Assembly (NCBI GenBank): GCA_030038655.1
Contig: JASHSP010000062.1
Span: 1 to 56,161 of the forward strand
Direction of reading: 5' to 3'
From: Thermoplasmata archaeon
Lineage (GTDB): Archaea > Thermoplasmatota > Thermoplasmata > Lutacidiplasmatales > UBA184
Length of the DNA: 56,161 bases
Below, piece by piece: positions 1 to 56,161 of this stretch (positions are counted from its first letter, which is position 1; each line of letters begins with the position of its first letter). The notes beneath the pieces were generated by a model. That model searched no databases. It had not been told where the DNA came from and saw only the letters and a program-made list of their open reading frames with translations. The position numbers and the translations under genes were made by a program.

Positions 1-265
1 GGTCGCGTCTGGCCGACCGTTCCCCGTCGCGGACGAGCGGCAGTGACAGCTCGACCAGTCGGGCACGTACGTCCGGCGCACGGGGGTGTCCCTCCACGGC
101 CCCCAGAAGGTCGCGGCCGTCGCCGGCGCAGGCGCTGATCACGCGGATGGGACCGGGCGGGGAACGGTCGAGCGCTTCGCGAATCCGATCCTGCACCGCG
201 CGCAGGCGTGCGGCCATCGACCGGTCCTCATCGTAGCTTCGGTGCCACTCGACCCACTCGTCCAC
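1..265 (-). CDS. Class I SAM-dependent methyltransferase-like protein, N-terminal part (runs off window start)
   Basis: Not in the ORF track. Manual translation from GTG 265 (an in-frame GTG at 286 is an alternative): MDEWVEWHRSYDEDRSMAARLRAVQDRIREALDRSPPGPIRVISACAGDGRDLLG...ARLVEL. It has a motif I-like ISACAGDG and an acidic residue at the end of beta2. Confidence 0.75.
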   Translation of the reverse strand, partial: MDEWVEWHRSYDEDRSMAARLRAVQDRIREALDRSPPGPIRVISACAGDGRDLLGAVEGHPRAPDVRARLVELSLPLVRDGERSARRD

Positions 266-603
266 CGCCCGGCCGCCCTCGAACACCGACCACCCGGTTC
301 AAGCCGCGACACACGGTGTGAGATATGTACTCGATGAGGGCACCCCCACCCGTGCCCGAAGGCCCCCCCACCGACCGTAGAGACGACGGCCCGCGCTCGC
401 TCCGGGTCCCGGGGTGGCGCACCGGCACCACGAATTCGGGGCCCACGCCCGAGCGTTAGAGCACGATCCCAGTACCAGGTCGATCGGCACTCCACGGTTC
501 GGTTGTCCCTCCTGTACGACGCGAGCGCTGCCTTGGCCGAACGGGCGGGGGAGCTTCGAGACGCTGAGCGTGCTGGCGGCCGCGACGGAACGCCGACCCA
601 ACG

Positions 604-610
604 ATAAATA
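604..610 (+). promoter_or_regulatory. TATA-like box (ATAAATA) for the GNAT gene
   Basis: AT-rich island in GC-rich DNA, 24 nt before ATG 634; no Shine-Dalgarno. Confidence 0.6.
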
Positions 611-633
611 GCGTCCCGACGACCCCCGGGGCG

Positions 634-1206
634 ATGCGACGACCGGGGCCGGCGTCACGTGCCCCGCCGGGCCGCTTCGCGATCCGACTCGTCCGGACCG
701 CCCACGACGTCGACGTCGCCCGCCGATTGTTCCGCGAGTACCAATCGTGGCTGGCCCGTCATCGCGGCGAGGAGGCGTTCGCCGATACCATCCAGAAGAT
801 CGACCTCAGTTGGATCGACGAGGAGATCGCTTCGCTACCGGGTCCTTACGGGGCTCCGGGTGGGGCGCTGTTCCTCGCCTTCTCGGGTCGGACGGCGGTC
901 GGATGCGGGGCGCTGCGGAGGTTCGGGCCCCGCGTGGGCGAGGTGAAGAGGGTCTACGTCCGGCCTCGGTACCGCGGGCTCGGGTTGGGGCGGCGCCTGA
1001 CCCGCGCGATCCTGAACCGCGCTCGTTCGATGGGCTACCATCGGGCGGTCCTGGACACGCTGCCGGCGATGCGGAGTGCCATCGCGATGTACCGCGACAT
1101 GGGTTTCCGCCCGATTCGGGCGTACTGGTCCCACCCCGTGCCGGAGGCGTTGTTCTTCGAGTACCGGTTCCCCCACCGGGCGGACCGGTCCCACCGTCGG
1201 GGGTGA
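634..1206 (+). CDS. GNAT family N-acetyltransferase
   Basis: GEVKRVYVRPRYRGLGLGRRL acetyl-CoA motif; LDTLPAMRSAIAMY. Confidence 0.9.
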   Translation: MRRPGPASRAPPGRFAIRLVRTAHDVDVARRLFREYQSWLARHRGEEAFADTIQKIDLSWIDEEIASLPGPYGAPGGALFLAFSGRTAVGCGALRRFGPRVGEVKRVYVRPRYRGLGLGRRLTRAILNRARSMGYHRAVLDTLPAMRSAIAMYRDMGFRPIRAYWSHPVPEALFFEYRFPHRADRSHRRG

Positions 1207-1321
1207 GCCCCACCGCTCGCACCGCGGTCCCCGCCAGGCGCCGGTTCGGGCCGACGACGGGGCATTCTTAGGGAGTTCGTCTACGGTTCTTGACGGGGAA
1301 GCGCGGCACCGTGCCGACCCC

Positions 1322-1327
1322 TTTAAT
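1322..1327 (+). promoter_or_regulatory. TATA-like box (TTTAAT) for ilvE
   Basis: 26 nt before ATG 1353. Confidence 0.6.
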
Positions 1328-1352
1328 GGTCCCCAACGCTCTCGTCGACTCG

Positions 1353-2354
1353 ATGGTCGGCATACGCGCCCTGAACAAAATCTGGATGGACGGCGACCTT
1401 GTCGACTGGGACGAGGCTCAGATCCATGTCCTCTCGCACGGGCTCCATTACGGCTACGCGGTCTTCGAGGGGATCCGGTGCCACCGGACGGACCGGTGGT
1501 CGGCCGTGTTCCGTCTCCCGGAGCACATCGAACGGTTCGTCAACAGCGCGAAGGTCTACCGCATGCGCCTCCCGTTCGACGCGGACGCCCTGAACCAGGG
1601 CTGCGTCGACCTGATCCGGGCCAACGGGATCCCCGAGGCCTACCTGCGACCGATCGCATTCTCCGGCTACGGCGAGATGGGGCTGGACCCGACCAAGAGC
1701 GCCGTGCACGTGGCGATCGGGATGTGGGAGTGGCCGGCCTACCTGGGGGCGGAGAACGTCGAACGGGGGGTCCGCGCGACGGTCTCGAGCTGGGTGCGCA
1801 TCGACTCTCGGTCGCTCCCGCCGCAGGCGAAATGCGCGGCCAACTACGCGAACTCGGCCCTCGCCAAGATGGAGGCCGTGAGCGGCGGATATGACGAGGC
1901 GATCCTGCTCAACTCGGCCGGCATGGTCGCGGAAGGCCCCGGCGAGAACATCTTCCGCGTGAAGAAGGGGGTCGTGAGCACCCCGCCGGCGAGCTCGGGG
2001 ATTCTCCGCGGGATCACCCGCGACAGCGTCATCCGGATCGTGAGGGACGAGGGCATCGAGTTCCAGAGGACCGATTTCACGCGGGAGGAGCTGTTCACCT
2101 CGGACGAGTTGTTCTACGCCGGCACCGCCGCAGGGATCACCCCGATCCGGGAGGTCGACGGGCGGCCGATCGGGAGCGGCACGTACCCGATCACCGGGCA
2201 CCTCCGCAAAATCTACGAGGACGCGATCCACGGACGCTCGCCGAAGTACGCGGCGTGGCTCACGCCCGTCCCGAAGGCCTCGACGGCGTCGGCGGAACCG
2301 GCCGTCAAGACCGAAATACGCCGAGGGCCGGTAGCGACTCGTTCGCGGCGCTGA
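1353..2354 (+). CDS. ilvE: Branched-chain amino acid aminotransferase
   Basis: [15 protein letters not shown] lysine in [22 protein letters not shown]. Start moved to ATG 1353 because of the TATA position. Confidence 0.93.
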
Positions 2355-3045
2355 GCGAGGCCAGGGTCCACTCCCGGAGCGACGCCGCCTGGGCCGGCGC
2401 CAGCACGGCCGCCGGCCACCCCCAGTGCACCGCCACCACGCTTCCCGGCGCGACGTCCGGAAGGACCCGCGGATCGTACGGGACCGAACTCCGGGCGGCG
2501 TCGCCCAGCGCCAGTCGGTCGCCGTCCCGCACGAGCGGGGACCGCTCGACCCGAAGGGTGTCCGGGAGGACTTCGAGGACACGCGCCCACGCCGGGCGAC
2601 ACGACTCCATGTTCTCGAGCGTCGTCGGAACGTGACCCGTGACCGTCCCGACGCCGACGAACCCCACGTGGAACATGTGGTGCGGCACCGGACGCTCGGG
2701 CAGGTGCTCGGCGAGGCGGTCCGCCGCCGATCGCGGGAGGCCCCGTCGAGTGAGAGCCATCAGAAGCGCCCGGAAGTCGGCGCGGTCGAACGGATCGAGG
2801 AGGCGGTTCCCGATCCAGTACGCCTCGACCACGTCGAAATCGAGCGGAGACTTCCCGTGCTTCCGGGCGATCGACTCAAGGTACGGCATGAGCGCCTCGA
2901 ACCCGCCGAGCGCGCGGCCGGCCGCGGCCAGGTCCTTGCCCGTCGTGATGGCCCGGTAGAGGGCCGGCGCGGCGTCGGCCGGCCCGCAGAAGTTGAGCCG
3001 GTTGGTGGCGATGCTGAACCGGGCGCCGAGCTGGACGCCGTCCAT
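2305..3045 (-). CDS. DUF6390-like protein with HypC-like C-terminal domain
   Basis: [39 protein letters not shown] 3045 lies 1 nt after the EamA gene stop. Confidence 0.75.
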
Positions 3046-3046
3046 C

Positions 3047-4006
3047 TCAGGTCGTGGACCGCCCGGCGGCGGTCGCGCGGAAGAGGGTCGCCACGTCCCG
3101 GAACAGGGAGCGACCGATGACCACCGCGACCCCACCGACCACGACCGCCGCCCCGATCGCCGCCGGGAGCGCATACCCCGTGCCGCGGATCGCGAGGGTC
3201 ATGACCCACGTGACCGGAAAGCCGAGGACCAGGACGGAGGTTGCGACCCCAAGGTCGACGCGGGCGAGTCCGGCGTACCAGGTTCCGACGAACGCCGCCA
3301 AGAGCAGGGCGCTGATGAGCACCCAGTTCCATTGGGCCCCGCTCATCGACCCGACCGACCCCCACTGCGACGTCAGGAGCAGGAACCCGACCAGGAACGC
3401 CCCGCCGAACCCCATCCGCCCGAGCGCGACGGTGGAGCTCGGCAGGTCGTGGAGCGTCCGCTTCGAGATCGTGTACTCGACCGCCCACAGGACCGTGGCC
3501 GCCAGGACGTACCCGGTGCCGGTCGTCCACAGCGGCGAGACCAGGGAGAGGAGCAGGAAGTTGCCCGCCAGCAGAAGGCCCGCGGCGACCACGACCCGGG
3601 GGTGGAAGTGCTCCCTCAGCACGACGAGCCCGAGCACCGTCGCCATGAGGAAGAGCGTGCGGTAGACGAACGAGGCGGTGGCCGCCCCGCCGGCGGCCTC
3701 GGCGAGTTGGAGTCCCCGGAAGTAGAGGAGGAACGGTATCGCGCCCCCCACGAGGCCGATCAGCGCGAGCCGTCCCCAGTCAACCCGGCGCAGCCGCAGC
3801 CGCGACCCGCGCAGGACCACGAGGGCGACCGGGGCGATCAACGCTACCACCACGAGGTTCCGGACCGTGACGAACGCGTCCGAGTTGGTCCCGGCCACCG
3901 CGTAGGAGTTCACGAAGGTCGATACACCACTGATGACCGCGGTCGCGAGCACCAGGAGCAGTCCGATCGCGCCGACCCGGCTCCCCGTGACCCCGTTCGT
4001 TGCCAT
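3047..4006 (-). CDS. EamA/DMT family transporter
   Basis: About 10 hydrophobic segments in two repeats; [26 protein letters not shown]. Confidence 0.85.
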
Positions 4007-4096
4007 GGACGCCCGCGGGGCCGTCCAACCCGCGCAGGATATTCAGTCTTCGGTGCAGGGAACCTGACCCGAGGACGGGGCCGGCGGAGCGCGGGC

Positions 4097-4405
4097 TCAA
4101 CTCGGGGTCGGGGACGGGGCGCCCGGGGGCGATTCGCCGGTCGCCGGGGGGCCCGCGGGCACGGAGTCCGACTCGGCCAGCGCGCTCAGCTGGCCCGCGT
4201 ACTCGAGGGCCTCGAGCGCCTCCCGCTCCTCGATCTTCGACGTGGCGAACCCGGCGTGGACGATCACGTAGTCCCCCACCTCCGCCTCGGGGACGTACAC
4301 CAGATTGACCGTCTTGCGAACGCCCGAGAAATCCACCTCGGCGACCCGGGACGTCGCCCCGGGTTCGACCAGACGCACGATCCGACCGGGTATCGCAAGG
4401 CACAT
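4097..4405 (-). CDS. hypC: Hydrogenase maturation chaperone HypC
   Basis: MCLAIPGRIV N-terminus, VGDYVIVHAGFA; GGAGGA Shine-Dalgarno upstream. Confidence 0.95.
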   Translation of the reverse strand: MCLAIPGRIVRLVEPGATSRVAEVDFSGVRKTVNLVYVPEAEVGDYVIVHAGFATSKIEEREALEALEYAGQLSALAESDSVPAGPPATGESPPGAPSPTPS

Positions 4406-4472
4406 GGTTCCTCCCGAACCCTCGCGGGGGAGAACGCCGCCGGGCCTCTTGAGCGAGTCGGTCGACCGCCCC

Positions 4473-4766
4473 TCACGCGCTCGTCGGGGGGGTGCCGGAG
4501 CCCGGCTCCTCCACCACGACATCGGCCAGGACGACGTCCTGCGCCCGCGAGTCCCGGGGGTCGGGCGAGCTCTCGATCTCCAGCGCCGCGTCGCGGGCCG
4601 GCGTGTCCGCCACCAGCTCCCGCCATCGACTCCGCAGGGTCTCGGGCGAAACGTGGCAGAGCGCCCCGACACGCAACCGCACCCGGGTTATCCGGTCGAC
4701 CCTCTCGCGCCGAGCGACCTCGAGCAGCTCCCGTCGGAGGTCCCGGAGCAGGGCCTCCTCATGCAT
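4473..4766 (-). CDS. hypA: HypA-like nickel chaperone lacking the Zn-finger domain (97 aa)
   Basis: MHE nickel-binding N-terminus, RITRVRLRVGAL; no CxxC pairs. Confidence 0.8.
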   Translation of the reverse strand: MHEEALLRDLRRELLEVARRERVDRITRVRLRVGALCHVSPETLRSRWRELVADTPARDAALEIESSPDPRDSRAQDVVLADVVVEEPGSGTPPTSA

Positions 4767-5289
4767 GGCGCGCTCCGGGGCCGGAGCGGGGTTCGACGGG
4801 ACCGGCTCGGGCGATCTCGTCCGCGATCGATTCGACCACGCGATCGACGGACCGCTCGACCTCCGGGGAGAGACCGATCCCCGGGGAGAAGTCGACCCCT
4901 TCGACCCCGTACACGACCAGGAGGCCGGGGAAGCGGCCGATCGACCGCCCGAGCTGGACGGCCTCGGCCACCGAGAGGCCGTGGGTCGAGCTGGTCGGGC
5001 TCGGCGGAAAGCGGTACCCGGGCGTCGCCTCGACACGATGGATTGTTCCCGGCGGCGCCCCGGACCGCACGGCGTCGACCACGAGCACGCTCGCCTCGCC
5101 GTCCCACAGGTCGAGCAGCCCCGTGCCGTCGCCGTCGAACTCGACGGCGCGCTCCGGACGGGCCAAGGTTCGGCGAACCCGTCGGACGACCTCCGGGCCG
5201 ACCGCGTCGTCGTGCCGGTTCGAGTTGCCGACGCCGATCACGAGGGGATGCGCGCGGTCGTCACGGCCCCCTACGTGCGGCGACGCCAC
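4759..5289 (-). CDS. Hydrogenase maturation endopeptidase
   Basis: VIGVGNSNRHDDAVG, VVDAV, SSTHGL. Confidence 0.92.
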   Translation of the reverse strand: MASPHVGGRDDRAHPLVIGVGNSNRHDDAVGPEVVRRVRRTLARPERAVEFDGDGTGLLDLWDGEASVLVVDAVRSGAPPGTIHRVEATPGYRFPPSPTSSTHGLSVAEAVQLGRSIGRFPGLLVVYGVEGVDFSPGIGLSPEVERSVDRVVESIADEIARAGPVEPRSGPGARHA

Positions 5290-5299
5290 GTCCCTCCGT

Positions 5300-6595
5300 T
5301 CAGTCGCGGACGAGTTCGAGGTTCAGGAAGTGGGTGGCGCACGAGATGCACGGGTCGTGGTTCCGGATCGCCCGTTCGCAGGCGAACGTCAGCGCCTCCT
5401 GGTCGAGGTCGAGCGACCGCGCCACGAGCTCCCGGAGGTCGTCCTCGATCCGCTTCTGGTTCTGCGACGTGGGCGCGACGATGCGCGCGTCCACGATGGT
5501 CCCGGGAGGCTCGAGCCGGTACCGGTGGAACAGGATGCCACGGGGCGCCTCCGTGGTCGCCGCCCCCGAGACCGGAGCGGTGAGGGGAGGCGCGGGGACG
5601 GAGGGCGCCCCGGGGGGCCGGTACTGGTCGATGATGCGGAGCGCCTCCTCGCACGCGTAGACGATCTCGATCGCGCGCACGACGATGCTCCGGTACGGGT
5701 TCGTCACGACCGGCGGGAGCCCGAGCTCTCCGGCGACCGCCTTCGCGCGGGGGGAGAGCCGGTCGTGGTTGAGGGCATAGCGGGCCAGCGGCCCGACCAG
5801 GTACGACCCGCCGCCCTTGCGCACGGCCTGCAGCGCGTGCGAGTGCGGGACCTGGACCTCCTCGAACGCCTCCTCGAACCGGTCCTGCGGGATGCGGAGC
5901 CCGCGGCTCGAGACGAGGTCCCCCTCGTTCATCGGGTACTCCGAGGGATGGCGCAGGCTCACGAACTCGTACGGCAGCTCGAAGTCGGGAAAATCGAACC
6001 CCGCGACGAACCGGGCGGTCTCTTCGGCGAGCGCGAGGGCGGCCTCGAGGCTCGGGCGCATCCCGTCGAGCTCCTCCCGGGAAGGGCACCGGTAGAACCC
6101 GCCCACGCGGACGTTGATCGGATGGATCTCGCGGCCGCCGAGCAGCCGCATGAGCGCGTTGCCGGCCTTCTTGAGCTCGAGCCCGTGCTTCACGGCTTCC
6201 GGGTGGTGCTCGGCGAGGCGAATCGCGTCCGGATACCCGAGGAAGTCCGGGGCGTGGAGCAGGTAGATGTGCAACGCGTGGCTCTCGATCCACTCGCCGC
6301 AGTAGAGCAGCCGGCGCAGCTCCCGGATCGGTCCCTCGACCGTCATCCCGAGCGCGCGCTCCATCGCGTGGCACGCGCTCATCTGGTAGGCGACCGGGCA
6401 GATCCCGCAGATCCGCGCGGTGATATCCGGCGCCTCGGCGTACCCCCGCCCCCGGAGGAACGCCTCGAAGAACCGCGGGGGCTCGAAGATGCGCAGCTCG
6501 ACCTCCTCGACGGACCGGTCGTGGATCCGGACCCGCAGGGCGCCCTCGCCCTCGACCCGTGCGAGGTAGTTGACCGATATCGTCCGCTCGCTCAC
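5300..6595 (-). CDS. Group 3b [NiFe]-hydrogenase (sulfhydrogenase-type) large/alpha subunit
   Basis: ARVEGEG, L1 motif RICGIC, L2 motif DPCISCATH plus a cleavable C-terminal tail. GTG start overlaps the delta-subunit stop. Confidence 0.95.
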
Positions 6596-7386
6596 GGGGC
6601 CACCGCCTCCTTCGCCGCCGCGTCCGCCGCCTCCCGGAACGGCGGCGCGAGCGCGTTGAACGTGCGGAACACGCGGGCGACCGCGGGTCGCGCCATCCCG
6701 AGCTCTTCGAGCTTCCCGACGAGCGAGGCCGCGTTCGGCGTGTCCTGCGGTCCGAAGCAGCCGTAGCAGCCGCGATGGAACGCGGGGCAGATCGCGCCGC
6801 AGCCAGTCTGCGTCACCGGCCCGAGGCACGGGGTGCCGTGCGCGACCAGAACGCAGACGTTTCCGCGCCGCTTGCACTCGATGCAGACGCTCTCGGTCGG
6901 CACGTTCGGGCTCCGTCGGCCGAGGAAGGCGGAGATCACCTCGAGGAGCTGGTGCTTGTCGATCGGGCAGCCCCGGAGCTCGAAGTCGACGGGGACGTGG
7001 TCGCGGATGGGGGTCGAGGTCCCCAGGGTCTGGATGAACTCCGGCCGGGCGTACACGACGCGACGGAACTCCTCCACGTCCGCGAAGTTCCGCAGCGCCT
7101 GGATCCCCCCGGCGGTCGCGCAGGCGCCGATGGTGACGAGGGTGCGCGTCTGCGCCCGGATCTCCCGGATCCGACGGGCGTCGTCGGCGGTGGTGACGGA
7201 CCCTTCCACGAGCGCGACGTCGTAGGGGCCGTCGACCCCGGCGCTCGTCGCCTCGTGGAACTCCGCGATCTCCACGGCGCCCGCGACCGCGAGCAGTTCG
7301 TCTTCGCAGTCGAGAAGCGTCAGCTGGCACCCGTCGCACGAGGCGAACTTGAACACCCCCAGGCGAGGCTTGTGCGGCGGCGTCAT
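6592..7386 (-). CDS. Group 3b hydrogenase small/delta subunit
   Basis: [44 protein letters not shown]. Confidence 0.95.
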
Positions 7387-7387
7387 C

Positions 7388-8251
7388 TCAGACCTCCCGC
7401 ACGGCGAGGAATCGACGGATCTCCGAGTACGGGAAGACCGGGCCGTCCCGGCAGACGAACTCGGGGCCGAACTGGCAGTGGCCGCAGATCCCCACGGCGC
7501 ACTTCATGTTGCGCTCGAGCGAGAGGAAGATCGAATCCTCCGGAACGCCCCGGGCCGTGAGCGCCTGGGCGGTGAGCTTCATCATGATCTCGGGCCCGCA
7601 CAGGAAGGCGGCGGTGTTCGGCGGGTCGAACCGCGCGTCCGGAAGGCGCGCGGTGACGAGGCCGACGTCGCCGTACCAGTCGCGGCCGGCGGTGTCGACG
7701 GTCGTCTGGAATCGGAGCCCGGGCAGCGCGCGCCAGCCCTGGATCTCCTCGTAGTAGACGAGGTCCCGGGGCGACCGGGAGCCGTAGATGATCTCGATGC
7801 GGCCGTACGCGTCGCGCTGCCGCAGCATCTCGTAGACCGCCGGGCGCAGCGGCGGGAGCCCGAGGCCGCCCGCGACGATCACCACGTCCTTCCCCCGGAC
7901 CTTCGAGAGCGGCCAGCCCGCGCCGTACGGGCCGCGCACGCCGACGGTCGACCCGCTCGTCATCTCGGTCAGGGCGTGGGTGACCTTGCCCGCGGCCCGG
8001 ACCGTGTGCACCAGGCGGTCGGGCTGCTCGGCGTCCCCGCTGATCGAGATCGCGACCTCGCCGAGGCCGAAGACGTAGACCATGTTGAACTGCCCCGGCG
8101 CGAACGGATGCGGCTCGGCCCCGGGGCCGGGCGAGAGCACGAGGGTGACCGTGTCGGGGGTCTCGCGGGTTTGGCCCCGCACCACGTACGGCATCGGCAG
8201 GATCGGCGAAGGGCCGGAGGTCGTACGGTCGCCGACGGCGTCAGCTGCCAT
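7388..8251 (-). CDS. Group 3b hydrogenase gamma subunit (FAD/NAD(P)-binding, 2Fe-2S)
   Basis: [54 protein letters not shown]. Confidence 0.95.
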
Positions 8252-8711
8252 GGACGTCCAGCAGTTGGAACTGCGTGTTCTCGAGCCGCTGCGCGATCAC
8301 GGGGAGGAGGTGCAAGAGGAACTGGAACCCGTTGGCGGGGTCCTCGTTCAGGAAGGTCCGCAGCCGGTCGGAGTCGACCGAGAACGCATGCGTCGGCTTC
8401 AGGGCGCGGGCGTCCAAGCGCCAGTGGTACGGGAAGGTGAGCCACGACCAGCCGAGCACCTCGCCCGGGCCGACGGTCTGGATCGTGAGCCGGGGTCGCT
8501 CGGGCGTCGCGACCTCCAGGGCGACCTTGCCGTCCACGATCAGGAGGAACTCGCGCGCGGGCTCGCCCTCGCGCAGGAGGAGCTCGCCGGTCTCGAACGA
8601 CCGCTCGACCGCGATACGGCTCATCGACGCCACGAGCGCCGCGGGCAGGTCCTTCACGAACGGGTGGTCGGCGAGGCGGACGCCGTCCCGGCTCGCGTGG
8701 TTGCGGTTCAT
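8241..8711 (-). CDS. Stand-alone cyclic-nucleotide-binding-fold protein (156 aa, no HTH)
   Basis: [37 protein letters not shown] overlap with the beta gene. Confidence 0.85.
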
Positions 8712-9856
8712 GGCTTCTTCTCCGCCGGAGGCGGGGCCGGCAGCCGGAGGGCCGCGACCTCCTCCGTGATGTCGATGCCCACCGGGCACCAGGTGATGCA
8801 CCGGCCGCACCCCACGCACCCGGAGGTGCCGAACTGGTCGTGCCAGGTCCCGAGCTTGTGCGCGAGCCACTGGCGGTAGCGCGACTTCGTGCTCGAACGT
8901 ACGCTCGCCCCGTGCAGGGCGGAGAACCCCGAGTTGAAGCAGGAATCCCACCGACGCCACCGTTCCGTTCTCTCGCCGGAGAGGTCCGGGACCTCCTCGC
9001 TCGTGTTGCAGAAACAGGTCGGGCAGGCCATGGTGCAGTTCGTGCACGACAGGCATCGGCGGGCCACGATCTCCCACCGGGGATGCTCCGGGTTGTTCAC
9101 CAGCAGGTCGCGGAGGCCGCCGGCGTCCATCGACCGCCCCATCGAGGCGGCGGTCCTTGCCACGACCGCCTCCGCGGCCGCGGTGTCGGTCTGCGACGCG
9201 GGGGCCAGCGGCAATCCGGAGAGGACCGCGGCCCCTTCCCGCGAGCCGACCTCGACCAGGAAGTAGTGCCGTCCGGGGGACAGGATCTCGGTCAGCGCGA
9301 GGTCGAACCCCTTCCGGACGCCGGGCCCCGTGCCCATCGAAGCGCAGAAGCACGTGCCGCCGGCCTGGCCGCACTGTACCGCGACCCGGAGTGACCCGCG
9401 GCGATGGGCCGAATACGCCGGGTCGCCGGCCTTTCCGAACACGCGGTCGGAGATGTCGATCGCCGCCATCTCGCAGGCGCGGACGCCCAGGAACGCCAGC
9501 GGCGGCCCCTCGACCGGCTCCGGTCGGACCGCGAACGACGCGTCGGTCCGGACTGCGGTCCACAGGCGCTCGTGCGCCGGGAAGAGGTACTTCTTCCAGC
9601 TGTGCGGCCCGACCGCGTAGCCGAAGAGCGCCCGGTCCGCCCGCCGCTCGAGGCGATACTTCCCGGCGTCCTGGCGGTCGGTCCACCCGATCGGCAGGTC
9701 CGACTCCTCGCGGATGTCCCCGTAGACGATCGCGCCGTCCCGGATCGTGGGTCCGACGACACGGTACCCGTGCTGGCGCAGCGCGGCGAGCAACGACGGG
9801 AAGCCCGACCGCTCGAGCACCAGACGATCCCCCACGGCCGGGCCAGAGTGAGTCAT
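8708..9856 (-). CDS. Group 3b hydrogenase beta subunit (4Fe-4S, AsrA-like)
   Basis: [49 protein letters not shown]. Start taken as ATG 9856. Confidence 0.93.
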
Positions 9857-10035
9857 CGACGCACGGGGCGAAGCGCGATCGCCTCGCGGGAGGCGAATCA
9901 CGGACGGCCCTTAGAAGGTATCGTCAAGGCCGTCCGACGCGGGCGCCCACCGACCCGGTCCGTCCCGCGTCGCGAGCACCCGTCGGGATTACGTACGTCG
10001 TGCGCTTGGCCGGGTTCGGCGAAGGGAGGGCATCG

Positions 10036-11661
10036 ATGAAGTCCATCGAGGAAGTCGCGACGAGCATCGGGTTCCGGCCGAGCGAACTGACCCCGGCCGG
10101 ACGCGGAGCGATGAAGGTGCCGGTCGCCCTCGTCCGGTCCCTGACGACCGGTTCGCGGCGGGGCTGCCTGGTGCTGGTCAGCGCGATGACGGCCACCGAG
10201 CACGGCGAAGGCAAGACGGTCGTCTCGGTCGGACTCGCGATGGCCCTGGAGCGACTGGGGCACCGGACGGTCGTCTGCCTGCGGCAGCCTTCCCTCGGTC
10301 CGGTCTTCGGGTCGAAGGGCGGGGCGACCGGCGGCGGACGGTCGACGGTCGAGCCGCGGACGGTCATCGACCTCGGCCTCACCGGCGACCTGGACGCGAT
10401 CGCGAACGCCCAGAACCTGATGGCGGCGCTCATCGACCATCACCTGTTCCGCGGGAACGCGCTCGGTCTCGCGGCGGACGCCCCCGTCTTCCCTCGAGCG
10501 TCGTCCATCGAGGACCGCTCGCTGCGGGACATCACGACCGGGCTCTCGGCGCCCGCCCCGGGATTTCCCCGGAAGGGCCAGTTCGTCGTGACCGCCGCGA
10601 CCGAGATCGCGGCGATCCATGCCTTGGCCGCGGACTACGGGGACCTGACCCGGCGGCTGGGCCGGATCCTCGTCGCGAAGAACGGGGCCGGTGCCCCCGT
10701 GCGGGCGAGCGACCTCGCCGCGGAGGGGTCCGTGGCCGCAATGCTCGCCACAGCGCTCGCGCCCAACCTCGTCCAGACCGCGGAGGGGACCGCGGCCTTC
10801 GTTCACGGGATCCCGTATGCCAACGTCGCCCACGGGACCTGCAGCCTGCTGTCGATGCAGGCGGGGGTCGCGCTCGGCGAGTTTTGCGTCGTGGAGGCGG
10901 GATTCGCCACCGAGCTCGGGGCCGAGAAGTTCGTCGACATCGTATCCCGGCAGACCCACCTGGACGCGAACGTCGGGGTCGTGGTCGCGACCGTCCGCGC
11001 GCTGCGCTACCACGGCGGCGTGGCCGAGGACGCCGTCTCGGCGGAGGCGGTCGGGCGGGGCCTCGCGAACCTCGAGCAGCATCTCGAGAACATGCGGCGG
11101 ATCGGTCTCGAGCCGGTCGTGGCGCTCAACCGGTTCCCGTCGGACTCGGCGGAGGAGCTGGACCGCGTGGCGCGGTTCTGCTCGGCGCGGAACGTTCCGT
11201 GCGCCGTCACCACCGTCTTCCGGGACGGCGGCGCGGGCGCGGAGGGGCTGGCGCGGCTCGTCCTCGAAGCGGCGGCGAAGCGCACGACGAGCCACCCGGT
11301 CTACCCCCCGACCGCGTCCGTGGAGGAGATCCTCAACCAGGTGGTGACCCAGTTCTACGGCGGCGCCTCGGTCGAGCTCTCGCCGGAGGCGGCGGCCGAC
11401 CTCGAGTCGATCCGAGCGATGGGCGAGGCGACCGGGCCGGTCTGCATCGCGAAGACGCCCCGCTCGCTCTCGGACGACGCCAAGAAGATCGGCCGGCCGA
11501 CCGGGTTCACGGTCCGCGTCCGTCGGCTGACCCGGTGGTCCGGCGCGGGATTCACGGTCGCCATCGTGGGCTCGATCGTGACCCTGCCGGGGATGCCGGA
11601 GCATCCCGCCACGGAGACCATCCGCCTCGCCGAGGACGGCGAGGTGGTCGGGCTCCGATAG
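10036..11661 (+). CDS. fhs: Formate--tetrahydrofolate ligase (divergent)
   Basis: GEGKT, LRQPSLGPVFGSKGGATGGG, PNLVQT, PYANVAHG, EAGF..LGAEKF, VCIAKT; GGAGG Shine-Dalgarno before ATG 10036. Confidence 0.88.
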   Translation: MKSIEEVATSIGFRPSELTPAGRGAMKVPVALVRSLTTGSRRGCLVLVSAMTATEHGEGKTVVSVGLAMALERLGHRTVVCLRQPSLGPVFGSKGGATGGGRSTVEPRTVIDLGLTGDLDAIANAQNLMAALIDHHLFRGNALGLAADAPVFPRASSIEDRSLRDITTGLSAPAPGFPRKGQFVVTAATEIAAIHALAADYGDLTRRLGRILVAKNGAGAPVRASDLAAEGSVAAMLATALAPNLVQTAEGTAAFVHGIPYANVAHGTCSLLSMQAGVALGEFCVVEAGFATELGAEKFVDIVSRQTHLDANVGVVVATVRALRYHGGVAEDAVSAEAVGRGLANLEQHLENMRRIGLEPVVALNRFPSDSAEELDRVARFCSARNVPCAVTTVFRDGGAGAEGLARLVLEAAAKRTTSHPVYPPTASVEEILNQVVTQFYGGASVELSPEAAADLESIRAMGEATGPVCIAKTPRSLSDDAKKIGRPTGFTVRVRRLTRWSGAGFTVAIVGSIVTLPGMPEHPATETIRLAEDGEVVGLR

Positions 11662-11812
11662 GGACAGCGCGCCGGGGCCACCGTCCGCCGCCCCGCCCCC
11701 GGGCGCGACGGACGGGGGCCGCCCGAGGGGGCTAGGTATTAACCGACGTCCGGATCGACCGGACGAACGGAACCCGGTCGGCGAACGCGGATTGGGCGAA
11801 CCGCGAACACCG

Positions 11813-13120
11813 ATGACCGAACCCGAGCCACCCGCCTCCCGGCCGAAACCCCCCGCGACGACCTTCGACGACTTGCCGCTGGACCCAAGGCTCCGCCTCG
11901 GCGTCCGGGCCATGGGGTACACGACGCCCACCCCGATCCAGGACCGGACGATCCCCACCGCCGTCCTGGGCCGCGACCTCATCGGCACGGCCCAGACCGG
12001 TACGGGGAAGACCGCCGCCTTTCTTCTGCCGACCCTCGAGCGACTCCTCGAGCTGCCCCCCGGCCGGATCTACGCGCTCGTCCTGACGCCCACGCGCGAG
12101 CTCGCCCTCCAGGCATCCGAGTTCGTCCGCCAGCTGGGCCACCACACGCGGATCCGCGGGGCGGCGGTGTACGGCGGCGTCGGCATGCTCGAGCAGGAGC
12201 GCGCCCTGCGGGGCCGGGCCGAGATCGTGGTCGCGACCCCCGGCCGCCTGCTCGATCACATGGGCCGGGGGTACGTCGACTTCTCCGCGCTGCGGATCCT
12301 CGTGCTGGACGAAGGCGACCGGATGCTCGACATGGGATTCCTGCCCGACGTGCGACGAATCCTTCGCACGCTGCCGACCGATCGCCAGACGATGCTGTTC
12401 TCGGCCACCATGCCGCCCGAGGTCGTCCGCCTCGCGCACGACTACCTGCGCGACCCCAAGATGGTCCACGTCGACCCGACGACGGTGGCCGCGGTCGGGG
12501 TCTCGCATATCGCGCTGCCCGTCCCTGCGACGCGCAAGACCGACCTTCTGGTCGAGCTCCTCCGGGACGTGACGATGTCGAGCGTGCTCGTGTTCGTCCG
12601 CACCAAGCACCGCGCGGACCGCCTCGTCGATCAGCTCGTGCACCGGGGCTTCGATGCCGGTGTCCTCCACGGCGGGCGGAGCCAGAACCAGCGGGTGCGC
12701 GCGCTCGACGACTTCCGCCGGGGGACCCACCGGCTCCTCGTCGCGACCGACATCGCCGCCCGGGGACTGGACGTCGAGGGCGTGAGCCACGTCATTAACT
12801 ACGATGTGCCGCACGAAGCCGAGACGTACGTGCACCGGGTGGGCCGGACCGCCCGGGCCCAGCGCCAGGGTGACGCCCTGACGCTCGTCTCGCCGGAAGA
12901 GGAGCCCGACTTCGCGCGCATCGAGCGGATGCTCGGGAACAAGATCCCCCGGTCGCAGATCCCCGGCTTCGACCTCACGGCGCCCCCGTCCCCGACGGGG
13001 GGCCGCCCGTCCTTCCGTCCGCAAGGACGGTCGGACCGGGGCCGACCCCCGCGCCGGGGGCCTCCTCCCGGAGACCGCCGACGGGGCGGCCGGTACCCCC
13101 CTCGCCGTTCCCGGTGGTAG
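11813..13120 (+). CDS. DEAD-box RNA helicase (RhlE-like), DEGD variant
   Basis: Q motif PTPIQ, AQTGTGKT, PTRELA, TPGRL, DEGD, SAT, ARGLD, HRVGRTAR; Arg/Gly-rich tail. Confidence 0.95.
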   Translation: MTEPEPPASRPKPPATTFDDLPLDPRLRLGVRAMGYTTPTPIQDRTIPTAVLGRDLIGTAQTGTGKTAAFLLPTLERLLELPPGRIYALVLTPTRELALQASEFVRQLGHHTRIRGAAVYGGVGMLEQERALRGRAEIVVATPGRLLDHMGRGYVDFSALRILVLDEGDRMLDMGFLPDVRRILRTLPTDRQTMLFSATMPPEVVRLAHDYLRDPKMVHVDPTTVAAVGVSHIALPVPATRKTDLLVELLRDVTMSSVLVFVRTKHRADRLVDQLVHRGFDAGVLHGGRSQNQRVRALDDFRRGTHRLLVATDIAARGLDVEGVSHVINYDVPHEAETYVHRVGRTARAQRQGDALTLVSPEEEPDFARIERMLGNKIPRSQIPGFDLTAPPSPTGGRPSFRPQGRSDRGRPPRRGPPPGDRRRGGRYPPRRSRW

Positions 13121-13151
13121 CGCCGGTTCCCCGGTCCCGGTCGGGCCCGCC

Positions 13152-14354
13152 CTACGGGGAGGGCGGCTCGTCGCGACCCGGCCACGCGGCGCCGACGAAC
13201 GGGAGACCGCTTCCCGTGTTGTAGAGGAGGACCCGCTCTCCCGCGCGGAGCCGCTGCTCCCGCACCAGCGAGGGCAGCGCCGCATAGGTCGCCGCGCCCT
13301 CGGGGGAGGCGGAGATGCCGTGACGCCGGGCGAGCTCCCCGACCGCCCGGGCGATCTCGGAATCGCTCACCGTGACGCCCGTGCCCCCGGACCCGCGTAC
13401 GGCTTCGAGGACGCGCTCGGAGGCGAACGGGGCGGGCACGAGGAGCCCCGGAGCGATCGTGGACGGCGATTCCCACGGTTCCGCCCGCGGGCTTCCCTCC
13501 CGGAGGGCGCGCACGATCGGGGCGCAACCCGCCGGCTGGACGGCGACCAGACGTGGGGCCTTCTCGAGGAGGCCGAGCTGCCGGAGCTCCGAGAACGCCT
13601 TGTACATCCCCACGAGCCCCGTGCCACCGCCGGTCGGATAGACGATCGCGTCGGGCATCCGGTCCGGGCTCATCCGCTCGTAGATCTCGAGCCCCATCGT
13701 CTTCTTTCCCTCCACGCGGTACGGTTCCCGCATCGTCGACATGTCGAACGATCCCGATCCCTGCTCGGCCCGCCGGGCCTCGGCCCCCACCTCCCGCAGG
13801 GTGCCCGGGAGGAGCCGGACCTCCGCGCCGTAGCCGCGCGCCGCGGCCTTCATCGGCGCCGGTGTGTCTTCCGGAAGGTAGATCCGTACCCGCACACCGG
13901 CCCGCGCCCCGTACGCGGCGAGGGCCACGCCGGCGTTGCCGGCGCTCGGGACGTACAACCGCCGGAGCCCGATCTCGCGGGCGCGCGAGACCGCGACGGC
14001 CATCCCGCGGGCCTTGAACGACCCGGTCGGAAGGCCGCCGTCATCCTTCAGCAGGAGATCGATCCCCGCGAACTCGGCTCCGGCGCCCAGCGGGATCACC
14101 GGCGTGGTCGGTTCGCCGAGCGACGCGATCGATTCGGTGGCGGCGACGGGAAGGAGCTCCGCGTACTTCCACAGCGACGGCTCACGGCCCGAAAGGCCCC
14201 TCCGCCAGGCGTTCGGCTCCAGCCGGTCCAGGTCGTAGGTCGCGAGCAGCGCCTGACCGCACGTGGGGCACACGCCGGCGGGACCGGCCGGATCCGCTCG
14301 AGTGCAGCAGGCGCGGCATTCGAGGTCGGAAAGAAGCGACCCGGTGGCCGACAT
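13152..14354 (-). CDS. thrC: Threonine synthase
   Basis: N-terminal CxxC...CxxC, PTGSFKARG, SAGNAG, EGKKT, PTGGGTG, YNTGSG. Confidence 0.88.
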   Translation of the reverse strand: MSATGSLLSDLECRACCTRADPAGPAGVCPTCGQALLATYDLDRLEPNAWRRGLSGREPSLWKYAELLPVAATESIASLGEPTTPVIPLGAGAEFAGIDLLLKDDGGLPTGSFKARGMAVAVSRAREIGLRRLYVPSAGNAGVALAAYGARAGVRVRIYLPEDTPAPMKAAARGYGAEVRLLPGTLREVGAEARRAEQGSGSFDMSTMREPYRVEGKKTMGLEIYERMSPDRMPDAIVYPTGGGTGLVGMYKAFSELRQLGLLEKAPRLVAVQPAGCAPIVRALREGSPRAEPWESPSTIAPGLLVPAPFASERVLEAVRGSGGTGVTVSDSEIARAVGELARRHGISASPEGAATYAALPSLVREQRLRAGERVLLYNTGSGLPFVGAAWPGRDEPPSP

Positions 14355-14520
14355 CGCCCGCCGCGTCCACGGGTGCGCGGAGGATAAGGACCGCGGGAAC
14401 GTCCCCGCCGTTCTCCCGTTATATCGCCCCCTCCGCTCGGGCCGGCGGCGGGCGCCCGGGGACGGCACGGGAGAGCGGAACCTTGCAACTCGATCCTCCC
14501 CGGGGGACCGTCCGACCGTG

Positions 14521-15489
14521 ATGATTCTCGCCGCGCTCCTGGTCCTCGTCTCGTTCGGCTTCGCGTTCAGCATCGGCGCGCACTACACGGGGGCGTGCGT
14601 GGGGATGCCGTATGCCGCCGGGGCCCTCAAGCTCTGGCCCGCGCTCGTCCTGATGGCGCCCCTCGCGTTCCTCGGCGCCGTCCTCGCGAGCGGGGGCGTC
14701 GAGGCGACGGTCGGCCACGGGATCCTTCGTTCCCCGACGATCGCGCTCGGCGTCGCCCTCGGGATCGTGACGGCGGCCGTCGTCCTGACGAGCGCGTACA
14801 ACTTCCTCACGATCCCCACGTCGACCATCCAGATCCTCGTCTTCTCCGTCGTGGGGTCGGGGCTCGCCGCGGGGTTGGCGATCGACTGGACGACGATCGG
14901 CGCGCTCCTCGTCCTCTGGGCGGTCGCGCCGTTCGCGGCGTTCGGGCTGGGGTTCGCCTTCACCCGCCTCGCGGACCGGTGGTGGCGGCCGGCCCGCGGC
15001 GTCGCCGCCCGGGGGCTGGGGCCGTACGGGCGGCTGGGCCTGGTCGCGGTCGGAGGCGCCGCCTCGTTCGCGATGGGCGCCAACGACGTCTCGAACGCCT
15101 CCGGCGCGTTCGTGATGACGGGCCTGTTCGGTCTTCTGCTGGCCGCGACCGTCGGGGGCATCGGCCTCGCGCTCGGGGTCCTCACTTGGGGAAAGCCGAT
15201 CCTCCGGACGGTGGCGTTCGACATCGTCGACCTCGATCCGCGGACCGCGACGACCGCGCAGCTGGCCCAGTCCACGGTCATTCTCGCGTCGGTGGCATTC
15301 GGGCTCTTCACGTCGATGAACCAGGCGTTGATCGGGGGGATGATCGGAGCGGGGCTGGCGCGCAACCGGCGTACCATCGCCTGGAAGACGGTCCGCGGGA
15401 TCCTGGTCGGGTGGGCCGCCGGTCCGATCTCCGGCGCCGTGCTGGGGTTCGCGATCACGTACGGGTTGATCGCGACCCACGTCGCATGA
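14521..15489 (+). CDS. PiT family anion (phosphate/sulfate) permease
   Basis: C-terminal GANDVSNA signature, IPTSTIQ, multiple TM helices; N-terminal signature is degenerate (GAHYTGA). Confidence 0.8.
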   Translation: MILAALLVLVSFGFAFSIGAHYTGACVGMPYAAGALKLWPALVLMAPLAFLGAVLASGGVEATVGHGILRSPTIALGVALGIVTAAVVLTSAYNFLTIPTSTIQILVFSVVGSGLAAGLAIDWTTIGALLVLWAVAPFAAFGLGFAFTRLADRWWRPARGVAARGLGPYGRLGLVAVGGAASFAMGANDVSNASGAFVMTGLFGLLLAATVGGIGLALGVLTWGKPILRTVAFDIVDLDPRTATTAQLAQSTVILASVAFGLFTSMNQALIGGMIGAGLARNRRTIAWKTVRGILVGWAAGPISGAVLGFAITYGLIATHVA

Positions 15490-15581
15490 TTCGACCTCCC
15501 GCCGTCGGAGCCCGGGTCGGGGGCCGGTCCCCGCGAGTTACCCTTGCGCTACCGAGCACTTAAGTTTCCCACCTATATCGA

Positions 15582-15596
15582 ATTACCCGAGGTAAT
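15582..15596 (+). promoter_or_regulatory. Candidate operator ATTACC-N3-GGTAAT just upstream of pirin
   Basis: Perfect 6-bp AT-rich inverted repeat between TATA-like sequences and ATG 15601. Confidence 0.5.
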
Positions 15597-15600
15597 CACG

Positions 15601-16476
15601 ATGACCAATTCCGTGCGCTCGATAGTGCGCCGGTTCCCCGGCGTCCCGACCCTTGAGGGCGCGGGCGTTCGCCTGCGCCGCTCGTTCTCCAACAACGAAG
15701 TGCCGTTGTTCGACCCGTTCCTCCTGCTCGACCGGTTCGGGTCCGCCGATCCGGCCGACTACCTGGCCGGCTTTCCCTGGCATCCGCACCGCGGCATCGA
15801 GACGGTGACGTACGTACTGGAGGGCCGGGTCGAGCACGGCGACACTCTCGGGAACTCGGGTGTCATCGGCGCGGGGGACGTCCAGTGGATGAACTCCGGC
15901 AGCGGGATCATCCACCAGGAGATGCCCCAGCGCACGGAGAGCCCTCTCTCCGGTTTCCAGCTGTGGGTGAACCTGCCGGCCGCGGAGAAGATGTCCTCCC
16001 CCGCGTACCGGGGGCTCGGCGCGGCCGACCTGCCGGTCGTGCGGGCCGACACGGGCGCGGAGGTCCGGGTGGTCGCCGGGGTGCACGGCTCGGTCGAAGG
16101 CCCGGTGCGCGGGATCCCGGTCGACCCGTCCTACCTCGACGTGCGCCTGACACCGGAGGAGCTCTTCGAGAGCCCGGTGCCGTCGGGCTACACGGTGTTC
16201 GCCCACGCGATCGACGGCGCCGGTTCGGCGGACGGCGACGATATCCGACCGATCGCGCCCGGCGAGACCGTTCTGTTCGGAGCGGGCGGTCCGGTCCGGC
16301 TGCGTGCCGGGGACCGGGGGATGCGATTCCTCCTCGTGTCGGGACGCCCGCTGCACGAACCGGTCGCCTGGTACGGTCCGATCGTCATGAACACGCCGGC
16401 CCAGCTCACGGAGGCGGTGCGCGAACTCCGATCCGGTGCGTTCGTCAAGGACCCGCGGCCGGTCGTGGAGGAGTGA
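15601..16476 (+). CDS. Pirin family protein
   Basis: DPFLLLD, HPHRGIETVTY, GIIHQE, FQLWVNLP, GPIVMN. Confidence 0.95.
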   Translation: MTNSVRSIVRRFPGVPTLEGAGVRLRRSFSNNEVPLFDPFLLLDRFGSADPADYLAGFPWHPHRGIETVTYVLEGRVEHGDTLGNSGVIGAGDVQWMNSGSGIIHQEMPQRTESPLSGFQLWVNLPAAEKMSSPAYRGLGAADLPVVRADTGAEVRVVAGVHGSVEGPVRGIPVDPSYLDVRLTPEELFESPVPSGYTVFAHAIDGAGSADGDDIRPIAPGETVLFGAGGPVRLRAGDRGMRFLLVSGRPLHEPVAWYGPIVMNTPAQLTEAVRELRSGAFVKDPRPVVEE

Positions 16477-17512
16477 GGCCCCTCGTCCCCGCGGTGAGCT
16501 CGCACAGGGCCCTCCGCAGGACCTCCGCGGACCGCCGAAGCTCCGCGACGGACAGGCGCTCGCGGTCGGTATGGTCGAGACGGGCGTCGCCCGGCCCGTA
16601 GGCCGCCCCCGGTATGCGCCACGCCGGAATCACGAGGTTGAGGTCGGAGGTACCGGATTTTCGCCACAGCGTCGGGGCGCCGCCCTGGGCCCGGATCGCC
16701 CCGGTAAGGGCCATGACCACGGGGTTGCCCCGGAGGACCTCCACCGGTTCGAACCGGGCGAGCACCCGCACCGAGGGCCGCCCGGCGCCGGGCCGCAGCA
16801 TCGCCTCCACCTCCCGGCTCGATAGGCCGGGGGGGATCCGGGCGTCCACGGTGACGCGGGCCTCCTCCGGGTCCGACCCCGGCCGGCTCTCGAAGCCGAT
16901 CGTCTTGGCGGAGAGCGACCGGAACGGGCTTTCCCCCCGGTGGGACGCGACCCGGGCCCGTACGGAACCGACCCAGTCGACCGCGTCGTCCGCGGTCGTG
17001 GGCTGCGGCGACGCGTAGTGGGTCCGGTGCCCGCGAAACGTCGCCTCGAGACGGAGCTCGCCCTTGTAGCCGATCGTCACCCCCTGCCACCCGCTCGGCT
17101 CCCCGACGATCACCGCGTCCGGCCGGCGGCCGCCGAGGAGGTGCCGCGCCCCCCGGCTGTCGGTCTCCTCCCCCACCGCCGCGACGACCCGGAACGTTCC
17201 CGGGCCGACGAACCCCCGTCCGGCGAGGAGGGCGGCCGCGATCGCCCCCTTGGCGTCGACCACGCCGCGACCGTGGACCTGGCCGCGGACACGGCGAACC
17301 GGCCGGTCCCCCTCGACGGTGTCGATGTGACCCAGGAACATGATCTCGGGGCGCCCGCGACCGCGCCACGCGACCCCGTTGCCCGCCGCATCGACCCGGG
17401 TCGCGTACCCGAGGGCCCGGGCGATCCCGACGAACGTCGACACGACCCGTGACTCGCGGCCGGAAGGGCTGTAGACCCTCGCGAGCCGCTCGAGCAGGAC
17501 CCCTTCATCCAT
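16445..17512 (-). CDS. lysK: [LysW]-ornithine/lysine hydrolase (M20)
   Basis: LGHIDTV, GRGVVDAKG, VGEE, GEPS, YGPGD..LDHT. Confidence 0.9.
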   Translation of the reverse strand: MDEGVLLERLARVYSPSGRESRVVSTFVGIARALGYATRVDAAGNGVAWRGRGRPEIMFLGHIDTVEGDRPVRRVRGQVHGRGVVDAKGAIAAALLAGRGFVGPGTFRVVAAVGEETDSRGARHLLGGRRPDAVIVGEPSGWQGVTIGYKGELRLEATFRGHRTHYASPQPTTADDAVDWVGSVRARVASHRGESPFRSLSAKTIGFESRPGSDPEEARVTVDARIPPGLSSREVEAMLRPGAGRPSVRVLARFEPVEVLRGNPVVMALTGAIRAQGGAPTLWRKSGTSDLNLVIPAWRIPGAAYGPGDARLDHTDRERLSVAELRRSAEVLRRALCELTAGTRGLTPPRPAAGP

Positions 17513-18665
17513 GCGCGACCGCCTCCGCCACGGCCTCGATCCCCCGGGCCCAGTCCGCTTCGTCGATGACGAGCGGAGGGAGGAGGCGGAGCACCGTCGA
17601 CCCGGCGGGGATCGCGAGGAACCCACGGGCCTCGAGGGACGCGAGGACGGGCGCGACCTTCTCGCGCAGTTCGAGCCCGATCATCATCCCCAGCCCGCGC
17701 ACCTCCCGAACCCGCTCCGGCGGCAGCGACCGGAACCGGTCGAACGCCAGACGTCCCAGACGTTCCGCCCGCTCCGGGAGGTGCTCGCGGACGACGAAGT
17801 CGAGCGCGGCGATCCCGGCCGCGCACGCCAGCGGGTTGCCCCCGAACGTGGAGTGGTGGCTGCCGCGGAACCGCGACTCCACCTCGGCGGTGGTGACGGT
17901 CGCGCCGACCGGCATCCCGCCGGCGAGCGACTTCGACAGCGCGAGGAGGTCCGGAACGACCCCCCAGCGCTCGAACGCGAACAGCCGGCCGGTCCGGCCG
18001 AGACCGGTCTGGACCTCGTCGAACCCGAGCAACGCACCGGACCGGTCGGCGGCGGCCCGTGCCGCCCGCAGGTACGCCTCGTCGGCGACGTGGACCCCCC
18101 CTTCCCCCTGCACTGGCTCGAGCAGAAGGAGGGCGGTCCGGTCGTCGACCGCCTTCTCGAGCGCCCCGGCGTCGTTGAACGGTACGTGGGCGAACTCGGG
18201 AACGAGCGGTTCGAACGGCTCGCGGAGCTCCCTTCTCCACGTGGCGCTGAGGGCGCCCAGGGTCCGGCCGTGGAAGCCCCGCATTGCCGCGACGATCTTG
18301 GGCCGGCCGGTCGCCGACCGGGCGATCTTGATGGCGGCCTCGATCGACTCGGTCCCCGAGTTGGAAAGGAAGACCCGCCCGAACGAGGGGGGGAGCAGTC
18401 CGAGCAGCTTCTGAAGGAACTCGGTCCGGACAGGGCTCGCGTAGCCGGATCCGAGATGGATCAGGCGGGCGGCCTGTTCCTGGATCGCCCGGACCACCGG
18501 AGGAGGCGACGCCCCGAGATTGCCGACCCCGTGGGTCGCCCCGAGGTCCACGTAGCGTCGGCCCTCCGCGTCCCAGAGGCTCGCCCCCTCGCCGCGCACG
18601 ATCGTCGGGCGGGGCCGGCCGCCCTCCCCGAACTCCGGGCCCCCGACCGTCTCGCCGGCGTTCAC
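17505..18665 (-). CDS. lysJ: [LysW]-semialdehyde aminotransferase (class III, ArgD/LysJ)
   Basis: NSGTES, GFHGRT, EPVQGEGG, FDEVQTG, LSKSLAGG. GTG start overlaps the lysZ stop. Confidence 0.9.
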   Translation of the reverse strand: MNAGETVGGPEFGEGGRPRPTIVRGEGASLWDAEGRRYVDLGATHGVGNLGASPPPVVRAIQEQAARLIHLGSGYASPVRTEFLQKLLGLLPPSFGRVFLSNSGTESIEAAIKIARSATGRPKIVAAMRGFHGRTLGALSATWRRELREPFEPLVPEFAHVPFNDAGALEKAVDDRTALLLLEPVQGEGGVHVADEAYLRAARAAADRSGALLGFDEVQTGLGRTGRLFAFERWGVVPDLLALSKSLAGGMPVGATVTTAEVESRFRGSHHSTFGGNPLACAAGIAALDFVVREHLPERAERLGRLAFDRFRSLPPERVREVRGLGMMIGLELREKVAPVLASLEARGFLAIPAGSTVLRLLPPLVIDEADWARGIEAVAEAVAHG

Positions 18666-19456
18666 CCGATCACCGTGCCCCCGCCGGCGAGCGCCCGCTC
18701 GACCGGGCGGTCGACGCTCGACGGCCCGATGACGACGCGGGGGACCCCGGCGCGCACGGCGTCGCGGGCGGCCAGGAGCTTCTTCCGCATCCGGCCGGCC
18801 GCGAGGGGAAGGGCGGCGTCGACCTCGTCGGGGCGCAGTCGGGGGATCACCGTGGCCGGGTCGTCCTTGTCCCGGAGGAGCCCGGGCACGTTGGTGAGCA
18901 GCACGAGGGCGGACGCGCCGAGCGCCCCGGCGACCGCGGCGGCGACCCCGTCGGCGTCGACGTTGACGATCTCGCCGGTCGCAGTCATCGCCGGAGGACC
19001 CACGACCGGGACGAGGCCGGCGGCCAGCAACGATCGGAGGAGCGGAACGTGGACCCGTTCCACGGTACCGGAAAGGTCGTCGGCGAGGTGGACGACCCGA
19101 CCGTCCATCACCGCGCGGGCGCCCGACTTGCGGCGCGCGACGAGGAGCCCGCCGTCGACGCCGGAAAGGCCCAGCGCGCGGACCCCCCGTCGCATCAGGG
19201 CCGCCACGAGGTCCGTTTGGACCTTCCCGGCGAGCGCCAGGACGACCACCTCGAGGTGCGCCGCGTCGCTGCGTCGCGAGACGACCCCGCTGGGGCTCGT
19301 GTAGTACTGGGGCGGCTGGCCGAGGGCCGTCGCCAGCCGGTCGACGGCGTCCGACCCGCCGTGCACGAGCACGTAGTCGGAGCGGGCGGCCAGGTCCGCG
19401 AGGACGGGGTCGGACGCGTTCCCGCTCGCGCCGCCCACCTTCACGACGATCGTCAC
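18662..19456 (-). CDS. lysZ: [LysW]-glutamate/aminoadipate kinase
   Basis: VVKVGG, LVHGGS, YTSPSGVVSR, NVDAD, MRKK. Confidence 0.9.
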   Translation of the reverse strand: MTIVVKVGGASGNASDPVLADLAARSDYVLVHGGSDAVDRLATALGQPPQYYTSPSGVVSRRSDAAHLEVVVLALAGKVQTDLVAALMRRGVRALGLSGVDGGLLVARRKSGARAVMDGRVVHLADDLSGTVERVHVPLLRSLLAAGLVPVVGPPAMTATGEIVNVDADGVAAAVAGALGASALVLLTNVPGLLRDKDDPATVIPRLRPDEVDAALPLAAGRMRKKLLAARDAVRAGVPRVVIGPSSVDRPVERALAGGGTVIG

Positions 19457-19465
19457 GCCGGGCTC

Positions 19466-20491
19466 CTACACGGGATGGAGGCCCAGGAAACCGAGCCCCG
19501 CGGTCTCGGGGAACCCGGCCCGCACGTTCAGGCACTGGACCGCGTTGCCGGCCGCCCCCTTCCCCAGGTTGTCGATCGCCGCCAGCGCCACGATCCGTTC
19601 CGCGTGAGGGTCGACCGCGAACCCGAGGTCGCAGTAGTTCGTCCCCGCGAGGATCTTCGGCTCCGGTTCGCGGTGGATCCCGTCCGCCTCGTGGACCAAG
19701 CGGACGAACGGTTCGTTCCCGTACGCCGCGCGGTAGGTGCGCCAGAGTTCCTTCTCGTCGACCGGTCGGGCCGAGAACGCGTGGACGGTGGTGAGGACCC
19801 CCCGGACCGCCTCCACCGCGTGGCAGGAGAGGGCGACGTGCGTGCCGGTCTCCTGCTCGATCTCCGCGGTGTGCCGGTGCCCGGTGGGGGCGTAGGCGCG
19901 CATGACGCCCGAGCGCTCGGCGTGCGACCCGGCCCGGCCCGGGTCCTGCCCGCTCGCGGACGAGCCGCTCTTGGCGTCGACGACGACCCGCTTCGGATCG
20001 ATCGTCCCCGACTTCGCGAGCGGGTGGATCGCCAGGGTCGCTGCGGTCGCGATGCATCCGGGCACGGCGATGAGCCGGGCGGTGCGGATCTTCTCCCGGT
20101 GCAGCTCGGGGAGGCCGAGCACGCTCTCCGCCAGCAGCTCGGGGTTCGGATGGTCGAAGCGGTAGTACTCCCGGTAGAGCGCCGGGTCCTTGAGGCGATA
20201 GTCCGCGGACAGGTCGACCACGATCCCGCCCACCTCCAGCAGCCCGGGGACGAGGGGGAGGGAGCCCCCGTGGGGCGTCGCGAGCATCGTGGCGTCCGCC
20301 GGCCGGAGCGCCGACCGGGGCGAGAAGACGAGCGAGGTCGCCTTCCGGAGGTTCGGGTGGGCGCGCGACACCGGTTTCCCGGCCATCGCGTCCGACGTGG
20401 CCTGGGTCACCTCGACCTCGGGGTGGCCGAGAAGGATCCGGAGCAGCTCGCCGCCCGTGTACCCCGAGGCCCCGACCACGGCGACCTTCAT
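19466..20491 (-). CDS. lysY: [LysW]-glutamyl/aminoadipyl-phosphate reductase (ArgC/LysY)
   Basis: GASGYTGGE, DLSADYR, catalytic PGC, HRHTAE, IDNLGKGAAG. Confidence 0.93.
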   Translation of the reverse strand: MKVAVVGASGYTGGELLRILLGHPEVEVTQATSDAMAGKPVSRAHPNLRKATSLVFSPRSALRPADATMLATPHGGSLPLVPGLLEVGGIVVDLSADYRLKDPALYREYYRFDHPNPELLAESVLGLPELHREKIRTARLIAVPGCIATAATLAIHPLAKSGTIDPKRVVVDAKSGSSASGQDPGRAGSHAERSGVMRAYAPTGHRHTAEIEQETGTHVALSCHAVEAVRGVLTTVHAFSARPVDEKELWRTYRAAYGNEPFVRLVHEADGIHREPEPKILAGTNYCDLGFAVDPHAERIVALAAIDNLGKGAAGNAVQCLNVRAGFPETAGLGFLGLHPV

Positions 20492-21339
20492 CGTCGGCCG
20501 ACCCCGACGGCGTAGTCGACGATCCCGCCCGCGATGTCCACGCCGGTCGTGGCGGCGAGCACCTTGAACTCCGGCGTCGGGTTGACCTCGTGCACGAGCA
20601 ACCCCCGCTCGGACTCCATCAGGTCGACCGCCAGCGCCCCGCCGCCGACGGCGTCGGCCGCGCGGACGGAGAGCTCCGACAGCTCCGGCGTCAGCGGGGC
20701 GGTCTCCGCCGCGGCTCCCCGCGCGGCGTTCGTGCGCCAGTCCTCCGAACGCCGGTACATCGCGGCGATCGCCCGGTCGCCGATCACGAAGACCCGAAGG
20801 TCCCGCCCGGGTTTCTTCACGAACTCTTGGACGTAGAACACCGAGTGGATCGGCGCACCCAGGGCGCTCTTGTGCTCGATGACCTGGTCGGCCGACGGGC
20901 CGTCGTCGACCTTCGCCATGAGGCGGCCCCAGGAGCCGATCGCCGGCTTCAGCACGGCCGGGAACCCGATCCGGTCGATCGCCTTGCGCGCGGCCTCCGG
21001 CGAGAGCGCCACGATCGTGCGCGGGGTGGGAACGCCCCGCTCCGCGAGACGCAGCGAGGTCCGGATCTTGTCGCCGGCGAGGTCCACGACGTCGGGCGCG
21101 TTGACCGTCGGGACCCCGTAGTGGGCGAAGCAGCGGGTCGCGTAGACCGACCGAGTATGGCTCACCGAACGGTTGATCACGACGCCGGGAAGGTCCGCGG
21201 GCGGCTCCAGCCCGAACGTCACCTCGCCGTCGTCGTACCGCGCGGTCGGTATCCCCCGCGCCTCCGCCGCCGCGAGGAGCGCCTTCTCCTCGGGCCGGAC
21301 GATCGTGTAGAAGATCCCGAGGCGGAACCCCTCACTCAC
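20488..21339 (-). CDS. lysX: LysW ligase (RimK/LysX/ArgX ATP-grasp), probably glutamate--LysW ligase
   Basis: KPAIGSWGRL, YVQEFVKKPGRDLR, WRTNAARG, HEVN..EFK. Confidence 0.9.
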   Translation of the reverse strand: MSEGFRLGIFYTIVRPEEKALLAAAEARGIPTARYDDGEVTFGLEPPADLPGVVINRSVSHTRSVYATRCFAHYGVPTVNAPDVVDLAGDKIRTSLRLAERGVPTPRTIVALSPEAARKAIDRIGFPAVLKPAIGSWGRLMAKVDDGPSADQVIEHKSALGAPIHSVFYVQEFVKKPGRDLRVFVIGDRAIAAMYRRSEDWRTNAARGAAAETAPLTPELSELSVRAADAVGGGALAVDLMESERGLLVHEVNPTPEFKVLAATTGVDIAGGIVDYAVGVGRR

Positions 21340-21493
21340 CCCAATCCTCGGCTTCGCGCGGAGCGGGTTGGACCGAGAACGGCTCGGTCGCGGCGACCTC
21401 GAGCTCGGTCCCGCAGTCTCGGCACGGGAACACCTCGCCCAGGACCTTGTCGCTGTTCTCTACGCTGGCGGCGCACTCCGGACACTCCGTCAT
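21332..21493 (-). CDS. lysW: Amino-group carrier protein LysW (53 aa)
   Basis: CPEC...CRDC zinc ribbon and C-terminal EDWGE. Confidence 0.96.
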   Translation of the reverse strand: MTECPECAASVENSDKVLGEVFPCRDCGTELEVAATEPFSVQPAPREAEDWGE

Positions 21494-22932
21494 CTTCGTA
21501 CCTCGTTCACGAGCTCCTCGACGCGCTCGACGCTTCGGGCGAGGGAGGAGAGGGAATCGGCGCGTCGGTCGCACCGGGTGCGGGCGAGCGCCAGCTGCTG
21601 CGCGAATGCCTTCGAGGAGGGACCCCCGGGGGAGACGCGTCGCTCGACCGCGGCGGTCGGGTCGAGAATCGACGCGACCTCGGGCCCCGCCGCGGGGAGG
21701 GCTCCGCGCAGCGCCGTCGGGTCGAGGGTTCCCTGGGTCCGGCGGACGATCGGTCCGACCGTCTCGTGCGCCTCCCGGAACGGCACGCCGCGCCCGACCA
21801 GGTGCTCCACGAGGTCGGTCGCGAGCATCTCGGGGTCCTGGGCGGCCGTCCGCAGGCGTTCGCGGTCGAACTCCAGGGCGCCGACCAGCTCCGCGAGCGC
21901 CGCCACGACCTCCTTCGCGGTCGCGACCGCGTCGAAGAGGGGCGGCTTGTCCTCCTGGAGGTCCCGGTCGTAGGCGAGGGGCAGGCCCTTCAACGTCGTG
22001 AGGAGGGCGACCAGGTCGCCGACCGCCCGCCCGCTCTTCCCGCGGACCAGCTCGGCCACGTCGGGGTTGCGCTTCTGCGGCATCAGGCTGCTCCCGGAGC
22101 CGAGCGCGGGGGTCCGGCGCACGAACCCGAACTCCTTCGACGCGAACAGGACGATCTCCTCGCCGAGCCCGCTCGCGTGGACCAGGGTGAGGGCGACGTC
22201 GAACAGGAGCTCCGCCAGGGGGTCGCGGTCGCTTACCGCGTCCAGCGAGTTCTCGAACGCGCGGGAGAATCCGAGACGGGCCGCCACGTAGTGGGGGTCG
22301 ATCGGCAGCGTCGAGCCGGCGAGCGCCCCGGCACCGAGGGGCGAGACGCTCGACCGTTCGACGGTCGCCAGCAGCCGGTCGAGGTCGCGGTCAAACCGCC
22401 AGAAGTGGGCGAGCAGGTGGTGACCGACGGTCACGACCTGCGCGCGCTGAAGGTGCGTGTAGCCGGGCATCGGGGTCGCCGCTTCGGTGGCGGCCTTCTC
22501 GAGGAGCGCCCGTTCGAGCCGGACCAGGAGGCCGGCGACCTCCGCGATCGCCGCGCGCAGGTACAGTCGCTCGTCGAGCGCGACCTGATCGTTGCGACTC
22601 CGGGCCGTGTGCAGCTTGCCGCCGACCGGACCGACCATCTCGGTCAACCGGGACTCGACGTTCGTGTGCACGTCCTCGAGCTCCGACCGCCACGGGAACG
22701 AACCGGCGGCGATCTCCCGACCGATCGCGCGCAGACCGCCCACGAGGGTCGCGACCTCGGCGGCTGTGAGGATCCCCGTGCGGCCGAGCATCTCCGCGTG
22801 GGCGATGCTCCCGGCCAGGTCGTGCCGGGAGAGCGCCCGGTCGACCGGCAACGAGTTGAGGAACCCCGCCGCGGGCGTGCGAACGTACGACGGCGGGCTC
22901 GGCGCCTCGCCGACCGGGGTTTCGGTGGGCAT
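21490..22932 (-). CDS. argH: Argininosuccinate lyase
   Basis: EDVH, LHTARSRNDQ, MPGYTHLQRAQ, GSSLMPQKRNP, YDRDLQEDK. Confidence 0.95.
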   Translation of the reverse strand: MPTETPVGEAPSPPSYVRTPAAGFLNSLPVDRALSRHDLAGSIAHAEMLGRTGILTAAEVATLVGGLRAIGREIAAGSFPWRSELEDVHTNVESRLTEMVGPVGGKLHTARSRNDQVALDERLYLRAAIAEVAGLLVRLERALLEKAATEAATPMPGYTHLQRAQVVTVGHHLLAHFWRFDRDLDRLLATVERSSVSPLGAGALAGSTLPIDPHYVAARLGFSRAFENSLDAVSDRDPLAELLFDVALTLVHASGLGEEIVLFASKEFGFVRRTPALGSGSSLMPQKRNPDVAELVRGKSGRAVGDLVALLTTLKGLPLAYDRDLQEDKPPLFDAVATAKEVVAALAELVGALEFDRERLRTAAQDPEMLATDLVEHLVGRGVPFREAHETVGPIVRRTQGTLDPTALRGALPAAGPEVASILDPTAAVERRVSPGGPSSKAFAQQLALARTRCDRRADSLSSLARSVERVEELVNEVRR

Positions 22933-22938
22933 GGGGCG

Positions 22939-24177
22939 CTACGGGAGCGGCTCCCGCGCCCGGGCGGGCGTCGCCGGGGCCCGGGGCTCGAGCGAGGCCC
23001 ACGTCCTCACCGGCAGGCCCCAGACATAGATGAACCCCTCCGCCATCTCCTGGCGGAAGCGGTCGCCGGAGGAGTAGGTCGCCAGACCGGCGTCGTACAG
23101 CGAGTACGGGGAGCGGCGGCCCGCGACGCGGGCCGAGCCCTTGAACAGCTTCACGGTGACCTCGCCGGTGACGCGTTCCTGGCTCGAGCGGACGAATGCG
23201 TCCAGGGCGAGCCGGAGCGGCGCGAACCAGAGGCCGTCGTAGACCAGCTGACCGTACCGCAGTTCCACGGTCCGCTTGAAGTCGAGAAGGTCTCTCGGCA
23301 GGACCAGCGCCTCGAGGGCCTGGTGCGCGGACAATAGAACCGTGGCGGCCGGGCACTCGTAGACCTCCCGGGACTTGATCCCGACCACTCGGGACTCGAG
23401 GTGGTCGATCCGCCCGACGCCGTTCGCTCCGGCGACCTCGTTCAGCCGCGCGATCAGCTCGTGGAGCGGTCGCCGGTCGCCGCCGAGCGCCACCGGGCGC
23501 CCCTGGTCGAACTCGACCGTGACGTACGTCGGCGTCTCGGGCGCTTCGGCCGGCGAGCGGGTCCAGCCGTACACCTCTTCCGGGGGTTCCACCGAGGGGT
23601 CCTCGAGGATCCCGCACTCGGCCGAGCGGCCCCAGAGGTTCTCGTCCGTGCTGTAGGGGGAGGACTTGGTCGCGTCGACGGGGATGCCCCGCTCCCGCGC
23701 GTAGGCGATCTCGTCCTCGCGCGTCATCTTCCACTCGCGCGCCGGGGCCAGCACGCCCAGCTCGGGCGCGAGGCTGGCGGTCGCGAGGTCGAAACGGACC
23801 TGGTCGTTCCCCTTGCCGGTGCAACCGTGCGCGATGAACGAGGCCCCCTCGTGGCGCGCGACCGAGACCATGTGGCGGGCGATGAGCGGCCGGGCGAGCG
23901 CGGTGCTGAGCGGATAGGTCCCCTCGTAGAGGGCGTTCGCCTGAAGCGCGGGGAGGATGAACTCCTCGGCAAACTCGCGGCGGGCATCGGCGACGTAGGA
24001 GGCCGTGGCCCCGGACGCCTGGGCCTTCCGCCGGACGCGCTCGAGGTCGACGGGTTGGCCCACATCGACGGTGACCGAGACCACGTCGAGGCCCTTGGTC
24101 TCCCGCAACCACGGGATGGCGACTGAGGTGTCGAGCCCGCCGGAGTAGGCGAGCACAACCTTCGCGCGGGACGTCAA
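22939..24177 (-). CDS. argG: Argininosuccinate synthase
   Basis: LAYSGGLDTS, HGCTGKGNDQVRF, YSTDENLWG, GIKSRE; TTG start. Confidence 0.97.
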   Translation of the reverse strand: MTSRAKVVLAYSGGLDTSVAIPWLRETKGLDVVSVTVDVGQPVDLERVRRKAQASGATASYVADARREFAEEFILPALQANALYEGTYPLSTALARPLIARHMVSVARHEGASFIAHGCTGKGNDQVRFDLATASLAPELGVLAPAREWKMTREDEIAYARERGIPVDATKSSPYSTDENLWGRSAECGILEDPSVEPPEEVYGWTRSPAEAPETPTYVTVEFDQGRPVALGGDRRPLHELIARLNEVAGANGVGRIDHLESRVVGIKSREVYECPAATVLLSAHQALEALVLPRDLLDFKRTVELRYGQLVYDGLWFAPLRLALDAFVRSSQERVTGEVTVKLFKGSARVAGRRSPYSLYDAGLATYSSGDRFRQEMAEGFIYVWGLPVRTWASLEPRAPATPARAREPLP

Positions 24178-24241
24178 GTCAGCCTGTATCGCGGGCAGGG
24201 CCCAGCACCGATTTATAGGATGTGACCGTCAGGCGACAGAG

Positions 24242-24268
24242 TTGGGCATAGTTGTCCAATTATGAACA
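24242..24268. promoter_or_regulatory. Candidate operator between argG and the ACT regulator
   Basis: TTGGGCA-N4-TGTCCAA and overlapping TGTCCA-N4-TGAACA, each with one mismatch; TTTATA at 24212-24217. Confidence 0.45.
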
Positions 24269-24271
24269 CAG

Positions 24272-24922
24272 ATGCCGGATGCAACGCCGTCCATCGCTCG
24301 TCGGGTGCGGGAGTACCTCGACGGCCGCCCGGTTCTCGCCGACGCGATACGCGCCGGGGTCGCGAACCACTCGGCGGTGGCGCGCCGCGTCTCGGAGGAC
24401 CTGGGGGTCCGCCAGACCGAGGCCGTAATCGCCGCCTGCCGCCGGTATCCGCGCGGCCGGGGCCAGTCGTTCGGGGAGAGCGGGATACGTCGGGTGCTTC
24501 GGAAGAGCCGCATCGAGACCCGGACGAAGGTCGCGGCCATCACCGTGAGCCAAGGGGCCGACGTCCTCCAGCGGTTGGGGGACGTGGTCGAGGAGTTGCT
24601 GGACGAGAACCTTCTCTGTCGGGTGATCCAGGTCTCTCGGGGCACGGTGGTGCTCGTCGACGAGGACTCGATCCCCCGGGTCACGCGACGGCTTCGCGAG
24701 GGGCAACTTGTCGGGATCCGGAAGAACCTCATCGAAGTGGCGGTCACCGGCCCGGAGAGCATCGAAGAGACCCCCGGCCTGCTCCGGCTGCTCACCGGCG
24801 TGCTGTGGAGCCAGCAGATCAACATCGTGGAGGCGCTGAGCTGCTACACCGACACGATCTTCCTGCTCGACCGGGCGGACATGTCCGCCGCCACGACGGT
24901 TCTCTCGAAGGCCCTCTCGTAG
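24272..24922 (+). CDS. ACT-domain protein with N-terminal helical (HTH-like) domain, putative amino-acid-responsive regulator
   Basis: GVANHSAVARRV..AVIAACRR N-terminus; ETPG...INIVEALSCYTD ACT-type C-terminus; divergent from argG. Confidence 0.75.
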   Translation: MPDATPSIARRVREYLDGRPVLADAIRAGVANHSAVARRVSEDLGVRQTEAVIAACRRYPRGRGQSFGESGIRRVLRKSRIETRTKVAAITVSQGADVLQRLGDVVEELLDENLLCRVIQVSRGTVVLVDEDSIPRVTRRLREGQLVGIRKNLIEVAVTGPESIEETPGLLRLLTGVLWSQQINIVEALSCYTDTIFLLDRADMSAATTVLSKALS

Positions 24923-24957
24923 GGCCCTCGCCCGCCACCGACCGGGCGCCTCGACCC

Positions 24958-24994
24958 GTGTTACCTTTTGGAAAGACGACATAACGGCTTAATA
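24958..24994 (+). promoter_or_regulatory. Promoter of the NiCoT gene with a candidate NikR site
   Basis: GTTA-N18-TAAC (24960-24985) directly upstream of TTAATA (24989-24994), which is 22 nt before ATG 25016. Confidence 0.45.
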
Positions 24995-25015
24995 CCGGAG
25001 CCGATACGGTCCGCC

Positions 25016-26164
25016 ATGGAATCGCCCGGCGATCCCGCGGGGCGCACCCCTCCCGCCGAGAACCCGTGGGTGCTCGGCCCCCGGGAACGTCGCGGCGCCG
25101 CGTTGATCTACGTCGGGATCATTCTCGCGACCTCGCTCGGCTTGGCGCTGACGTTCGTGGTCGGACGGACCTACGGGATCTTCATCGGCCTCGGCATCCT
25201 TGCCTATACGCTGGGCCTGCGGCACGGCGTGGACGCCGACCACATCTGCGCGATCGACAACACGACCCGGAAGCTCCTGCAGCAGGGAAAGAAGCCGTAC
25301 ACCGTCGGGACGTGGTTCTCGCTCGGGCACTCCACGATCGTCATGGCCATGCTGGTCGGGCTCGTGGTGGCCGCGCGGTTCATCATCAGCTCGTACCCGA
25401 CGTTCGCCGCGGTCGGCGCGATCCTCGGGACCGCGATCTCGGGCGGATTTCTCTACATCATCGCGTTCATCAACCTCCTGATCTTCTGGGAGGTCTACCT
25501 GATCTTCCGGCAGCTGCGGGCGGGCACGCTCGACAACGCGCGACTCGAGGCCCAGCTCAACAGCCGCGGGTTCATGAACCGCTACTTCAACTGGCTCTTC
25601 AAGTTCGTGAACGAGCCGTGGCAGATCTACCCGGTCGGGGTGCTGTTCGGTCTCGGATTCGACACCGCCACGGAGGTCACCCTGATCGCCATCACCGTCA
25701 CGGTGGGGACGGCCGCCGCGGGCTTTCCCCTGTGGATGGTACTCGTCCTGCCGTTCATGTTCACGTGCGGCATGGTCCTCACGGACACGTCGGACGGCGT
25801 CAGCATGCGGTACGCGTACGGCTGGGCCTTTGCGAAGCCCATTCGCAAGGTCTACTACAACCTGACGATGACCGTGATCTCGGTCCTCGTCGCGTTCATC
25901 ATCGGCACGATCGAGGTGCTCGGGGTGCTCGCGGCGGAGTTCCACTACTCCGGAGGGCCGTACGGCTTCTGGAACACGATGAACTGGCTCAACAACGCCG
26001 CGGGTCCGTACGGCATCGACGTCTGGGGGTACGTGGGGATCGGCATCGTGCTTTTGTTCATCGGCTGCTGGCTGGTCGCGATGCTGATCTACCGCCTGAA
26101 GCACTACGAGGACATCGGTTTCGGGCCGGCCCCGCCCCCCGCCCGCGCCTCCGGGCCCGATTGA
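25016..26164 (+). CDS. HoxN/HupN/NixA (NiCoT) nickel/cobalt permease
   Basis: GLRHGVDADHI signature, FSLGHSTIV, LFGLGFDTATE. Confidence 0.95.
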   Translation: MESPGDPAGRTPPAENPWVLGPRERRGAALIYVGIILATSLGLALTFVVGRTYGIFIGLGILAYTLGLRHGVDADHICAIDNTTRKLLQQGKKPYTVGTWFSLGHSTIVMAMLVGLVVAARFIISSYPTFAAVGAILGTAISGGFLYIIAFINLLIFWEVYLIFRQLRAGTLDNARLEAQLNSRGFMNRYFNWLFKFVNEPWQIYPVGVLFGLGFDTATEVTLIAITVTVGTAAAGFPLWMVLVLPFMFTCGMVLTDTSDGVSMRYAYGWAFAKPIRKVYYNLTMTVISVLVAFIIGTIEVLGVLAAEFHYSGGPYGFWNTMNWLNNAAGPYGIDVWGYVGIGIVLLFIGCWLVAMLIYRLKHYEDIGFGPAPPPARASGPD

Positions 26165-26184
26165 ACGGCGGTCGGGTCGCGCCG

Positions 26185-26712
26185 ATGCCCGCGAAGGTGG
26201 TGCGCCTGGGAGTCTCGCTCGAGCCCGACCTTCTATCGCTCCTCGACCGCTGGGTCCGGGAACGCAACAGCCCGAGCCGTTCGGACGCGATCCGGGCGCT
26301 GATCCGCAAGGAGCTGTCGGACCGGACTCTCTCCGACCCCGGCGCCGACGCCCTCGGCGTGGTCGCGCTGCTGTACCGCCACGCCTCCCCGAACGTCCTT
26401 CAACGCCTGACCGCCGCCGAGCACCAGTGGGGCGAGCACGTTCGCTCGACCACCCACGTCCATCTCGAGGGGGACGCCTGCGCCCAAATCGTCACGCTGC
26501 TGGGGAAGCGGCGGGAGATCGACCGCGCGGCCGAGGACCTTCGGGGCGTGAAGGGCATCCTCGAAGGAGAGGCCCTCGTCATGACGCCCGCTGTCGCGGG
26601 GGGGCGCACGGGGCACCGACACCCTCACGACCACCCCGGCGTTCGGGAGGGCCCCCATGGTGAAGCGACGACCTCCCCCCGCCGCGGACGCGCTCGCGCG
26701 TCTCGCGCTTGA
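26185..26712 (+). CDS. nikR: Nickel-responsive regulator NikR with His-rich tail
   Basis: RHH domain (RLGVSL...SRSDAIRALIR), HVHLEGDAC nickel site, tail GHRHPHDH. Confidence 0.88.
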   Translation: MPAKVVRLGVSLEPDLLSLLDRWVRERNSPSRSDAIRALIRKELSDRTLSDPGADALGVVALLYRHASPNVLQRLTAAEHQWGEHVRSTTHVHLEGDACAQIVTLLGKRREIDRAAEDLRGVKGILEGEALVMTPAVAGGRTGHRHPHDHPGVREGPHGEATTSPRRGRARASRA

Positions 26713-27826
26713 TCGATTCCTCTCGGTCCGGTCCGGCGAGGCCGTCACCATCGAGGCCTGGACGCACGGGCTGCCGTGGGCGCTCCCGTTCGTCCTCGAG
26801 GCCCGCCGCATGGGGGCGGAGCCGACGCTCGTGCTCGAGGACGAGGAGACGTTCTTCCGCTCGCTGACCGGGAGGTCTCGGCGACCCCCCGTGCAGGCAC
26901 CGGTCGGCCCGGTGGTTTCCGCCGACGTCTACGTCTACTTCGGCGGTCCGGAGCAGTTCCCCCGCCTGTTCGGGCTCCCCGCCGGCGAGCTCGAGACCGT
27001 GCTCGCGCGGCACGGCCCGGCCTGGTGGGAGGCCGCGCGTCGGGCCGGGCTGCGCGCGGCCCGCATGGCGATCACGACGGCGACCGAGACCGCGGCGGAG
27101 CGCTACGGCGTCGACGTGGGAGCCTGGCGGCGCGAGATCCTGGCCGCCAGCCACGTGACTCCCGACCGGCTGCGGGCCCGGGGGAACCGGTGGGCACGTC
27201 GACTGTCCCGCGCCCGAACGTTCCGGATACGCCACCCGAACGGGACCGACCTCACCGTCGGGGTCCGGCCGCGCGGTATGATCCTGGAGGACGGCGCCGT
27301 CGACCGCGAGGATCGGCGCCGGGGACGGTTCTGGACCCAGATCCCGACCGGGTACCTGGCGATCCCGATCCGACCGGGGGAGGCCGACGGCGCCTGGGAG
27401 GCGAACCGACCGACCTACGATCGGCTCGCCGATCCGCCGGTGGCGCTCGGCGCCCGGCTGGAGTTCACCCGGGGCCGGCTGCGCCAGTTCGCGTTCGACC
27501 GGGGGGGTGAGCCGTTCGCCGCCGCGCGGGCCGCCGGCGGCCCGGGCAGCGACCGCGCGAGTGCGATCGTCGTGGGGCTCAATCCGGGGGTCGACCACGC
27601 CCCGGAACTCGCCGAGATCGCTCGGGGATCGATCAGCCTCCTCCTCGGGAACGACCGGGCCGTGGGGGGACGGAACCGGGCGCGGTTCGAGTTCCTTTCC
27701 ACGCTCGCGGGCGCCACGGTCGAGGTCGATGGGCTCCCCTGGCTGGTGGACGGCCGCGAGCGCCCCTCCCGACCGCCGTCGCGCGACGCGACGGATCCGC
27801 GCCGCCGCCGGCCGCCGTACCGCTAG
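26657..27826 (+). CDS. M29 aminopeptidase-fold protein, metal ligands apparently lost
   Basis: VRSGEAVTI, HPNGTDLTV, DGAVD, GLNP, LLGNDRAVGG; ligand positions substituted. Confidence 0.7.
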   Translation: MVKRRPPPAADALARLALDRFLSVRSGEAVTIEAWTHGLPWALPFVLEARRMGAEPTLVLEDEETFFRSLTGRSRRPPVQAPVGPVVSADVYVYFGGPEQFPRLFGLPAGELETVLARHGPAWWEAARRAGLRAARMAITTATETAAERYGVDVGAWRREILAASHVTPDRLRARGNRWARRLSRARTFRIRHPNGTDLTVGVRPRGMILEDGAVDREDRRRGRFWTQIPTGYLAIPIRPGEADGAWEANRPTYDRLADPPVALGARLEFTRGRLRQFAFDRGGEPFAAARAAGGPGSDRASAIVVGLNPGVDHAPELAEIARGSISLLLGNDRAVGGRNRARFEFLSTLAGATVEVDGLPWLVDGRERPSRPPSRDATDPRRRRPPYR

Positions 27827-27905
27827 GGAGCGGGTCGGCTCGTCCCCGAGGGGATGTTCGGCCCACCCCGAGAACCCATATGCCCCGCGGTCGCCTCCCC
27901 GCGGC

Positions 27906-28388
27906 GTGAGCTCCCGGGGCGTTGCCGAGTGGCTTTCCCTCGTCCACCAGGCCGTGTCCCTGGAGGTCGAGTTCGGCCGGCACGCCTTGGAGGCGCTCGT
28001 CGGGATCGCCGAGACCGTCGAAGAGTCGGTGTACGAACCCGGCTCCCTGGTCGGGACGGCGCGGGGGATCGAGTTCGCCCTGTCGAACCCGCCGCTACGG
28101 GCGGGCGCGTTCGCGGCGGTCCGACTCGAGGTCAACGGGGCCCGCGTGCCCGCCGCGGCGCTCGCTCTTCGACCGGGCGAGGGGTATCCCTGGACGCTCG
28201 CGGACGCGATCTCCTCCGGTGCGCCGTTCGAGTTCCATCCGGGGCGTCGCACCGAGGTCCGAGTCCAGCCGTTGCCCGTGTCGATCGAGGGCGCCGTCCG
28301 GGTCCGCCTCGAACTCGAGAGCGCGGCGATCCCGCCGCTCGTCTGGCTCGAGTTCCACGACGCGGTCCGGCAGGGACCCCCGGCATGA
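27906..28388 (+). CDS. Hypothetical beta-rich protein, coupled to the glycoside hydrolase gene
   Basis: Protein-like frame from GTG 27906 (VYEPGSL..GIEFALSN..VRLEVNG); stop overlaps the next ATG (ATGA). Confidence 0.65.
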   Translation: MSSRGVAEWLSLVHQAVSLEVEFGRHALEALVGIAETVEESVYEPGSLVGTARGIEFALSNPPLRAGAFAAVRLEVNGARVPAAALALRPGEGYPWTLADAISSGAPFEFHPGRRTEVRVQPLPVSIEGAVRVRLELESAAIPPLVWLEFHDAVRQGPPA

Positions 28389-30565
28389 ACCCCTCGTCCC
28401 CGGGCCCATCGCCCGTCGGACCCCGCACCCGCCTCCTGCGCAGCCTCCGGTCCGCGCTCCTGATGGACGAGCGAGGCGACGTGGAGCTTCGACGCGAGAC
28501 CCGCGGTGCGGTCCTCGAGTGGGGCGGGGTCTACGGGCAGCTCGTTCGCCTCACCGGACCCTGGCGCGTAACGGTCGAGGCGGACGACGCCGCCGGGGAC
28601 CTCCCGACTACCCGAACGGCGTTTCGTCGAACGGGGGACCTTTACGAGAGCTGGCACCGGATCGGTCGCCTGGCGGTCCACCAGGCGATCGCTCCGACGC
28701 TCGACACGCCGGGGGCGGTGCGCGCCCTCCGGTTCTCCGTGCCGGACGGGGGCCCGGTGCGGGCGGAGATCACGAGCTCGTTCGAGCCGTTCCTTCTTCC
28801 GGTCTTGGTGGAAGGCATCCGCCCGACCTCGTACCACGTCGAGACGCGTCCCCTGGAGCTCCGGGTGCGTCAACGAGCGTTCGCCCTGTCGCTCCGGTCC
28901 GACGTAACCCCGAGCCACCTGCTGCTGAACCGGGGCTCCTGGCTGGGAGGACGTTTCCGCGGGGGCGTTCGCGAGGTCGGGTCCACCTACGACCTCCTCA
29001 TCGGACCCGGCTCCGCGAGCGAGCTCCGCCTTTCGATCGTGGGGGGCCTTCTGCGCGACCTGGAGCCCGCCGACGCGACCGCGGGCCGGACGATCCCCGG
29101 GCCGGCCGCAGAAGCCGCCGAGTCGGAGCGCCGGGAGGCCGCGTGGCGGTCAACGACCCCCGAACTTCGCTTTCCAGGGGCCCCGGAGCTCGAGCGGGCG
29201 TACAGTCTAGCGCGAAGCTCCCTGCGCGCGCTGTACTCGACCCCGGGAGAGGACCTGACCGGCCTCGTCGCCGGCTATCCGTGGTACTCCTCGCTCTGGT
29301 GCCGGGACATCGCCTGGATGCTGCCGGCCCTGCTCTGGCTGGGCGACTTCGACTGGACGTTCCGTTCGATCGGATCGGTGCTGCGGTTCCAAGCGGGCGC
29401 GGAGCTGGACATCCTCGGAGGGGAGCCGGGGGAGCTGCCGATGCAGCTGAGCCCCGGCCCGATCTTCCTGTACGGAACGTCGGACACGACGCTCTACTAC
29501 CCGGAGCTGGGGCTACGGTTCGTGCGACACGCCGGCGATCCTTCGGCGGTCGGGGCCTGGTTGCCCGCGATCGCTCGTGCCATTGCGTGGGGCCGCCGAC
29601 GCACGGATCCGGCCACGGGGCTCCTGCGGAACGGGGGCGAGGCGGCCGCGATCGCGACCGCGACGTCCGCACTGGCGCGCGTTCGCTACGGCATCGATGC
29701 GCCGGACACCACGATCTGGGACTCGGCCGACCGGCGGGACCACGCGATCGACGTTCAGGTACTGTGGCACGGCGCCCTGCGGGCGACCGCCGACCTACTG
29801 GCGAACGTCCCCGGCGGGACGCCCGACAACGACCTGGGGGCCCTCGCGGATCGGACGGCGGAGTCGATCCGGACGCGGTACGCCTGGCCCGAGGAGGGGT
29901 ACCTGTTCGACTCCATCCGCGCGGGCCGGCCGGTCGCACGGCTCCGTCCCAATGCCCTCCGGGCCGTGAGCGCCGGCCTCGTTGACCCCGGCACCGGGCG
30001 GTCGGTGGTACGCCGCGCCGCCCGGGAGGACCTCTCGACCCCGTGGGGGATTCGAACCCTCTCCAGCCGGGATCCGGGGTACTCCCCGACCGCGTACCAC
30101 GACGGCCAGGTCTGGCCGATCGCCACGGCGTGGGCGGCCGACGCGGCGTTCGCGGCCGGAGAACGCGACCTGGGCCTCGACTTCCTGCACCGCCTCGCGG
30201 CCCGGTACCTCGCCGAGGACGGCGAGGCGAACGAATGCTACCGGGGTGACCGCCCCGAGCCGTTCGATTCCTGCTTCCTGCTGGGGTTCAGCGTCGGACC
30301 GTTCCTCACGGTGCTGTTCGAGCGGCTGTGGGGTCTCTCCGTCGACGCGCGGAAGCCGTGGCTCGGCGTCCGCCCCCAGTTCCCCCCCGAGTGGCCGTCG
30401 GCCTCCCTCGCGGGGCTCCGCGTCGGTCCGGGGCGCGTGACCCTGGAGTGGACCCCCGGAGCGCTCGAGGCCGCGTGGACGGGACCGGGCCCGCTCGAAG
30501 TGTCGGGACCCGGCGGTCCGTTCCGGCTCGCGCCGGGCGGTCGCGACCGGACGGCGGGTCCGTGA
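28385..30565 (+). CDS. Amylo-alpha-1,6-glucosidase / (alpha/alpha)6 glycoside hydrolase
   Basis: AGYPWY..WCRD, SDTTLYY, IWDS, WGIRTLS, YHDGQVWP, ECY. Confidence 0.85.
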   Translation: MNPSSPGPSPVGPRTRLLRSLRSALLMDERGDVELRRETRGAVLEWGGVYGQLVRLTGPWRVTVEADDAAGDLPTTRTAFRRTGDLYESWHRIGRLAVHQAIAPTLDTPGAVRALRFSVPDGGPVRAEITSSFEPFLLPVLVEGIRPTSYHVETRPLELRVRQRAFALSLRSDVTPSHLLLNRGSWLGGRFRGGVREVGSTYDLLIGPGSASELRLSIVGGLLRDLEPADATAGRTIPGPAAEAAESERREAAWRSTTPELRFPGAPELERAYSLARSSLRALYSTPGEDLTGLVAGYPWYSSLWCRDIAWMLPALLWLGDFDWTFRSIGSVLRFQAGAELDILGGEPGELPMQLSPGPIFLYGTSDTTLYYPELGLRFVRHAGDPSAVGAWLPAIARAIAWGRRRTDPATGLLRNGGEAAAIATATSALARVRYGIDAPDTTIWDSADRRDHAIDVQVLWHGALRATADLLANVPGGTPDNDLGALADRTAESIRTRYAWPEEGYLFDSIRAGRPVARLRPNALRAVSAGLVDPGTGRSVVRRAAREDLSTPWGIRTLSSRDPGYSPTAYHDGQVWPIATAWAADAAFAAGERDLGLDFLHRLAARYLAEDGEANECYRGDRPEPFDSCFLLGFSVGPFLTVLFERLWGLSVDARKPWLGVRPQFPPEWPSASLAGLRVGPGRVTLEWTPGALEAAWTGPGPLEVSGPGGPFRLAPGGRDRTAGP

Positions 30566-30614
30566 CGGCGCGCGGGTCGCTCTCTTCATTAACCGACGTT
30601 CTACCCGGCCCGCG

Positions 30615-31547
30615 ATGGGATCCGCGATCGAGGTCCACGGGCTCGTCAAGCGGTACGACGGCCTCGCCGCGGTCGCCGGGATCGACTTCGAGGTCCCCGC
30701 CGGCACGGTGTTCGCCTTCCTCGGACCGAACGGAGCCGGCAAGACCACGACGGTGGAGATCCTCGAGGGGCTGCGGCGCCGGACCGAGGGGTCGGTCGTC
30801 GTCCTAGGGCTCGACCCCTGGGCGGACGGGGCGACGCTCCACCGCCGGATCGGCGTGATCCCCCAGGACTTCCACTTCTTCGAGAAGATCACCCCGAAGG
30901 AGGCGATCGAGTACTACCGCAGCCTGTTCGGGAGCGACGCGGACCCGGGCCGGCTGCTGGCCCAGGTCGAACTGCTCGACAAGAGCGGGGCCCGGTTCGA
31001 CACCCTCTCCGGTGGCCAGAAGCAGAAGCTTGGGCTCGCCCTCGCCCTCGCGAACGACCCCGAGGTCTGCTTTCTCGACGAGCCGACGACCGGGCTTGAC
31101 CCCCACGCACGCCGGGCGATCTGGAGCGTGATCCGGTCGTTGCGCCAGGACGGCCGCACCGTGTTCCTCACCACCCACTACCTCGAGGAGGCCCAGCTGC
31201 TCGCCGACCGAGTGGCGATCATCCACCGGGGACGGATCATCGCGTCCGGAACGCCCGACCAGATCATCCGCGCGCACGGCCGCCCGGCGCGCCTGCGCGT
31301 CGCGGGGCCGCCCGGCCTCGCGGACCTCCTCGCGAAGGAGCTGGGGGTCCGCGCCCGGTTCGAGGACGGACGCATCGAGGTCGACCTCGCGGACAAGCGG
31401 GACGCGCTCCGCATCCTCGGGGCGATCGAGCGAAGCGGGCTGCCGTGGGACTCGTTCACCACGCACGAGGACACGCTCGAGGACGTCTTCGTCCGGATGG
31501 TCGGTCGGATGGACGACGGGGCGCTCAAGTCGGAGGTCCCGTCATGA
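30615..31547 (+). CDS. ABC-2 exporter ATP-binding subunit
   Basis: GPNGAGKT, LSGGQ, FLDEPTTGLDP, TTHYLEEA. Confidence 0.95.
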   Translation: MGSAIEVHGLVKRYDGLAAVAGIDFEVPAGTVFAFLGPNGAGKTTTVEILEGLRRRTEGSVVVLGLDPWADGATLHRRIGVIPQDFHFFEKITPKEAIEYYRSLFGSDADPGRLLAQVELLDKSGARFDTLSGGQKQKLGLALALANDPEVCFLDEPTTGLDPHARRAIWSVIRSLRQDGRTVFLTTHYLEEAQLLADRVAIIHRGRIIASGTPDQIIRAHGRPARLRVAGPPGLADLLAKELGVRARFEDGRIEVDLADKRDALRILGAIERSGLPWDSFTTHEDTLEDVFVRMVGRMDDGALKSEVPS

Positions 31548-32665
31548 AGCCGTCCCGGATCGGGGCGGACTTCCGGATCGTGTACCGGTCGTACTCCCGG
31601 AACCCCGTCGCCCTCTTCTTCTCGCTCATCTTCCCGATCATCCTGATCGGCCTGTTCGGCCTCATCTTCTCCAGCATTGGCTCGACCTCGGCGACGCTCG
31701 TCGTCCTGAACGAGGACCACAACTCCCACGACAGCCAGCGGTTCCTGAGCGCCCTGAACAACACCTCCCTGGTCTCGATCAAGCTCGAGTCGGTCGCCCC
31801 CGCCGACTTCGCGACGTGGCTCGGCCAGAACGACTACTCGGCCGGGATGATCATTCCCGCCGGGTTCCAGGGGAACGCCAGCAACAACACGACGACCAAT
31901 CTCACCCTCTTCGTCAACCCCCAGGACTCGGCGACGGAGGGCGAGGTCCTCACTGCCGTGCAGGGGGTCGCCGCGGCGTTCAACCTGGAGGCCAAGTGCG
32001 GCGGCGCGACGAACTGCACGCCGGTGATCGCGCTCGCGCCGCTGCGGAACGTCGGGAGCCAGGTCTACACCTACATCGATTACCTGATCCCCGGGCTCAT
32101 CGGGTTCTCCATCCTCACGAGTCCGATGTTCTCCCTGGTGGACGTCTCCTCCTCCTACCGGAAGGAGGGGATCTTCCGGCAGCTTTCCCTCACCCCGCTC
32201 ACCCGCGCCGAGTGGCTCACCGCGCGCGTCGTCTGGTACGTGATGCTCACGTTCGCGGCCGCCGGCATCATGATCGGGACGGGCGTCTACGGGTTCGGGG
32301 CGCACGTCACTCTGACGCTCGGGATGATCCCGTTCCTGGTCGTCGGCCCGTTCTTCTTCGTCTCCCTCGGCATGCTCTGCGGCACCGTCTCGAAGACCCC
32401 CGAGGCCGCCGCGCTCATCGGGAACATCGTCACGTTCCCGATGATGTTCCTGTCGGGGACGTTCTTCCAGGTGTCGAGCTTCCCGCCGGACCTCGCCGCG
32501 GTCGCCCACGCCCTTCCGCTCTACTACGTGATCGACGGGATGAACCAGGTGATGCTGTTCCAGAACTCGACCCGCGCGTTCACGGACTTCCTGGTCGTGC
32601 TGGTCGCCTCGGTCGTCGTCTTCGTCCTGGCGGTCCGACTGTTCCAGTGGCGGGACGAGCGATGA
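31544..32665 (+). CDS. ABC-2 exporter permease
   Basis: N-terminal TM, extracellular domain, YLIPG, PMMFLSGTFF, LPLYY; ATGA overlap. Confidence 0.92.
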   Translation: MKPSRIGADFRIVYRSYSRNPVALFFSLIFPIILIGLFGLIFSSIGSTSATLVVLNEDHNSHDSQRFLSALNNTSLVSIKLESVAPADFATWLGQNDYSAGMIIPAGFQGNASNNTTTNLTLFVNPQDSATEGEVLTAVQGVAAAFNLEAKCGGATNCTPVIALAPLRNVGSQVYTYIDYLIPGLIGFSILTSPMFSLVDVSSSYRKEGIFRQLSLTPLTRAEWLTARVVWYVMLTFAAAGIMIGTGVYGFGAHVTLTLGMIPFLVVGPFFFVSLGMLCGTVSKTPEAAALIGNIVTFPMMFLSGTFFQVSSFPPDLAAVAHALPLYYVIDGMNQVMLFQNSTRAFTDFLVVLVASVVVFVLAVRLFQWRDER

Positions 32666-33249
32666 GCCCGCCCGAGCCCGCCCCCGTCGACGGAGGCGCG
32701 TTCCGCGCTTTCATGGCCGGGTGGGCGACGGGCGTTTCCGTCGTGACGGCCCGCGCGGGGGGGCGGGACGCCGGTCTCACCGTGAACGCCTTCCTTTCGG
32801 TTTCCCTCGACCCGCCGTCCGTGCTGGTCAGCCTCACGCGCGACGTCGACACGCTCCCCGTCATCGAGTCCAGTCGCGCGTTCGCGGTGAGCTTCCTCGC
32901 CGCCGACCAGCGAGCGCTCAGCGAGCGGTTCGCCCGCGCGGTCCCGGCGGCCGAGAAGTTCCGCGGTCTGCCGGTCCACCGCGGCCCGTCGGGGATCGCG
33001 CTCCCGGACGGCACCCTGGGCGCCGCCGAGTGCCGGGTCGTTTCCATCGCGCCGCTCTACGACCACGTCCTGGTCGCGGCGGAGGTCGTCCGCCTCGAGG
33101 CGGGGCGGGACGCCCCGCCGCTCCTGTTCTTCCGCTCCGCCTACGGTGAGCCGGACCCCGACGGCCGGCTTCGGCTTCCTCCCCCCGGCCGTAAGTCCGG
33201 TCGCCGGACGCGCCGGTCGCCGGGCAGGCGGCGGGGAGCGCCGCTTTAA
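32662..33249 (+). CDS. Flavin reductase family protein
   Basis: FRAFMAGWATGVSVVT, SVSLDPP, YDHVL. Confidence 0.9.
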   Translation: MSPPEPAPVDGGAFRAFMAGWATGVSVVTARAGGRDAGLTVNAFLSVSLDPPSVLVSLTRDVDTLPVIESSRAFAVSFLAADQRALSERFARAVPAAEKFRGLPVHRGPSGIALPDGTLGAAECRVVSIAPLYDHVLVAAEVVRLEAGRDAPPLLFFRSAYGEPDPDGRLRLPPPGRKSGRRTRRSPGRRRGAPL

Positions 33250-33273
33250 CCCCGCCCACTCCTTCTTCGGGGG

Positions 33274-34239
33274 ATGCCGGCCGACGAGCGGGCGGTGCGC
33301 GTCGCGATCGTCGGCAGCGGCCCGGCCGGACTCACGGCCGCCCTGTACTGCGCCCGCGCGGAGCTGAAGCCGGTGGTCCTCTCGGGCATCCCACCCGGAG
33401 GGCAGCTGCTGATCACCACGGATGTCGAGAACTACCCCGGTTTCCCCGAAGGGATCCAGGGGCCGGAGCTGATCGACCGGATGCGCCGGCAGGCCGAGCG
33501 GTTCGGCGCGGAGTTCGTGGACGACAACGTGACCCAGGTCGACTTCACGCACCGCCCGTTCCTGCTCCGGACCGGTACGCACGGCTCGTTCCGCGCGGAC
33601 GCCGTCATCGTCACGACGGGGGCGAACGCCCGGTGGCTCGAGCTCCCATCGGAGGCGCGCCTGCGGGGGCACGGGATCAGCGCCTGCGCGACCTGCGACG
33701 GGTTCTTCTTCAAGGGCCTCGAGCTGGCCGTGGTCGGCGGCGGGGACACCGCGATGGAGGAGGCCCTCTTCCTCACGAACTTCGCCACCAAGGTGACCGT
33801 GATCCACCGCCGGGACCGGCTCCGGGCGAGCCCGATCATGCAGCAGCGGGCGCGGAGCCACCCGAAGATCGCCTTCCTCCTGGACACCGAGGTCGTCGAG
33901 GTCCTCGGGGCGGACAAGGTCGAGGGGCTACGGCTCCGGAACGCCCGCAGCCAGGCCACGAGCGAACTCAAGGTCGGCGGGCTCTTCGTCGCGATCGGCT
34001 ACGTCCCGGCGACGGACGTCTTCCGCGGGGTGCTCGACCTCGACGAGAAGGGGTACCTCCGGGTCCACGACCACACGCGGACGAACGTGGAGGGGGTGTT
34101 CGCCGCCGGGGACGTCAACGACCACCGGTACCGCCAGGCGGTGAGCGCGGCCGGGGCGGGGTGCATGGCAGCGATCGATGCCGAACGGTGGCTCTCCGAA
34201 CGGGCGTCCTCGCCGGTGCGGCCCGCGACTGCCCGGTAG
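33274..34239 (+). CDS. trxB: Thioredoxin-disulfide reductase
   Basis: GSGPAG, CATCDG, GGGDTA, HRRD, GVFAAGD; TTTAA at 33245-33249. Confidence 0.96.
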   Translation: MPADERAVRVAIVGSGPAGLTAALYCARAELKPVVLSGIPPGGQLLITTDVENYPGFPEGIQGPELIDRMRRQAERFGAEFVDDNVTQVDFTHRPFLLRTGTHGSFRADAVIVTTGANARWLELPSEARLRGHGISACATCDGFFFKGLELAVVGGGDTAMEEALFLTNFATKVTVIHRRDRLRASPIMQQRARSHPKIAFLLDTEVVEVLGADKVEGLRLRNARSQATSELKVGGLFVAIGYVPATDVFRGVLDLDEKGYLRVHDHTRTNVEGVFAAGDVNDHRYRQAVSAAGAGCMAAIDAERWLSERASSPVRPATAR

Positions 34240-34282
34240 GCTTTAATTACGTTCTGCCCGGTGGCACGGCCGAGCCGCCCGC

Positions 34283-34474
34283 GTGCCGAGCAAGAAGAGC
34301 CTCCACATCGAGTCGTCGGGGCAGCTCTGCATCTACTGCGGGGCGTGCGTCGGGATCTGCCCCCTCAACTGCATCTACCTCGACGAGACGCGGATCACGT
34401 TCGACGAGCGGGTCTGCACGCGGTGCGAGATCTGCGTGAAGGCGTGCCCGGTCGGCGCGATCGAGATCGACTGA
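34283..34474 (+). CDS. 2x[4Fe-4S] ferredoxin
   Basis: CIYCGACVGICP and CTRCEICVKACP. Confidence 0.93.
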   Translation: MPSKKSLHIESSGQLCIYCGACVGICPLNCIYLDETRITFDERVCTRCEICVKACPVGAIEID

Positions 34475-34496
34475 AACGGCCCGTACGGGGAGTCGC

Positions 34497-35687
34497 ATGG
34501 TCCAGAACCTGAAGACCGACGTGCTCGTCATCGGCGCCGGCCCCGCGGGCAGCATGACGGCGAAGTGGGCCGCGAAGCACGGCGCGAAGGTCCTGATGAT
34601 CGAGAAGCGGCAGGAGATCGGCAGCCCGGTCCGGTGCGGCGAGGGGATGAGCAAGGAGTGGCTCAAGGAGGTCGAGATCAAGCCCGGCCGCTGGATCAAC
34701 GTCGAGGTCGAGGGCGCGCGGATCTACTCCCCGTCCGAGAAGGTCTTCGAGATCAACGAGAAGCACGCCGGCAACGAGGTCGGGTACGTCGTCGAGCGCG
34801 ACGAGTTCGACAAGCAGCTCGCGATCGACGCGGCGAACGCGGGCGTGGAGGTCCTGCTCAAGACGGCGGCCACGTCGCTCCTCAAGGATGGGAACCGGGT
34901 CGTCGGCGTGAAGGCGAAGGCGTTCGGCGAGCCGTTCGAGATCCGGGCCCCGGTGACGATCGGCGCGGACGGGTTCGAGAGCCAGGTCGGCCGGTGGGCG
35001 GGGATCCCGACGAACATCGCGATGCGCGACATGGACACGTGTCTCCAGTACCGGATGACGAACGTCGACTGCGACGTCCGCTACTGCGACTTCTTCCTCG
35101 GACGGGTCGCTCCCGGGGGCTACGTCTGGATCTTCCCGAAGGGCGAGGGTCTCGCCAACGTCGGGATCGGCGTCCAGGTGAGCCAGGTGTCGAGCCCGGC
35201 GGACGCCCGCACCTACCTCGACCGGTGGATCGCGAACCACCCCGGGTACGCGAAGGGCAAGAAGATCGACATGGTCGGCGGCGGGGTCTCCATCTCCGCA
35301 CCGTTGAAGCAGACCGTCGCGGACGGGATCATGCTCGTCGGCGACGCCGCCCGGATGATCGACCCTCTGACCGGCGGCGGGATCGCGAACGGATGCATCG
35401 CCGGGAAGATCTGCGGCACGGTCGCCGCCGAGGCGGCCGCCGCGGGCGACCCTTCGAAGGAGTTCTTCCAGAAGTACGAGAAGGGATGGCGGGCGCGGCT
35501 CGAGGAGAAGCTCTACCGCAACTGGCTCGCGAAGGAGAAGCTCGTCACCCTGAGCGACACGACGTTCGACAAGGTCGTGGACGCGCTCGCCGGGGTCCGC
35601 CTCGAGAAGCTCAACGTCCACAACATCCTCCGGGCGGTCCACGAGAAGTACCCCGAGGTGACGAAGGAGTTCGAGGCGTTCCTCTGA
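34497..35687 (+). CDS. Digeranylgeranylglycerophospholipid (geranylgeranyl) reductase
   Basis: GAGPAG, PVRCGE, PGGYVWIFP, VGDAA, TGGGI. Confidence 0.92.
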   Translation: MVQNLKTDVLVIGAGPAGSMTAKWAAKHGAKVLMIEKRQEIGSPVRCGEGMSKEWLKEVEIKPGRWINVEVEGARIYSPSEKVFEINEKHAGNEVGYVVERDEFDKQLAIDAANAGVEVLLKTAATSLLKDGNRVVGVKAKAFGEPFEIRAPVTIGADGFESQVGRWAGIPTNIAMRDMDTCLQYRMTNVDCDVRYCDFFLGRVAPGGYVWIFPKGEGLANVGIGVQVSQVSSPADARTYLDRWIANHPGYAKGKKIDMVGGGVSISAPLKQTVADGIMLVGDAARMIDPLTGGGIANGCIAGKICGTVAAEAAAAGDPSKEFFQKYEKGWRARLEEKLYRNWLAKEKLVTLSDTTFDKVVDALAGVRLEKLNVHNILRAVHEKYPEVTKEFEAFL

Positions 35688-35706
35688 CCGCCCCGACCGA
35701 CCGCTG

Positions 35707-36339
35707 ATGCCCGGCGCCCCGAACCGACCCCCCGAGGCGACCCCGCCGCCCCCACCGGTCGTCGCGACCTCGCCCGAGCGCAAGGTGCTCCGTCGGCTCG
35801 TGCCGTCGCACGTGGCGCTCCTGCTGGACACCTGGAAGGGTCCGCTCTCTCCCGACCTCGTCCTCCCGCTCGAGAAGGCCGAGGCCGCCTACGCCGCGTC
35901 GGACTTCCCGACCGCGACCACGGCGCTGGACGTGCTCTCCGTTCGGCTCGCCGAGCCGCGATGGCCGACGATCCCCGAGCCGTTCCGGCTCCTGCGCGTC
36001 CCGATTCCCGCGCCGATGCCGCCGTCCTGGGACCCGGAGCACGCCCTGCCGGCGCCGGAGAAGGAGGCGCGCCGCGCCCGCAAGGAGGCCGAGACCCAGC
36101 TCGCCCTCGCCGCCGGCTGCGTCGCCTGGGCGACGGGGCACGGGGTCGCCGCGGAGGACCTCGCCCCCCGGCTCGACATCGCCCGAACCGCGCTCGACGC
36201 CGACGGGGTCCCTCCGCCGTTCCACGAGGCGATCGACGCCCTCTGGACGGCGCTGCGGCCCCGGCTCCCGAGGCCGAAGGTCTCCGGCACCCGCGCCGCA
36301 CCGGCGGTCGCGCCGGAGTCCGAGCCCGAGGAAGCCTGA
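35707..36339 (+). CDS. Hypothetical protein
   Basis: Fills the gap between GGR and the DUF1028-like gene; helical, protein-like composition. Confidence 0.7.
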   Translation: MPGAPNRPPEATPPPPPVVATSPERKVLRRLVPSHVALLLDTWKGPLSPDLVLPLEKAEAAYAASDFPTATTALDVLSVRLAEPRWPTIPEPFRLLRVPIPAPMPPSWDPEHALPAPEKEARRARKEAETQLALAAGCVAWATGHGVAAEDLAPRLDIARTALDADGVPPPFHEAIDALWTALRPRLPRPKVSGTRAAPAVAPESEPEEA

Positions 36340-36386
36340 GGCGGCCGCCGAGACGTTAAGGCGGCGGGCCGGGTCGGGGGCGGTCG

Positions 36387-37388
36387 ATGGCGCCTCCCCG
36401 GTTCGGTACCTTCTCCATCGTCGCGCACGACCCCGAGACGGCGGCGTGGGGCGTCGCCGTCCAGTCGAAGTTCATCGCCGTGGGCGCGGTCGTCCCGTTC
36501 GCCGAAGCCGGCGTCGGGGCCGTGGCGACCCAGGCCCTGGCCAACGCGACCTACGGCCCGGACGGGTTGGCCCTGCTCCGGAAAGGGGAGTCCGCCGACG
36601 AGGTCGTGCGCCGGCTCACGAGCGCGGACTCGGGCCGGGACGAACGGCAGCTGGGCGTCGTGGACGCGAAGGGGCACGCCGCCTCGTTCACCGGCTCGAA
36701 GTGCCTCGACTGGGCCGGCCACGAGGTCGGGGCCGGGTTCGCCTGCCAGGGGAACATCCTGGCCGGACCCGCGGTGGTCCGCGCGATGGCCCGGGCGTAC
36801 GAGTCGACCCGCGGCGACATCCTGGACCGGCTCCTCGCCGCGCTCGTCTCCGGGCAGCGGGAGGGCGGCGACCGCCGCGGCATGCAGTCGGCCGCGCTGC
36901 TGGTCGCGAAGAAGGGCGGAGGCTACGGCGGGGCCAGCGACCGCTGGGTCGATGTCCGCGTGGACGACCACCCGCACCCGATCGAAGAGCTGCGACGCGT
37001 GTTCCGACTCTACGACCTGACGATGCTCTCCCGGGAGGACCCCGCGACGCTGCTCCGCATCCAGGGCGAGACCGCCGCGGCGCTCCAGCACGACCTCGGC
37101 GTCCTGGGCTACTACACGGGGAGGCTGAACGGGACCTGGGACCCCCCGAGCCAGGCGGCGTTCGCCCGGTTCATCGGCGAGCACAACTTCGAGAACAAGC
37201 AGCGCGAGGACGGTACCGTCTGGCCGTCGATCGTGGCCTACCTCAAGGAGCGCGCCGCGCAGGAGGTCGAGCGGCGCACCCGCACCGCGCCGATCGTCCC
37301 CGGCGCCCTCGACCGAGGTCCCGGAGCGTCCCCGGGGGGAGGGTCCGCATCGGCGCCGCCCGCGCCCCGGCGCCCTCGGTCCGGGTGA
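36387..37388 (+). CDS. DUF1028-like (Ntn-hydrolase-like) protein with C-terminal PG-binding-like domain
   Basis: TFSIVA, GVAVQSKF, ATQA, QGNIL, GGDRRGMQSAA, VRVDDH. Confidence 0.88.
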   Translation: MAPPRFGTFSIVAHDPETAAWGVAVQSKFIAVGAVVPFAEAGVGAVATQALANATYGPDGLALLRKGESADEVVRRLTSADSGRDERQLGVVDAKGHAASFTGSKCLDWAGHEVGAGFACQGNILAGPAVVRAMARAYESTRGDILDRLLAALVSGQREGGDRRGMQSAALLVAKKGGGYGGASDRWVDVRVDDHPHPIEELRRVFRLYDLTMLSREDPATLLRIQGETAAALQHDLGVLGYYTGRLNGTWDPPSQAAFARFIGEHNFENKQREDGTVWPSIVAYLKERAAQEVERRTRTAPIVPGALDRGPGASPGGGSASAPPAPRRPRSG

Positions 37389-37606
37389 CGGTCGTCGTCC
37401 GACGACGGTGCCGCTCCCCGGAGGCGGCGCGCGCGCTCCGCGCGGCGGTCCGGGCCGACACCCCCGACTTCGTCCGCTTCCGTGTCCGCGGGCCCACCCT
37501 CACGATCCGGCTCGAGGCCGCCACCGCCGCGAGCGCCCGGGCCACGCTGGACGACCTCCTCGCCTGCCTCGGCGCGGCGGAGCGGGCGGCGGGGCGGACC
37601 GTCTGA
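37385..37606 (+). CDS. pcc1: KEOPS complex subunit Pcc1
   Basis: 73 aa; ARALRAAVRAD..LTIRLEAATAASARATLDDLLACL; GTG overlaps the upstream stop. Confidence 0.75.
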   Translation: MTVVVRRRCRSPEAARALRAAVRADTPDFVRFRVRGPTLTIRLEAATAASARATLDDLLACLGAAERAAGRTV

Positions 37607-39421
37607 TCAGTCCGCCAGCATCCGCGCGACCGGGGCCGCGAGGAGGGGCACCGTCTCCTCGACGGACCCCACGATCCCGACGTCCACGTCGTGGAAGAGC
37701 GGTGCCTCGGGATCCGGGTTGACCCCGAGCACCGCCCGAGCCCGCTTCCAGCCGATCATGTGGTTGGGCGCCCCCCGTACTCCGATCAGGATCGCGAGGC
37801 GGGGCGCGAGGAACCGACCGGTCAGGCCGACCTGCAGCTGACGGGGCACCCACCCCGCGTCCACCACGCGTCGCGTCGCGGTGAGCGAGGCGCCCCAGGC
37901 GCGAACGGTCGGCCGGAGGCGGGCGATCCCTTCCGGACCCCCGACGCCCATGCCGACCGCGACGACGACCTCGGCTCCCTCGACCCGGGGGCCCGGTTCC
38001 ACCTCGCGCCCGTCGGCCTCTCGAACGACGCGCACCGGGACCCGGGGCGCGGGGAGGGGGTCCCAGCGCAGCCCCCCTCCGGCGCCCGGCCGGACGGACG
38101 GAGCGAACGTTCCGGGCCGGATCGTCGCCACGCCGGGTCGGGTCCGCGTGCGGATCCGCGCGAGCGTTCGCCCGCCGAACGACGGCTTCGTCCAGACGAT
38201 CGTCCCGTCGGGCGCGACGCCCGCGGCGACCGCGTCGCCGACGAGCCCGAGACCGCGATGGGCGGCGACCTGGCCCGAGACCTCCCGGCCGTATGGGTCG
38301 CTGGGGAACACGACCGACGCGATCTCACGGCGGACTTCGAGCAGCCGCTCGATTGCGGCCGCCGTCGACCCCGCGTCGAGGTCGCGGGCCCCCCGCTCGA
38401 GGAGGTGGCCCGCCAGAGCCCCCGCGACCTCGAGTCGGAACGTCGCGTCCTCGGGGGGTGGGGGTCCCACCCATACCGCCGAGGGCCAGAACCCCGGCAG
38501 CGCGCGCCGGACCTCCGAGATCGGGCCGAGCGACCCGGCGTCGAGCGAACCGTCGCACGCGGTGGCGAGGACGGCCACTTCGCGGCGTGGGTCGAGGCGC
38601 GGCGGGGCCGGCGGGATCCCCGTCGGAGGCTCCGCGCGCCGGACGAGGAGCGGACGAAGTGCCGCCAGCGCGCCGCGCACCCGGTCCTCGACGGGACCTT
38701 CCGCGAAGACGCGGGCGGCGCGGGTCGGGGCGGCGTCCTCGACCGCCTCCACGACCGTCGGCGAGCCCGCCACGCCGACGAGCGCCCGGTCGATCCCGAG
38801 CGCGGCCGCTCCCACCACCTCGACCGCCGTTTCGGAAAGTGCGGCGACGCGCTCCGGATCGGGTCGGAGCGGCTTCGCGATCTTCTCGCCCACCGCCACG
38901 AGCAACGGAGCCTCGGCGCGGACCCGGGCCCAGCCGAGCGGCGTATCGACCTCGAGCGTGAACCGATCGCCGTCCTCGGTCCGGGCGATCGCGCGGGCGC
39001 CGGTCACGACCGGGATCCCGAGCAGCCCGGCGACCTCGGGACCGACCTCTCCGGTCTCGCTGTCCGTGGTCCACGCGCCCGCCAGGATCAGGTCCCGGCC
39101 GATAGGCCCGATCCCGCGCACCAGCGCTCGCGCCGTGGCGAGGACGTCGGAGCCGGCGAGCACCGGGTCCGACACGAGCCGGACCCGGTCCGCTCCGACC
39201 GCGCGGGCCTCCCGGAGAGCCGGGAGCGCGTTGGCCGGCCCCATCGAGACCACCCGCACGCTCTCGCCGGGCCGCCGCATCTCGATCGCGACGCGCAGGG
39301 CCCGCTGGTCGAACGGGTTGAGGAACAGTTCCGCCCCCTCGCGGACCACGGCCCCGCGTCCGGGGTCGAAGCGGAGCGCCTCGAGCGCCGGGACGACCTT
39401 GGCGAGAACGACGAACTCCAT
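37607..39421 (-). CDS. Fused electron transfer flavoprotein beta-alpha
   Basis: Beta part: KVVP, NPFD, SMGP, GSDVLATA. Alpha part: VAVGMG, VDAGW..QVGLTG, NPDPEAPLF. One open frame. Confidence 0.88.
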   Translation of the reverse strand: MEFVVLAKVVPALEALRFDPGRGAVVREGAELFLNPFDQRALRVAIEMRRPGESVRVVSMGPANALPALREARAVGADRVRLVSDPVLAGSDVLATARALVRGIGPIGRDLILAGAWTTDSETGEVGPEVAGLLGIPVVTGARAIARTEDGDRFTLEVDTPLGWARVRAEAPLLVAVGEKIAKPLRPDPERVAALSETAVEVVGAAALGIDRALVGVAGSPTVVEAVEDAAPTRAARVFAEGPVEDRVRGALAALRPLLVRRAEPPTGIPPAPPRLDPRREVAVLATACDGSLDAGSLGPISEVRRALPGFWPSAVWVGPPPPEDATFRLEVAGALAGHLLERGARDLDAGSTAAAIERLLEVRREIASVVFPSDPYGREVSGQVAAHRGLGLVGDAVAAGVAPDGTIVWTKPSFGGRTLARIRTRTRPGVATIRPGTFAPSVRPGAGGGLRWDPLPAPRVPVRVVREADGREVEPGPRVEGAEVVVAVGMGVGGPEGIARLRPTVRAWGASLTATRRVVDAGWVPRQLQVGLTGRFLAPRLAILIGVRGAPNHMIGWKRARAVLGVNPDPEAPLFHDVDVGIVGSVEETVPLLAAPVARMLAD

Positions 39422-39477
39422 GGGGAGCTCCGTCCGAAGAAGGCGGGGGCTAAGAGGCCGCCTCTCTTCCGCCCGCC

Positions 39478-40326
39478 GTGGACGCACCGCCGGGCGGCGC
39501 GCGGGAGGACACCTCTCCCGCGGCCGTCCGCCGGTACGCCGTCGCCGTCGGGATCACGGTCCTGGCGATCGTGAGCCAGTACTTCGTCCCGGAGATCGTC
39601 CCGGCCTCGCGCCCGGTCTACGCCAGCACCGCGGCGGACCTGCTGATCGTCTACGCGATCCCGGTCGTCGCGTTCTCGCTGCTGGTCGGGGCGGGACCGC
39701 TCCGGCGGTGGAGGGTACGGATGGGAACGGCCGCCTGGGAGGGGATGCGGTGGTACGGCGGACTCTCCCTGCTCGCGCTGTTCGTCACGCTCGTGCTGAC
39801 CTCGCTCTACGCCGCGTTCGACCCGGCCGCGCTCCAGCTGCTGAGCCGAACCCCGCCGCCGGTCCTCGCCGCCCGGTCGGACCCGTGGTTCTGGGTGGGG
39901 TTCTCGTTCGTCATCGGAGCGGTCGAGGAGACGATCTTCCGGGGGTGGATCTACGGCTTCTGGCGGGGGCGTGCCGCCTCCTGGCTGGTCCCCGCGGTGT
40001 GGACCAGCGTGCTGTTCGCGGGCGTGCACCTCTACTACGGCACGACCTACGGGGTCGCGGCGCCGCTGATCTTCCCGACCCTGTTCCTCATCGGGTTCGC
40101 CTTCGCGGCGACGTACCAGGCCTCCTCGGGGAACCTGGTCGTGGTCGCGGTCCTGCACGGCGCCTACGACGCGTCGGCCTTCCTCTCCCTGATCTCCCCG
40201 TCCGAGGGGGCGGTGGCGCGGTACCTGCCGGTCCTGGCGGGAGCCGTGATCGCGCTGGTCCACTATCTCGACCCGTCGTCCGGCTCGCCGGCGCTCCCCG
40301 CAGCCGCCCCGTCGGAACCGAGTTGA
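39478..40326 (+). CDS. CPBP (CAAX/Abi) intramembrane metalloprotease
   Basis: EETIFRG, FAGVH, HGAYD. Confidence 0.9.
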   Translation: MDAPPGGAREDTSPAAVRRYAVAVGITVLAIVSQYFVPEIVPASRPVYASTAADLLIVYAIPVVAFSLLVGAGPLRRWRVRMGTAAWEGMRWYGGLSLLALFVTLVLTSLYAAFDPAALQLLSRTPPPVLAARSDPWFWVGFSFVIGAVEETIFRGWIYGFWRGRAASWLVPAVWTSVLFAGVHLYYGTTYGVAAPLIFPTLFLIGFAFAATYQASSGNLVVVAVLHGAYDASAFLSLISPSEGAVARYLPVLAGAVIALVHYLDPSSGSPALPAAAPSEPS

Positions 40327-40429
40327 TGCGGCGGGCCTCCCCCAACGCGGGGGGGTGCCGGTCCCGAGAGGGGACGGGGTCGGCGCGCGGCCCGTCAGCA
40401 TCAAGAACGGGGCGCGGCTCGCCCCTGCG

Positions 40430-40861
40430 ATGGCCCCCGCGGACGCCGAGGTCCGAGCGATCCTCGAGAACGCCCGGACGATCGCGGTCGTGGGCCTCTC
40501 CGACAAGCCGGACCGCGACTCGAACGAGGTCGCCCGGTACCTAAAGTCCCAGGGATACCGGGTGGTGCCGGTCAACCCGATGCTGACCGAGGTCCTCGGG
40601 GAGCGCGCCTACCCATCGGTCTCGGCGATCCCCGGTGACCTTCGCGTCGACATCGTGGACGTGTTCCGCCGGAGCGATCAGGTGCTGCCGGTCGTCGACG
40701 AAGCGATAGCACGCCGCGTGCCGACGGTCTGGATGCAGCTGGGCGTGGAGAACGGGGAGGCGGCCGCCAAGGCTCGGCACCAGGGCCTCACCGTCCTCGA
40801 GAACCAGTGCATCATGGTCCAGCACCGACGACTCGGGATCCGTCCGAAGGGACCCGGCTGA
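40430..40861 (+). CDS. CoA-binding protein (YccU-like)
   Basis: IAVVGLS, PVNP, DIVDVFR, WMQLG. Confidence 0.92.
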   Translation: MAPADAEVRAILENARTIAVVGLSDKPDRDSNEVARYLKSQGYRVVPVNPMLTEVLGERAYPSVSAIPGDLRVDIVDVFRRSDQVLPVVDEAIARRVPTVWMQLGVENGEAAAKARHQGLTVLENQCIMVQHRRLGIRPKGPG

Positions 40862-40867
40862 CCGACG

Positions 40868-41665
40868 ATGTCGGCGAGCACTTCTCCGCCCCGGCCGTCG
40901 TCCGCGACCCCGGCGGCCGCCCCGCCCGCGGCCCCGCTCGAGGGGGCGATCTTCGACCGCGGCATCGTTAGCCGCGACACCGTTCGGGCCAGGACCTGGG
41001 AGCTGCACGGGACGGGAAAGGTGCTCGGCGCGGCGACCGTGGTCGACCTGACGGCCCAGGGTACCCTTGTCGTCGGTGGCGCGCTCGCGGCCGACCGGGC
41101 GTCGGCACGCGGAACCCTGGAGGTGGGCGGACCGATCGAGATCCGGTCCTCTCTCTCGGTCGGCGGGCGGTTGCGTGCCGCCGGCGCCGTCCACGCCGCG
41201 GAGTCCGAGCTCGTCGGGTCGACGACCATCGCGGGGGAGCTCCGGGTCGACCGGGCGCTCCGGGTCCGAGGGTCGTTGTCGGCACCCGCGCTCTGGGCCG
41301 GGCAGGTATCCCTCCGCGGCAACGCCCGGGTCCCCGGAACGATCTCGGCCCACGACGTGAGCATGGACCTGGAAGGGGACTCCGCCCTCGGCGCCATCGA
41401 GGCCGGGTCGGTGCGGCTGGTGGCCCGGGCACCCCACCCGGTCGCGCGGCTGCTCGGCCACCGGATCTCGGTCTCGGTGGAGCGGGTCGAGGCGGAGACG
41501 GCGGAGCTGACGGCGGTCGACGTGCGGTTCGTGCGCGCGAAGCGGATCACCCTCGGACGCGACAGCCACGTCGGGGCGCTCGAGGGGACCGTCGTACGCT
41601 CGCACCCCTCGAGCCGGATCGGACCCGAGTCCCGGTCCCCGCCTCCGCCCGGACTCTCTCGTTGA
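40868..41665 (+). CDS. Bactofilin-like beta-helix protein
   Basis: Periodic Gly/hydrophobic repeats (GTLVVGGAL, GTLEVGGPI, GSTTIAGEL, GNARVPGTI). Confidence 0.65.
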   Translation: MSASTSPPRPSSATPAAAPPAAPLEGAIFDRGIVSRDTVRARTWELHGTGKVLGAATVVDLTAQGTLVVGGALAADRASARGTLEVGGPIEIRSSLSVGGRLRAAGAVHAAESELVGSTTIAGELRVDRALRVRGSLSAPALWAGQVSLRGNARVPGTISAHDVSMDLEGDSALGAIEAGSVRLVARAPHPVARLLGHRISVSVERVEAETAELTAVDVRFVRAKRITLGRDSHVGALEGTVVRSHPSSRIGPESRSPPPPGLSR

Positions 41666-41720
41666 ACCGGCCCGGCCCCCCACGTCGGCCTTTATTCCCC
41701 GCGGGGCGTCGCGCTCGCCC

Positions 41721-44699
<2,979 letters not shown>

Positions 44700-45374
44700 C
44701 CCTTCGGACCCGGCCGCCGGGCTCCGTCTCGGCGAACACCTCGGCCTCGAAGCGCCGAATCCGGATCCGAGGGTCCCGCCACGCGCCCCGCGGAAGGTCC
44801 GCCTTCTCGCACGTCCCGTCCAGGAACTCCTCCGCGGACCACCCCTGCTCCGGAGCGACCTGGGGCAGGAGGAGCCCGCTCCGACCGCCCGCCTCCACGA
44901 TGAGGCCGTCGCGCCCGACCCGGACCGAGCGCGCGATCGCCTCGGCCCCGACCGCGTCGACCGGGACCGGGACGGTCAGGACCGAGACCTCGACGATCAG
45001 GTGCCCCAGCTCGGCGGCCGCGACCGGGGGGAAACGCGGGTCGTCGAACGCGGCCGAGAGGGCCGCCTGGGCGAGGGCCTGGCGCAGCGGGAGGAACGGC
45101 ATCGGGTAGCCGATGCAGCCGCGCAGGAGCCCGTCGGGGTGGCGCCGCAACGTGACGAAGACCCCGCGCGGCTGGTCGAAGACGGCGGGCCCGGGGGCGA
45201 CGTCGCCGTCCGAACGCGCCCCCCCCAGTCTCTCGGCGATCGACCGGCGGGCCCAGCGGACCGACGCCTCCCCGGCCGCGTCGTCCAGCACGGAACGGGG
45301 ACCGGGCGCGGGCCCAAAGGCGCTTCGGAGGTCCGGCGGACCTTTTATAGCGGGGCCCGGTCGGCGGCCTCCCC

Positions 45375-45527
45375 ATGCCGTTCCCCGAAGCGGTCGAGCG
45401 CCTGCTCAACAAGAAGATCTGCATGAACTGCTCGGCGCGGAACCCCCCGAAGGCGGTCCAGTGCCGCCGGTGCGGCTACAAGGGGCTGCGCGTGAAGTCG
45501 CGCGAGCGCGCCGGCAAGACGGCGTAG
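45375..45527 (+). CDS. rpl40e: 50S ribosomal protein L40e
   Basis: Not in the ORF track: [50 protein letters not shown]; TTTTATA at 45343-45349. Confidence 0.96.
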
Positions 45528-45535
45528 CGCGCCGG

Positions 45536-46327
45536 TCAGGGCGCGGGGCCGGGACCGGTACCGCGGCCGAACGGTGTCGGGGGCCCCTGACGCGTCTCCC
45601 GGGCGACGGCCAGCCGCTTCTCGGCCAGGAACATCAGGTTGTGGATCCCGTCCCGCCAGCTCTGGAGCTTGGGGGGACCGGCCCGCTCCCCGTACTCGAT
45701 CGGCACCTCGAGGAACCGAAGGCCCCGGAGGACCGCCTCGATCTTCAGCTCCTCGCTGAGCGCCATCCCATCTTCCGAGAGATGGACTCGGTCAAGGACC
45801 GCCCGCCGGAACACCCAGAACCCGCTCTGGGTGTCCGCGATCGTCCCGCCCGGGAGACCCTTCAGGAACCGGTGGTAGAGAACGCGCAGGAACAGGTTGA
45901 GGACCCAGTTCCCGATACGGTGCTCGGTCGTCATCGAGCGTCGGGTGACGTAGGCGATCCGGTCCCCCGTGAGGAAGTCGATCTTCTCGTCCTCGAGCCG
46001 GCGGACGAGCTCGGGGATCCGCGCGACCGGGTACGTCCCGTCCCCGTCGGCCGTGGCCAGCACCTCCCCCCGCGCCTCGGCGAACCCGGTCTTGTACGCC
46101 CGGCCATACCCCCGGCGCCGCTCGACGACCACCCGGGCCCCCTCCGCGGCGGCGAGCGCCCCGGTCCCGTCGGTCGAGGCGCCGTCCACGACCAGGACCT
46201 CCCAGTCGACCGGGTCGTCGCGGAAGAGCGTGCGGTTCGACTCTTCCGCGGCGGCTCGGAACTGCCGGATCACCGGGCCGATCGATACCGCCTCGTTGAG
46301 CGTCGGGATCACCAGGGTCGCACGCAT
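45536..46327 (-). CDS. GT2 glycosyltransferase (dolichol-phosphate sugar synthase-like)
   Basis: VIPTLNE, VVDGASTDGT, DGD motif, DTQSGF. Confidence 0.9.
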   Translation of the reverse strand: MRATLVIPTLNEAVSIGPVIRQFRAAAEESNRTLFRDDPVDWEVLVVDGASTDGTGALAAAEGARVVVERRRGYGRAYKTGFAEARGEVLATADGDGTYPVARIPELVRRLEDEKIDFLTGDRIAYVTRRSMTTEHRIGNWVLNLFLRVLYHRFLKGLPGGTIADTQSGFWVFRRAVLDRVHLSEDGMALSEELKIEAVLRGLRFLEVPIEYGERAGPPKLQSWRDGIHNLMFLAEKRLAVARETRQGPPTPFGRGTGPGPAP

Positions 46328-46369
46328 CGGGAACGGACGGGAGCCCGCCGACCACTTAAACCGAATTGG

Positions 46370-46843
46370 GTGCTCGGCGGCAGTACGTCGCCCGCACGGA
46401 CCCCCCGGAGTTCCCGCCCGCGGCCCGCGCGACGCCACGGCAGCTTTCCGACGACCGCGGACGTGGGGATCTGGGCGACCGGCCCGGACGCGGCGGCGTT
46501 GCTGGAGGAGCTGGGCCTCGCGCTGTACGGGCTCACGACGGACCTGCGCGGCGTGCGCTCCCGGGAGGTGCGCTCGGTCCGGGCCGCGGCGGACGACGGG
46601 GCCGGGCTGGTGGTGGCGTTCCTCGGGCAGCTGCTGCTTCTCGAGGAGGAGGACGGGTTCGTCGGCCGGTCGATCGAGGCGACGGTGGGCGGGGACCCGC
46701 CCCGCACCGTGATCGCCCGGGTCCGCGGCGAGCCGTTCGACCCGGCCCGGCACGTCGCCCGCACCGAGGTGAAGGCGGTCACCCTCCACCGGCTCGAGTT
46801 CGACCCCGTGCGCGGACGCGCCCGCGCGATCGTCGATATCTAG
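46370..46843 (+). CDS. Archease
   Basis: TTADVG, GEPFD, EVKAVTLH, C-terminal VDI. Start (GTG 46370) is uncertain. Confidence 0.85.
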   Translation: MLGGSTSPARTPRSSRPRPARRHGSFPTTADVGIWATGPDAAALLEELGLALYGLTTDLRGVRSREVRSVRAAADDGAGLVVAFLGQLLLLEEEDGFVGRSIEATVGGDPPRTVIARVRGEPFDPARHVARTEVKAVTLHRLEFDPVRGRARAIVDI

Positions 46844-46850
46844 TCCGCGG

Positions 46851-47987
46851 CTACGGCATCCGTTCGACCAGCGCCCGGAGCGACGCCCCGGACGCGGGCA
46901 GCCGGCCCGCCTTCCCGAGGATCCGCTCGAGGCCGGCGAAGACCGCGTACAGGTCCGGCCAGTCCGCGATCCCCATGTGGCCGATCCGGAAGATCTTGCC
47001 GACGAGCGCTTCCTGCCCGCCCTGGACGAGCACGTTGTACTCGCGCTCGAGCACCTTCCGCACCTCGGCATCGCCGAGGCCGGGCGGGTTGTGGATCGCG
47101 GTCACCGTGTCCGAGGCCCACCGGCGGTCCGGGAACAGCTGGAGGCCGAGCGCGTCGACCGCGGCGCGGGTGGCGTCCGCGAGCCGGTGGGTCCGGGCGA
47201 GCCGCTGCTCGAGCCCCTCCTCCTTCAGGATCCGGAGCGCCTCGCGCAGCGCGAGGAATAGCGGGACCGCGGGGGTCCACGGCGTGTCGTTCTTCTCGAT
47301 CGACTTGAGGTGCTTGCCGAGGTCGAGGTAGTACGCGCGCGGCTGAAGCGCCGCGACGGCGCGGTCGGAGAGATGCACGAGCGCGAGGCCGGCCGGCGCG
47401 GCCAGCCCCTTCTGCGAGCCGGCGACGACCGCGTCGATCCCCCACGCCTCGATCGGGACGGGGATCCCCGCCACCGCGCTGATCCCGTCCACCAGGAACA
47501 GCGCCCCCGAGGCCCGCACGGCCTGGGCGATCGAGGCGAGGTCGTTGACGAGCCCCACGCTCGTCTCGTTGTGCACGGTGCAGACCGCCCGGACGTCCCC
47601 CTTCGCGAGCTCGGCGAGCACCGCCTCGGTCGGGAGCGGTTGGCCCCACGGCGCGGTCAGGGTCGTGACGTTCTTCGAAACGCGACGGACGAGGGCGTCC
47701 GTCCGCTGGCCGAAGTTCCCGTTCGACACGACCAGGGTCCGGCCGTCCGACGGGACGAGGCCCGAGTAGACCGCCTCCAGACCGGCGGTGCCGCTCCCCG
47801 TGAGGATCGCCTGGTGGCCGCGCGCGCCGAACAGGGCGGGCAGGAGCTCGCGGATCTCCTGGACGACCCCGTGGAAGAAGTCGCCGCGGTGGTTGACCGA
47901 CGGCATCGACATCGCGCGGAGGACGCGGGGGTGGATCCGCACCGGACCGGCGATGAGGAACGTGTCCGTCTCGGGGTCGAACGTCAT
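46851..47987 (-). CDS. Class V PLP aminotransferase (archaeal phosphoserine / serine-pyruvate type)
   Basis: GSGTAG, HNETS, VDGIS, GSQKGL, FRIGHMG; coupled to serA. Confidence 0.9.
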   Translation of the reverse strand: MTFDPETDTFLIAGPVRIHPRVLRAMSMPSVNHRGDFFHGVVQEIRELLPALFGARGHQAILTGSGTAGLEAVYSGLVPSDGRTLVVSNGNFGQRTDALVRRVSKNVTTLTAPWGQPLPTEAVLAELAKGDVRAVCTVHNETSVGLVNDLASIAQAVRASGALFLVDGISAVAGIPVPIEAWGIDAVVAGSQKGLAAPAGLALVHLSDRAVAALQPRAYYLDLGKHLKSIEKNDTPWTPAVPLFLALREALRILKEEGLEQRLARTHRLADATRAAVDALGLQLFPDRRWASDTVTAIHNPPGLGDAEVRKVLEREYNVLVQGGQEALVGKIFRIGHMGIADWPDLYAVFAGLERILGKAGRLPASGASLRALVERMP

Positions 47988-48934
47988 CGAGCGCCCCCGG
48001 GCGGCGCCACGAGCGAGGCGAGCGGTTCGCCGTGGAGCGCGCGGAGCACCTCGTTCACGATCTCGGCCCCGGCCCGGCGCTGGCCCTCTTCCGTCAGGGC
48101 GCCGAGGTGCGGGGTCGGGATGACCCTTGGGTCCTCCAGCAGCTCGCGGGACGTCGGCGGCTCCGTCTCGAAGACGTCGAGCGCCGCCCCCGCGAGTCGC
48201 CCGGAGCGGAGCGCCGCGAGGAGCGCCGCCTCGTCGACGAGCGCCCCGCGAGCGACGTTGACGAGGTAGGCGCCCGGGCGCATCTTCGCGAACGCCCGCG
48301 CATCGATCAGGTGGCGGTTCTCGGGAGTGAGCGCTGCGTGCAGGCTGACGATGTCCGCCGCGCCGAGCACGGCGTCCAGCGCCATCGTCTCGGTCGAGTC
48401 CCCCGAGCGGGGGACGAACGGGTCGTAGGCGACCGCCCGCGCCCCGAACGGGACGATCCGCCGCGCGACCTCGCGCGCGATCCGGCCGTACCCCACGAAC
48501 CCGACGGTCCGGCCCGCGAGCTCGTGGCCGTGGGCACCGCGCTCCCAGCGGCCGGCGCGCGTCGAGACGACCGAGCCCCACAGGCCCCGCACGAGGATGA
48601 GGTAGAGGGCGACCGTCAGCTCCGCGACGCTCGTGGCCGCGGCGCCGGGTGCGTTGGCGACACGGATCCCGCGGGCGGCGGCGGCGGCCAGGTCGATGTT
48701 GTCGACGCCGACCCCCGCGCGCGCGACGAGCGCGAGGTGGGGCGCCTTCGCCAGGAGGTCGGCGGTGACCTTCGTCCGGCTCCGGACGATCAGCCCCCAG
48801 GCGTCGCCCAGGTGCCGGGCGAGCTCCGTCGGGGTGGCGCTCGCGTCCAGGACGCGGCACGGCCCCGACCGAAGCGCCTCGAGGGCGGACGCATCGATCG
48901 GGTCGGTGACGACCACCAGCCGTTCCGCTGCCAC
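47984..48934 (-). CDS. serA: D-3-phosphoglycerate dehydrogenase (short form)
   Basis: VRSRT, RAGVGVDNID, GYGRIA, NVARG, DVFETEP, TPHLGA; TTTTTA 24 nt upstream of the GTG. Confidence 0.85.
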   Translation of the reverse strand: MAAERLVVVTDPIDASALEALRSGPCRVLDASATPTELARHLGDAWGLIVRSRTKVTADLLAKAPHLALVARAGVGVDNIDLAAAAARGIRVANAPGAAATSVAELTVALYLILVRGLWGSVVSTRAGRWERGAHGHELAGRTVGFVGYGRIAREVARRIVPFGARAVAYDPFVPRSGDSTETMALDAVLGAADIVSLHAALTPENRHLIDARAFAKMRPGAYLVNVARGALVDEAALLAALRSGRLAGAALDVFETEPPTSRELLEDPRVIPTPHLGALTEEGQRRAGAEIVNEVLRALHGEPLASLVAPPGGAR

Positions 48935-48990
48935 CGGCCCGCGGAGCGAAGGAGCCGTAAAAAGCCCTTGGGCCCGGCGGCGCCGGACGC

Positions 48991-49941
48991 TCACCGGGTC
49001 TTCGGTACCGGGGTCCGCTCCAGCGCCGACCGGGCGATCGCCTCGCCGCGGACGCCCCGGATCCACGGCTCGGGCTTGATGATCACCCGGTGCGCGAGGA
49101 CCGGCTCGACGAACAGCTTCACGTCGTCCGGAAGCACGAAGTCCCGCCCGCTGAGCAGCGCGCGGGCCCGGGCGACCTTCTGGAGCGCCAGCGCCCCGCG
49201 GGGCGAGGAACCGACCTCGACCCGGGCGTCGTCGCGCGTTGCCCGGACCAGATCGACGATGTAGCCCGCGATGGACGGGTCGATCTCCACCGACTCGACC
49301 GCCTGCTGCAGCGCCCGAAACGACGCGACGTCCGCCACGGGCTGGACGTCCACCGTGTCCTGGGTGCGCGCCCGCCGGCGCGCGAGGATCGTCCGCTCCT
49401 CCTCGGCCTCGGGGTAGCCGACCCGGAACTTGAGGAGGAACCGGTCGACCTGGGCCTCGGGCAGGGGATAGGTCCCCTCCAGCTCGATCGGGTTCTCGGT
49501 CGCGATCACGAGGAACGGATCGGGCAGCGGGTACGTCGAGCGCTCGCTCGTCACCTGGTGCTCCTGCATCGCCTCGAGCAGCGCCGACTGGACCTTCGGC
49601 GGGGCGCGGTTGATCTCGTCCGCGAGCAGGACGTTCGTGAACAGCGGGCCGGGACGGAACTGGAACCCGCCCTTCGTCGCGTCCAGGATCTCGCCACCGG
49701 TGATGTCGTGCGGGAGGAGGTCGGCGGTGAACTGGACCCGCTGGAACTCGAGCCCGAGCGCCTGGGCGAACGACTTCGCCATCAGGGTCTTTCCGAGCCC
49801 GGGGAGGTCCTCGATCAGGATGTGGCCGTTCGCGATCAGCCCGGTGAGGATCGTCTCGACCGCCTGGACACGGCCGACGACCGCGACGCGGACCGCCGCG
49901 CGGATCCGCTCCGCGAGCGCGCGCGCCTCGACCCCCTTCAT
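48991..49941 (-). CDS. MoxR family AAA+ ATPase
   Basis: DLPGLGKT, QFTADLLP, ADEINRA, ATENPIE, LPEAQVDRF; own TTTATA at 49972-49977. Confidence 0.95.
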   Translation of the reverse strand: MKGVEARALAERIRAAVRVAVVGRVQAVETILTGLIANGHILIEDLPGLGKTLMAKSFAQALGLEFQRVQFTADLLPHDITGGEILDATKGGFQFRPGPLFTNVLLADEINRAPPKVQSALLEAMQEHQVTSERSTYPLPDPFLVIATENPIELEGTYPLPEAQVDRFLLKFRVGYPEAEEERTILARRRARTQDTVDVQPVADVASFRALQQAVESVEIDPSIAGYIVDLVRATRDDARVEVGSSPRGALALQKVARARALLSGRDFVLPDDVKLFVEPVLAHRVIIKPEPWIRGVRGEAIARSALERTPVPKTR

Positions 49942-50195
49942 TCTCCGGCTCGAAAGACGGAGGCGCCGCGGTATAAAGTGGGCCCACTCGGACCGTGTAC
50001 CCCGACCGTAACGATCCGCGTCACCGTAGGCGGACGCCCTCTCGGCGGTCTGACCCCGGTCGGGGATGTCGGGCGTCGGGGTTGTCCTCGCGTCATTCTC
50101 GGCGGACGACCCGTCCGCATTGAGTCGAGAGGGACCCTTCGTCGACACCCGGGCGCGGCGCTGGGCCGCGACCGAGCCGGTATCCCGCGCCCGAC

Positions 50196-50723
50196 CTAAG
50201 GGTTTGCGGCCCGGTTCCGGTCGAGAAGGTCGGGCCGCCCGAAGAAGACCGACAGGAGCACGATCGAGAACACGAACAGCCCGGCGGCGATCCCGACGAC
50301 CGCGTTCCGGGACGGCAGGAAGAACGCGCTGACCGTGCCCACGGAGAGGACGAAGACGGCGATGAGGAGGGACGGTGCCGCCCGGAGCGCGCCGCCGGGC
50401 GTCTCCCGGGGATCCTCCGCGTACCAGACGAGGAGGGCGAGGCTGGCCGCGCCGCCGAGCAGGATCGGGCCGGGCGTCGGGGCCGCGGACGCGGCGAGCA
50501 CGACGAACGCGCCGAGGACGAGCACGCCGGCGACCTCCCGCCCGGGATCGGGGACCCGGGCCCGGATCCACGTCGCCGCGGCGACGACCCCGGCCGAGAC
50601 CCCGAGGCCAAGGTACCAGGGCACGGTCGTGCCGAGCGAGAACAGCGCGAGGAGGCCCGCGAGCAGCACGGCGAACGGCACCTCCCGGGTCGTGACCGCC
50701 GGGTTCGCCGCCGGAGCGGTCAC
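50196..50723 (-). CDS. Hypothetical multi-pass membrane protein of the MoxR/DUF58 cluster
   Basis: About 6 TM segments; GTG overlaps the DUF58 stop. Confidence 0.75.
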   Translation of the reverse strand: MTAPAANPAVTTREVPFAVLLAGLLALFSLGTTVPWYLGLGVSAGVVAAATWIRARVPDPGREVAGVLVLGAFVVLAASAAPTPGPILLGGAASLALLVWYAEDPRETPGGALRAAPSLLIAVFVLSVGTVSAFFLPSRNAVVGIAAGLFVFSIVLLSVFFGRPDLLDRNRAANP

Positions 50724-52015
50724 GCGCTCCTCCGACGGCGCGGCTGCTGCAGGAACCGGACCAGCCGTCCGAGGGACCAGTAGTCCTCCCAGTCGATCAC
50801 GGGGGCGTGCACCCAGGTCTTCCCGAGCGAGGTCTGCCGCTCGACCCGATCGATCCGGCGGGCGAGCGTCTCGTCCGCGGGGTCGAGTCGGATCGTGTGC
50901 GAGGCCAGGCCCAGCGGGGACGGGCTCAGCACCACCACGGGGTACCCCCGGCGGGTCAGGTACGGCACGAGCTCGGCGCTCGGGGCGCCGGCCAGGCTCG
51001 AGATCAGCAGCACGGTGATCCCGCGCGGGAAGTACCGGCCGAGGCTGACCGCGCATCGTTCGGTCGGACCGGGGACCGCGGCTCGCTCGGTCGCCAGGAT
51101 CGCCGCCTGGATCCGGCCCGCCTGGTGCCGGCCCCCGGCGAGCGGGACGGCTTGCATGAACTCGCCGAACGACGCGTAGCCGACCCGGTCCTTCTCCCGC
51201 AGGAACGCCTCCGCGAGGCCGACCGCCGCCGCGCGTCCGACCCCCAGGAGCCGGTCGTCGATCGCGGCGCCGAGGGGCGTGGGGCGCGTGTCGAGCAGGA
51301 GGACGATGTCGCCCGTGCGGTCGAGCTCGAACTCGTTGGTGAGCCGCCGGCCCGCGCGCGCGGACGCGAGCCAGTTGATCCGCCGGGGCGGGTCGGAGGG
51401 CTGCGCCTCGCGGATCCCGTAGAACTCCCCGCTCGACCCGATCCGGCGGGACCGCGTCTCGCCGGGCAGGGGAAGGGTCCGGTCGAGCCGGATCGCGCCC
51501 ATCCGCAGGACCCCCAGCGGGGACCGCTCGACGACAAGCGACGACCGGTCCCCGGTCGCGAGTCGCTGGACGAGTCCCAGCGGGTCCTGCCAGACGACCG
51601 CGGGCGGCGGGACGATGGCGATCGTCGGCCGCGGCGAGGTCCAGCGGTAGGTGAACTCGACCCCGGCGGCGGTCGCGGTGTACGCCGGGTTCTCGGGCCC
51701 GACCAGGTCCCCCGGCCGGTGCGCGAGCACGTGCAGCTCGGGAGCGTGGGCGACGCCCTCGGCCCGGATCTGGCCGGAGACGCGGACCTCCGTCCCCGAC
51801 CCCTGGACGCCCCACTCGAACGAGGCACGGAATCCCGGGGGCGGGCCGGTGACCGCCGCGGCGAGCGGTGCGACCAGCAGCGGAAGGGCGACGAAGACGG
51901 GGACGGGGTTGCGCGCGGCGATCGCCAGGACGAGGAGAGCGGTACCGGTCCCCAGGAACAGCCAGGCCCGGGGCGTCCAGCGAAGTCCCGTCGAAGGCCC
52001 GCCGTCCGGGCTCAA
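50720..52015 (-). CDS. DUF58 domain (vWA-like) protein
   Basis: N-terminal TMs, EFYGIRE, RRINWLASAR, NEFE, LLDT, DRVG; TTG start. Confidence 0.88.
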   Translation of the reverse strand: MSPDGGPSTGLRWTPRAWLFLGTGTALLVLAIAARNPVPVFVALPLLVAPLAAAVTGPPPGFRASFEWGVQGSGTEVRVSGQIRAEGVAHAPELHVLAHRPGDLVGPENPAYTATAAGVEFTYRWTSPRPTIAIVPPPAVVWQDPLGLVQRLATGDRSSLVVERSPLGVLRMGAIRLDRTLPLPGETRSRRIGSSGEFYGIREAQPSDPPRRINWLASARAGRRLTNEFELDRTGDIVLLLDTRPTPLGAAIDDRLLGVGRAAAVGLAEAFLREKDRVGYASFGEFMQAVPLAGGRHQAGRIQAAILATERAAVPGPTERCAVSLGRYFPRGITVLLISSLAGAPSAELVPYLTRRGYPVVVLSPSPLGLASHTIRLDPADETLARRIDRVERQTSLGKTWVHAPVIDWEDYWSLGRLVRFLQQPRRRRSA

Positions 52016-52416
52016 GGCGCCGTCTCGAGCTCGTTCAGTCGGGCGGCGAGGTGGTCTCGGAACTCGTCGGGGGGAAGCCGGAGTAGGCGGCCCAGGTCGG
52101 AGGCGCTGCGAATCGGCAGATCGGGATGGGCGCCGAGGCGGTCGAGGCGGTCGAGGAGGAGGACGAGCGCCTCCCGGCCGGCGCGTCCCTCCCGGAAGAG
52201 GACGCGGCTCCCCAACGAGACCTCGGGGGGGGCGACCGCCCGGATCCGGGTCGCCGGGGGGGCGCCGCGCAGGGCGTCCCACAGCGCGAGACCCGAGGCG
52301 GCCACCGCCGCCCCGGCCATCGGAACCGCGACCGCGAGATCGGCCCGACCGACCAGCGAGAGGAAGATCGCGAGAACGGCGAACGCGACGAAGACCCCCT
52401 GGAACGGTCGGTTCAC
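52012..52416 (-). CDS. Hypothetical small membrane protein
   Basis: Two TMs and a charged tail; overlaps both neighbours by 4 nt. Confidence 0.72.
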   Translation of the reverse strand: MNRPFQGVFVAFAVLAIFLSLVGRADLAVAVPMAGAAVAASGLALWDALRGAPPATRIRAVAPPEVSLGSRVLFREGRAGREALVLLLDRLDRLGAHPDLPIRSASDLGRLLRLPPDEFRDHLAARLNELETAP

Positions 52417-53318
52417 GGGCCGGTCCCGGGTCGGGCGAGGTCGGCCTCCGCGGCGCGGATCGCGTCCCGGGCCTCGGCCGCCGAAGCGGCGCTCAGCGGA
52501 TGGGAGGAGTAGCGGGCCTCTTCGAACAGCCGCGTCAGCGTGTCGGCGGCCCCCTTCCGCACGCCGAGGGGCAGCAGGAAGGTGCGGCGGATCTCCTCCG
52601 CGGTCGAGTACGCCACCTCCCCGACCAGCGGCCCGACACGCCGGAGGAGGCGGTCGTAGAGGTGCACGATCACCGCACGGGGGTCCTGGCCCTCGTCCAG
52701 CTCCGACACTGCGGCGGCGAGCGCGTCGTGCGTCGCGGACGTATCCTCTGCGGCGAGCCCCGCTCCGCCACGGCCCCGCGACGGGCGACCGAGCACGGAC
52801 GGTATGGCGACCGCGGCCACCCCGAGCGCCACGGCGACGATCACGAAGTACGGCAGGTCGCTCGCCACGGTCAGCACGCCGGCCGGGCCCATCGACCCGG
52901 AGCCGTTCCCCGGGTTCCCCTGCGAGGTGTTCGTGGAGTTGTTGCCCGGCGCCGTTCCCCCCGTCCCGAACGACCCGGACGGGGTGCAGAGGCAACCGCC
53001 GCTCACCGCGAAGTGGACGAGCAGCAGGAAGACGATCCCGACCACGAGTAGGGTGGCGAAGAACACCACCGACCGGCCCAGCGGGACGACCCCGGGGCTC
53101 CGCAGCCGGTCGACGAGGATCGCGACGAACCCGAGGGCCAGCGGCGCGACGAAGAGGAGCCCCCAGACCTGCGCCGGAAGCTGGAAGAACGATCCCGGCT
53201 CCGGGTCGGGCGACGCGGAGGGGGTGGTCCCGGCGAGCAGGGCGGCGCCGGCCCCCGCCGCCAACGCGACGCCGACGAGGGCGATCAGCGCCGGGGAGGC
53301 CCACGACTTCGCCGCCAT
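52413..53318 (-). CDS. DUF4129 domain membrane protein
   Basis: TMs followed by STAEE..LTRLFEEARYS. Confidence 0.82.
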   Translation of the reverse strand: MAAKSWASPALIALVGVALAAGAGAALLAGTTPSASPDPEPGSFFQLPAQVWGLLFVAPLALGFVAILVDRLRSPGVVPLGRSVVFFATLLVVGIVFLLLVHFAVSGGCLCTPSGSFGTGGTAPGNNSTNTSQGNPGNGSGSMGPAGVLTVASDLPYFVIVAVALGVAAVAIPSVLGRPSRGRGGAGLAAEDTSATHDALAAAVSELDEGQDPRAVIVHLYDRLLRRVGPLVGEVAYSTAEEIRRTFLLPLGVRKGAADTLTRLFEEARYSSHPLSAASAAEARDAIRAAEADLARPGTGP

Positions 53319-53387
53319 CGTTCCCTCCTCGTACGGCCTAGGCCCGGACCGCCGATAATCCCTTCCGCCGCCGGGCGGGGTCTCGGC

Positions 53388-54272
53388 TCAGGCGGGGGCG
53401 TTCGGCGACGGCGGCCGCGCGAGCAGGTAGAACGCCCGGCGCTCGTGCTCGGCCGTGACCACCGCGAAGTCGTCCACGACGTACTCCAGGTCGAGCGCGG
53501 CCCGGAAGGCGTCCCGCACGGCGTGGCGCCAGCGGCGCAGCGAGGCGGCCTCGTGCTCACGGATCGAGGCGAGGTCGAACGGGACCTCGAGATGGGCGCT
53601 CGCGCCGGTCGGCTCGGAGACGGCGGTGGGAACGCGTAGCCCGCTCTCGCCGGGTTCGGTGTCGACGATCGCCCCCGAACTCCTCCACCGGGCCGCCTGC
53701 TCCTCGCGGGTCGGTCCGGCCCCCCCGAGGCGCTCCTCGACACTCGGCGCGGCGATCGCCCAGCGGACGCGGAGTTGGTCGGGCTCCAGCCCCCGGCTCA
53801 CGTCGTCCGGGGGTTGCCCGAGGTACTGGGAGTGATACCGGTCGGGGACGGCGCCCAGCCGTCGGACGGACAGCCAGGCCGCCCGGCTGGACAGCGGGTC
53901 GAACGTCCACCGGATCTCGGGCAGCCCCTGGCGCAGTACCTCCTCGCGCAGGAACGCCAGGAGGCGAAAGCCGACGTGGTGGTTCTGGTACTCGGGCCGG
54001 ACCACGGTTTGGTGGGCGTAGTAGTAGAGGGTCGTCCCGTCCCAGCCGAGGGTCGCGATCGAGCAGCCCGCGAGGTAGATGTCCGCGAAAGCCCCCGCCG
54101 CGATCCCCCCGTTCTCCTGGAGCACCCGCTGGAGGATCGCCGGCACGGCCGCGGCGCCCTCCGGGTCGGGGAGGGTCCGCTGGAGCTCCTCCGCGTGCCG
54201 GAACTCCTCGGGCTTCTCGAGGCGCCGGAATCGAAAGCCGCGGACCCGGTCCTCCCCCTTCGGCTCCACCAC
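53388..54272 (-). CDS. GNAT superfamily acetyltransferase (COG3375-like)
   Basis: VRPEYQNHHVG, IRWTFDPL, RRLGA, DQLRVRW. Confidence 0.8.
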   Translation of the reverse strand: MVEPKGEDRVRGFRFRRLEKPEEFRHAEELQRTLPDPEGAAAVPAILQRVLQENGGIAAGAFADIYLAGCSIATLGWDGTTLYYYAHQTVVRPEYQNHHVGFRLLAFLREEVLRQGLPEIRWTFDPLSSRAAWLSVRRLGAVPDRYHSQYLGQPPDDVSRGLEPDQLRVRWAIAAPSVEERLGGAGPTREEQAARWRSSGAIVDTEPGESGLRVPTAVSEPTGASAHLEVPFDLASIREHEAASLRRWRHAVRDAFRAALDLEYVVDDFAVVTAEHERRAFYLLARPPSPNAPA

Positions 54273-54323
54273 GGCCGGACGACGGGAGGTCGGTACTTAA
54301 CTCGGCCCGGCGCGGACCGCCGC

Positions 54324-54749
54324 CTACCGCCGGACGTGCAGCTCGGCGCTCTTCTCCTCGTACCGGATCGTGTCGCCCGGGGTGAGGTCCCACAGGAGGT
54401 CCTCCATCTCGGGGATGTTGCGGAGGAACTCGGCCTTGCTCTTGGTGAGCATGAGGTGCTCGAACCGGCGGCGTGCGATGAAGTAGACCCCGACCAGGTA
54501 CCCGCCGATGATCGCCACGATCGGGCCGATGATGATGAAGACGAGGTTGTAGTTCGCCGACGGCTGCGCGGTGGCCTGCTCGAACGTCGGGAACGGCGCC
54601 ACCGAGTGGAGCGGCGTGAAGTCGGCGACGGCGATCACGGTCAGGAACGCCCCGACCGCGAGCACGAAGATCGAGATCGCCGCCCGGTGGGCCCGGAGGC
54701 CGTACCGGAGGCGGCGGCCCAGGGGCACCTTGGCCTCGTTCGGGGGCAT
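54324..54749 (-). CDS. DUF3198-like membrane protein
   Basis: Two TMs, then RFEHLMLTKSKAEFLRN. Confidence 0.65.
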   Translation of the reverse strand: MPPNEAKVPLGRRLRYGLRAHRAAISIFVLAVGAFLTVIAVADFTPLHSVAPFPTFEQATAQPSANYNLVFIIIGPIVAIIGGYLVGVYFIARRRFEHLMLTKSKAEFLRNIPEMEDLLWDLTPGDTIRYEEKSAELHVRR

Positions 54750-54862
54750 CCGAACGGCGGCACGCGGGCTCGCTTATCAACCTAGCGCCGCGGTCGCTCT
54801 CGGCCGCCGGAGGGCACGCGCACCGCGTCGAGCGTTCGGTGTGCCGTCGGCGCCGTGGCCCG

Positions 54863-55645
54863 TTACGGGCCCTTCGTCGGAAGCGGGCGGTCGCCCGGCG
54901 CGGACGGGGTCCGCCCGTACGGGGTCGGCCCCTCCCGCGGGGGCGGGGCCGCTCCGGTGGGCGGCGGGATCTCGTAGAGCAGCGGGCGGAACCGGTAGTA
55001 CGTGTAGCCCGATATCGCGGCGACGAGGAGCGGCCCGGCGATCCGGGTCGCCTCTCCCCCCAGCGGGGCCAGCCCGAGGAGGAAGAACCCGACGGCGCCG
55101 AGGAGGGCGCCCCGGAGCGGTCCCCCGCCCGGGAGGCGACGGGACCCGACGCGTTTCAGGGAGACCAGGGCGCCCGCCACCTCGAGCGCGACCACGGCGA
55201 GCAGCTCCACGGCGGTGGCGAGGAGAGGCACCGCGGCCCCGGCCCCCGACCCGCCGGTAAACGACGCGACGAGCGTGAGCACGAGGATGCCGCCGACCGA
55301 CGCGCGGAAGCCCAGCGCGTAGAACGGTCCGCTTTGGCCGGACCCCCAGTACCGGGTCCGGAGGAGCGCCCACTGGGCGAGCTCCGTCCCCCCGACGAGG
55401 AGGGCCAGGGCGGCCAGGGCCCCGGGCAGCGCGGCGTTCCCCATCGCCAGCACGAAGAGCAGGAAGGCGACCGCGAGAGGAACCCCGACGAACAGCCCGA
55501 CCGTGTACGCCGCGACCTCCTTCCGCTCGTCGAAGCGCGTCTCCGCGACCTGCGGGGTCGCGAACCGGCCGATCTCCCAGTAGACGAACCCGCCCGACAG
55601 CGCCACCCCGACCAGGCCCCCGAGGAAGATCGACGAGGCGAACAT
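54863..55645 (-). CDS. Hypothetical multi-pass membrane protein
   Basis: About 7 TM segments; ATG 2 nt after the trmI stop. Confidence 0.75.
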   Translation of the reverse strand: MFASSIFLGGLVGVALSGGFVYWEIGRFATPQVAETRFDERKEVAAYTVGLFVGVPLAVAFLLFVLAMGNAALPGALAALALLVGGTELAQWALLRTRYWGSGQSGPFYALGFRASVGGILVLTLVASFTGGSGAGAAVPLLATAVELLAVVALEVAGALVSLKRVGSRRLPGGGPLRGALLGAVGFFLLGLAPLGGEATRIAGPLLVAAISGYTYYRFRPLLYEIPPPTGAAPPPREGPTPYGRTPSAPGDRPLPTKGP

Positions 55646-55647
55646 CG

Positions 55648-56161
55648 TCACGCCACCTTGCGACCGGAGGCGAGGAACCCGGTGTGGCCCAGCATGTCGA
55701 ACTCGGGGCGGGTCCCCCCTTCCCCGACGTGGAGGGCCCGCTCGATCAGCTCGACCGCGCGCACCTCGTCGAACCGGAGGGAACGGAGCGTGCGCACGGT
55801 CCTCTCGAGCTGGTTGTACGTGGGGGTGAACGTCCCGACCCAGCCTCCGAACGCCAGCGCGCGGTGCGCGGGCTCCAGCACCTCCCACGGCTCGGGGAGG
55901 TCCAGGATCACGCTCGTCACCCCGTCCACGTCCAGCCCGTTCTTCACGACGTCCCGTTCGCGGAAGGTCACCCGGTCCTCCAGACCGGCCCGCCGAACGT
56001 TCTGCCGGGCGGCCTCCAGGAAATCCGCCCGACGCTCGAAGCTCGTGACGCGGCCGCCCGGCCCGACCGCCGTCGCGAGCGCGATCGTGAGCGCCCCGCT
56101 CCCGGCCCCGGCCTCGGCCACGTGCGCGCCCGGGACGACACCGGCGAGGTAGCCGAGGTAC
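55648..56161 (-). CDS. trmI: tRNA (adenine-N1)-methyltransferase, C-terminal part (starts beyond window)
   Basis: EAGAGSG, LDLPEPW, TRP..MLGHTGFL. Confidence 0.93.
   Translation of the reverse strand, partial: YLGYLAGVVPGAHVAEAGAGSGALTIALATAVGPGGRVTSFERRADFLEAARQNVRRAGLEDRVTFRERDVVKNGLDVDGVTSVILDLPEPWEVLEPAHRALAFGGWVGTFTPTYNQLERTVRTLRSLRFDEVRAVELIERALHVGEGGTRPEFDMLGHTGFLASGRKVA

Follow-up and report, generated by a model that had tools for sequence, protein, structure and literature searches.

The window analysed in this study, a 56,161-nucleotide stretch of a Thermoplasmata archaeon genome (contig JASHSP010000062.1 of assembly GCA_030038655.1), carries a [NiFe] hydrogenase operon, the last gene of which encodes a protein of the DUF6390 family (Table 1). 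A DUF6390-like ORF at this place had been reported in a preliminary description of the sequence, and the assignment stands: the product of the minus-strand ORF matches PF19927 with an E value of 1e-42 (146.8 bits against a cut-off of 25), and its residues 2–238 align with profile positions 4–241 of 244, which makes it a full-length member of the family. Upstream lies the EamA gene, whose stop codon (TGA, 3049-3047) is separated by one base from the start codon of DUF6390 (ATG, 3045-3043). Among the NCBIfam models, the best for the large subunit are those of ShyA/HydA alpha subunits, with scores below the cut-offs, and the cysteine motifs of this protein were read by eye from its translation. 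The short hypA product covers just positions 1–68 of the 112-position HypA profile, and the same short form is found in relatives. At the position of the beta-type subunit, the ORF of a related locus (L007) carries Fer4_22.

Table 1 Genes, domains and conserved codons of the DUF6390 locus (positions in the window).
Feature	Position	Strand	Basis and remarks
DUF6390 gene	2305..3045	(-)	246 aa plus stop; ORF and translation, PF19927
HypC-homologous domain, residues 149-246	2308..2601	(-)	beta barrel plus C-terminal helix; hhalign, Foldseek, PF01455
H207 codon	2425-2427	(-)	in HypC-homologous domain
C149 codon	2599-2601	(-)	in HypC-homologous domain
N-terminal all-helical domain, residues 1-148	2602..3045	(-)	AlphaFold2 helices 3-149
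H123 codon	2677-2679	(-)	in N-terminal helical domain
C20 codon	2986-2988	(-)	in N-terminal helical domain
EamA/DMT-family membrane transporter, 319 aa	3047..4006	(-)	PF00892 E 5.5e-26; translationally coupled to DUF6390
hypC, 102 aa, starts Met-Cys	4097..4405	(-)	PF01455 E 2.3e-25; TIGR00074 71.9 bits
short hypA-like gene, starts MHE	4473..4766	(-)	PF01155 E 4.3e-12
Hydrogenase maturation endopeptidase (HycI/HybD type)	4759..5289	(-)	PF01750 E 4e-12; TIGR00072 108.5 bits
[NiFe] hydrogenase large subunit, 431 aa	5300..6595	(-)	PF00374; nearest group 3b sulfhydrogenase alpha subunits
Hydrogenase small subunit, 264 aa	6592..7386	(-)	ORF; syntenic homologues in related loci (tblastn)
Gamma-type subunit, 287 aa	7388..8251	(-)	ORF; syntenic homologues (tblastn)
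Cys-rich beta-type subunit, 397 aa	8708..9901	(-)	ORF; relatives' homologues upstream of gamma

Related loci were searched for with a 28-sequence alignment, while conservation and profiles were derived from 112 diverse DUF6390 representatives. In these loci the DUF6390 gene travels with the hydrogenase structural genes, hypC, the short hypA, the endopeptidase gene and an importer gene. A large or small subunit is encoded within 10 kb of DUF6390 in 55 of the 80 loci and hypC in 43, and the homologues are overwhelmingly linked to hyp and hydrogenase genes, a point that the preliminary description had listed for checking; a [NiFe] large subunit (PF00374) is present in all 54 DUF6390 genomes tested (49/49 and 5/5). 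Two candidates were rejected during this survey: (i) a protein of about 125 aa encoded beside DUF6390 in DPANN/CPR loci, at first a candidate for a novel maturation factor, belongs to the HycI endopeptidases as a divergent form (PF01750 matches 12 of 13), and (ii) a second BLAST match to DUF6390 in locus L034 (12893-13915) is spurious (3.6% in hhalign, with HTH domains only). A search for sequencing runs listed four DNA runs, all from one peat study, and no RNA runs. A search of the literature outside subscription journals found no paper naming DUF6390, and none on [NiFe] hydrogenases without HypD, HypE and HypF or on the pairing of DUF6390 with an importer; the accessible parts of PMC9258230, PMC7886697 and PMC11216029 likewise contain no mention of such a pair or of such hydrogenases.

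The DUF6390 protein has two domains, a novel one built of helices only and a genuine homologue of HypC. Its AlphaFold2 model (pLDDT 97.8, pTM 0.94) consists of helices at residues 3–149, strands at 152–215 and a helix at 217–241, and the second part is thus predicted to form an OB-type beta barrel followed by a C-terminal helix, as in HypC/HupF. The preliminary description had aligned this part by eye with the HypC encoded 1 kb away. In a pairwise comparison the claim fails, the BLASTP match of the two proteins being non-significant (E = 3) and on another stretch, but it holds at the profile level, where the same two blocks are aligned. An hhalign comparison of the 112-protein DUF6390 profile with 33 HypCs gave a probability of 95.8% and an E value of 6.5e-9 over 68 columns, placing DUF6390 residues 148–230 on HypC 1–73, S148-C149 on M1-C2 and VAVHWGW on VIVHAGF. 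With the local HypC alone, the same profile aligned at residues 194–229 on HypC 37–72 (78.8% probability, E 1.7e-5). Neither PF01455 at E <= 10 nor the NCBIfam model TIGR00074 matches the DUF6390 protein of the window, which therefore falls outside the HypC/HupF models, and 42 of the 112 relatives do match PF01455 at this threshold (best E 4e-7).

Structural comparison pointed in the same direction. In a Foldseek search of the PDB, HypC chains occupied the first three ranks and, in all, five of the top ten, with 2z1c_B (E 2.2e-2, probability 1.00, TM on target 0.70), 3vys_A (TM on target 0.85) and 3vyu_A (0.84, rmsd 1.6 A), and the non-HypC matches from rank 4 on were mostly OB-fold ribosomal proteins. 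With the full DUF6390 model no PDB match reached E <= 0.001, and a PDB sequence search with the profile returned a chance match alone (E 0.79). The HypC-type fold proposed earlier for residues 145–246 agrees with these top three matches and with the profile match. The hhalign register also confirms the proposal that C149 and H207 occupy the positions of the conserved HypC cysteine and histidine: H207, aligned with the conserved HypC His (E. coli H51), is present in 112/112 representatives and 146/146 locus copies, while the cysteine aligned with the free N-terminal Cys2 of HypC lies inside the chain, at 149.

The helical domain has no recognizable relatives among the collections searched. Alone, it gave no fold match in the PDB with Foldseek (best E 2.6, probability 0.04) and no usable match in a protein atlas search, and PF01924 (HypD) matches none of the 112 DUF6390 proteins, which places them outside the HypD family. 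Folded separately, the domain was predicted with a pLDDT of 90.6, with less confidence for residues 131–147; this loss, together with the pTM of the whole model, argues that the two domains pack tightly. Residues invariant among 51 N-domains are G21, E74-W77, G79, N80 and H123. Among the 112 representatives, C20 is conserved in 110, H123 in 112 and C149 in 111, and the full C-H-C-H set, which includes H207, is found in 145 of the 146 locus-encoded copies. Of the additional ligands suggested in the preliminary description, C20 and H123 are therefore conserved, but H122 is kept in just 88/112 and H126 lies outside the columns kept at >= 90%. No redox-cofactor or [4Fe-4S] motif was found in the helical domain, which has a single conserved cysteine.

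The free HypCs encoded beside DUF6390 keep Cys2 in all 57 cases and the histidine in just 17, while HypCs from 7 HypD-bearing genomes have the histidine in 7/7, and the role of the HypC histidine seems to have moved to DUF6390. A single DUF6390 has lost both cysteines (W20, A149; locus L054). It comes from G028, which stands alone among the genomes checked in having HypD, HypE and HypF all above their cut-offs, and this double loss points to the iron branch of maturation.

The absence of hypB, hypD, hypE and hypF from the window, already stated in the preliminary description, was confirmed, and HypD was not found in the whole assembly either (81% complete). The comparison was extended to other genomes, mostly MAGs. 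DUF6390 and HypD are mutually exclusive in genomes, which is a new observation. Across phyla, a HypD match was found in 3 of 80 DUF6390 genomes (3/48 and 0/32; G008, G028 and G044), and hypE and hypF exceeded their cut-offs in 2/49 each; these counts, as those below, include related genomes, which are not independent observations. In a first class sample (251 genomes), the 128 genomes with a large subunit divide into 106 with HypD, 16 with DUF6390, 6 with neither and none with both. In a second sample, of 151 bacterial genomes, the corresponding figures for 64 genomes are 20, 38, 6 and 0, and neither hypE nor hypF was found in the five genomes tested. The window's own family contains 16 genomes with an orthologous large subunit (68–77% identity): DUF6390 is present and HypD absent in 14, while the remaining two (G260 and G294) lack DUF6390 and possess a hypF-hypC-hypD-hypE cluster; the hydrogenase operon of these two ends after hypA, with no match to hypC, EamA or DUF6390 there. 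The preliminary description saw in DUF6390 an extra chaperone beside the canonical set; instead, it occurs in place of HypD, HypE and HypF, the three enzymes regarded as required for assembling the iron centre.

It might be argued that hydrogenase operons of HypD-less genomes are inactive relics and that the association results from shared descent or assembly gaps. The predominance of MAGs, the shared gene content of related genomes and the incompleteness of the window's own assembly would agree with this. However, the ORFs are intact and the large-subunit homologues of the loci retain all four metal-binding cysteines (RxCGxC in 44/44, DPCxxC in 44/44), with the C-terminal tail present in 41/41 that have the full motif. 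Moreover, the either/or pattern is kept in genomes rated 90–100% complete and in G048 (the source of locus L081), labelled a complete chromosome, and is seen in two unrelated classes and several phyla. We regard the relic explanation as highly improbable.

A further possibility is that DUF6390 is a HypC paralogue of the usual kind, dedicated to one enzyme as HybG and HupF are, with no task beyond binding the large-subunit precursor; genes located elsewhere would then provide the Fe(CN)2CO unit. Its HypC homology is what such a protein would show, and dedicated HypC paralogues for particular hydrogenases are described in the accessible parts of PMC9002611 and PMC8692609. This explanation nevertheless appears quite unlikely, as a free hypC is already available in more than half of the loci (43/80), and it leaves unaccounted for the 148-residue domain with its invariant histidine and nearly invariant cysteine, the link to transporters and the HTH fusions described below. 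In addition, DUF6390 carriers span Thermoplasmata, Bathyarchaeia, DPANN archaea, Patescibacteria, Chloroflexota and others, and the spread of the cassette over archaeal and bacterial phyla, nearly always without HypD, HypE and HypF, argues that it is self-sufficient.

The transporter of the window contains two EamA repeats (PF00892 in two stretches), which places it in the EamA/DMT family, and its profile matches the DMT structures 5i20 and 7b0k; its similarity to the carboxylate/amino acid/amine transporter model is weak (29 bits against a cut-off of 230). A complex prediction for this protein and DUF6390 returned 'no answer' (score 0.00), which bears neither for nor against a contact. An importer gene is nearly always present beside DUF6390, EamA in 69 of 80 loci and otherwise MFS or ABC; three further loci with enough flank (L052, L059 and L068) have neither a transporter nor a hydrogenase gene beside it. 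The preliminary description made no mention of this constant neighbour (EamA in the window). Overall, the neighbouring transporters are of four unrelated kinds: (i) EamA, (ii) MFS, (iii) Opp/Nik-type ABC and (iv) PhnS2/PhnU2-like ABC. The name of the last reflects its nearest models; assignment to PhnS2/PhnU2 was rejected, the scores being far below the family cut-offs. The third kind, an SBP_bac_5 ABC system, was found in loci L087, L092 and L075; naming a substrate was rejected here too, with the NikA, Opp and CntA models scoring alike for the binding proteins and below their cut-offs. Such a neighbour fits nickel uptake as well as anything.

Nickel, or another metal, is the basis of the main alternative, which we consider possible, although clearly on the improbable side. 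The transporter would import nickel or a chelate and DUF6390 would bind it at a Cys2His2 site, docking on the large subunit or HypA by its HypC-like domain, while HTH-fused forms would be nickel-responsive regulators of the importer; NikR, which regulates nikABCDE in response to nickel, offers a parallel for the latter. The adjacency of a transporter gene in nearly all loci and the SBP_bac_5 systems are consistent with this, as are the shortened HypA, the presence of HypB (TIGR00073) above its cut-off in just 5 of 51 genomes, and a PadR-DUF6390 fusion encoded directly upstream of the ABC operon in L087. Nevertheless, HypB is also absent from the HypDEF-bearing sister genomes and is present beside HypC-DUF6390 in loci of the Bathyarchaeia type; DUF6390 thus does not track HypB, which was rejected as the factor replaced. 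A NicO- or CbiM-family Ni/Co permease already occurs in 4 of 5 good DUF6390 genomes, and the loss of the histidine in neighbouring HypCs, like the double cysteine loss in the HypDEF genome, points to iron. We know of no nickel chaperone derived from HypC.

Fusions of DUF6390 to PadR, GntR, XRE and ArsR DNA-binding domains were recognized through the representative search (a word-index search for longer forms returned none), and occur in some distant relatives only. The PadR cluster, with 15 members, includes the fusion of L087. HTH-fused forms retain all four ligand residues, and their existence speaks more for ligand sensing than for a scaffold. The fusions to four kinds of HTH domain, and the three loci without a transporter or hydrogenase gene next to DUF6390, would suit a small-molecule sensing or binding domain without a direct role in cofactor assembly, e.g. 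a regulator of the transporter or of hydrogenase expression. We find this very unlikely: most DUF6390 relatives are free of DNA-binding domains, and the Pfam scan revealed none in the protein of the window, which sets it apart from NikR-type regulators; a hydrogenase is present in every genome tested; and neither the retention of the HypC cysteine and histidine nor the either/or pattern with HypD would be explained.

The reading that we prefer, and to which we give about an even chance, is that DUF6390 carries iron on a Cys2His2 site within one chain, is coupled with an importer and stands in for HypD, HypE and HypF. In a maturation route for [NiFe] hydrogenases that operates without these three proteins, it would carry the metal in the cytoplasm. 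C20, H123, C149 and H207 may come together where the two domains meet, as a single Cys2His2 site and a putative single-chain counterpart of the HypCD iron site (HypC C2 plus H51, HypD C41), and the iron bound there would end up in the Fe(CN)2CO part of the cofactor. The importer (EamA, or MFS/ABC elsewhere) would supply what is otherwise made by HypE, HypF and HypD, i.e. a ligand source or a ligated iron species. By its HypC-like domain, DUF6390 could then dock on free HypC or the large-subunit precursor and pass the iron unit over, after which HypA would insert nickel and, finally, the endopeptidase would cut the C-terminal tail. Several of the observations given above speak against this scheme: the three genomes with both DUF6390 and a HypD match, the large-subunit-positive genomes with neither protein, the four unrelated kinds of transporters, the helical domain, which differs from the [4Fe-4S] protein HypD in having one conserved cysteine and no redox motif, and the sensor-like fusions. 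Moreover, to our knowledge, none of the enzymes encoded in the cassette is an established producer of cyanide or CO.

A bolder proposal, which we think rather doubtful, is cofactor salvage. The importer would take up a ready or partly made iron-cyanide-carbonyl species, or a ligand source, from other organisms, and the carriers would make no Fe(CN)2CO of their own, DUF6390 capturing the imported species and passing it to HypC and the large subunit. If true, this would be the first such route for an organometallic enzyme centre, and it would explain the [NiFe] hydrogenases without HypD, HypE and HypF in reduced-genome CPR bacteria and DPANN archaea, as well as in about one genome in four of a bacterial class that was sampled. 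Should DUF6390 and the importer replace HypD, HypE and HypF in whatever manner, the Fe(CN)2CO centre could be made or acquired by a second route; the criteria for calling metagenomic hydrogenase genes functional would then change, and the heterologous production of hydrogenases could rely on fewer genes. According to the accessible part of PMC12134894, the source of the CO ligand under anoxic conditions is an open question, on which such a replacement would give a direct handle. Even with nickel as the ligand, the missing HypD, HypE and HypF of DUF6390 genomes would be a documented open problem.

Compared with the HypC/HybG/HupF proteins, DUF6390 is homologous over residues 148–230 and has the same beta barrel plus C-terminal helix; like HypC, it keeps the iron-holding cysteine and histidine and is encoded in hydrogenase operons. 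Unlike in HypC, where the cysteine becomes N-terminal after Met removal, its cysteine is internal; it is preceded by a 148-residue helical domain, scores below every HypC model, and co-occurs with a transporter rather than with HypD, usually with a free hypC present too. In the HypCD complex, as described in the accessible part of PMC12134894, HypC C2, HypD C41 and possibly HypC H51 hold the iron; by analogy, C149/H207 and C20/H123 could do so within one chain. The helical domain, however, has no likeness to HypD in sequence or fold, no [4Fe-4S] motif and one conserved cysteine, and the HypD partners HypE and HypF are also absent from DUF6390 genomes. The same part of PMC12134894 presents HoxV/HupK as additional proteins that take the Fe(CN)2CO unit from HypCD to the large subunit. 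These are large-subunit homologues acting downstream of HypCD, whereas DUF6390 is homologous to HypC and occurs in genomes unable to form HypCD.

In NikR/NikABCDE systems and with nickel metallochaperones, the gene of a metal-binding protein lies next to that of an importer, in connection with hydrogenases. DUF6390 is similar in its adjacency to an importer and in the existence of DNA-binding fusions, but it has a HypC-like fold and no ribbon-helix-helix or ACT-like domain, and its pattern with respect to HypD, HypE and HypF has no counterpart in nickel systems. In cofactor salvage systems, as known from comparative genomics, unrelated transporter families are swapped beside one binding protein, in anticorrelation with the biosynthetic genes. 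Although we know of no description of salvage of an organometallic hydrogenase precursor, DUF6390 resembles these systems both in the swapping of transporters beside it and in its anticorrelation with HypD.

The gene for the DUF6390 protein closes a minus-strand cluster ordered beta-type, gamma-type, small and large hydrogenase subunits, HycI-type endopeptidase, short HypA, HypC, EamA/DMT transporter and DUF6390, and its ATG lies a single base after the TGA of the upstream EamA gene. The assembly, 81% complete, totals 1.5 Mb over 134 contigs. The G+C content of the entire window (1-56161) is 66-76%, because of which spurious long ORFs cover every real gene on both strands and ORF lists alone are therefore unreliable here. 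Between the beta-type and gamma-type genes (8241-8700, minus strand) lies the 3' portion of a long ORF which, judged by eye only, resembles a Crp-type cyclic-nucleotide-binding domain. The short HypA lacks the C-terminal half of the HypA model, as does its counterpart in another DUF6390 locus (L009:8363-8641); the DPANN and Bathyarchaeia loci carry full-length HypA, unlike the window.

Genes of the hydrogenase cluster in the window, and small HycI-type proteins in other loci carrying DUF6390 relatives (L handles)
Feature	Coordinates	Strand	Remarks
Cys-rich beta-type subunit	8708-9901	-	
gamma-type subunit	7388-8251	-	
small subunit	6592-7386	-	
[NiFe] large subunit	5300-6595	-	nearest to group 3b sulfhydrogenase alpha subunits
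HycI-type endopeptidase	4759-5289	-	
short HypA	4473-4766	-	begins MHE; only profile positions 1-68 of 112 matched
HypC	4097-4405	-	
EamA/DMT transporter	3047-4006	-	
DUF6390	2305-3045	-	246 residues, begins MDGVQL; last gene of the cluster
small HycI-type protein	L040:8703-9065		DPANN, CPR and some proteobacteria-labelled loci
small HycI-type protein	L055:10736-11113		as above
small HycI-type protein	L054:9642-9998		as above; 19 other loci

The window protein belongs to Pfam DUF6390, whose profile it matches over the full length (E 1e-42). A pairwise BLASTP with the HypC encoded nearby gave nothing significant (E = 3, in a different region), so the by-eye alignment from which a HypC-like C-terminal domain had been proposed is not callable as significant by itself. 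It was confirmed with profiles. A profile of 112 diverse members, drawn from 796 cluster representatives, matched the single local HypC with 78.8% probability (E 1.7e-5, covering the GDxVxxH block) and an alignment of 33 HypC sequences with 95.8% (E 6.5e-9) over 68 columns, DUF6390 residues 148-230 corresponding to HypC 1-73. S148-C149 is paired with M1-C2, and H207 with the HypC histidine (H51 in E. coli, H50 in this HypC), which is where the preliminary description had placed C149 and H207. Individually, 42 of the 112 members matched Pfam HupF_HypC at E <= 10 (best 4e-7). The AlphaFold2 model (pLDDT 97.8, pTM 0.94) consists of helices as far as residue 149, followed by seven strands (152-215) and finally a long helix (217-241). 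Among its PDB fold matches HypC chains of Thermococcus kodakarensis occupy the first three places and five of the first ten, with TM on target of 0.70-0.85 and rmsd as low as 1.6 A; their E-values, about 0.02-0.09, are no lower than would be expected when a 70-residue domain is sought inside a 246-residue query. The remaining matches, from rank 4 down, are mostly OB-fold ribosomal proteins. The DUF6390 protein holds a HypC-homologous domain; by model score, N-terminal cysteine and architecture it is no member of the HypC family itself. It is a new variant of the HypC-type chaperone.

Four candidate ligands are nearly invariant across the 112 members: C20 (110), H123 (112), C149 (111) and H207 (112). 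Two further histidines proposed earlier, H122 (88/112) and H126, are variable. All four residues occur together in 145 of the 146 copies translated from the fetched loci. Modelled on its own, the helical domain (residues 1-148) reached a pLDDT of 90.6, with confidence of 52-66 over its last 17 residues versus 96-98 in the full model, and therefore the two domains seem, in the models, to pack as one unit. Foldseek found no PDB counterpart of this domain (best E 2.6), and neither the PDB sequence search nor the protein atlas returned anything; it is not HypD-like. The single copy lacking both cysteines (L054:9992-10714), with W20 and A149 and with H123 and H207 retained, has no adjoining transporter and belongs to G028; of the genomes checked, no other has HypD, HypE and HypF all above their cut-offs. 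This joint loss of the cysteines points to the iron branch of cofactor maturation, though as a single case.

When a single genome was scanned for each species, at least 592 DUF6390 relatives were obtained, of which the best 80 loci were retained and searched by tblastn with the window's proteins. Their labels include Thermoplasmata, Methanosarcinales MAGs, Woesearchaeota, Nanoarchaeota, Micrarchaeia and Bathyarchaeia, as well as Patescibacteria, Chloroflexota and Gammaproteobacteria MAGs. Among these best 80, the proposed linkage to hydrogenase and hyp genes was borne out: a large or small subunit lies inside the fetched +/-10 kb in 55 loci and hypC in 43, and an EamA homologue lies within 300 bp of DUF6390 in 69. 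Two of the 11 loci without an EamA match have less than 900 bp of flank. The picture was the same in another 80 loci, an independent set from metagenomes. Where EamA is absent, another transporter usually adjoins DUF6390: Bathyarchaeia-type loci have hypA and hypB on one strand and hypC-DUF6390-MFS transporter on the other, an SBP_bac_5 binding protein occurs in Chloroflexota-type loci (L075, L092) and, in L087, after a PadR-DUF6390 fusion, accompanied by permeases in the scanned L087 and L092, and a second type of ABC system adjoins DUF6390 in L173. A DUF6390-EamA fusion (a single sequence, also one ORF in L078) could be an assembly artefact.

Several other observations concern these neighbourhoods. 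A protein of about 120-140 residues beside the large subunit or DUF6390, with no Pfam match over the cut-off, is a divergent minimal HycI-type endopeptidase (12 of 13 match PF01750 at E <= 10; G-N, D, D and H-D-x-D invariant). In some Thermoplasmata the EamA-DUF6390 pair lies near 2-oxoacid:ferredoxin oxidoreductase genes and a gene for a short, 393-aa large-subunit-like protein, which matches PF00374 over no more than its first ~70 positions (observed around L004:20090-20719, L030:16205-17386 and G012:C26:29540-29746). In two loci without EamA the neighbours include iron-handling genes: a rubrerythrin-like gene follows hypC-DUF6390-MFS (L062:12031-12444, Bathyarchaeia) and a ferritin-like gene converges on DUF6390 (L068:10731-11594, Chloroflexia).

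DUF6390 is also fused to PadR, GntR, XRE or ArsR-type DNA-binding domains (P0236, P0207, P0232 and P0184), all four candidate ligands being retained; the PadR form numbers 15 cluster members on many contigs. One PadR fusion (L087:8001-9110) lies directly upstream of an ABC importer operon of the SBP_bac_5 type, and no hydrogenase gene is nearer to it than 8 kb. That DUF6390 is purely a sensor is nevertheless very improbable. The fused sensor forms, the transporter beside a Cys/His protein and the Opp/Nik-type ABC systems at some loci would also suit the main rival, nickel handling, which we consider doubtful. The ABC binding proteins are indistinguishable from binders of peptides or opines, four of five good DUF6390 genomes already encode a permease of the NicO or CbiM family, HypB fails to track DUF6390, and nickel handling leaves the absence of HypD/E/F unexplained.

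This absence is what surprises most: in many phyla DUF6390 and HypD/E/F follow an either/or pattern. The window's genome encodes a single HypC and a single DUF6390, and no HypD match was found in its 81% complete assembly. In genomes holding the best 80 of at least 592 loci, HypD was matched in 3 of 48 and then in 0 of 32; hypE and hypF each exceeded the cut-off in 2 of 49, and the [NiFe] large subunit was present in 49 of 49 and in five of five further DUF6390 genomes. Weaker hypE and hypF matches are partial and of a kind that all 14 control genomes show too. Controls with known hyp genes were recovered in every search. One genome flagged as unpublished (G025) adds one to several counts, and nothing depends on it alone. 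The class of the window was sampled with 251 genomes of 80% completeness or more, of which 20 have DUF6390, 152 HypD and 128 a large subunit; among those with a large subunit, 106 have HypD, 16 have DUF6390, six have neither and none has both. In 151 genomes of the bacterial class of genome G048 (DUF6390 in 38, HypD in 20, large subunit in 64), the last group divides into 20 with HypD, 38 with DUF6390, six with neither (one weak partial match each) and none with both; hypE and hypF were found in none of five DUF6390 genomes tested, and some DUF6390 genomes share a full-length group-1-like large subunit type with HypD genomes.

Within the window's family, 16 genomes have an orthologous large subunit (68-77% identical), and in 14 of these DUF6390 is present and HypD is not. 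In the remaining two (G260, G294) a hypF-hypC-hypD-hypE cluster adjoins a second hydrogenase and DUF6390 is missing, and no match to hypC, EamA or DUF6390 follows hypA in their orthologous operon (beta-gamma-small-large-hycI-hypA). Seventeen more genomes of the family have none of large subunit, DUF6390 and HypD. The exceptions with both DUF6390 and a HypD match are G008, G028 (HypD/E/F intact) and G044 (HypD and hypE). In G008 a hypF-hypD-hypE cluster lies beside a second hydrogenase (C1:338882-343565); the HypD match is interrupted by three in-frame TGA codons and scattered over several frames, and hypE is divided between two, which could reflect gene decay or long-read assembly errors. That the DUF6390 operons as a whole are dead, or the missing genes lost in assembly gaps, is barely credible; large subunits in these loci keep RxCGxC and DPCxxC (44/44 each, 41 with the usual His/Arg after the latter) and the C-terminal tail. 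It is improbable, too, that DUF6390 is a plain HypC paralogue with biosynthesis encoded by unlinked genes.

The free HypC beside DUF6390 (L003-L166) keeps Cys2 in 57 of 57 cases and the histidine in 17, the other 40 having Gln (23), Asn (14), Ser (2) or Ala (1); HypC of seven HypD-bearing genomes has it in all seven. The invariant histidine in DUF6390 genomes is the one inside DUF6390. According to the review PMC12134894, H51 of HypC is conserved, iron is held by HypC C2, HypD C41 and possibly H51, and exchange of these residues abolishes activity. The loss of the histidine in the neighbouring HypC points to the iron branch.

The proposal of an additional hydrogenase maturation scaffold is supported, and is extended by the either/or pattern. 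In the reading that we favour, with about even confidence, DUF6390 is a Cys2His2 iron carrier that, with the importer, stands in for HypD/E/F. C20/H123 and C149/H207 would together make up a single metal site spanning the interface of the two domains, as a one-chain counterpart of the iron site shared by HypC and HypD, and this site would carry the iron destined for Fe(CN)2CO; the importer would provide what HypE/F/D otherwise make, and the HypC-like domain would pass the iron unit to HypC or the precursor. Against this iron-carrier reading, no cassette member is known to produce cyanide or CO, and the helical domain has no redox-cofactor motif. The boldest reading, in which importer and DUF6390 would salvage an iron species already formed wholly or in part, is unlikely but fits the association with transporters as well as the lost biosynthetic genes. 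In comparative genomics, cofactor salvage is recognized by unrelated transporter families that interchange and are anticorrelated with biosynthesis. A literature search of freely readable articles found no paper on DUF6390, on [NiFe] hydrogenases without HypD/E/F or on the EamA-DUF6390 pair. The HypC-HypD site is a functional comparison only, the DUF6390 helical domain being no HypD homologue. A parallel case is that of archaeal [FeFe] hydrogenases without HydEFG, described in a Cell 2024 paper (PMC11216029).
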